From: a virus
Lineage: Duplodnaviria; Heunggongvirae; Uroviricota; Caudoviricetes
Strand: one strand, 5' to 3'
DNA: 37,878 bases
Virus record (IMG/VR): IMGVR_UViG_2654587996_000002
Shown here: one piece after another, positions 1 through 37,878 of the stretch
Layout of the letters: each line of letters begins with the position of its first letter
Position numbering within the stretch: position 1 is the first letter of the stretch
Made by a program: the position numbers and the translations under genes
The notes under the pieces: generated by a model
The model's input: only the letters and a program-made list of their open reading frames with translations
The model's database searches: none
Told to the model about the DNA's origin: nothing

Positions 1-267
1 ATGAGGGTATCCAGACAAGCATCGAATAATTTGTTTGTTCGAGAGGGGTGTGACTGGTCTGCTAAAGCGGTATATGCAGCCCTTGAAAACAAAGGCACAG
101 ACCTCCCTGAACTGGAAAGGGAGTTAGGATTAAAAAGCGGATCAATGCGCAATGTGTTTTACCGCCAGTGCCGTAAATACGAAGCCGCCATCGCCGAAAA
201 AATAGGGGTTGAACCTGCTGTAATCTGGCCCAGCAGATACCAGGTGGACGCCAGAGAAGTGGCTTGA
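1..267 (+). CDS. ner: Ner-like DNA-binding protein (early transcription regulator), possibly 5'-partial at window edge
   Basis: C-terminal EPAVIWPSRYQ matches the Mu Ner / Nlp signature (Mu Ner ends ...KPEVIWPSRYQAGE); lies directly upstream of the transposase. Confidence 0.8.
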   Translation: MRVSRQASNNLFVREGCDWSAKAVYAALENKGTDLPELERELGLKSGSMRNVFYRQCRKYEAAIAEKIGVEPAVIWPSRYQVDAREVA

Positions 268-277
268 TGGGGGATGT

Positions 278-2368
278 ATGTGGGTAACAGCAAAAGAATG
301 TGTTGGTCTTCCTGATTTACCAATGATGGAACATAACATTCGCCATCGACTCACAAAAGCAGCTGCGGGAAATGCAGCCATGTTACGCAAACGTAAGGGG
401 ACAAAAGCAATCGAATTTAATATCGATTGTTTGCCTTCTGGCGCACAACAAGTATTGCGTGAACGTTATGCCCTGCAACTGATGACGCAAAAAGCCGATG
501 AATCACCGGCTCCGGTGGTGACAAAGGCCAGACGCTCACCTGCCGTGGTTGATGCGGTGGAGGCATATCGCGGATCACCCCAACTGATGGTCGAACGCCT
601 CAATGCCCTGACTGAAAACCAACGTAAAGTGGCAGAGGCACGAATAGCGATCGTCAGCGAGGCGCTGAAAATCGCGCAACAACCCGGCTTTAGTTGCGCT
701 AAGGCTATCCGGTTCCTCGTTAACAGCCTGGCACGATCACAACTGGACGAACGCATTGTGGCAATGGTTGAAACGGCGAACGCCAAAAAGGGAAACAGCC
801 GCGTGTTGAGTGAAATAACGCTGAAACGCTGGATTGCGGCCTTTAACAAGGCACAGAACGCCGCTGAACGCCTGCTTTTACTGGCACCGGGTAAACGCCA
901 GGAAATAAAAGCCGAAGATATTAGCTGGTTGCCCGAGTTTCTGGCGCAGTATCGCCAGTCAAACGGCCGACCAATGACCGAGGCTTACGAGGATTTTGTT
1001 GCTGAATGGCAGCACCGGCACGCTGATGAGCCTTATATGCTCGATATCATGCCCTCTTATGACACCATTCGCCGCGCGATGAAGAAACTGCCGGAAGTGG
1101 TGAAACAAAAAGGCCGGGTGACCGGCAGTGAATACCGCCAGCTTGAGGGATTCACGCGCCGCGACTGGTCAAAAATGCCGGTGAATTATGTCTGGATTGG
1201 TGACGGTCACGGCATGAAGCTGAAATGCGCGCACCCGGTTCACGGGCGGCCATTCGCACCGGAAGTGACCTTTGTTATCGATGGTGGCACGCGCTTTGTG
1301 GTGGGCTGGAGCCTTGACCTGGCTGAAAATGTTTTCGCCGTAGCCGGTGCCATACAGCACGGCATTCGCCATCACGGCAAACCGTTTCTGTATTACTCGG
1401 ATAATGGCTCCGGGGAAACCGCCGACATCCTGGATAAGGAGATTGTGGGGATCCTGCCACGACTGGGGATTAATCACCCGACAGGGATTGCCGGTAACCC
1501 GCAGGGACGGGGCATTATCGAACGGCTTAACCGCACATTACCGATGCGCATAGCCCGTAAATACCGCACCTATTTCGGGAAAGGTGCAGATCGCGAGACG
1601 TTACGTAAAACCAACCGCGATTTACGCTCGGCATTCACTGCCCTGCAACAGGGCAAGCGGCTGAACGCCCGGCAGCAGTCAGCGATGCGTGATTTACCGT
1701 CCTGGTCTGAACTGATTGATGCCATTCGTGACGGCGTTGAGTGGTACAACAGCCGGCCGCACGATGAATTACCCATGAAGCCGAACGGCAAACATTACAG
1801 CCCGGCGGAGTTCAGAAAAAAACGCCTGGCGGAAGAGGACACGGAAATTGAATGGCTGTCCGATGTTGAACTGCGGGACATGTTCCGGCCGATGGTGGAA
1901 CGCCCTGTAAGACGCTGTGAAATACGCTGGCTGAATAATATTTACTACGCGCCCGAGCTGCGTGATGAACATGGCCGCAAAGTGCTTATCAGCTATGACA
2001 TTCATGATGCCGAACGAATTACCGTGCGTCGCCCGGATGGCAGCGTGATTTGCGAGGCGGTATGGGACGGCAATAAACGCGAAGCCTTCCCGGTCAGCGC
2101 AGAATACTACAAACAGCAGCAGCGCCTTAAAGGTATGCGTAAACGCGCAGAGGAAAAAATCCGTGATGCCGAGGATGAGGTTGTCAACGTGCTGGAGCAC
2201 AAGCCACAGGAGCCATGGCTGGAAAATATATACCGCCCTGTGGGTAATACAGTGACCGTTCAGCAACCGGTCGCTGAGGATGAACCTGATGAAGAATACG
2301 AGCGTAATTTCCAGCGGGGATTGCAGCTGCTTGAAGCGAAATTAAAAGAAAATGACCCTCTGGCCTGA
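278..2368 (+). CDS. Mu-type DDE transposase A
   Basis: 696 aa; N-terminus MWVTAKECVGLPDLP resembles Mu A (ELWVSPKECANLPGLP); size and position after ner match Mu A. Confidence 0.9.
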   Translation: MWVTAKECVGLPDLPMMEHNIRHRLTKAAAGNAAMLRKRKGTKAIEFNIDCLPSGAQQVLRERYALQLMTQKADESPAPVVTKARRSPAVVDAVEAYRGSPQLMVERLNALTENQRKVAEARIAIVSEALKIAQQPGFSCAKAIRFLVNSLARSQLDERIVAMVETANAKKGNSRVLSEITLKRWIAAFNKAQNAAERLLLLAPGKRQEIKAEDISWLPEFLAQYRQSNGRPMTEAYEDFVAEWQHRHADEPYMLDIMPSYDTIRRAMKKLPEVVKQKGRVTGSEYRQLEGFTRRDWSKMPVNYVWIGDGHGMKLKCAHPVHGRPFAPEVTFVIDGGTRFVVGWSLDLAENVFAVAGAIQHGIRHHGKPFLYYSDNGSGETADILDKEIVGILPRLGINHPTGIAGNPQGRGIIERLNRTLPMRIARKYRTYFGKGADRETLRKTNRDLRSAFTALQQGKRLNARQQSAMRDLPSWSELIDAIRDGVEWYNSRPHDELPMKPNGKHYSPAEFRKKRLAEEDTEIEWLSDVELRDMFRPMVERPVRRCEIRWLNNIYYAPELRDEHGRKVLISYDIHDAERITVRRPDGSVICEAVWDGNKREAFPVSAEYYKQQQRLKGMRKRAEEKIRDAEDEVVNVLEHKPQEPWLENIYRPVGNTVTVQQPVAEDEPDEEYERNFQRGLQLLEAKLKENDPLA

Positions 2369-2443
2369 AATAAAAAAATAACCCGAGCGGCGACTCAGGT
2401 TATTTGATTAAACAAAGGAACTACACAAACGCGAGGTAATAAT

Positions 2444-3376
2444 ATGACCGATATAAACGATGTAATCAAGACCATTGATGAACTTATTGATGGCGGCGTA
2501 CTGACGCAGTATGCCATCGCCAGAGAGGCGGGAATTTCCGACGGCACATTATCGGCTTTCCGTAAGGGAAAATATAAAGGTGATAACGCTGCTGTGGCTG
2601 CTTCCCTGCGTTCCTGGTATGAGAACTGGAATAAACAAAGCGCACTGCCGGAACCGCCGCAGTTTGTGGAAACGCAGACAGTCCAGGAGCTGCGCGCGCT
2701 GTTTCAGGCGGTTCGCCTGATGGGCTGTATTAACGTCATTGTGGGCGTACCGGGTGTGGGTAAAACGGCCACGGCCCGCAATTACTGTCAGGAGCAACCG
2801 AACACCTGGATGATCACCCTGTCGCCCGCGCATTCCAGCGTCACGGAGTGTATGCTGGAGCTGGCAGAGGAACTGGGGATTGATTACACCCGCGCGAACA
2901 AGGGGGCGTTATCCCGCGCCATCCGCCGTCGCCTGATGGGAACGCGTGGACTGGTGATTGTTGATGAGGCGGATCATCTTGGTATTGACGGTCTGGAACA
3001 ACTGCGTGCAATCCAGGACGCCACGGGGATCGGGATGGTGCTTATTGGTAACCCGCGCGGACTGTTTAAGGGTGGACGCCGCACCGTTGATGATTTATCG
3101 CGCCTGTTCAGCCGTCTTGCCCGTACAAAACAACTTCGCAAGGCCAAAAAGGCGGATGTGCTGGCTATTGCCAGGGCATGGGGGATTAGTGGTGAGGCCG
3201 AGCTGGCTGTCATGCAGGCTATCGCTGAAAAGCCGGGAGCCTTACGCGTTCTGACACATACGCTTAACCAGGCGTGGATCACCGCCAGCGGTGAAGGTGC
3301 CGCGCTGACAGAAAAACATATTAATGCGGCCTTTAAAGAGGTTTATACCAACCCTGAATTACTCTCACAGGTGTGA
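2444..3376 (+). CDS. Mu B-like ATP-dependent target DNA activator (AAA+)
   Basis: 310 aa with Walker A GVPGVGKT and Walker B-like LVIVDEAD; N-terminal HTH-like region; immediately downstream of A. Confidence 0.88.
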   Translation: MTDINDVIKTIDELIDGGVLTQYAIAREAGISDGTLSAFRKGKYKGDNAAVAASLRSWYENWNKQSALPEPPQFVETQTVQELRALFQAVRLMGCINVIVGVPGVGKTATARNYCQEQPNTWMITLSPAHSSVTECMLELAEELGIDYTRANKGALSRAIRRRLMGTRGLVIVDEADHLGIDGLEQLRAIQDATGIGMVLIGNPRGLFKGGRRTVDDLSRLFSRLARTKQLRKAKKADVLAIARAWGISGEAELAVMQAIAEKPGALRVLTHTLNQAWITASGEGAALTEKHINAAFKEVYTNPELLSQV

Positions 3377-3378
3377 TT

Positions 3379-3600
3379 ATGGCTGCATTTAATATTCCTG
3401 ATATCTACGGACGCTTTTACCTAGTGAATTTCGATAACGTGAAAGTGATTTCACTGGCCGAAAATAAAGAATGTGGCGATTTACTTTTTGAATTTAATGA
3501 CCGCACGCGAATGGTGATATCTGCCGGACTTGATCGCGAAGGTGCGACAGAGGTTTACAGTGGAATATGCCGTTCTGTTGGTGCAAAACAAGTCAGCTAA
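3379..3600 (+). CDS. hypothetical early protein (73 aa), in the slot occupied by kil in Mu
   Basis: ATG overlaps the B stop (TGATTATG); positional analogy only, no recognisable motif. Confidence 0.45.
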   Translation: MAAFNIPDIYGRFYLVNFDNVKVISLAENKECGDLLFEFNDRTRMVISAGLDREGATEVYSGICRSVGAKQVS

Positions 3601-3612
3601 ATGAGGTGTTAT

Positions 3613-3867
3613 ATGAATATGCAATCCTGCGGTAACAAAATGAATTTATTCGACTCCCTGAACAGCGCACGCCGTCTGACTGAACTTGCCGGTGCAGTGC
3701 TGGAGCGCAGCAAACGCTACCCACAACGTTATGCCCTGAAAACCACGCCGCCGGTAAACGAAGTTAAGGGAACCGGTGAAATTGAAATCACTGTTCAGAC
3801 CAATGGCCTGCGCCGCCGTGTAAAAGCCACCCGCATAAGCGGATGTACGGTCTACTGGGAAGTATGA
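3613..3867 (+). CDS. hypothetical early protein
   Basis: ORF with GAGG 6 nt upstream of ATG 3613; tight packing in early operon. Track start 3601 is an alternative. Confidence 0.4.
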   Translation: MNMQSCGNKMNLFDSLNSARRLTELAGAVLERSKRYPQRYALKTTPPVNEVKGTGEIEITVQTNGLRRRVKATRISGCTVYWEV

Positions 3868-3941
3868 AGTTACTTCATGGTTCGGCTCTGTCATCAGGTC
3901 AGACGCCGGATGAGTTATTAAGACGAAATGAGGACAACAGG

Positions 3942-4235
3942 ATGAGAAAAGTACGCGTTATTTTTGAATTTAACCACGTAATGCATGAAGTAAAGCCAGC
4001 CGGTAATGATAGTCAGGAAATCACGGAGGGGGTTACTGCCACTGTAAAAATCGAACGTGATACGGAGAACAGACCGACAGGACCCTGTGATGTTTATGCT
4101 CAAATTCTTAAATATCACAGCCCCACAATTATTCAGTTTCTGACAGATGAACTTCAGGGTTCCATGCAGGCTCTGGGGGTGAAAAGCAGCATTGAGCGCC
4201 GTTCTTTGCAGAACGCACCAGATACATTGCAATAA
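3942..4235 (+). CDS. hypothetical early protein
   Basis: AGGA 7 nt upstream of internal ATG 3942; track ORF begins 3843, so start uncertain. Confidence 0.4.
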   Translation: MRKVRVIFEFNHVMHEVKPAGNDSQEITEGVTATVKIERDTENRPTGPCDVYAQILKYHSPTIIQFLTDELQGSMQALGVKSSIERRSLQNAPDTLQ

Positions 4236-4246
4236 GGAAAAACAAA

Positions 4247-4777
4247 ATGGCAAAACGCGTTACAAAATTAAAGGCCGCAGCCGAGGCCGCACCGCAGACC
4301 CGCGAAGAAGTCAGCCGTGATATCCGCACCCTGGGCGATATTCAGCGAGAGGCGCTGCGCCTGGAAACGGCAATGAATGACGAGGTGGCTGAAATCACCG
4401 CCCGTTATACGCCGCAGATTGAAAATCTTAAAAAGCAAATCAAAGTGCTTTTTAAAGGGATTCAGGACTGGTGCAAAACCAACCGGGATGAGCTGACGAA
4501 CGGCGGCAAAACCAAAACAGCCAATCTGACCACCGGAACGGTGTCATGGCGGCTGGGAACGCCATCATGTAGCGTCAGCCGTGATGTGGAAGGTGTGATT
4601 GAAATGCTGCGCCGTATGGGGCTTGAGCGATTCATCCGCACGAAAGAGGAAGTGAACAAGGAAGCCGTCCTGGCGGAGCCGGATGCAGTGAAAGGCATTG
4701 CCGGTATTAAGGTGAATAAAGGCGCTGAAAGTTTTTATGTCGAGCCTTTTGAACAGGACGCCGGACTGAATAAATAA
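4247..4777 (+). CDS. gam: Gam host-nuclease inhibitor (Mu Gam / Ku-like DNA-end binding)
   Basis: 176 aa; motifs LETAMNDEVAEIT, WCKTNRDELTNGGKTKTANL and GLERFIRTKEEVNKEA align closely with recalled Mu Gam. Confidence 0.9.
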   Translation: MAKRVTKLKAAAEAAPQTREEVSRDIRTLGDIQREALRLETAMNDEVAEITARYTPQIENLKKQIKVLFKGIQDWCKTNRDELTNGGKTKTANLTTGTVSWRLGTPSCSVSRDVEGVIEMLRRMGLERFIRTKEEVNKEAVLAEPDAVKGIAGIKVNKGAESFYVEPFEQDAGLNK

Positions 4778-4874
4778 CACCGCATTAAATCTTTAAATAT
4801 CACATCGTTTTAAGTATGGCGCTCGCGTCAGGGGACTGCTTGCGCCTGAAAGCTGAAAATAAGGAATCGGAAAT

Positions 4875-5417
4875 ATGGCATATTTTTATTTCAAATTAGA
4901 CCGTGTGCAGACAAATAAATATTTCACCAAATATCAACAGACTGTTTTACCGCTACGCAACAGTATTCTTCGGGCATTACTGAAAAATACAGGCGCTGCC
5001 GGATTGCGCTTAAAGCCGTTCGCCATGGACAGAGTCAGTGAGTTTTATTTTGCCGGTGCTCTGCCTGCGGGCTGGCGTAAGCGCGATGATGTGGCTTTTA
5101 TCGGGGACGGACAGTGCTTTATTGCCAGACCTGATGAGTTATGCCCTGAAGGACCGGCGATTGCCGCAATGGTTGAAGCCGCTGAACGCGATTTAAGAAA
5201 ACATCCTGATTTCCTTGTCTGGCTCTGTGAAAAGCTGGGGGTAATGAGAATCCCCTCCATGTTTAACACGGACTCCTGGTGGACCCCGTCGCTCTCCCGT
5301 GATGCTCTGTGTGTGGTGTTTAAAGTAGGCGCTTATGGCAGGGAAATAAACGGGTGTATTCCTGAAGAATGCCAGGAAATTAAACATTCTGAATATGTGG
5401 CGCTTACGGAGGAATAA
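4875..5417 (+). CDS. hypothetical early protein (180 aa)
   Basis: ORF preceded by 97-nt intergenic gap; AT-rich 5' end; no recognisable domain. Confidence 0.5.
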   Translation: MAYFYFKLDRVQTNKYFTKYQQTVLPLRNSILRALLKNTGAAGLRLKPFAMDRVSEFYFAGALPAGWRKRDDVAFIGDGQCFIARPDELCPEGPAIAAMVEAAERDLRKHPDFLVWLCEKLGVMRIPSMFNTDSWWTPSLSRDALCVVFKVGAYGREINGCIPEECQEIKHSEYVALTEE

Positions 5418-5420
5418 TTC

Positions 5421-5954
5421 ATGATTGATGCAAAAGTGCTTGAAGGGGTTAAAAACTGGCTGAGTATTTACGGACGTCTGACCTGCGGTGTACTGGCTGA
5501 AAAAATGAATATGCCGCCATCCTCCATGGTTTATTTTCTGCGTGATGCGGTTGATGCAGGCGTGCTGACGGAATGTAACGGTTTTTATGATATTCCGCGT
5601 CCCCGCCCGGTGCAGCCGGTTCGTCGCAAATGCAGCCAGGAATGTGCGGCTGATGATGTTCAGTGGTGCAGCTTCAGAAAATCCCTGCCGTGGATTGAGG
5701 GGCATGATATTCCGTCGATGGCGTGGGAATTTGCTCAGGGCGTTCTGACCTGTGAAACCGTTTATGTGGTGGCTGAAGTTGATGAGCAGGCCATGAAAGA
5801 AGGCGTACCCCAGTTTGTGATGGCGTATATCGACATTCGCCTGGGTGTCATTATCTGCGGTTTAAGCGGCTGGAATATCACCGCGCGTGTTCTGCGCTAC
5901 CTGATTGTTGACCGGACAGCAGCGCCTGCCGGGATATCTGCGGAGGTGGCGTAA
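5421..5954 (+). CDS. hypothetical early protein, possible N-terminal winged-helix
   Basis: GGAGG 8 nt upstream of ATG; 4-nt gap from previous gene; Cys-rich middle region. Confidence 0.5.
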   Translation: MIDAKVLEGVKNWLSIYGRLTCGVLAEKMNMPPSSMVYFLRDAVDAGVLTECNGFYDIPRPRPVQPVRRKCSQECAADDVQWCSFRKSLPWIEGHDIPSMAWEFAQGVLTCETVYVVAEVDEQAMKEGVPQFVMAYIDIRLGVIICGLSGWNITARVLRYLIVDRTAAPAGISAEVA

Positions 5955-6469
5955 TGTTCTTTAAAACATCAAACCCTTCCGCGCTGGCTGCGTGGCAAAA
6001 ATACCAGCAGGACTGCCAGAAAGTTAAGGATGAGGCAAAACGCCTTGAGGCCGTGCTGAATGTTGCGTGCCGGTCGGTATTTGTATCCGGTATCAGTGGA
6101 TTTTGTTTTAAGGGGCTGCGCTTTATGGATGACAAATATCCTTTTCATCGCGACTTATGGAGAAAACCGACTGCGTCGAATGGCTGGAGCTGCACGCCGC
6201 GCACATCACGTATCCCTAAAACCCTGCGTGTTGCCTCTGATGAACTGAACATTCTGTGGCGTGAATATTCGCCCGTCACGTATGCCAGAACCGATGCCCT
6301 GTTGTTCTGGCTGGGCATTGACTTCTCAGCAATATTGTATGGTCCCGTGAACTGGTTCTGCGTTGACAATGTGATTTATCTTCAGTGCGAAGATGATTCC
6401 GCAAAACGGAAAATGACCGAAATTCTGTCTGATGAGTTTTATGCTGCTGAAAAGCGAGTCAGGGGGTGA
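5954..6469 (+). CDS. hypothetical early protein (171 aa)
   Basis: Start overlaps previous stop (TAATG); no recognisable domain. Confidence 0.5.
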   Translation: MFFKTSNPSALAAWQKYQQDCQKVKDEAKRLEAVLNVACRSVFVSGISGFCFKGLRFMDDKYPFHRDLWRKPTASNGWSCTPRTSRIPKTLRVASDELNILWREYSPVTYARTDALLFWLGIDFSAILYGPVNWFCVDNVIYLQCEDDSAKRKMTEILSDEFYAAEKRVRG

Positions 6470-6472
6470 TGC

Positions 6473-7024
6473 ATGATGAAATTACAACCCATGGGACGAA
6501 AAGGTCGCGCCCCCGCTCATGTCCGTCCGTGGATACCTGAAGAAGATGCGCTGCTGATTGCGCTTTATTCATCCACCCCGGTTAAGGATATTGCTGCCAG
6601 AATAAAAAGAACTGTCTGGGCTGTATATAACCGGACTGGTGTATTGCGCAGTTCATACCCGGAGTTACTGAAATATAAACACCCCAGATTTACACCTGAT
6701 GAAGATAAGTTTATTCGAAAAAATGCCAGAACAATGACCTGCCAGCAAATGGGAGAATATCTCGGACGTAATAAAGATTCTGTCAGATGTCGGGCAGGAA
6801 TGATTGGTGCCGGATTAACAAAGTGCGGAGAGTTACGCCCCGGCACGCGCATATCTGATGATGATGTCCGTCTCATACGTGCGCTGCGTGATTCCGATTA
6901 CCCACGCCGTCTGTCATTCCGGGAAATTGGCGAAAAGTTTGGAATATCTGAACATTCTGCTCACGCAGTTTATTACCGTCGCCGGACCGCCGAGGACGCT
7001 GTATTACGGGAGTTAACGCCATGA
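6473..7024 (+). CDS. putative DNA-binding protein with tandem Myb/SANT-like or HTH repeats
   Basis: Three repeats of similar pattern: WIPEEDALLIALY...IAARIKRTVWAVYNR, FTPDEDKFIRKNARTMTCQQMGEYLGRNKDSVRCRAG, ISDDDVRLIRALRDS...FREIGEKFGISEHSAHAVYYRRR. Confidence 0.5.
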   Translation: MMKLQPMGRKGRAPAHVRPWIPEEDALLIALYSSTPVKDIAARIKRTVWAVYNRTGVLRSSYPELLKYKHPRFTPDEDKFIRKNARTMTCQQMGEYLGRNKDSVRCRAGMIGAGLTKCGELRPGTRISDDDVRLIRALRDSDYPRRLSFREIGEKFGISEHSAHAVYYRRRTAEDAVLRELTP

Positions 7025-7206
7025 TAAAGCGACTTATACTTTTCGCAATTATCGTTCCAATTGGGGTGGTTGGTTTTATATTTTCGGTTACAGGAAATCT
7101 GTCCATGATGCCAGATATATGGTTCTTTATCAGGATGTCGCTCTTCCTGTTTATTATGAATCTTCTTATCGACATATATATCCGTATTACTGGAAAACAT
7201 AAATGA
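7021..7206 (+). CDS. small membrane protein, two predicted TM helices (61 aa)
   Basis: Hydrophobic stretches LILFAIIVPIGVVGFIFSV and IWFFIRMSLFLFIMNLLIDIYI; ATGA overlap with upstream gene; visibly AT-rich. Confidence 0.5.
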   Translation: MIKRLILFAIIVPIGVVGFIFSVTGNLSMMPDIWFFIRMSLFLFIMNLLIDIYIRITGKHK

Positions 7207-7577
7207 GAAAAATTACGTCCTTGTCAGCGTTACAGGAGATGAATATGAGTATTGAATTAAGATCGTCTTATGGATATAGAAAAATTCTCATCGCCGGAGG
7301 CATGAAACCGGAAGATGTGGAAAAAATCGTTTCTTTTATGGATAAGGAGTATGACAAACTGGATGTGCCAGAAATTATTATGGATGACATGATTCTGGAT
7401 TCAGTCGTGGCGTTAAGTCCGTTATGGATTGTGCATTCTCTTGCGGAAATTGCCAAAGGCACCGATAAACAGGCAGCTGTTGCTGCCCTTCAGACGCTTA
7501 ATGAAATGCGTATATCTCCACGCCCGGCATTAATACAGATGATTCTGTCCAGTATGGAGGATAAAGTAAATGAATAG
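7203..7577 (+). CDS. hypothetical soluble protein (124 aa) in AT-rich cassette
   Basis: Overlaps upstream stop (AAATGA); translationally coupled. Confidence 0.5.
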   Translation: MRKITSLSALQEMNMSIELRSSYGYRKILIAGGMKPEDVEKIVSFMDKEYDKLDVPEIIMDDMILDSVVALSPLWIVHSLAEIAKGTDKQAAVAALQTLNEMRISPRPALIQMILSSMEDKVNE

Positions 7578-7767
7578 TCTATCCGCTGGATGGGCGCGCC
7601 CTCTGATGGCTAAGAAGCATCATTTTTTTAAAACAGGCGATAATATCAGTATATGTAGGCGGTGGTTATATCTGGCTCATAATCGCGAGCCGGATACATT
7701 TGAAAGCCCTGATGACTGTGCCGAATGCCGCAGAAGACTGAATAAGGAGAAAGATAATGGACAGTAG
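7570..7767 (+). CDS. hypothetical small Cys-containing protein, possible zinc ribbon (65 aa)
   Basis: Cys pattern ICRRW ... CAEC; overlaps neighbours on both sides. Confidence 0.4.
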   Translation: MNSLSAGWARPLMAKKHHFFKTGDNISICRRWLYLAHNREPDTFESPDDCAECRRRLNKEKDNGQ

Positions 7768-8053
7768 TTCGCAGTTGTTCTGGTGTTTATATATCACATC
7801 GTTTTTCGGTGCATTCGTCATTACACGATGGCTGTGCCGGAAAGTTATCAGTATTTTTCATAAAAAATACCTGATTGGGCTGGCGACGACTTCTCTGATT
7901 AATGCACTTGCCAGATATCATAAGGGGGAATACTACTCAAGAATAAAAACTGATGATGGTTTTAATATTTTTGTGATTCCTCCGGAGTATCGGGTTCAGC
8001 TCGATCGGGAAAATAATATCTATCATATCAGCAGGAGTGTTGATACAGCATGA
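7757..8053 (+). CDS. hypothetical membrane-anchored protein (98 aa)
   Basis: AGGAG 7 nt upstream of ATG; N-terminal hydrophobic segment LFWCLYITSFFGAFVIT; stop overlaps start of next gene. Confidence 0.5.
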   Translation: MDSSSQLFWCLYITSFFGAFVITRWLCRKVISIFHKKYLIGLATTSLINALARYHKGEYYSRIKTDDGFNIFVIPPEYRVQLDRENNIYHISRSVDTA

Positions 8054-8559
8054 GAGGGAAACTGATATCCGCTATTCATGTGGCAAAGCGCGAGCTTGCC
8101 CTGGATGATGAGATCTACACATCCGTACTACTGGAAGCCACCGGCAAAACCAGTTGCCGGGATATGTCACCGGATGAGTTATCCCGCGTGCTGGATGTTT
8201 TCAAAAAACGCGGTTTTAAAGTGCGTCAGAAACCGGTTAACCGGGCCTTAAAACCGGGTACGGTGACCGCCAAAATTCGCGCCATCTGGAAGGTGATGCA
8301 CCGGCAGGGCTTTATCTCTGATGGCGGGGAAACAGCCCTTAACCACTGGGTGAAATCGCAGACGGCCGCGCAGAACGGCGGCGAAGGTGTGGCTAACTGG
8401 CAGTGGCTGGAACAACAACCCGCACTGGCCTCGGATGTGCTGGAGCGTCTCAAACGCTGGCACCGCCGCAAGATGCTGGATGTGCTGGGGATGTCAGCGC
8501 GTACAGTGATGAGTTATGAGCACGTTTGCAGGCTGTATGAAGAATCCTCCCCCTTTTAA
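8050..8559 (+). CDS. gemA: GemA / Mu gp16-like regulatory protein (DUF1018-like)
   Basis: N-terminal pattern KLISAIHVAKRELALDDEIY...LEATGKTSCRDMSPDELSRVLDVFKKRGF resembles Mu gp16 family; last gene before the early terminator. Confidence 0.65.
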   Translation: MRGKLISAIHVAKRELALDDEIYTSVLLEATGKTSCRDMSPDELSRVLDVFKKRGFKVRQKPVNRALKPGTVTAKIRAIWKVMHRQGFISDGGETALNHWVKSQTAAQNGGEGVANWQWLEQQPALASDVLERLKRWHRRKMLDVLGMSARTVMSYEHVCRLYEESSPF

Positions 8560-8563
8560 CCCC

Positions 8564-8594
8564 AAATCCCGCCACAGCGCGGGATTTTTATTTT
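8564..8594 (+). terminator. Rho-independent terminator at end of early operon
   Basis: Hairpin ATCCCGC-CACAGC-GCGGGAT followed by TTTTATTTT, directly after the GemA-like stop. Confidence 0.75.
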
Positions 8595-8629
8595 AAACTT
8601 GCCCTGTGTAATGATGACCGGAGGCGGGT

Positions 8630-9052
8630 ATGGCTGAAACACAGATGAGCATGTTTGGTGACAGCGAACAGCTGCACGCGCTGATTGACCGTCTGGATGA
8701 TATTCCTGATGATGAGCTGAAAAAGAACTGGCCCGGCACGCTGCGGGACCTGGTTGATGTGATAAGTGCTGAACTGCACCGTCAGGGGATTGAACCTGCT
8801 CAGGCGGGAATGCTTGCCCGTAAAGTTGCGGCCGCACAGGCCGGGTACATGGGCGGGCGTGGTTATTATCTCCCGGTTGGTGAATCCCTTTTCACCGAAC
8901 TGCGCAATAATGAAATTTTTTCCCGCTGGAGCCAGGGCGAAAAAATTGAAACCCTGCGCCGCCACTACCAGATGTCAGAGACGCAGATTTACTCCGTTAT
9001 CCGCAACCAGCGTCGCCTGCATCAGGAGCGCACGCAGCCCCGGCTTTTCTGA
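8630..9052 (+). CDS. Mor/C-family transcriptional activator (middle/late gene activator)
   Basis: 140 aa; GGRGYYLPVG ... IETLRRHYQMSETQIYSVIRNQRR matches Mor/C family pattern (GG..YIP.G ... C-terminal HTH); GGAGG RBS; follows early terminator. Confidence 0.75.
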   Translation: MAETQMSMFGDSEQLHALIDRLDDIPDDELKKNWPGTLRDLVDVISAELHRQGIEPAQAGMLARKVAAAQAGYMGGRGYYLPVGESLFTELRNNEIFSRWSQGEKIETLRRHYQMSETQIYSVIRNQRRLHQERTQPRLF

Positions 9053-9123
9053 TATTCCGCAAATCCTGCCCCCTTTTTCCCACGGTTACGCTGACTCAGA
9101 GAACACCATGAGACAGCGTAACA

Positions 9124-9624
9124 ATGCCAAAACTCCCCGCGCCACTGCGTAAAAAGCTGATTGCCCTTGTTCTGGCCGGAGCCGGAACGTTCACCATTGC
9201 CACGCACTACACCGGCTACTGGGAAGGGAAAGAAAACACCACGTACATTGATCCCACCGGCACCCCCACCATCTGCCACGGTCATACCGGTCCGGATGTG
9301 AAACCGGGGATGACAAAAACCGATGAAGAATGTCTGGAGCTGCTGGAAAAGGACATGAAATGGGCCTTTGCGGCCATTGATCGTTATGTTCAGGTGCCGC
9401 TTACCCGTGGTCAGACGGTGGCGCTGGCCTCCTGGATTTTCTGGGCCGGTGAAACGAACTTTCGCAACTCCACGCTCCTGCGCCTTATCAATGCCGGGCA
9501 GATGCCTGCGTCCTGTAAGCAGTACATCCGCTGGATTTATTCGAAGGGGGTGAAACTCCCCGGTCTTGAGGCCCGCCGTTCGGCGGATGAATGGTTATGT
9601 CGCTACGATTTGCCGAAAGTCTGA
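9124..9624 (+). CDS. phage lysozyme (GH24-like endolysin) with SAR-like N-terminal segment
   Basis: YWEGKENTTYIDPTGTPTICHGHTG lysozyme-like core; N-terminus LIALVLAGAGTFTIATHYTG is weakly hydrophobic and Gly/Ala-rich, as in signal-anchor-release endolysins. Confidence 0.75.
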   Translation: MPKLPAPLRKKLIALVLAGAGTFTIATHYTGYWEGKENTTYIDPTGTPTICHGHTGPDVKPGMTKTDEECLELLEKDMKWAFAAIDRYVQVPLTRGQTVALASWIFWAGETNFRNSTLLRLINAGQMPASCKQYIRWIYSKGVKLPGLEARRSADEWLCRYDLPKV

Positions 9625-9697
9625 ACCGCTTCTGGCGACCGCTCATGATTGCGCTGCTGTGTGCCGTTGTGCTGCTGCGGGGTGTGCTGTGGCTGCG

Positions 9698-10087
9698 GTG
9701 AATAATCCCTTACCGGCCCTGATTGCCGGAGGGTGTATGGCGGCGCTGGGGGTGATGAGCGTGCTGGCTGCCGTGGTATGGGGAATGCACCAGAAGACAC
9801 AGCGCCTCGAAGACAATAACCAGGTGCTTGTGCGTGAACGGGACGAAGCCCGTCTGGTACTGGCAAATCAGCAACGCACCCTGCAACTCATTTCACAAAT
9901 CAGCAAGGCGGCCACGAATGAAAAACAGCAGAACATGCAGCACAGCGAGGAACAGCAGAGCATTGTCCGCCGGTCGCTGGCAACGGTGCCTGCGGCCGCT
10001 GTGCCTGTGCCTGATGATGTGGCTGACCGGGTGCGGCGGGCCGTCTGTGAAATACGTGCCGGTGAAGCCGGTGCCGATCCCCGCTGA
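9698..10087 (+). CDS. i-spanin (Rz-like inner membrane spanin); start uncertain (GTG 9698 or ATG 9737)
   Basis: N-terminal TM (LPALIAGGCMAALGVMSVLAAVVWG) then charged, coiled-coil-like region (QRLEDNNQVLVRERDEARLVLANQQRTLQ); directly after lysozyme. Confidence 0.55.
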   Translation: MNNPLPALIAGGCMAALGVMSVLAAVVWGMHQKTQRLEDNNQVLVRERDEARLVLANQQRTLQLISQISKAATNEKQQNMQHSEEQQSIVRRSLATVPAAAVPVPDDVADRVRRAVCEIRAGEAGADPR

Positions 10088-10289
10088 ATGGCTGGCTGAC
10101 TGCCTGGTCCCTCCTGTGCCGCAGCCATTCACGTTTGGCGCATCGGTCACTTACAACCTGCAACTGCTGGCGGTGATTAAGAACTGCAACGTGGACAAGG
10201 CCAGCATCCGACGTCTGGAGGCACAGCGACAGCATGAATTTACTGATATGGCCGGAACGACTGCTGTTCCGGCAGGAAAGACGAAGTAA
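9918..10289 (+). CDS. o-spanin (Rz1-like outer membrane lipoprotein) overlapping i-spanin in +1 frame
   Basis: Lipobox-like LTGC after hydrophobic CLRPLCLCLMMW; Pro-rich mature region (VKYVPVKPVPIPAEW...VPPVPQP); starts inside and extends past i-spanin. Alternative TTG start at 9963. Confidence 0.55.
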   Translation: MKNSRTCSTARNSRALSAGRWQRCLRPLCLCLMMWLTGCGGPSVKYVPVKPVPIPAEWLADCLVPPVPQPFTFGASVTYNLQLLAVIKNCNVDKASIRRLEAQRQHEFTDMAGTTAVPAGKTK

Positions 10290-10299
10290 GGAAAAAGGT

Positions 10300-10527
10300 A
10301 TGGATGATTCAGATTGTGCTCAGGCAGTCGTGGAGCGGGCAACAGAACGCGCCCTTTGTGACCGGCTGACACGTAAGCGCCGGGTGGTGGAAACACCGGG
10401 CAGGCGTGTATGCGCGGACTGCGGGGGTGACATTCCGGCCGCCCGTCTGGTTGCCGTGCCGGATGCCATCCGTTGTGTGAACTGCCAGAACATCATGGAG
10501 GCCGGTCATGTGGGTCAGCATCGTTAA
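10300..10527 (+). CDS. TraR/DksA-family C4 zinc-finger protein
   Basis: CADCGGDIPAARL...IRCVNCQ four-Cys motif; good RBS (AAAAAGG) before ATG 10300. Confidence 0.65.
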   Translation: MDDSDCAQAVVERATERALCDRLTRKRRVVETPGRRVCADCGGDIPAARLVAVPDAIRCVNCQNIMEAGHVGQHR

Positions 10528-10816
10528 AGATTATGTCGTGCCGATCCTGTCGGCAACGGCCACAGCCGGGGGGATTTTTATGGCGCTGATGCGCAAAACC
10601 TTTGTCCCCCGCGAGGCCTTTGAAAAACTCTCCGACCGGGTTGAGCGGGTGGAGAGCCGGATTTCCGGCCTGCCCACGCAGCAGGAGGTGAACAGACTCA
10701 ATATCGAAATCACCACCCTGCGCGGTGAGCTTAAGGCCACCAATGCCACCCTGAAATCCGTCTCCCACCAGAACGAACTGCTGCTGGAGCAGGCTGTAAG
10801 GAAAAAAACACAATGA
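10508..10816 (+). CDS. single-pass membrane protein in the Mu gp25 slot (possible releasin-like lysis factor)
   Basis: N-terminal TM VVPILSATATAGGIFMALM followed by coiled-coil-like soluble region; function inferred from position only. Confidence 0.45.
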   Translation: MWVSIVKDYVVPILSATATAGGIFMALMRKTFVPREAFEKLSDRVERVESRISGLPTQQEVNRLNIEITTLRGELKATNATLKSVSHQNELLLEQAVRKKTQ

Positions 10817-11103
10817 GTGATTTCATTACTGAAGATCAGCGTCTTGTCATTCTGCGGTCGCTGGCGGATTACAACGGCGAACTGGGCGAATCCGTGCTTC
10901 AGGACTGCCTGGATGATTACGGCCACCGTGTGTCCCGCGACACCGTGCATACCCATATTGCCTGGCTTGCCGAGCAGGGACTGGTGCGTAAGCGCACGCT
11001 TGTTAACGGTTATTTCATCGCTGAACTGACCGGCCGGGGTCAGGATGTGGCGGAAGGCCGCGCCACCGTTCCGGGTGTGAAGAAACCACGCGCAAGGGGG
11101 TAA
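10813..11103 (+). CDS. hypothetical protein (Mu gp26 position)
   Basis: ORF with ATGA overlap to upstream gene; immediately upstream of terminase genes. Confidence 0.5.
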   Translation: MSDFITEDQRLVILRSLADYNGELGESVLQDCLDDYGHRVSRDTVHTHIAWLAEQGLVRKRTLVNGYFIAELTGRGQDVAEGRATVPGVKKPRARG

Positions 11104-11105
11104 CG

Positions 11106-11687
11106 ATGGATAAGCCAACGCGTGGCCGTGTACGCAAGGTGGATTTGCTCCCCGACAGCATCCGTAAGCCGCTGCTGGAAATGCTGCGTGAAAAACGTCT
11201 GACGCAGGTCCAGATCCGCGAGGAAATCAACCGCCTGATCCGTGAGGCGGGTCTGCCGGAAGAACAGCAGCTTTCACCGGCGGCCATCAGCCGGGAAGCC
11301 TCCCGTAATGAGCTGATTGCCCGTAACCTGCGTGATTTACGCGAGCAGACAAAAGCCATGATGGCCGAACTGGGGGACAAGCCGACCGGTGAAACCACGG
11401 CACTGATTCTGGAAATGTCCCGCGCCCTGATGTACCGCCGTCTGCGTGCTGCCACCGAATCCCTGAACAGCGACAGCGATGTGGATATGCGCCTTATTAA
11501 GGACATCCTCCTGTCGGCACAGCGTGCGGAAAGTGCCGCCGAGCGCAGCATTAAGCGTGAAAAAGAAATCCGGGCCGCATTTGCTGAAGAGATGGCGAAC
11601 GCGGTCACCGATGAGCTGCGCGGCGTGGACGGGATGAGTGAACAGCTTGAGTCCCGTATTAAGGGGATTCTGTTGGGTAAAGCCTGA
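11106..11687 (+). CDS. Mu gp27-like protein (putative terminase small subunit)
   Basis: 193 aa, Arg/Glu-rich helical protein directly preceding terminase large subunit; stop overlaps start of next gene. Confidence 0.6.
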   Translation: MDKPTRGRVRKVDLLPDSIRKPLLEMLREKRLTQVQIREEINRLIREAGLPEEQQLSPAAISREASRNELIARNLRDLREQTKAMMAELGDKPTGETTALILEMSRALMYRRLRAATESLNSDSDVDMRLIKDILLSAQRAESAAERSIKREKEIRAAFAEEMANAVTDELRGVDGMSEQLESRIKGILLGKA

Positions 11688-13351
11688 TGAATAACGCCGA
11701 AGAACTCTCCCCCTTACTGACGAATACCGTCTCCACCCGCAAAATTGATCTGGCCGGTGAAAAAGCCCTGCTGGGCGTGGATGTGCCGGACAGCCTTGAT
11801 TTGCCCGGTGATATGCCGGTGTTTCTGGATTATCAGGCCCGCTGGTTTGCGGATGAAAGTCAGGTCTGCATCGCGGAAAAATCCCGCCGCACCGGGCTTA
11901 CCTGGGCGGAAGCCGGGCGTAACGTCATTACCGCTGCAAAACCGAAGCGGCGTGGTGGCCGTAATGTGTTTTATGTGGGGTCAAAGCAGGAGATGGCGCT
12001 GGAATATATTTCTGCCTGCGCGCTGTTCTCCCGTGCCTTTAACCAGCTGGCAGATGCTGATGTGTATGAACAGACCTTCTGGGATCGGGATAAAAAAGAA
12101 GAAATTCTGACCTACATGATCCGCTTTCCGAACAGTGGATTCAAAATTCAGGCACTGTCTTCCCGTCCGTCAAACCTGCGCGGCCTTCAGGGGGATGTGG
12201 TGATTGATGAAGCCGCGTTCCACGAGTCACTGGATGAGCTTCTCAAGGCGGCAATGGCGCTTACCATGTGGGGCGCACGCGTGCGCATTATTTCCACGCA
12301 TAACGGCGTCGATAATCTGTTTAATCAGTACATTCAGGAGGCCCGCGAGGGGCGCAAGGATTACAGCGTCCACCGCATAACCCTGGATGATGCCATTGCG
12401 GACGGATTATACCGTCGTATCTGTTACGTCACCGATCAGGAATGGTCACCGGAAAGTGAGCAGAAATGGCGTGATGATCTCTACAAAAACGCCCCGACCC
12501 GTGAGGATGCCGACGAGGAATACGGCTGTATCCCGAAAAAATCCGGCGGTGCCTATATTCCCCACGCGCTTATTGAAATGGCGATGATCCGTGACATCCC
12601 GATTCTGACGTTTGAAGCCCCGGACGACTTCATCAGCCGTGCCGCATGGCTGCGCGAATCGGAAGTTTTAACCTGGTGTGAAGAACATTTAAAACCGCTT
12701 ACAGAGAAATTAAATCCCCGTTCCCGCTTCAGCTTCGGGGAAGACTTTGCCCGCACCGGTGACCTGTCCTGCTTTGTGCTGCTGGAAATCACCGAATCCC
12801 TGGCAAAGCGCGAGGTGTTTCGCGTGGAGCTGCGCAACCTGCCGTATGCCCAGCAGGAACAGGTGATGATGTACATCCTGACCCGCGTTCCGGCGCTGGT
12901 CGGTGCAGCGTTCGACGCCACCGGTAACGGCGGCTATCTGGCAGAGGCCGCACTGCTGGCCTTTGGCCCGGACATCATCGACTGCGTGATGTTGTCGCCG
13001 AAGTGGTACGGCGAGTGGATGCCAAAACTGAAAGCCGAGTTTGAAGATCAGAATATCCTCGTCGCGCGCCATCAGACCACGCTTGATGATTTGCGCCATG
13101 TGAAGGTGGTGAACGGTATCCCGCAAATCGACAAGGGGCGCACGAAGGACCAGAACGCAACGGCTGCGAACGCCCGCCGCCATGGTGATTTTGCCGTGGC
13201 GCTCTGTATGGCAAACCGGGCGTCATATATGGAGGGCTTCATCCTGGATGAATCAGCCTGTCAGGCGCTGCCGGAGCGGTCGCGGGCAATGGAGGGCGGT
13301 TATCGTGATGACGATGAGGCATATCATGAATTTGATCGGGGGTGCTGGTAG
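11687..13351 (+). CDS. terminase large subunit (Mu gp28-like)
   Basis: 554 aa; position between gp27-like and portal; Walker-B-like VVIDEAAF; size typical of Mu-type TerL. Confidence 0.8.
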   Translation: MNNAEELSPLLTNTVSTRKIDLAGEKALLGVDVPDSLDLPGDMPVFLDYQARWFADESQVCIAEKSRRTGLTWAEAGRNVITAAKPKRRGGRNVFYVGSKQEMALEYISACALFSRAFNQLADADVYEQTFWDRDKKEEILTYMIRFPNSGFKIQALSSRPSNLRGLQGDVVIDEAAFHESLDELLKAAMALTMWGARVRIISTHNGVDNLFNQYIQEAREGRKDYSVHRITLDDAIADGLYRRICYVTDQEWSPESEQKWRDDLYKNAPTREDADEEYGCIPKKSGGAYIPHALIEMAMIRDIPILTFEAPDDFISRAAWLRESEVLTWCEEHLKPLTEKLNPRSRFSFGEDFARTGDLSCFVLLEITESLAKREVFRVELRNLPYAQQEQVMMYILTRVPALVGAAFDATGNGGYLAEAALLAFGPDIIDCVMLSPKWYGEWMPKLKAEFEDQNILVARHQTTLDDLRHVKVVNGIPQIDKGRTKDQNATAANARRHGDFAVALCMANRASYMEGFILDESACQALPERSRAMEGGYRDDDEAYHEFDRGCW

Positions 13352-14940
13352 TGGGACGCATCATTGATACTGACGGAAAACCTTTCTCCTTTGACCCGGA
13401 GATGCAGAGTGCCGCGCTGGATATTCCGCAGATTGCCAGCCGTTATGTTGAACATCCGGCTTCGGGTATCAACCCGAACCGGGCGGCGCAGTGCCTTCGC
13501 GGGGCTGAACGTGGCGATCTGATTGCCCAGTCCGATCTGGCCGCTGATATTGAAGAAAAGGACACCCACCTTTTTGCGGAGCTGGGCAAGCGACGTCTTG
13601 CCATTCAGGGGGTGCCATGGAGTATTGAGCCGCCACCAAACGCCAGCGCGAATGAGAAAAAGGACGCGGAAATGCTCGACGAATACCTGCATTCCGCCGA
13701 CTGGTTTGATGCCATGCTGTTTGACGCCACGGATGCCATCCTGAAGGGCTATTCCTGCATGGAAATTGAGCACGGGATGCTCGGTAAAATGCACATCATC
13801 CGCGCCATCCACTGGCGTGACAGCGGCCATTTCTGCCTTAACCCGGATGATTTGAGCGAGCTGCGACTGCGTGACGGCAGCCATGCCGGGGTGGCGTTTC
13901 AGCCCTTTGGCTGGATAGTGCATCAGTCACGTTCACGCACCGGCTACGGCGGCGCAACGGGGCTTGTCAGAACGCTTATCTGGCCGTTCATCTTCAAAAA
14001 CTATTCCGTGCGTGATCTGGCGGAGTTTCTGGAGGTGTACGGCCTGCCGATGAAGGTCGGGAAATACCCGTCCGGGGCAACACCGGAGCAGAAAAGCGCC
14101 CTGATGCGGGCGGTGATGGATATCGGGCGACGTACAGGCGGGATCATCCCGGCCGGGATGTCGCTGGAGTTTCAGGCGGCAGCGAACGGTCAGGCCGATC
14201 CGTTTGAAACCATGATTTCGTGGGGGGAGCGTTCCATCTCCAAAGCAATACTCGGCGGCACGCTGACCACGGAAGCCGGAGACAAAGGCGCACGCTCGCT
14301 GGGTGAGGTGCATAACGAGGTGCGCCGGGAAATCAGGGATTCTGATTTACGGCAGCTGGCTGCAACCCTGAACCGCGATCTGGTGTATCCGCTGTACGCC
14401 CTGAACACCACGCACACTATTGATATCCGCCGTCTGCCACGTATCTGCTTCCAGACCAAAGAACCAGGTGATATCACCAAAATCACCAGTGCGGTGATGC
14501 AGCTCAGTACGGGGATGGATATTTCTGATCCCTGGATACGGGAGCAGACCGGTATTCCGCAGCCCACGCCCGGTGAAGCCATATTCCGTGTCCGTCAGAG
14601 TGGCAATGAACCGGCTCAGACCGACAGGGAAACACCACCGGAAAAACAGGAAAAGACAGAACAGACGGCGCTTTCAGCCCGACTACCGGAAACGAAAAAC
14701 ACGCAGCGTGATGAACTGGACGACATGGGGGACGCGGTGCCTGCCCGCCGTTTACAGGAGGCCATCGATCCGGTGCTGGAGCCGGTCATTGATGCCATCA
14801 GAACGCGGGGGCTGGCGGATGCGCTGGCAGACCTGCCCGCCCTTTATCGTGAAATGGATGATTCCCGCCTGATGACGCTGCTCAGTGATGCCATGTTTGC
14901 TGCGGAAATGAAGGGGATGCTGGATGGCTCAGGGGATTGA
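13342..14940 (+). CDS. portal protein (Mu gp29-like)
   Basis: 532 aa following TerL with 10-nt overlap; acidic/charged C-terminus; conserved Mu order. Confidence 0.75.
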   Translation: MLVVGRIIDTDGKPFSFDPEMQSAALDIPQIASRYVEHPASGINPNRAAQCLRGAERGDLIAQSDLAADIEEKDTHLFAELGKRRLAIQGVPWSIEPPPNASANEKKDAEMLDEYLHSADWFDAMLFDATDAILKGYSCMEIEHGMLGKMHIIRAIHWRDSGHFCLNPDDLSELRLRDGSHAGVAFQPFGWIVHQSRSRTGYGGATGLVRTLIWPFIFKNYSVRDLAEFLEVYGLPMKVGKYPSGATPEQKSALMRAVMDIGRRTGGIIPAGMSLEFQAAANGQADPFETMISWGERSISKAILGGTLTTEAGDKGARSLGEVHNEVRREIRDSDLRQLAATLNRDLVYPLYALNTTHTIDIRRLPRICFQTKEPGDITKITSAVMQLSTGMDISDPWIREQTGIPQPTPGEAIFRVRQSGNEPAQTDRETPPEKQEKTEQTALSARLPETKNTQRDELDDMGDAVPARRLQEAIDPVLEPVIDAIRTRGLADALADLPALYREMDDSRLMTLLSDAMFAAEMKGMLDGSGD

Positions 14941-16255
14941 TTTAGGTTATGCCGCCACGCTTCCCTCAAAAGAGGCGGTGGCATACTTCCGCGCCAAAGG
15001 GGCACATATCAGCTGGAACTGGTTCGAAACAAACGCAGATGTTCATGCCCGTTCATTCACGGCGGCAAAAGTGGCACGCCTGGACGTACTGACCACACTA
15101 CAGGCGGAAGTGCAGCGTGCTGTTGATGAGGGAATTTCACAGAAAGCATTTATCCGCACGCTGACGCCACGCCTGCAAAAGCTGGGATGGTGGGGAAAGC
15201 AGATTGTGGTGGACAGCGACGGTAACGCGGAAGAAGTGCAACTGGGCAGTCCCCGTCGTCTGGCGCTGATTTACAACGTGAACACCCGTGTGGCTTACAA
15301 TGCCGGGCGTTACACGCAGATGATGAACAACACGGACACGCATCCGTTCTGGCAGTATGTGGCGGTCATGGACAGCCGCACCCGCCCGGCGCATTCCGCC
15401 CTTAACGGGCTGGTATTCCGCTATGATGATCCGTTCTGGAAAACACACTACCCGCCCAATGGCTGGAACTGCCGCTGCCGTGTGCGACCATTGTCTCAGG
15501 CCCGTCTGGATGCAATGGGGTTATCCGTTTCATCCGGTGAGGATCATCTCTCCACCCGCAATGTTGAGGCTGGCGTGGATAAACAGACCGGAGAAGTCAG
15601 AGAAATGCCGGTGACCACATATTCAGATGGCACCAGAACCATGACACCGGATGTGGGCTGGTCATATAACCCCGGCTCGGCAGCGTTCGGCACAGACCAG
15701 GCGCTGATCCGCAAACTGATCGAGGTGAAAAGCCCGGCGTTACGGGAAATGGTGGTTCAGGAGATGAACAACAGCCCGGAGCGGCAGCTGGCGTTCCGCA
15801 TCTGGGCAAAAAACATCATGCAGACCCGGCGAGGTGGTAACGATATCCGCACGCTGGGCTTTATGACTGAAAGCATTGCGCAGGCAGTGGAAAGCCGGAC
15901 GGGAACGCCACCGGCCCGCCTGCTGGCGATGAGCGGTAAAAATGTGCTCCATGCAGACAGTGTGAAACATCAGAATGACGGCATCGCCCTGATGCCAGAG
16001 GACTTCGGGCGCTTACCGGCAATGCTGGCAAAGCCAAAAGCGGTGCTGTGGGACAAACGGCACAACAATCTGATGTATATCGTGGAAAATAAGGATGGCA
16101 GTGTGCAGATTGCCGTTAATGCACCGTACAGTCTGAAACGTCAGCCCGACAAACTGGATGTGATTGTGAATGCTTACCGGGTTATCAATATGGATAAGCT
16201 GAAATCGGATATCCGGGGCGGAATGCTTGAGGTGCTGGAAGGACAAATTGATTAA
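14924..16255 (+). CDS. head morphogenesis protein F (Mu gp30-like)
   Basis: 443 aa after portal; conserved Mu order and size. Confidence 0.7.
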   Translation: MAQGIDLGYAATLPSKEAVAYFRAKGAHISWNWFETNADVHARSFTAAKVARLDVLTTLQAEVQRAVDEGISQKAFIRTLTPRLQKLGWWGKQIVVDSDGNAEEVQLGSPRRLALIYNVNTRVAYNAGRYTQMMNNTDTHPFWQYVAVMDSRTRPAHSALNGLVFRYDDPFWKTHYPPNGWNCRCRVRPLSQARLDAMGLSVSSGEDHLSTRNVEAGVDKQTGEVREMPVTTYSDGTRTMTPDVGWSYNPGSAAFGTDQALIRKLIEVKSPALREMVVQEMNNSPERQLAFRIWAKNIMQTRRGGNDIRTLGFMTESIAQAVESRTGTPPARLLAMSGKNVLHADSVKHQNDGIALMPEDFGRLPAMLAKPKAVLWDKRHNNLMYIVENKDGSVQIAVNAPYSLKRQPDKLDVIVNAYRVINMDKLKSDIRGGMLEVLEGQID

Positions 16256-16256
16256 C

Positions 16257-16337
16257 GGTCAGTGGCGGGGGTCGAACCCGCATACATGATCCACCCGGAG
16301 GCAGGCACCGACTTTACCAGTTAAGCGTACACTGACC
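16257..16337 (-). other. tRNA-like structured element (canonical T-arm plus 8-bp acceptor-like stem), not a confident tRNA
   Basis: On - strand: GGTCAGTG ... GCGGG-TTCGACC-CCCGC-CACTGACC. T-arm-like hairpin sits immediately 5' of the 3' acceptor-like strand; D and anticodon arms do not fold canonically by eye. Confidence 0.3.
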
Positions 16338-16376
16338 GCCTGTTTATTTTATATTCATCCTTTATGCGGAGGCAAT

Positions 16377-16850
16377 ATGTCATCCATTGATGCCGCTGTC
16401 GTTGTTGACGTTACGCGTCTCCAGCGGGTGTTTGCCCGGCTTCAGTTTGTGGGCGGCGGAAAAGACCTGGCCCGCAGTGTGGCGGCGAGTCTGTTGTCAT
16501 CGTCAGAAATGGCGTTTGAACAGGAAAAAGAGCCGGACGGCGAACGCTGGCATGACTGGTCAGATCCTTACCGCAAGTGGCGTACCCGTAAGGGATACAC
16601 GCCCGGCAAAATCCTGACGCTGAACGGCGATCTGGCCCGCCGCCTGACCACGGATTATGGCGATACCTGGGCGCTGATTGGATCAAATGAGCCTTATGCA
16701 GCCATTCATCAGTGGGGTGGCCTGCCCGGTATGCCACCGGGACCAGCAGCCATTGGTGCGCGTCCGTATATGGGCTTTGATCAGGTGGCAGAACAGGAGA
16801 TCATGGACGAAATCAGAAAACGCTTTAAAAAGGCCACAGAAACGCCGTAA
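16377..16850 (+). CDS. virion morphogenesis protein G (Mu gp31-like)
   Basis: 157 aa; GGAGG RBS; conserved position between F and I. Confidence 0.65.
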   Translation: MSSIDAAVVVDVTRLQRVFARLQFVGGGKDLARSVAASLLSSSEMAFEQEKEPDGERWHDWSDPYRKWRTRKGYTPGKILTLNGDLARRLTTDYGDTWALIGSNEPYAAIHQWGGLPGMPPGPAAIGARPYMGFDQVAEQEIMDEIRKRFKKATETP

Positions 16851-17027
16851 TGGTTTAAGGTATACAAACACATTACCTTACCCTCTTCAGGCGCGTGTCG
16901 TGATTTTCTAACCTGTATTTAACGGGCTTTAAAATCTGCGTGAAGCGCCTTTCTCATTTTACCCCTGTCAGCACTTTCTGAAGTCCCGCAAAACCTGCCC
17001 TGAAAAACACCGGCTTATGCTGCCGGA

Positions 17028-18152
17028 ATGAAGACGAAAAACACGCCCAAACTTGCTTATGCCATTCTGAATGCCATCAGCCTGTCCGCAGACGGGGACG
17101 GTGACTGGTGTCAGATCATGCCAGCCGGTCGGGTAAAGGCCCGTGACGGTCGCCCGGAAAAACCGGCTGAAGGCTGGCTGATTAACCGTGCGACCGTTGA
17201 GCGCATGGTATCCCGGGTTGTGGCGCTCAATCAGCCGGTAAAAATTGACTACAACCACCAGAGCCTGATTAAGGGGCATCCGGCACCGGCTGCCGGTTTT
17301 GTCATGGCCTCACCGGAAAACTTCCGCTTCAGTGAAGAGCGGGGTTTTGAAGTGCGTCCGAAGTGGAACCCTCCGGCCATTGAACACCTGCGCAATAACG
17401 AGTTTCCCTGGTTTTCCCCGGTGATTGGTTATGACGAAATCACCGGTGAACCTGTTGAGCTTCGGATGCTGGCTATTACCGGTGACCCCGGTCTGACTGG
17501 CATGAATCCTGTCGCCGCACTGTCGGCGGATGACCTTTATAACGCCTTAAACCCTCCTTTAAAGGACACCTCCATGAATGAGCAATTACGCCAGTTGCTG
17601 ACGGCGCTCGGTCTGACCGTGGCTGACGGTGACGAATTTACGCCGGAACTGGGCACGGCGGCGCTGTCTGCCCTTACCGGGATCAAAACCCGTGCGGATG
17701 CGCACGACACCCTGAAAACGCAGGTTGCCAGCCTGTCAGCAGAGCTGGAAACCGCAAAAGGCACACCAACTGGCGGCACTATTGATCTGACGAAATACGT
17801 GCCCGTTGAGACGTATAACGCCCTGCGTACCGAATATGTCGCGCTGTCGGCACAGCACGGCAGCACCACGCTGGAGCAGTTGCTGGATAAGGCCGAGTCC
17901 GAAGGACGCATTTTCAAAAGCGAACGCGGATACATGGAAGGACTCGGACAACAGATTGGCGTTGCAGCACTTTCTGCACAGCTTGACGCCCGCCAGCCGG
18001 TTGCGGCTCTGACCACTCTTCAGACCGACACCGTGACCGTGCCGGATAAAAAGACCGCCACTGCTGTGCTGTCGGCTGAAGATATCGCCGCCGCCCATCT
18101 GCTGGGTAAAACCGAAGCCGAGTTCCTGAAAATGAAAGAGGAAATGCAATAA
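17028..18152 (+). CDS. Mu I-like head protease / scaffold protein
   Basis: 374 aa; helical Ala/Leu-rich C-terminal half typical of scaffold; stop overlaps start of major head gene; preceded by 177-nt intergenic region. Confidence 0.75.
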   Translation: MKTKNTPKLAYAILNAISLSADGDGDWCQIMPAGRVKARDGRPEKPAEGWLINRATVERMVSRVVALNQPVKIDYNHQSLIKGHPAPAAGFVMASPENFRFSEERGFEVRPKWNPPAIEHLRNNEFPWFSPVIGYDEITGEPVELRMLAITGDPGLTGMNPVAALSADDLYNALNPPLKDTSMNEQLRQLLTALGLTVADGDEFTPELGTAALSALTGIKTRADAHDTLKTQVASLSAELETAKGTPTGGTIDLTKYVPVETYNALRTEYVALSAQHGSTTLEQLLDKAESEGRIFKSERGYMEGLGQQIGVAALSAQLDARQPVAALTTLQTDTVTVPDKKTATAVLSAEDIAAAHLLGKTEAEFLKMKEEMQ

Positions 18153-19099
18153 TGCCTACCCCGATTACACCGGCGATGATCACCGCCCTGATGACGGGCT
18201 ACCGTTCTGATTTTCAGGCCGGGATGTCCATGGCTCCGTCGCAGTACCAGAAAATTGCGATGACCGTACCGTCCACGTCGAAATCCAACACCTACGGCTG
18301 GCTGGGGCAGTTCCCGCAGTTCCGTGAGTGGATTGGCTCCCGCGTCATCGAGAAGATGAAAGCCTATGGCTACGCCATCGTGAACAAAACCTTTGAAGGC
18401 ACCGTTGCCATTAGCCGCGATGACTTTGAAGACGACAATCTTGGCATCTACTCTCCGTTGTTCCAGGAGATGGGGCGCGCTGCGGCGGCACAACCGGATG
18501 AACTGGTCTTTGCTGCACTGCGTGACGGGATCAGTGCGGCCTGCTATGACGGCCAGAACTTCTTTGATACCGAACACCCGGTTTACCCCAAAGTGGATGG
18601 CTCCGGTGATGCGCAGATGGTCAGCAATATGTTTGTGGCAAAAACCGGCTCTGTCGGTGCACAGGCGGATTACAGTGGCCCGGCCTGGTATCTGCTCGAC
18701 TGTTCCCGCGCGGTAAAACCGCTGATTTATCAGGATCGCCGCAAGGCCGAACTGGTTGCCCAGACAAAAGTCGATGAAGGCCGTGCGTTTACTGATAACG
18801 AGTTTGTGTTCGGTGCTTCCGCCCGTCGCAATGTGGGCTACGGCTTCTGGCAGATGGCCTACATGATGCAGTCACCGCTGACGCTGGATGCGCTGTGGCA
18901 CGGCTGGTCAGCCATGCGTGACTTTAAGGCTGACGGTGGCCGCAAACTCGGCATCAAACCCACCCATATTGTTGTCCCCACCTCGCTGGAAAAACAGGCG
19001 GTGCAGCTGCTGGAGCGCGAGCTGTTCGCGGACGGTAACACCACCGTCTCTAACGAGATGAAGGGCAAGCTGGAGCTGGTTGTCGCGGATTATCTGTAA
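18152..19099 (+). CDS. major head subunit T (Mu gp34-like)
   Basis: 315 aa (Mu T about 305 aa); follows protease/scaffold; conserved Mu order. Confidence 0.8.
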   Translation: MPTPITPAMITALMTGYRSDFQAGMSMAPSQYQKIAMTVPSTSKSNTYGWLGQFPQFREWIGSRVIEKMKAYGYAIVNKTFEGTVAISRDDFEDDNLGIYSPLFQEMGRAAAAQPDELVFAALRDGISAACYDGQNFFDTEHPVYPKVDGSGDAQMVSNMFVAKTGSVGAQADYSGPAWYLLDCSRAVKPLIYQDRRKAELVAQTKVDEGRAFTDNEFVFGASARRNVGYGFWQMAYMMQSPLTLDALWHGWSAMRDFKADGGRKLGIKPTHIVVPTSLEKQAVQLLERELFADGNTTVSNEMKGKLELVVADYL

Positions 19100-19104
19100 A
19101 CGGT

Positions 19105-19127
19105 GAGCCGGGCTTACGGCCCGGCTC
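19105..19127 (+). terminator. stable stem-loop after major head gene (no U-tract; possible partial terminator or mRNA stabiliser)
   Basis: GAGCCGGGC-TTACG-GCCCGGCTC perfect 9-bp stem just after the capsid stop. Confidence 0.35.
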
Positions 19128-19142
19128 CTGCGGAGGGCAAAT

Positions 19143-19550
19143 ATGAATGAACATCACACTGTGGCAGCAACAGATGATTCAGGCCTTCAGGTCAGTGGTG
19201 ACAGTCCTGTCACGGTTCTGGCAGAAGTGCGTTGCAGTCGTGCGCAGTTTCGTCGTGCGGGGTTCCTGTTCATGCGGGGACGCCAGCAGGTTGACGTCAC
19301 CCCGGAGCAGCTTGCCCGACTGGAAGCGGAGCCATGCCTCATTGTACGAATACTACAGACGACTGGTGATGATGCGGGAGCCGTGGCGGGTGTGGTTCAT
19401 GCAGCGACCGGTGCAGATTTAGCCGAAGCCGAAGCCGAAGCCGAAGCCGAAGCCGAAGCCGAAGCCGAAGCCGAAGCCGAAGCCGTACAGGATGCGGCCC
19501 GGAAAAAGACCGGCAATAAAGCTAAACAGAAAAAAAAGGCGCGCGCATGA
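19143..19550 (+). CDS. hypothetical head-region protein with (Ala-Glu)10 repeat and Lys-rich C-terminus
   Basis: ORF between T and gp36-like gene; contains the GCCGAA tandem repeat; C-terminal KKTGNKAKQKKKARA; stop overlaps next start. Confidence 0.5.
   Translation: MNEHHTVAATDDSGLQVSGDSPVTVLAEVRCSRAQFRRAGFLFMRGRQQVDVTPEQLARLEAEPCLIVRILQTTGDDAGAVAGVVHAATGADLAEAEAEAEAEAEAEAEAEAEAVQDAARKKTGNKAKQKKKARA
19422..19484 (+). repeat. perfect hexanucleotide tandem repeat (GCCGAA) x10.5 encoding (AE)n
   Basis: Read directly from the sequence; in frame within CDS 19143-19550. Confidence 0.95.
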
Positions 19551-19966
19551 ATTACGCCACCGAAACCGATATGCGGGCACGTTACCGCGAGGATTTGCTC
19601 AGGCCATTACTGGCCGTGCCCCGTTCGGATGAACCGGACACGCGCAAGCTGAACCGGGCACTGACGGACGCGTCTGCCCTTATCGACAGTTACCTGTCTG
19701 CCCGTTACACGCTGCCGCTGGCGGTGGTTCCGGCGGTTCTTGTTCAGCACTGCTGCACGATTGCCTTTTATTACCTGTGCGATCAGCGGGCATCCGATCA
19801 GGCGCGTGACCGTTACCGTGAGGCGCTGGCATGGCTGAAAGACGTCATGAACGGCAATGTGCCGGTCGGCGTGGATACCGACGGTGCGGCCCCTGAATCC
19901 GGGGATTTACCGCAGGTGCAGTCTGATGCGGCGGTGTTCGGGCACAACCAGAAGGGCTTTATATGA
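19547..19966 (+). CDS. Mu gp36-like head-tail connector protein (DUF1320-like)
   Basis: 139 aa; conserved position after capsid; overlapping start/stop with neighbours. Confidence 0.6.
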   Translation: MNYATETDMRARYREDLLRPLLAVPRSDEPDTRKLNRALTDASALIDSYLSARYTLPLAVVPAVLVQHCCTIAFYYLCDQRASDQARDRYREALAWLKDVMNGNVPVGVDTDGAAPESGDLPQVQSDAAVFGHNQKGFI

Positions 19967-20526
19967 TTACGGAAACCGAACAGGCATATATCGCCCGCAT
20001 CCGTGAGTATTTCGGGAATGAACTGGTGTCTGTTGACCCCCATCCCGGCGACTGGAGCGACAGCGTGCTGCGCACCATGCTGATTAACGCCCCGGCTATC
20101 TATGTTGCCTGGCTGGGTGCCGATGAAGGGCGTACCCGTGGGCGTCTGGTCAGTCACTGGGTGTTCTACGTCATCGGCGACATGCTCAATGGCCGTGAGG
20201 TCAGCCGTCCGGGACTTTATCAGATTGTGGCCCGCCTGATTGCCGTACTGAACGGCTTCAGAACCGAAAAAACCTCACCGCTTTACTTTGAAAAGGCGGT
20301 TAACGGTTACACCGAAACGCAGGCAGACAGCGGAGCCGTGATGTACGCCCTTTATTTCTCATGCGAGGAAATGATCGACCCGCTGACGGATATCAGCTCG
20401 CTGGATGATTTCCTGCGCCATTACGAAATCTTTACCGAACCGGAAGGCACGCCGGAATTTAAGGCACACATCCGTCTGCCTGGTGCAACTGCCGCCGGTG
20501 AAAACGCCGGACTGTCAGAGGAATAA
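19963..20526 (+). CDS. Mu gp37-like protein (DUF1834-like)
   Basis: 187 aa; conserved position; ATGA overlap with upstream gene. Confidence 0.6.
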   Translation: MITETEQAYIARIREYFGNELVSVDPHPGDWSDSVLRTMLINAPAIYVAWLGADEGRTRGRLVSHWVFYVIGDMLNGREVSRPGLYQIVARLIAVLNGFRTEKTSPLYFEKAVNGYTETQADSGAVMYALYFSCEEMIDPLTDISSLDDFLRHYEIFTEPEGTPEFKAHIRLPGATAAGENAGLSEE

Positions 20527-20529
20527 CAG

Positions 20530-20808
20530 ATGACAACCATTTTTATTAAACCTGCGCCGGGATGCCTGATTCGCGATCCCGACACGATGACTCCGCTCTC
20601 ACAGGACGGTGAAGAGAAACCCTTCACTCCGTTCTGGTGCCGCCGTCTTAATGATGGCGACGTCATTGTGGTGGATAAAACGGCGGAGCCTGCCCCGGCT
20701 GCCACAACAGGTAATACCGGCGAGGCTGCAAAACCAGCGGGAGCGGCAGCAGAAAAACCTGCGGCGGCGGCTGAAAAACCCGCAGCATCAGATAAGGGGA
20801 CGTCCTGA
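20530..20808 (+). CDS. small protein with Ala/Pro/Lys-rich C-terminal low-complexity tail (Mu gp38 position)
   Basis: 92 aa; C-terminus AAKPAGAAAEKPAAAAEKPAAS; stop overlaps sheath start. Confidence 0.5.
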   Translation: MTTIFIKPAPGCLIRDPDTMTPLSQDGEEKPFTPFWCRRLNDGDVIVVDKTAEPAPAATTGNTGEAAKPAGAAAEKPAAAAEKPAASDKGTS

Positions 20809-22289
20809 TGATTAACTTTGATTTTATCGGCGATAACAATCGCATCCCGCTGGTACAGATTGAAATCAATAACTCAATGGCCGTGACCGGCACGCCGCCA
20901 CAGCGTCAGGCGGTGCTGTTATTTGGTCAGCGAAACCGTAATGCGTTTGGTGTTGTTGATTCTCCTGTCCGTATCACCCGCGCGTCTCAGGCAACAGAAC
21001 TCTGGGGGCGTGGCTCCATGATTGCTCAGATGGTGGCAGCGTTTATTGCCATTAACCCTGATACGGAGCTGTACGGCATTGCACAGGGGGAAGGCACTGG
21101 CACGGCCACATTCGGCACCATCACGCTTTCCGGTACAGCAACGGAAGACAATGTGCTGAATCTCTATGTTGCCGGGCGACCTTACCGTCTGGCCGTCAAC
21201 AAAGGCAAACCGGGTAATCTTCTGGCGGATGCGCTTGCCGCGATGATTAACGCAGACCTGGACTGTCCGGTCAGCGCCACGACCAGCGTCCCCCCGGATA
21301 ATCAGGATCAGACCAAAAAAGTGATCACCCTGACGGCAAAATTTACCGGCGAATGTTCCGTGCATGATATCCGGCTGAATTATTATTCCGGTGAAGTGAC
21401 ACCTGCCGGGCTTGTGGTGTCGGTTGCCGGTGGCACCGCGCCGAAAAACCCGGATATTACCAACAGCATCGCTGCCATGGGGACGCGCCAGTATAACTAT
21501 ATTGTGATGCCCTATAAGGATGCGGCGAATCTCAAAATTCTGGCGGATGAGCTGCTGAAACGCTGGGGACCGGTAAAAATGTCGGACGGTATGGTCTGGA
21601 TGGCGCATACCGGCACCTTCGGTACGGCAACCAGTTTTGGTGAGTCCCGTAATGATTTCCTGTTTACCTGTACCTCCATTCCGAAGGCACCGGAGCCGGA
21701 TTATGTCTGGGCTGCTTCCATTTGTGCAGTCTGTGCGCCGTCACTGTCTGCCGATCCTGCCCGCCCACTCCAGACGCTGGCGTTGCCTGCACGACTGGCA
21801 CCGGCAGAATCAGATCGCCTGACACGGGAAGAGCGGAGCAGCCTGCTTTATACCGGGATGTCCACGGTGACCGTCGCGGCCGCTGATGTGGTGCAGATTG
21901 AACGTCAGGTGACGATGTACCGTCAGAATGCATACGGCGAAAGCGATCCCAGCTATCTGGATGTGGAAACCATCTACACCCTGTCATATCTGCGTTATTC
22001 CCTGCGCACCTTTATCACGCAACGTTTTCCGCGCCATAAACTGGCTGATGACGGGACGCCCGTTCGTGCCGGTCAGAATATCGTGACGCCGGAGATCATG
22101 AAACTTCAGTTAATTTCGCTGGGTGAAGAGTGGGTGGATCTGGGACTGGTCGAAAATCTGGACACCTTTAAAAAGAATCTGCTCGTGGAGCGCAACACAA
22201 AAGACCGTAACCGTCTGGATGTGATGTGTACACCGGATCTGGTTAACCAGTTCCGCTTCATGGCCGCGCAGATCCGTTTCATTTTGTGA
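20808..22289 (+). CDS. contractile tail sheath protein (Mu L-like)
   Basis: 493 aa (Mu L about 495 aa) immediately upstream of tail tube gene. Confidence 0.8.
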   Translation: MINFDFIGDNNRIPLVQIEINNSMAVTGTPPQRQAVLLFGQRNRNAFGVVDSPVRITRASQATELWGRGSMIAQMVAAFIAINPDTELYGIAQGEGTGTATFGTITLSGTATEDNVLNLYVAGRPYRLAVNKGKPGNLLADALAAMINADLDCPVSATTSVPPDNQDQTKKVITLTAKFTGECSVHDIRLNYYSGEVTPAGLVVSVAGGTAPKNPDITNSIAAMGTRQYNYIVMPYKDAANLKILADELLKRWGPVKMSDGMVWMAHTGTFGTATSFGESRNDFLFTCTSIPKAPEPDYVWAASICAVCAPSLSADPARPLQTLALPARLAPAESDRLTREERSSLLYTGMSTVTVAAADVVQIERQVTMYRQNAYGESDPSYLDVETIYTLSYLRYSLRTFITQRFPRHKLADDGTPVRAGQNIVTPEIMKLQLISLGEEWVDLGLVENLDTFKKNLLVERNTKDRNRLDVMCTPDLVNQFRFMAAQIRFIL

Positions 22290-22297
22290 GGTAAGGC

Positions 22298-22663
22298 ATG
22301 AGCGGAAAACAGTATCAGGGCACGGCCACCATCCGTGTGAACGGACAGGAGTACGACACCCTTGAGGGAGCCACGTTCTCCCCGTCCGGCTTTGAGCGTG
22401 AAGTGGTGAAAGGCGCGAAAGTTTACGGCTATCGCGAGAAACCCCGTGAGGCGACGCTGGACTGTAAATTTCCGGCTGGCGGAGAAGGTTCACCGGCTGC
22501 CGATGAAATCAACACCTGGACTGCGGTCACGATTGAGTTTGTGGCCGATACCGGTGAAGTCCACATGATGACGAAGGCCTGGAGCAGTGAACCGGCCTCG
22601 CTTGACGGTGGCGGTGATATCTCCGCGAAGTTCGCCAGCGCCACCAGTACCCGTGTCCAGTAA
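22298..22663 (+). CDS. tail tube protein (Mu M-like)
   Basis: 121 aa directly after sheath; size and position typical. Confidence 0.75.
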   Translation: MSGKQYQGTATIRVNGQEYDTLEGATFSPSGFEREVVKGAKVYGYREKPREATLDCKFPAGGEGSPAADEINTWTAVTIEFVADTGEVHMMTKAWSSEPASLDGGGDISAKFASATSTRVQ

Positions 22664-22677
22664 TCAGGAAAAATGTA

Positions 22678-23157
22678 ATGAGCACACGTAAGAAAAAAAC
22701 GACGGTTTCTGACGAGGCCGTGATGAATGCTATCCGGGATGCACTTGAAGACGGCGATCCCCGCACCGCCGGACTGGCTGAACAGCTGGCGAACGGCTAT
22801 GTGGATCTGCTCGACGGCCTGCCGTTCGGGGAATCCCGTGAATACCGCGTCACCTTCCGCGAACTGACGGCGAAAGACAGCATTGACGCGGAAACCGAGG
22901 CCGAGCGTCTTATGGAAACCCGAAATGGCGGCCCGGTTCTGATAGCCTCACCGGCACTGCGCGGCATTGCACTGCTGCGCCGTCAGATTGCCGCTGTCGG
23001 CCAGATTGAGGGGCCATTGTCTCCGCGTCAGATCGGACAGCTCAGCGAGCGCGATCTCTCCCGTCTGATGGCGGCGGTAAGCCTGCTTGATTCCGCGATG
23101 GCAGGAAAGCTGGTCGCTGAACGGGGGCGACCAGATGCAGTGCCGGGATCAGATTGA
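22678..23157 (+). CDS. tail assembly chaperone (Mu gp41-like)
   Basis: 159 aa acidic protein between tube and tape measure. Confidence 0.6.
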   Translation: MSTRKKKTTVSDEAVMNAIRDALEDGDPRTAGLAEQLANGYVDLLDGLPFGESREYRVTFRELTAKDSIDAETEAERLMETRNGGPVLIASPALRGIALLRRQIAAVGQIEGPLSPRQIGQLSERDLSRLMAAVSLLDSAMAGKLVAERGRPDAVPGSD

Positions 23158-23281
23158 AGAAGCCGCAATTGTGCTGGGGATGGTGACAAAAAGCGGCCCG
23201 GAGTGGGCGCTTAACCTCCCCTTATCACAGCTTTACCGGCACTGCCGACAGACCGAAAAAATTCTCAGAACGAAGCAGTAA
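23087..23281 (+). CDS. overlapping ORF that could be the frameshift extension of the tail chaperone (speculative)
   Basis: 64-codon ORF in another frame overlapping the 3' end of the chaperone and ending 4 nt before tape measure; no classic slippery heptamer seen. Confidence 0.25.
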   Translation: MIPRWQESWSLNGGDQMQCRDQIEEAAIVLGMVTKSGPEWALNLPLSQLYRHCRQTEKILRTKQ

Positions 23282-23284
23282 CCC

Positions 23285-25342
23285 ATGGCAAAAAACCTGA
23301 AAGCCTCCCTGATTGTCGATTTACTCGGCAATATTTCCGCCAAATCCCGCCAGTGGTCACAGGAGCTGGGGGCGTTCTCCCGTTCCGGCAGGACAGGCCT
23401 GGGTGGTCTTGGAAATGCAGCCCGCCGGGCCGGTCAGGAAACGGAACTTGTCGGCTCCCGTATGCAGCGAACGCTTGCCGGTGTTCGTGGCAGCATCCGC
23501 ACGGTAACGTCAGATTTTGACCGCCTGCAGGGCAGCATTACCGGCACCATCGGGCGGATAAGCAACCTTTACGGGATGCTGGCGGGAGGGGCTGCGGTCT
23601 ACGGTTTTAATAAAGCCTTTATCCGCCCGGCCGCAGAGATGGAGAACTATATTCTGCGTCTCAACGCCATTAATCATGGCGATACGGCAAAAACGGAAGC
23701 AGTGAAAGCTTGGGCAGTACAGAACGCCAAAGACACCACCTGGGGGCTGGCGGGGGTTATGCAGGAATACGCCTCCAGTCGCGGGTTTGGCATGAGTGAC
23801 AGGGAAGCCCGTCGCTTTATTACCATGCTTCAGGATCAGGGCGGCTATCACGGCTGGTCACTGTCAGATGCACAGGGTGCGTCCCTGCAACTCAAACAGA
23901 TGTTTGCCCGCCAGAGTATCCAGGCAGCGGACGCCAATATTCTGACCGGATACGGGATTAACGTTTACCAGTTACTGGCCGATAAGCTGGGCGTAAACCA
24001 GAAGATCATCCGTGAGAAAGGCGAAAAAGGAAAACTGGGGCCGGACAGCATTCGCCTGTTATTTCAGGTGATGGCCGAACAGGCAAAAGGTGCCCAGAAA
24101 AACGCCATGAATTCCTGGACGGGAATGACGTCCATGATGGGCGACGTCTGGGATCAGTTTGCCCGTGAAGTGATGGCAAAGGGACCGTTTGACAGCCTGA
24201 AAAAGAGCCTGAAAGGCTTTCTGGATTATGCTGATGCGGCACAGAAAAGCGGCTTACAGGATAAGCTGGCCACACAGACGGCCTCAGCCCTGAATCAGGG
24301 ATTCGAGTATGCCAGAGACGCTGCAACCGGCTTTTACCGGGTCATTCAGAAAGTCAGGGAAACGCTTCAGGCACTGCGCGACGCCGGTTATGGCGATGCA
24401 CTGGATCGTATTGGTCAGGGGGCGCAGACCGCCGCAAAATACCTGATGTATATGTATCTCGCCTCCCGCGCGCTGAAGGTGCTCAGGTTTGCGGGGACGG
24501 GGGCATTACGTCTTGGTGCAACCCCCTTACGCTATGGTATGGCGATGACCTCCGTGCTGACGTCGCCCTTCCGCAAACCGCAGACCACTGTGCCGGGAAC
24601 GCAGCCCGGACGCGCTGGCCGCTTCCTGAATTTCCTTACCGGGGTAAATCCTGCTGCCGTTCAGCCCGTGCTGGTCACCAACTGGCCTGCGGGTGGCATG
24701 GCCTCAGGTGGCGGGGATGTGGTGGTCAGCGGTGACGGCAAAACCGTGCGAGGCCGTAAAAAACGCGGCCCCGGACGCGGGCGGGGTGTCACGACCGTCG
24801 TGACCGCCGGTGAGCAGCTGGCGGAGAGCGCCGGTAAACAGGGCTTCTTCGGCCGTATGATGAGCCGTGCCGGTGGTCTGCTAACGGCGGCCGGAAACCG
24901 CATGGGGCTGGGGCGTTTTGCCGGGCTGTTCCGTGGTGCCGGTCGGCTGGGTGGTGGTGCCCTGTGGGCCGGTGCCATGGCGGCTCCTGTATTGCTGGAC
25001 AGCAGCGCCAGCGCAGCCGATAAAGCCGGTGCCGTGGGTTCCCTTGCCGGAAGTATCGCCGGTGGCGCGCTGGGGGCTGCTGCCGGTCCGGTCGGGGTTG
25101 CCATTGGTTCCACGGTGGGCAGCTATCTCGGTGATTATCTGGGGGGCTGGCTGACGCAGGCCTGGCAGAAACTGCGTGGCAGCAGTGACGAAAACGGCGG
25201 ACAGGCCACCGCGAAAACCGCCGCACGGGTGGAGCTTGTGGCCCCTGAAGGCTGGCGGGCGCGCAGTATTGATGTGGATGATACCGCACAGCATGGCCTG
25301 GATGTGAACGTCTGGAACGGAGGGAACTATGGCCTCTACTGA
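23285..25342 (+). CDS. tail tape measure protein
   Basis: 685 aa, helical N-terminal two-thirds and Gly/Ala-rich C-terminal third; located after chaperone. Confidence 0.8.
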   Translation: MAKNLKASLIVDLLGNISAKSRQWSQELGAFSRSGRTGLGGLGNAARRAGQETELVGSRMQRTLAGVRGSIRTVTSDFDRLQGSITGTIGRISNLYGMLAGGAAVYGFNKAFIRPAAEMENYILRLNAINHGDTAKTEAVKAWAVQNAKDTTWGLAGVMQEYASSRGFGMSDREARRFITMLQDQGGYHGWSLSDAQGASLQLKQMFARQSIQAADANILTGYGINVYQLLADKLGVNQKIIREKGEKGKLGPDSIRLLFQVMAEQAKGAQKNAMNSWTGMTSMMGDVWDQFAREVMAKGPFDSLKKSLKGFLDYADAAQKSGLQDKLATQTASALNQGFEYARDAATGFYRVIQKVRETLQALRDAGYGDALDRIGQGAQTAAKYLMYMYLASRALKVLRFAGTGALRLGATPLRYGMAMTSVLTSPFRKPQTTVPGTQPGRAGRFLNFLTGVNPAAVQPVLVTNWPAGGMASGGGDVVVSGDGKTVRGRKKRGPGRGRGVTTVVTAGEQLAESAGKQGFFGRMMSRAGGLLTAAGNRMGLGRFAGLFRGAGRLGGGALWAGAMAAPVLLDSSASAADKAGAVGSLAGSIAGGALGAAAGPVGVAIGSTVGSYLGDYLGGWLTQAWQKLRGSSDENGGQATAKTAARVELVAPEGWRARSIDVDDTAQHGLDVNVWNGGNYGLY

Positions 25343-26687
25343 CACGCCGGGGCGTGGCTCCTTTCGTGGCGTACCGTTCCTGGTTTATCAGGAGCAGCGG
25401 GAACGGGGCGGACGTAACATTGTGCGCCGTGAATACCCACTGCGTGAAAGCGGCGGTGCGGATGATCTGGGGCCAAAACTCCCGGAGTTCACATTCACGG
25501 TTCTGGTGACCGGAGACGATCTTCAGACACAGCGAAGCCGCCTGCGTGATGCGCTGCGTGCACCCGGTGCCGGTGAACTGATGCACCCGGATTACGGCAC
25601 GTTAAACGTGCTGATAAACAGCTTTGAAAGCCGTTATAACGCCAGCGAGCAGGGAACGGTTGAGTTCACGATCAACGTGATCCCCGCCAGTGACGATACC
25701 GCCCCTTCGGTGGCAGAAGATACGGCAGCTGCGCTGGAGCAGAAAAGCGGCTCAGCAATGAATCAGCTGTTTAACACGCTTTCAGACGGCTGGACGGTGA
25801 TTTCAGACGGTCTGCATGATGTACAGGCCATGACCGACACCATCAGCGATAAGATTGATGCACTGGAGAATGCCGTTTCGGGGATGGGGATTGTGCAGGA
25901 TATCAGTGCCTTTACGGCCAGTTTTACTGCCCTGAAAGGCAATGCCGCCGCCCTGATTAATGCGCCCCGTCGCATGGCTGAATCGCTGGCCGGAATGTTT
26001 GCCGTGCTGACCGGGCTGCCCGGCGATCCTTCCCTGTCTCTGACCGGAAAAGCCGGAACGCCGTCCGGCAGCCTGACCACAAACCGTGACAGCATGGCAG
26101 AGCAGGCCATGCCGCAGCTGTACCGCACACTTTCCTCCCTGCGTTACACCCTCAGCGAACAGGATGATCCACAGCGCCTGATTGGCCTGACGCCTGCGGC
26201 ACAGAAAAATATCCGTCTGCTGCGGAGCGTGATGCAGAGTGCAACCCTGGTGTCGCAGGCACAGACGGTCGGAAAACTGCTGGATCAGGTCATCCGGCAG
26301 AATACGACGCACGTTCAGGATACTGACCGTTCGGGCGGACTGGCATGGCTGGAAAGTTCTGCTGATGTGCAGCGTATCAACCGGGATTTGAGCGATGCCA
26401 TGGAACAACAGGTGCTGGATCTGTCCGCACAGGGCTATACCGGGACTGCCCTTGCATTACGTGATGCAGGGCTTGCGCTGACAGAAGATTTAACCACACG
26501 GAGCGTGCATCTTCCCGGTGCTTTTCAGGTCATGGTTCGCACCACCGAACCGGCACTGGTCACGCTGTACCGTGCCACCGGCAACAGCAGTCGCTGGCAG
26601 TATTTTGTCCGCAGAAACAATATCTCCGATCCGGTTTTTGTTCCGGGTGGCCGCAGCGTGGAGGTGATCAGTGAGCAGCAGGATTGA
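25329..26687 (+). CDS. Mu P-like protein (DNA circularisation protein family)
   Basis: 452 aa following tape measure with overlapping start; conserved Mu order. Confidence 0.7.
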   Translation: MASTDTPGRGSFRGVPFLVYQEQRERGGRNIVRREYPLRESGGADDLGPKLPEFTFTVLVTGDDLQTQRSRLRDALRAPGAGELMHPDYGTLNVLINSFESRYNASEQGTVEFTINVIPASDDTAPSVAEDTAAALEQKSGSAMNQLFNTLSDGWTVISDGLHDVQAMTDTISDKIDALENAVSGMGIVQDISAFTASFTALKGNAAALINAPRRMAESLAGMFAVLTGLPGDPSLSLTGKAGTPSGSLTTNRDSMAEQAMPQLYRTLSSLRYTLSEQDDPQRLIGLTPAAQKNIRLLRSVMQSATLVSQAQTVGKLLDQVIRQNTTHVQDTDRSGGLAWLESSADVQRINRDLSDAMEQQVLDLSAQGYTGTALALRDAGLALTEDLTTRSVHLPGAFQVMVRTTEPALVTLYRATGNSSRWQYFVRRNNISDPVFVPGGRSVEVISEQQD

Positions 26688-27798
26688 ACTGTATATCGGC
26701 GGCAGTATTTTTTCCGGCTGGCTGACGGTCAGCGTCCGTCGCTCGCTGGAGCATCTGGCCGGGTCGTTTGAACTGGGGCTGATGCTGCCCGGTGAGCGCA
26801 TCCCCTCAGCCCTGCGGACCGGTCAGTCCCTGACGCTCAGAATTAACGGACAGACGGTCATCAGTGGCTGGCTGGATCAGGTCAGTCAGCGGATCAGTGC
26901 AACCCGTCATCAGATCAGCATCAGCGGTCGGGATAAAACCGGCGACCTGGTGGACTGTGCCGCCATCCATCCCGGCAGCCAGTGGCGCAACCGGACGCTG
27001 GCACAGATTGCCGCAGATTTATGTGCGCCCTTCGGGATAGCTGTGCGCTGGCAGGTTAACGACGACACGGCTGCACGCCCTTTCAGCTCTTTTACGCTGG
27101 AAAACTCAGAAACCGTGGCGGATGCGCTGACCCGTGCTGCCCGGCATCGCGGGGTGCTGGTGACCAGTAATGCTGACGGCGATCTGGTGTTCACCCAGGC
27201 AGGAAGCCAGCAGACGGACAGACTGGTGCTGGGAGATAACCTGCTTGATGCCGATTACAACACGGACTGGCGCGGACGATACAGCGAATACCGTGTCCGG
27301 GGACACGGGCGCGGTGGTGGCAAACGGGGAGACAGCGAATCCGCCGCCCGGCTGGCAGCACCTGTGGGCGTCATCAGTGATGAGCAGATCGGCCGCTACC
27401 GGCCGAAAATCATCCTCGCCGATCAACAGACAGACGCCACCGGTGCACGGCAGCGTGCCCTGCGTGAAATGCGCCGTGCGATTGCCCGTTCAGAACGGTT
27501 TTCTGCCACCGTGCGTGGCTGGTTCCGGGATGATGGCCGGTTATGGGATGTCAATCTGCTGACCGGTGTTTCAGCCCTGCGTTTCGGTATCGAACAGACT
27601 GAACTGCTGGTCTGTCAGGTGGAGTTTTTACTGGATGAACAGAACGGGGATGTCACCCGGCTGGTTCTGGCACCGCGTGACGGCTTTATCGTTCCGGCAG
27701 AGCCGGACAGCAAAGGCCGTGGCGGTGGTTCCGGTGATGATGTTGATGCCTTTATTCGCCAGCAGATGAAAAAACAGGGGATCAGCTTTGATGAATGA
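26671..27798 (+). CDS. Mu Q-like tail/baseplate protein
   Basis: 375 aa; GTG start overlapping P; conserved position. Confidence 0.65.
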   Translation: MSSRIELYIGGSIFSGWLTVSVRRSLEHLAGSFELGLMLPGERIPSALRTGQSLTLRINGQTVISGWLDQVSQRISATRHQISISGRDKTGDLVDCAAIHPGSQWRNRTLAQIAADLCAPFGIAVRWQVNDDTAARPFSSFTLENSETVADALTRAARHRGVLVTSNADGDLVFTQAGSQQTDRLVLGDNLLDADYNTDWRGRYSEYRVRGHGRGGGKRGDSESAARLAAPVGVISDEQIGRYRPKIILADQQTDATGARQRALREMRRAIARSERFSATVRGWFRDDGRLWDVNLLTGVSALRFGIEQTELLVCQVEFLLDEQNGDVTRLVLAPRDGFIVPAEPDSKGRGGGSGDDVDAFIRQQMKKQGISFDE

Positions 27799-28402
27799 TG
27801 AAGTGTTCAGCCGCCTGATTGCCCCGGTAACGCGCGGCATTCGCCTGCTGTTTGGCCGGGGCGTTCTGACCGGCACACATGACGAACTGAAAATGCAGAA
27901 TGTGCAGCTCACCGGCATGGACGGCGAAACCTTTGATGATGTGGAGCGCCCCCAGCAGTACGGGCAGATCAGCGTTCCCCTGCCGGGCGCAGAAACCTTT
28001 TTTGCCTGTCTGGGCGGACAGCGGGATCAGACTGTGGTGCTTGTGGTGGAAGACCGGCGCAGCCGTCCGACCGGACTCACTGCCGGAGATACGGGGGTGT
28101 ATCACCATGAGGGGCACCGGATACGGTTAACAAAGGATGGTCGCATTATTGTGACATGCAAAATGCTGGAGATTTACGCCGACGATGGGATGCGGGTGGA
28201 TACGCCGGAAGCCACCTTTACGGGCAATGTGACGGTGGATAAAAACCTGCATGTTAAGGGGAATTTCGCGCTTGATGGTACGGGGAAATCTCAGGGACTG
28301 TTCACGATGTCTGATGCCGTTATTGCCGGGATACGGTATTCCGGCCATGTGCATCATGATAACGGCGAAGGCAGTAAGACAGGAGCGCCGGAGAATGGCT
28401 GA
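27791..28402 (+). CDS. baseplate assembly protein V-like (spike)
   Basis: About 203 aa, conserved position; ATG 27791 overlaps Q stop. Confidence 0.65.
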   Translation: MNDEVFSRLIAPVTRGIRLLFGRGVLTGTHDELKMQNVQLTGMDGETFDDVERPQQYGQISVPLPGAETFFACLGGQRDQTVVLVVEDRRSRPTGLTAGDTGVYHHEGHRIRLTKDGRIIVTCKMLEIYADDGMRVDTPEATFTGNVTVDKNLHVKGNFALDGTGKSQGLFTMSDAVIAGIRYSGHVHHDNGEGSKTGAPENG

Positions 28403-28832
28403 TATTGCAATTGTATGGGATCAGGGATGCGGTTCGCTGCAACTGAACGGTGCCGACCTGCTGACGGATGACAGTCTGCTGACGGCCGTTCTGATTTCGC
28501 TGTTTACTGACCGCCGGGCGCTGGCATCGGATGAAATCCCTGACGGTACGCGTGACCGCCGGGGATGGTGGGGAGACAGTTTTCGCCCGCGTCCCATTGG
28601 CTCCCGTCTGTGGCTTCTCAGCCGGGAAAAAACGCTGGCCTCCGTGATAAGCCGTGCCCGTGTTTACGCGGATGAGGCGCTGGGCTGGCTCAGTCAGGAT
28701 GGCGTGGCGTCATCCGTGGTCTGTCATGCAGAACGTGTGGGACACGCGCGGCTGGCGCTTTCGGTGCGCATAACCCTGCCTGATGGTTCAGTGAGACCCA
28801 TGATTTTTTATGCTGATTTTAAGGGGGAGTAA
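28395..28832 (+). CDS. baseplate protein W-like (gp46 family)
   Basis: 145 aa from ATG 28395 with GGAG RBS; track ORF 28251 start is probably an upstream extension. Confidence 0.6.
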   Translation: MADIAIVWDQGCGSLQLNGADLLTDDSLLTAVLISLFTDRRALASDEIPDGTRDRRGWWGDSFRPRPIGSRLWLLSREKTLASVISRARVYADEALGWLSQDGVASSVVCHAERVGHARLALSVRITLPDGSVRPMIFYADFKGE

Positions 28833-29914
28833 TGCCTTATCAGCCTTTACCGCTGGCACAGTTAATCACGCAGACACAGCAGGATATCAGCCAGCGCCTG
28901 CCCGGCTCGCAGCCGGGTGTGAATGAAACCACCCTGAATGCCATTGCTTACGCTCAGGCAGGGTTATCTGCTCAGGAGCATGAGCATCTGGCCTGGATTG
29001 CGCGTCAGATCATCCCGACCGAAGCCGATGAAGCCGAGTTACTGAAGCACTGTGCATTCTGGGGCGTTATGCGTAAACCCGCCTCACGGGGTGACGGGCC
29101 GGTTCAGCTGATGCTGACCACGGATGCGGGGATCACAGAAGGTGTGCTTCTCCAGCGCAGTGATGGCGTGGTTTACCGTATCACCACCTCACTGACCGGT
29201 AAGGCCGGTACGCTGAATGTCAGTGTGGAAGCTGAAAGTGCCGGTCGTGCGGGAAATGCCCCGGCAGGGACAAAACTGACATTTATCACACCGCAGGCGG
29301 GGATCAACCAGACGGCCACGGTGACCGGAACGGGGATCACCGGTGGTGCGGATGTGGAAACCGTGCCGGAGCTGCTTTCCCGTCTGGTTTTCCGGGTGCA
29401 GAATCCGCCGTCCGGCGGCACGCAGTATGATTTTGAACGCTGGGCGCGTGAAGTGCCGGGCGTGACGCGGGCATGGTGCCGCCCGGAGTGGCCGCAGGCG
29501 GGCAGCGTGGGGGTAACGTTCGTTCAGGATAATAACCCGGATATTTTCCCCGGTGACGGTGATGTTCAGCGGGTGGCGGATTATATCCGCAGTCATGATG
29601 ATCCGGCGACCGGCCAGCCTGTCGGACAGCCTCTGGGGCCGACGGTGACCGTGTTTAAGCTGACCAATAAGCCGGTGCCCTTCAGCATCAGGATCATCCC
29701 GAAAACACCGGAGAATCAGGCGGCCGTAAAACAGGCGCTGACCGACCTGTTATACAACGAATCCCGGCCCGGCGGTCTGGTTCTGCCGTCGTCTTTCTGG
29801 CGTGCCGTGGCGGGGGTGAAAAATCTGGAGGATTTTGAAGTGCGCAGTCCGCTGACGTCAGTTCAGGCGGGAGACAGTGAGCTGCTGACGGTAGGAGAAA
29901 TCACATGGCTGTAA
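28832..29914 (+). CDS. baseplate J-like protein (Mu gp47-like)
   Basis: 360 aa; start overlaps W stop; conserved position before tail fibre. Confidence 0.7.
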   Translation: MPYQPLPLAQLITQTQQDISQRLPGSQPGVNETTLNAIAYAQAGLSAQEHEHLAWIARQIIPTEADEAELLKHCAFWGVMRKPASRGDGPVQLMLTTDAGITEGVLLQRSDGVVYRITTSLTGKAGTLNVSVEAESAGRAGNAPAGTKLTFITPQAGINQTATVTGTGITGGADVETVPELLSRLVFRVQNPPSGGTQYDFERWAREVPGVTRAWCRPEWPQAGSVGVTFVQDNNPDIFPGDGDVQRVADYIRSHDDPATGQPVGQPLGPTVTVFKLTNKPVPFSIRIIPKTPENQAAVKQALTDLLYNESRPGGLVLPSSFWRAVAGVKNLEDFEVRSPLTSVQAGDSELLTVGEITWL

Positions 29915-30465
29915 CCCTGACCCCGCATCAGCGCGCCCTGTTGCAGTTACTGCCTGACGGGCTGGCATGGGACAAGCGTCCGTCATCCGTACTGGCATCG
30001 TTATGCCTGGGCCTCAGCCATTCTACAGCGCGTGTATCCTGGACGGGTAAACAGCTGCTTGCCGAGCGTTTCCCTGACACGTCGCGCCTGCTGCTGGAAG
30101 ACTGGGAGCGTTATCTCGGCCTTCCTGAATGTGATATGGCCGGAGCCACCATCACGGAGCGACAGCGTTATGCCGGAAATAAATACCGGATGAAGCCCTC
30201 GCTGAACCGTGAATTTTATATCCGGTTTGCGGCGGAGTTTGGTTATCAGATTGACATTCAGCCTTCACCGGATTCGCAGTGGGTCAGTATTGTCACGATT
30301 AACAGTGAAACCGGCTACCGGAATATGAATGTGCTGGATGATATTCTCACGCCGCTGCGTATTTATGAAGGCGGTGCGCTGGAATGTATTCTGAATCGTT
30401 ATAAGCCTGCATGGCAGACGTTTATTTACGTGTATGCAAACAGCCACGAAGAGGAGAATATTTAA
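29905..30465 (+). CDS. tail protein (Mu gp48-like)
   Basis: 186 aa between baseplate J-like and tail fibre. Confidence 0.6.
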
Positions 30466-31355
30466 TGTTTCATGTTGATAATAATTCCGGCGTGGCGAAT
30501 ATGCCTGCGCTGGCACCGGCGCAGAGTAATACCACCACCTGGTTTACCGAAGGTGACGGACAAAAAGGTATCAGCTGGATTGGTCAGGACTGGCTGAATA
30601 TTCTCCAGGCCGAACTGCTGAATATTCTGGCTGAAGCCAGTATTCAGCCGGATAAGGCGCAGTTAAACCAGCTTACGCTGTCCATTAAAGCCATTATCGC
30701 TGCGAATGCTTTTTCCCGGAAAAATAACCTGAAAGAAATTGCTGATGCCGGTGCGGAGGCTCAGCGTCTGGCCCGTGGTTATCTTGGTCTGGGGACGCTT
30801 GCCACAAAAAACAGTCTTGGTCCCGGTGACGTTAATGCCCTGGCGAAGGATCAGAATCTGGCCGACCTGGAGAATACGGGAACCGCCCGTAATAATCTGG
30901 ATGTTTACAGCAAAAGCGAGGGTGATAACCGTTACCTGCGCAGGGAGCAGAACGGCGCAGACATTCCGGATAAAGGGGCTTTTATCGATAACGTCGGTTT
31001 ACGGGAAACGGTAAACAGAGCCGCGAACGCACTGCCATCGAACGGAACGGCCGTTGCCGCGAACAGGCTGGCAAATGCCCACACAATTAATGGGGTTCCT
31101 TTTGACGGAACGCAGGATATAAACATCACTTCTGGTATGACTCTGCTGGATGGTGATGCCCGTTATGTGCAGAATGTGAGACTGGGTTCAGAAATGTCTG
31201 TATTAATGCCATTCGGGGGAAAAGTCGGTATAGGAGGATGTGTAATAACGGCGTTATCTATAGCGGGTGAAGTGGATAACAGTGGCGATTTTGCTTATTT
31301 TCGCCCACTACAGATATACATAAATGGCTCATGGATTACGGTATCTCAGTTATAA
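30465..31355 (+). CDS. tail fibre protein S (constant part plus currently expressed variable part Sv)
   Basis: GAGGAG RBS before ATG 30465; C-terminal ~115 codons lie inside the invertible segment and are paralogous to the oppositely oriented 31963-32328 ORF. Confidence 0.75.
30982..31007 (+). promoter_or_regulatory. gix-like recombination site (left boundary of invertible segment)
   Basis: TTATCGATAACG-TC-GGTTTACGGGAA; inner half-site identical to that of the right site in inverted orientation; resembles Mu gix / Salmonella hix sites. Confidence 0.7.
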
Positions 31356-31406
31356 ATAGGCGGTAAATAATATATTTTAAAACAGATTTATTTCCAGGAG
31401 GATTTT

Positions 31407-31928
31407 ATGGAACTAAAAAATATAACCCGTTATTATCCTGAAAATATGCCATATGGTAATAATGTTCAGTATTTTCAGAGTGAAGATGGTAAGGATTTCT
31501 ACGAGTCCCTGCCATTATTCACCAAAAAATATAAACTTTGCATAACACCTGACAGCGGCGTTATCTGCTCAATATCACAGGACGCCTCGGCGCTGTATCC
31601 TGTGGGTTTTTCCGTGGTTGAGAGCGACGAACTCCCTGAAGGCACTGATATTTCAGGTAACTGGAAGTTTGATGATGGTGTCATCTCACCGCTTCCGGTT
31701 GACTACGACAAAAAAGCGAAAACAATGCATCAGTCATATCTTAATCAGGCATATGAAAAGATTAATGACTGGAGAACTGAGTTACAGCTGGGCACGATTA
31801 GTGATGAAAACAGAGCTGCGCTTACACGATGGATGGAATACATCAGTCAGGTGAAAAAAATGGAACTACCTGCGATTAAAAACAAAGCTGAATTTGACGA
31901 CATTAAATGGCCGGAAAAGCCTGAATAA
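31407..31928 (+). CDS. tail fibre assembly protein U
   Basis: 173 aa; AGGAGG RBS; directly downstream of tail fibre gene. Confidence 0.7.
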   Translation: MELKNITRYYPENMPYGNNVQYFQSEDGKDFYESLPLFTKKYKLCITPDSGVICSISQDASALYPVGFSVVESDELPEGTDISGNWKFDDGVISPLPVDYDKKAKTMHQSYLNQAYEKINDWRTELQLGTISDENRAALTRWMEYISQVKKMELPAIKNKAEFDDIKWPEKPE

Positions 31929-31932
31929 CGTA

Positions 31933-31953
31933 AAGGGTGCTTATCGCACCCTT
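31933..31953. terminator. bidirectional hairpin between convergent U and S'v
   Basis: AAGGGTGC-TTATC-GCACCCTT perfect 8-bp stem followed by TTTTCCTTT; sits between U stop (31928) and S'v stop (31963). Confidence 0.6.
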
Positions 31954-31962
31954 TTCCTTTAA

Positions 31963-32328
31963 TCAGACGGATGAAACTGTGCGCCAGCCATTACCGATAT
32001 ATATCTGCACCGGACGGTAATAAACGCCTCCGATATTATCGGCTGAACTTTTCCCGGTATCCTGCACGTTAATACCTGAAAGCATACAACCGGAAGGTGC
32101 GCCATAACTCCAGGACATTTCATTACCTCCGGGTGAATGGTAACTCTGGGCACCAAGCTGAACGTTGCTAACGTATTTGTTATCAGCAGTAGCTTCGGTC
32201 ATACCGGAGTTAATGTATATATCCTGCGTCCCGTCAAAGGGAACCCCATTAATATTTCTTGGGGTGGCGAGTTTATTCGAGGCAACGGCGGTGCCGTCCA
32301 ATGGCAGAGCATTCGCCGCCTTATTCAC
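31963..32328 (-). CDS. alternative tail fibre C-terminal segment S'v (silent in this orientation)
   Basis: Minus-strand ORF with no ATG of its own; frame continues through the right gix site. Protein is paralogous to Sv (AANALP..GTAVA.N.LA....[13 protein letters not shown]-terminal RP.QIYI..W.TVS). Confidence 0.7.
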   Translation of the reverse strand: MNKAANALPLDGTAVASNKLATPRNINGVPFDGTQDIYINSGMTEATADNKYVSNVQLGAQSYHSPGGNEMSWSYGAPSGCMLSGINVQDTGKSSADNIGGVYYRPVQIYIGNGWRTVSSV

Positions 32329-32331
32329 CGT

Positions 32332-32357
32332 TTCCCGTAAACCGAGGTTTTCAGGAA
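32332..32357 (-). promoter_or_regulatory. gix-like recombination site (right boundary of invertible segment)
   Basis: TTCCCGTAAACC-GA-GGTTTTCAGGAA, a near-palindromic 26-bp site close to the Mu gix / hix pattern. Confidence 0.75.
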
Positions 32358-32422
32358 AGCCCCTGTTCTCCCCGTTTTATTCATCATGCGACAATTCCGG
32401 CTTTTTATAATAAGGAGATCGT

Positions 32423-32995
32423 ATGCTGATTGGGTATATCAGGGTGTCAACAAATGACCAGAATACGGCGCTACAGAGAAATGCGCTGGAATGTGCAGGA
32501 TGTGAGCTGTTTTTCGAAGACAGAATAAGCGGTAAGACAAGGGAACGTCCCGGCCTTAAACGCGCATTAAAGCGACTCCGGCCAGGGGATACCCTGCTGG
32601 TCTGGAAACTGGATCGTCTTGGACGTAGTATGCAGCACCTTGTCCTTTTAACAGAAGAACTCCGGCAGCGCGGCGTTAACTTCCGCAGCATTACGGACAA
32701 TATTGATACATCCACTCCCATGGGACGTTTCTTTTTCCATATAATGGGCGCACTGGCGGAAATGGAGCGGGAACTCATTATTGAACGTACACGCGCGGGT
32801 CTTGCTGCTGCCCGTGCTCAGGGGCGTCATGGCGGCAGACCTCAGAAACTGACAGGGAAAGAGCGGGAGCAAATCGCCCGTTTGCTGGCTAATGGCGAGT
32901 CCCGTAAACAAATCGCACTGATATTTGATATTGGCCTGTCCACCCTTTATCGTTATTTTCCTGCCTCACCGGCTCCGTCACCAAAAGTACCGTGA
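32423..32995 (+). CDS. gin: Gin-family serine DNA invertase
   Basis: MLIGYIRVSTNDQNTALQRNAL...GDTLLVWKLDRLGRSM...MGRFFFHIMGALAEMERELIIERT closely matches recalled Mu Gin / Hin; AGGAG RBS. Confidence 0.92.
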   Translation: MLIGYIRVSTNDQNTALQRNALECAGCELFFEDRISGKTRERPGLKRALKRLRPGDTLLVWKLDRLGRSMQHLVLLTEELRQRGVNFRSITDNIDTSTPMGRFFFHIMGALAEMERELIIERTRAGLAAARAQGRHGGRPQKLTGKEREQIARLLANGESRKQIALIFDIGLSTLYRYFPASPAPSPKVP

Positions 32996-33080
32996 CGCTT
33001 TTTTGAATTTCCGCAAAACACATATTTTTCAGCGGTCGCTATTCTGACTCTGTTTAATTCAGAAACAGGCAGAAAAGACG

Positions 33081-35129
33081 ATGTCAGACTCCCAGTGGAA
33101 AATGCTCTCCGCCATGCCCGGAGAGTTTTCAGTCAAGGTTGCCGGTGGCACGGTGGCATTTATTGAAAGTCCTTTCAGGCCTTCGGGTAATAAAGGGGGG
33201 ATCACCTTCGCAGACTGCGTGATCCGCTTCAGCACGAAAGAGCCATTATGGGTAATGCCGGTATCCGGCAATCCCAGCGCAGAAATCACCAGTTCAGGTG
33301 TGACCGGCATTATTCCGATCACATCTGACGTGGCCGGAACACTCACGCCTTCTGACTGGAATGCACCGGATAACGCCGGACCGTCTGGCGGTACAAATGG
33401 CAGCAGTACAGAGCCGGAGTATTACTATGTGCTTCCACTGGCCGGGCAGTCCAACGGGATGGCCTACGGTGAAGGGCTTCCGCTACCGGCTTCATTCGAC
33501 CGCCCTGAACCGCGCATTAAGCAACTGGCACGTCGCAGCACGGTAACGCCCGATGGTACGTCGTGCACATATAACGATATCATTCCCGCAGACCACTGCC
33601 TGCATGATGTGCAGGACATGAGCGGGATAAACCACCCGAAAGCTGACCTGAGTAAAGGGCAGTATGGTTGTGTCGGCCAGGGGCTGCATATTGCCAAAAA
33701 ACTGCTGCCTTATATTCCGCAGAATGCCGGGATACTTCTGGTTCCCTGCTGTCGTGGTGCTTCGGCATTCACCACCGGTGATGACGGCTCATTCAGTGAG
33801 GCCAGCGGTGCTTCCGCTGATTCTTCACGCTGGGGAGCCGGTAAACCCCTGTATCATGACCTGGTAAGCCGTACCAGAGCGGCGCTGGCGAAGAACCCGA
33901 AAAACAAACTTCTGGCAGTGGTCTGGATGCAGGGAGAAGCAGACCTTGCATCGGGAAGTCAGCAGCATAATGGTTTATTCACAGCCATGGTTCAGCAGTT
34001 CAGAACCGACCTGTCTCCACTTGCAGCGCAGTGCGTGAGTGGAAATGCTGCCACGGTGCCGTGGATTTGTGGTGACACCACGTATTACTGGAAAAACACG
34101 TATGCCACGCAGTATGAAACAGTCTATGGAGCATATAAAAATCTGACCGCACAGAATATTTTCTTTGTGCCGTTCCTGACGGATGAGAATGGACAGAACA
34201 CGCCAACGAATGCTCCGGTGGAAGACCCGGATATTGTGGCTGTCGGGTATTACGGTGCGGCATCCCGTACCCAGGGCAGTTTTGTCTCCACACAGCGTGA
34301 CAGCCATTTCAGCTCATGGGCACGCAGGGGCATCATTTCTGACCGTCTGGCCTCAGCCATTCTGCTCCATGCGGGACGCACGGCTGAAGTTATGGGCGGA
34401 CAGGCCGTGCCGCCGGATGAAAAACCATCCCCTGACACGCCATCAACGCCGTCAACGGACGGGAAATCAATGACGACGCTGTTTTCTTACCGCGCATCGG
34501 AGTCAGGCGGAGCACTGACGCCACAGGGCTGGGGGGCGGAAGGCGGTAGTGCTGCTGTTGTGGATGATGTCGGTGCCAGCGGGGGCAAGGCGCTGAAGCT
34601 GACAAAACAGACCGGAAAGTCATGGTTTATGCAGCATGATGCCGGTAATGGTGCCGACCTGCTGGAAAAAGGTGGCCTTGTCAGCTGTCGTTTTAAACTT
34701 GATGGCGCGCTTACGGCTAATCAGTACGCACTGGCGCTGTACTGGCCGGTTTCTTCGCTTCCTCAGGGCGTCACACTGGAAGGTAATGCCGGTCATAACC
34801 TGCTGGCATCGTTTTACGTTCAGAGCGATGCCACAGACCTTATCGTGATGTACCACAAGGGTAATCCAGACCAGAACACGAAGCTGGGTTCATTCGGTGC
34901 ATTTAATAACGAGTGGCATACGCTGGCATTCCGTTTTGCCGGTAATAACAGCATTCAGGTGACGCCGGTGATTGATGGTAAGAACGGGGAACCGTTCATG
35001 CTGTCTCAGTCACCTGTCGGTTCTTTTGCGGCAGACAAGTTACGCCTGACCGATATCACCAGTAATGCAACGTATCCGGTACTGATTGACAGCATTTTGG
35101 TGGAAGTGAATAACCCGTCAGCAGGATAA
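33081..35129 (+). CDS. large accessory protein: SASA-like carbohydrate O-acetylesterase core plus C-terminal lectin/LamG-like domain
   Basis: 682 aa; LPLAGQSNGMAYGEG (GQSN motif) and VVWMQGEADLASG (QGE motif) as in sialate O-acetylesterase-like esterases; Gly/Ser/Thr/Pro linkers; C-terminal ~200 aa resembles concanavalin/LamG-type carbohydrate-binding folds. Confidence 0.6.
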   Translation: MSDSQWKMLSAMPGEFSVKVAGGTVAFIESPFRPSGNKGGITFADCVIRFSTKEPLWVMPVSGNPSAEITSSGVTGIIPITSDVAGTLTPSDWNAPDNAGPSGGTNGSSTEPEYYYVLPLAGQSNGMAYGEGLPLPASFDRPEPRIKQLARRSTVTPDGTSCTYNDIIPADHCLHDVQDMSGINHPKADLSKGQYGCVGQGLHIAKKLLPYIPQNAGILLVPCCRGASAFTTGDDGSFSEASGASADSSRWGAGKPLYHDLVSRTRAALAKNPKNKLLAVVWMQGEADLASGSQQHNGLFTAMVQQFRTDLSPLAAQCVSGNAATVPWICGDTTYYWKNTYATQYETVYGAYKNLTAQNIFFVPFLTDENGQNTPTNAPVEDPDIVAVGYYGAASRTQGSFVSTQRDSHFSSWARRGIISDRLASAILLHAGRTAEVMGGQAVPPDEKPSPDTPSTPSTDGKSMTTLFSYRASESGGALTPQGWGAEGGSAAVVDDVGASGGKALKLTKQTGKSWFMQHDAGNGADLLEKGGLVSCRFKLDGALTANQYALALYWPVSSLPQGVTLEGNAGHNLLASFYVQSDATDLIVMYHKGNPDQNTKLGSFGAFNNEWHTLAFRFAGNNSIQVTPVIDGKNGEPFMLSQSPVGSFAADKLRLTDITSNATYPVLIDSILVEVNNPSAG

Positions 35130-35263
35130 AAAAATGCCGCCGGGAAAGGGAAAACAAGGAAACCGGCGGCAAAGGTCGATACATCCAAAGCAAAAATGCA
35201 GGACGCCTTTTTAACCAACAGGTATTAACTATGTCAACACCATGCCAATAATGGAGATGAATA

Positions 35264-35446
35264 ATGACATTTTTACAGCTGATATTACTGTATTTCTGCA
35301 CGGCGGTATGTGTCTTATACCTGGTGAGTGGTGGCTATAAGGCCATCAGAAATTATGTTCGCCGCAAAATTGATGACGCAGCAGCCGAAAAGCTCAGTAA
35401 AACAGCGCAGGCAACTCCGCTCCCAAAAGACCCGACCCAGCCCTGA
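35264..35446 (+). CDS. small membrane protein (60 aa, one TM)
   Basis: N-terminal hydrophobic LILLYFCTAVCVLYLVSGG then charged tail; AT-rich accessory region. Confidence 0.4.
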   Translation: MTFLQLILLYFCTAVCVLYLVSGGYKAIRNYVRRKIDDAAAEKLSKTAQATPLPKDPTQP

Positions 35447-35481
35447 TTGCAGGGCTTTATTCCCGCATGAGGAGGATATAC

Positions 35482-35736
35482 ATGCCAGAAATTAAAGGCA
35501 CCGTCACTGAAGACCTGGTAAAACAGGCACTGTATTCCGGTGAAGTAAATAAGTTGCTGAAAGCGCAAGTCCGCAAGGATTTTGAGGCACAAATCGACAC
35601 TTACGTTGATGAGGTGCTGGCAAAACTTATTGGACCAGCTGCTGCGGCCAGTGATGCTGATAATGAGCCGAAAACCGAAGCACAGCCAGAACAACCAGAC
35701 CCGGCTCAGCCCGGAACTGACAGCACCATGATGTAA
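35482..35736 (+). CDS. hypothetical small acidic protein
   Basis: GGAGG 6 nt upstream of ATG 35482; followed by terminator-like hairpin. Confidence 0.45.
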   Translation: MPEIKGTVTEDLVKQALYSGEVNKLLKAQVRKDFEAQIDTYVDEVLAKLIGPAAAASDADNEPKTEAQPEQPDPAQPGTDSTMM

Positions 35737-35742
35737 CAATAC

Positions 35743-35775
35743 AAACCGGCAGTTTCTCCTGTCGGTTTTATTTTC
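35743..35775 (+). terminator. Rho-independent terminator
   Basis: AAACCGGCAG-TTTCTC-CTGTCGGTTT hairpin followed by TATTTTC. Confidence 0.65.
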
Positions 35776-35811
35776 ATGGGCGCTTTATATACCAATCAGA
35801 GGACGATAATC

Positions 35812-36012
35812 ATGGACAAGAATACAAAGCAACCTGATACCAAAGGCCTGGAAATATTAAGCACAGAAATTATCAATGCGCTACGTTCAGGACTTGATGA
35901 AGATACATTACAGGATCGAAACTTCACCACCGCAATGTGGATAGCTATGCAGATCCTGTGTACCCCAAGATGCGCTATTTTTGCGGTTCGTGAAGGTCAA
36001 CTGACTCGCTGA
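35812..36012 (+). CDS. hypothetical small protein (66 aa)
   Basis: AGAGGA about 9 nt upstream of ATG 35812; track ORF begins at 35776. Confidence 0.4.
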   Translation: MDKNTKQPDTKGLEILSTEIINALRSGLDEDTLQDRNFTTAMWIAMQILCTPRCAIFAVREGQLTR

Positions 36013-36120
36013 TTGCACGAATTACATCAGAAAATCAGGCGTTCCATAACTTCATAGCTGATGAATCACCTCCCTGAATCATTGTTGATGACTTTTCAAT
36101 CTATTTGTTGTATCAATTAA

Positions 36121-36152
36121 ACAAATCGAATCGATCGTTTTTGTCGATCGAT
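36121..36152. promoter_or_regulatory. GATC-containing palindrome upstream of com-like gene (candidate Dam-sensitive operator, by analogy to Mu mom control region)
   Basis: AATCGATCG-TTTTTGT-CGATCGATT: perfect 9-bp inverted repeat carrying two GATC sites, about 45-75 bp upstream of the com-like start. Confidence 0.4.
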
Positions 36153-36196
36153 TAGGCGAGAAAGATATCATCAACAAAGCAGGAGGTTATGCGGCC

Positions 36197-36382
36197 ATGT
36201 ATCGAAACATACGGTGCCGACACTGCAATAAGCTACTGGCACGGGCCAGTTTCAGCTATCTGGAAGTAAAATGTCCGCGCTGCAAAACCCTCAATCAAAT
36301 CACATCTCAGAGCGCCACAGAGCACCCCACATACACAAGGAAATCCTGCCGTGGGGAACAAGAAACATTACTTTCAGTCTGA
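36197..36382 (+). CDS. com: Com-like zinc-finger translational activator
   Basis: MYRNIRCRHCNKLLARASFSYLEVKCPRCKTLNQ has the CxxC...CxxC arrangement and N-terminal similarity to Mu Com (recalled MKSIRCKNCNKLL...RCPRCK); AGGAGG RBS; 3' end overlaps start of the downstream modification gene as com does with mom. Confidence 0.8.
   Translation: MYRNIRCRHCNKLLARASFSYLEVKCPRCKTLNQITSQSATEHPTYTRKSCRGEQETLLSV

Positions 36383-37878: not shown

Follow-up and report, generated by a model that had tools for sequence, protein, structure and literature searches.

The chromosomal gene nanS of E. coli is part of the nan regulon, and its product has an export signal. The protein is reported to be a biochemically characterized 9-O-acetyl-Neu5Ac esterase, and the account of its crystal structure (3PT5) describes a main-chain carbonyl that serves as the acid in place of Asp. 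The solved chain has 337 residues, with neither an N-terminal module nor a lectin-like C-terminal domain. Most SASA proteins (CE6; PF03629; SGNH hydrolase superfamily) are single-domain enzymes. Their oxyanion hole uses a Gln beside the catalytic Ser, positioned by the (H)QGE block III, an inverted type that defines the family (PMC9487903).

E. coli prophages encode related enzymes, NanS-p. Every allele of EDL933 and O104:H4 tested in the published assays de-O-acetylates Neu5,9Ac2 and mucin sialic acids; the substrates reported are Neu5,9Ac2 and mono-, di-, and tri-O-acetylated mucin sialic acids, the enzymes enable growth on Neu5,9Ac2, and the demonstrations in these reports are for lambdoid alleles only (PMC8065619, PMC8319020). 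Expression of nanS-p homologues goes up on phage induction (PMC10462455). In lambdoid phages, the gene lies in the late operon, between Q/stx and the holin gene. The NanS-p protein of phi24B, gp84, is a capsid-decorating protein anchored by its DUF1737 domain, and it is cleaved at interdomain linkers, including the esterase/lectin junction (2026 preprint).

The window, that is, the whole stretch of viral DNA that was analyzed (37,878 nucleotides), otherwise encodes a Mu-like myovirus with a Mu transposase, Portal_Mu, MuF, gpI, gpT, sheath, and tape measure; gpT is at 18152–19099. The ORF scan found an intact frame of 682 aa with an ATG start (Table 1). A first-pass annotation made from the sequence had described this frame with its GQSN and QGE motifs in an accessory position between gin and com. 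Both motifs were present, and Pfam confirmed gin upstream and com downstream. The gap between gin and the esterase gene is 85 bp, with no terminator predicted inside it. The gene is outside the head and tail operons, and gin lies between it and the tail-fibre genes. An identical protein (P0006), from E. coli, is already in NCBI.

Table 1. Coordinates of the esterase gene, its parts, and its neighbours in the window
Feature	Positions	Strand	Residues	Basis or remark
gin invertase	32423..32995	+		Pfam Resolvase and HTH_7; upstream of esterase
Probable NanS-p-type sialate O-acetylesterase ORF	33081..35129	+	682 aa	Pfam SASA and DUF6645; phrog_143 7.5e-298; 3PT5 3e-117; 6YP6 3.5e-93
N-terminal module, small all-beta, Mu-lineage-specific, in place of DUF1737	33081..33323	+	1–81	
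Linker 1, Gly/Ser/Pro-rich, predicted disordered	33324..33413	+	82–111	pLDDT <50 for aa 82–110
SASA/SGNH esterase domain, NanS homologue	33414..34376	+	112–432	3PT5 alignment
Recombination patch, 93.8% DNA identity to a lambdoid late region (L004)	33414..35391	+		blastn
Block I, GQSN	33444..33455	+	122–125	Aligns with 3PT5 "17 GQSNA 21"
Block II, RGASAF	33753..33770	+	225–230	3PT5 counterpart "RGGSAF"
Block III, QGE, within WMQGEAD	33930..33938	+	284–286	3PT5 counterpart "MQGEFD"
Block V, RDSHFS	34296..34313	+	406–411	3PT5 counterpart "R[1]SHFS"
Linker 2, Pro/Ser/Thr-rich	34377..34469	+	433–463	pLDDT <50 for aa 433–462 (full-length model)
Lectin-like jelly-roll domain (DUF6645)	34470..35114	+	464–678	6YP6 alignment; Pfam
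DUF1378 small membrane protein	35264..35446	+		Pfam 8.5e-34; transmembrane helix, KD 2.39
DUF826 protein, second conserved esterase neighbour	35467..35736	+		Pfam 2.7e-15; phrog_311
Terminator-like hairpin and T-run directly 3′ of DUF826	35743..35768	+		Consensus scan only; not significant vs. shuffles
com	36197..36382			Pfam Zn_ribbon_Com; downstream of esterase

Judged by homology, the frame very probably encodes a three-module prophage sialate O-acetylesterase of the NanS-p type that acts on O-acetyl sialic acids. Homologues were present in 347 phage records, nearly all of Stx or lambdoid phages, with alignments that begin at about aa 94–112. Over the esterase and lectin domains (aa ~100–682), identity to prophage NanS-p proteins was 54–94%, and to a 933W-type allele with demonstrated activity it was about 65.5%. 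Purifying selection acts on every domain (dN/dS 0.05–0.22). The lambdoid proteins share with it the SASA and DUF6645 domains, the DUF1378 and DUF826 neighbours, a prophage location, and the lack of a signal peptide. It differs from them in that DUF1737 (PF08410) is replaced by an unrelated all-beta module of ~80 aa with a longer linker, and in its carrier, a transposable Mu-like myovirus with the gene between gin and com. The enzyme family is already known; the domain architecture and the N-terminal module are new.

The central domain matched the NanS crystal structure 3PT5 with 58.2% identity (E=3e-117; aa 109–428, 316 aligned residues) and Pfam SASA (aa 192–314) with 44.7 bits, where the cut-off is 24.8. 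These two matches uphold the earlier call of a SASA-type carbohydrate O-acetylesterase, and those to 3PT5 and 6YP6 point to a prophage-type sialate O-acetylesterase and not to a new enzyme. All four motif blocks of 3PT5 (GQSN, RGxSAF, MQGE, and RxSHFS) are conserved; from the protein's own composition, 0.014 chance occurrences of GQSN and 0.095 of QGE were expected. Ser124 is the predicted nucleophile and Gln123 the predicted oxyanion-hole residue, and His409 is predicted to be the catalytic base. Held by the network of QGE 284–286, Gln123 would form an oxyanion hole of the SASA type. The residue three positions before His409 is Arg, not Asp, and the same is found in NanS. Of the catalytic Ser/His/Asp set that the first-pass annotation had named, Ser124 and His409 are present and the canonical DxxH aspartate is absent, so that the enzyme would work with a Ser–His dyad, as NanS does. 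The Gln beside Ser in block I, the QGE of block III, and the Pfam match are shared with the SASA family at large; unlike most of its members, this esterase is flanked by two accessory domains and carried by a phage. Block II of the protein departs from that of NanS at the third position, where the family matches had G in 37 cases, A in 24, and S in 23, so A and S are both frequent. The SGNH alpha/beta/alpha fold was taken from homology to 3PT5, because the full-length AlphaFold2 model, built on an 18-sequence alignment, was poor (mean pLDDT 45.5); the model was left out of fold searches.

The C-terminal domain was 68% identical to the crystal structure of the phi24B NanS-p C-terminal domain (6YP6; aa 464–678, E=3.5e-93) and matched DUF6645 (PF20350) with 219 bits (1.4e-65). 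It had been described as resembling LamG/concanavalin-type carbohydrate binders. The lectin-like part of that description stands with 6YP6; the sequence family does not, as Pfam returned only DUF6645 and SASA at E<=0.1 and no LamG or concanavalin match.

The DUF1378 gene is a conserved neighbour of the esterase in lambdoid and Mu-like phages alike. Pfam found no holin or lysozyme gene after DUF1378 and DUF826 in the window. The hairpin that follows DUF826 is a possible end of the esterase-cassette transcript. Promoter and terminator scans around the esterase gene gave sites no more numerous than in shuffled sequence.

From these relationships, we propose that the central domain (aa ~112–432) would hydrolyze O-acetyl esters at C9 of sialic acid, and at C7/C8, and that the jelly-roll domain probably directs the enzyme to glycans. 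The hydropathy scan found no signal peptide, lipobox, or membrane segment in the esterase, and a signal-peptide or membrane-anchor reading was discarded. Because it has no export signal, the esterase would gain access to its substrate only through lysis of the cell by the Mu-like phage. Once released, it would convert Neu5,9Ac2, mucin-bound or free, to Neu5Ac, a sugar open to release by sialidases and to catabolism by E. coli. The surviving lysogen population would benefit, and possibly the phage particles in mucus. In strain AST198, an intact esterase cassette resides in a prophage from which the morphogenesis genes, and presumably the lysis genes too, have been lost; lysis by its own phage is therefore not the whole release story in that strain.

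The first-pass annotation had offered two other roles. In one, the esterase would de-O-acetylate the LPS or capsule of its own lysogen, leading to superinfection exclusion or serotype conversion. The accessory position of the gene is typical of conversion genes, SGNH/SASA esterases elsewhere act on O-acetylated polysaccharides (PMC9487903), and polysialic acid with 7/9-O-acetylation is found in the capsule of E. coli K1 (PMC8319020). However, a protein with no export signal is unable to reach the envelope from inside a living lysogen and therefore to remodel its LPS or capsule. The nearest characterized relatives are esterases of free and mucin-bound sialic acids, and the body of the protein is 94% identical to genes of the lambdoid late region, which are expressed together with lysis genes. 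No anti-phage defence model was matched: PADLOC returned 0 families for the esterase, DUF1378, DUF826, and ORF78, and a defence-system reading was rejected on that result. Receptor modification is thus very improbable.

The second role was that of an auxiliary tailspike-like depolymerase, which from the tail or baseplate would strip O-acetyl groups from the surface glycan of the target bacterium at adsorption. The gene adjoins the region of the tail fibres and gin, and weak PHROG matches to "tail protein" and "tail fiber protein" (1.5e-6 and 0.0014) indicate related esterase domains in tail proteins of other phages. These matches are limited to aa 211–342, within the esterase core, and Pfam, PHROG, and the structure search detected no tail-adaptor, trimerization, or beta-helix module. 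Moreover, gin separates the gene from the tail-fibre genes, and phi24B gp84, the homologue of known virion location, is on the capsid and not on the tail. That NanS-p helps phages to cross O-acetylated LPS, by de-O-acetylating O-antigen to aid adsorption, is only a speculation in the literature, raised in a review (PMC8065619). On this evidence we consider a tail-borne depolymerase highly unlikely, and we retain the sialate O-acetylesterase assignment.

The enzyme body has a history separate from that of its N-terminus. A patch of high identity to the lambdoid late region begins at codon 112 and ends within the DUF1378 gene (Table 1). Codon 112 is a domain boundary, and it is precisely there that the esterase body has been exchanged by recombination with lambdoid alleles. 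The block from gin to the esterase is itself an independently exchanged mosaic unit. Among complete E. coli genomes, 27 carried the esterase with a type 1 N-module and 205 with a type 2 N-module, against 258 with the Mu-like backbone (~90%). The Mu-borne esterase was thus present in about 232 of 5,426 complete genomes, among them O157:H7, O111:H8, other STEC, and non-STEC strains. We take Sp18 of O157 Sakai to be the published reference of this E. coli Mu-like prophage lineage.

No match to DUF1737 (PF08410) was found by Pfam at E<=0.1 in the 682-aa protein. Protein clusters with its N-terminus lack PF08410, and lambdoid clusters have it; BLASTP of the N-module against the DUF1737 N-terminus gave E=14. 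The modeled N-module is all-beta, whereas DUF1737 consists of one helix and three strands. In all contexts examined (the window, L002, and the Salmonella locus L003), the module came immediately after gin in a Mu-like prophage. Three divergent lineages were distinguished, two E. coli types and one from Salmonella, which are 30–60% identical and share a conserved core (W6, G14, G22–G23, F27, P31, W57, G63, and P65).

Searches for the module elsewhere returned little. A HMMER search with aa 1–110 against 1.84 billion representatives gave five matches: two fragments of the same protein, one Salmonella esterase, and two that we regarded as spurious (a repeat protein of 959 aa and a low-complexity protein of 150 aa). 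Word-indexed searches returned contig-end fragments only, whether the query was the N-terminal 109 aa or a profile of three N-module sequences; they did reveal the Salmonella relative. A profile scan of genome contigs gave zero confirmed loci. In the structure search, the module had no known decoration or anchor domain and no tail-protein neighbour above noise; its weak neighbours were cupin or jelly-roll barrels, with PA14-type sugar-binding domains among the weak matches.

The N-terminal beta-module (~80 aa) would most likely be a phage-specific docking or oligomerization domain. One possibility, which we consider less likely than not, is that it docks the esterase on the Mu-like virion, at the capsid or another exposed structure, as DUF1737 does on phi24B; the particles would then carry a mucin-binding and mucin-modifying enzyme, which may later be shed by linker cleavage. 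The precedent of gp84, with its capsid anchor and cleaved linkers, argues for docking. So does the exact exchange of DUF1737, at the domain boundary, for a module strictly tied to Mu-like backbones in three lineages. Carriage in ~90% of the Mu-like lineage is that of a core phage gene more than of sporadic cargo. Chromosomal NanS functions without any such domain, and the N-module is therefore not needed for catalysis. T4 Hoc and phi24B gp84 offer an analogy only, in that a small N-domain and a flexible linker are joined to glycan-binding and glycan-modifying domains, and the host of the phage is a gut bacterium; neither in sequence nor, with any confidence, in structure is the N-module similar to DUF1737 or Hoc-type Ig domains, and it resembles no other known decoration or anchor domain. 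A literature search found no proteomic or cryo-EM data for Mu-like virions of this lineage, and the position of the gene outside the head and tail operons also speaks against docking. Type 1 and type 2 N-modules are about 59% identical, compared with about 89–92% DNA identity for the head genes, so there is no sign of capsid co-variation; this comparison is uninformative on binding, because the gin-to-esterase block is exchanged independently.

The intact copy in the AST198 remnant, which has no virion genes, counts against docking and fits another explanation, that the esterase is plain cargo. The N-module would then be a leftover Mu accessory ORF that supplies the translation start, or a carbohydrate-binding or oligomerization domain unrelated to the virion. 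It has been seen solely as a fusion to this esterase and never alone, and among its weak structural neighbours the barrels often dimerize and the PA14-type domains bind sugars. A mere translational leader would not be expected to have conserved core residues and a dN/dS of ~0.07. This strong purifying selection also favours docking; it argues against an incidental leader, not against a role in oligomerization or glycan binding. We give the cargo explanation, taken as a whole, somewhat less than an even chance.

If the N-module is a docking domain, NanS-p-type esterases could be mucus-modifying enzymes displayed on virions and built from modules, with the N-terminal anchor exchanged to suit each carrier phage, a generalization that we hold as possible and still doubtful. 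Under it, DUF1737 would serve the T=9 capsid of lambdoid podoviruses and the ~80-aa beta-module the particles of Mu-like myoviruses, and recombination in the linker would freely shuttle the catalytic and lectin body among co-resident prophages.

NanS-p esterases are believed to help pathogenic E. coli use the O-acetylated sialic acids of gut mucus as food. Our results show that the same enzyme body is nearly standard in the Mu-like prophage lineage of E. coli, where it has a different, conserved N-module. Tallies of nanS-p alleles that rely on DUF1737 or linkage to stx will miss these copies; in NCBI they are labeled "DUF6645 domain-containing protein". The swap of the N-module is a natural experiment on the role of the N-terminal domain, as a phage-specific anchor or something else. 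If the module is not an anchor, the locus holds an ordinary esterase gene, already catalogued, whose genomic setting is new. If the swap reading is true, the window holds a previously unrecognized family of virion-docking domains, and an anchor on the Mu capsid would support the idea that unrelated morphotypes of gut phages have converged on the display of mucin-modifying enzymes.

The first-pass annotation had read a 682-aa protein with GQSN and QGE signatures between gin and com, and both the gene and its placement were borne out. The open reading frame is uninterrupted on the plus strand from an ATG start, and its GQSN motif spans aa 122-125 and its QGE motif aa 284-286 (0.014 and 0.095 chance occurrences expected from the protein's own composition). 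Pfam scored the SASA carbohydrate esterase family (PF03629) at 44.7 bits, above the cut-off of 24.8, and gave a strong DUF6645 match at the C-terminus (PF20350; 219 bits).

Features of the window discussed in the text
Feature	Coordinates	Remarks
No alignment with LC727881 Mu-like insert	1-403	
Invertible tail-fibre segment	30968-32371	
Inverted repeats	31086-31141 / 32198-32253	56 nt, 88%
Second inverted-repeat pair	30968-31072 / 32267-32371	
Tail-fibre assembly gene	31407-31928	
Alternative fibre C-terminus	31963-32328	minus strand
gin	32423-32995	85 bp upstream of esterase
Esterase	33081-35129	
Recombination patch	33414-35391	
DUF1378 and DUF826	35264-35736	esterase's constant companions
Terminator-like hairpin	35743-35768	3' of DUF826
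78-aa ORF	35776-36012	between DUF826 and com
com	36197-36382	downstream of esterase
com-methyltransferase block	36197-37403	genes overlap at 36351-36382
Prophage right end	near 37567	
Fimbrial usher fragment	37568-37878	

Two solved structures are matched by the protein on sequence alone. The C-terminal domain of phi24B NanS-p (6YP6) matches aa 464-678 (E=3.5e-93, 68% identity), and E. coli NanS (3PT5) matches aa 109-428 (E=3e-117, 58% identity). The four motif blocks of 3PT5, GQSNA, RGGSAF, MQGEFD, and R-x-SHFS (PMC10792757), are all found, as GQSN, RGASAF, MQGEAD, and RDSHFS. In block II, Ala replaces Gly, a frequent natural variant (G 37, A 24, S 23 among the family hits). The unusual oxyanion hole of the SASA family is defined by a Gln beside the catalytic Ser and by the (H)QGE block (PMC9487903). 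At position -3 from the catalytic His, the window esterase has Arg and not Asp, as NanS does, which implies a putative Ser-His arrangement with a main-chain carbonyl as the acid, as in NanS.

PHROG phrog_143 ("unknown function") matched the esterase at 7.5e-298, and tblastn revealed homologues in 347 phage records, nearly all of them Stx-converting or other lambdoid phages. Together, the structure matches, motif blocks, and phage homologues identify the predicted enzyme as a member of the well-studied NanS-p group. Recombinant NanS-p of EDL933 and O104:H4 hydrolyse Neu5,9Ac2, act on mono-, di-, and tri-O-acetylated mucin sialic acids, and enable growth on Neu5,9Ac2 (PMC8065619; PMC8319020), and phage induction raises nanS-p transcription (PMC10462455). 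By homology, the window enzyme would strip 9(7,8)-O-acetyl groups from sialic acids, with Ser124 and His409 as the catalytic residues and targeting by the C-terminal lectin domain.

The N-terminus sets this protein apart. Lambdoid NanS-p have 640-655 aa and start with DUF1737 (PF08410), whereas the 22 clusters that share the N-terminus of the window esterase have 678-691 aa and lack DUF1737. In the alignment, both kinds join at "EPEYYYV...GQSN", the start of the esterase domain, and BLASTP found no similarity between the N-terminus of the window esterase and the lambdoid one (E=14). In phi24B, the NanS-p homologue gp84 is reported to be a structural protein: its DUF1737 domain forms a hexamer that closes the central hexon on every face of the T=9 capsid, and gp84 is afterwards cleaved at interdomain linkers (2026 preprint, 10.64898/2026.04.10.717836). 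Judged by homology, the part missing from the window esterase is therefore exactly the phi24B-type capsid anchor.

HMMER, run exhaustively against 1.84 billion representative proteins, revealed only one true remote relative of the N-module, a Salmonella enterica fragment that is 30% identical and continues directly into "EYYFV..AGQSN". This gene follows closely after gin, and the Mu-like prophage around it has Mu gp45/46/48, Baseplate_J, and an invertible fibre segment. The contig (GCA_037428405.1; locus 8792-10461) ends inside the esterase gene, which is separated from gin by two short ORFs of 58 and 87 aa. A second E. coli kind (type 2) is carried by a Mu-like phage that sits within Stx phages (LC727881/LC727895), with the same gene order as the window: gin, esterase, DUF1378, DUF826, com, and C5 methyltransferase. 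It shares ~59% identity with the window in the N-module and 65% over the full length. Residues W6, G14, V18, V20, G22, G23, F27, P31, P34, W57, G63, and P65 are invariant in all three lineages, which supports Met1 as the likely true start codon. Between the window and strain AST198, dN/dS was 0.07 in the N-module (dS 0.16), 0.12 in the esterase, and 0.18 in the lectin domain. The N-module is thus real, constrained, and tied to Mu-like phages.

By blastn, the recombination patch shares 93.8% identity with a lambdoid late region ordered Q ... nanS-p (DUF1737+SASA+DUF6645), DUF1378, DUF826, holin, and lysozyme; its left edge is codon 112, the first of the esterase domain, and its right edge falls within DUF1378. 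The type-2 allele (LC727881.1, 7995-10037) is also mosaic: its last ~95 aa match the phi24B domain at 98-100% identity, and the first 80 aa of its 6YP6-type domain at only ~66%, which indicates that it has recombined with lambdoid alleles within the lectin domain. Lambdoid and Mu-like prophages have thus swapped the catalytic and lectin body more than once, while the N-module remains with the Mu backbone. At the DNA level, the structural genes of the window and the second Mu-like phage are 89-95% identical, against only 67-70% for the U-to-esterase block; the com-methyltransferase block is 99.3% identical to the LC727881 insert and the adjacent esterase block ~69%. DUF1378, a 60-aa protein whose N-terminal part is a strong transmembrane helix (KD 2.39), and DUF826 lie directly upstream of the holin in lambdoid phages; in either Mu-like type of E. 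coli they follow the esterase. The three genes form a conserved cassette.

No signal peptide or membrane segment was found in the esterase (highest 19-aa Kyte-Doolittle mean 0.95), and its N-terminal 40 aa lack a hydrophobic core. This suggests that the enzyme would act only after phage-mediated lysis, whether in free form or on phage particles. The role first proposed, in which a lysogen alters its own LPS or capsule and so gains superinfection exclusion or a new serotype, is unlikely: the protein has no route to the envelope of a living lysogen, its characterized relatives act on host sialoglycans instead, and it matches no defence model. The tailspike-like role fared no better, with no tail-attachment module present and the sole "tail" PHROG matches weak and limited to the esterase core. 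Virion association as such merits a test, with capsid decoration and not the tailspike as the model. By analogy with DUF1737, the N-module might dock the enzyme on the Mu-like virion, a tentative reading that is less likely than not. Two mild arguments stand against strict capsid binding: the N-module is 59% identical where head genes are roughly 90% identical, and the cassette persists in AST198 (NZ_AP043606.1, 1925-10520) without virion genes. In this decayed Mu-like prophage, the head and tail genes have all been lost, and what is left of the tail fibre adjoins the transposase and a truncated B gene; a 684-aa esterase, DUF1378, DUF826, com, and the methyltransferase are intact. The N-module could instead be an oligomerisation or extra glycan-binding domain.

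Otherwise, the window consists of the prophage of a Mu-like myovirus, with Mu transposase, Portal_Mu, MuF, gpI, gpT major head protein, sheath, and tape measure. The right end of this prophage was placed from an annotated Mu-like insertion ending at the homologous position. Beyond it, host DNA codes for an inner part of a fimbrial outer-membrane usher (Pfam Usher 2.9e-14, profile positions 382-472), and an usher gene therefore appears to have been disrupted by Mu-type insertion. The left end of the LC727881 insert lies ~1.35 kb upstream of its match to window position 404, and the first ~400 bases are unaligned; the window thus probably begins within the prophage, without the repressor region and left end. 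The fibre segment is inverted relative to LC727881 (~67% identical) and, unlike that phage, lacks a second assembly gene. No terminator was predicted in the gin-to-esterase gap; there, as for the hairpin, the scan was no better than with shuffled sequence. The 78-aa ORF had no match in Pfam, PHROGs, NCBIfam, or PADLOC; at its position, LC727881.1 has a 64-aa minus-strand ORF (10686-10880) with two CxxC pairs. The C5-cytosine DNA methyltransferase (350 aa; Pfam DNA_methylase 1.2e-42, TIGR00675 dcm, PADLOC Type II MTase) occupies the place held by mom in phage Mu.

Among 5,426 complete E. coli genomes, 258 had the Mu-like structural backbone (225 at >=80% coverage), 27 the N-module kind of the window, and 205 type 2, including O157:H7 and O111:H8 strains. 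Roughly 90% of the Mu-like lineage thus carries the esterase. The lineage's published reference, Sp18 of O157 Sakai, is reportedly intact, spontaneously induced, and efficiently packaged (PMC2669165). The enzyme family is already known, with solved structures and published biochemistry, and NCBI already lists an identical protein (P0006) from E. coli under the names "hypothetical protein" and "DUF6645 domain-containing protein". In the literature searched, no paper connected a Mu-like phage with nanS-p, and no description was found of three features: an N-terminal module that is specific to Mu phages and stands in for DUF1737, the capsid anchor; the strict tie between this module and Mu-like backbones; and the carriage of such an esterase by nearly all of the Mu-like lineage in E. 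coli.
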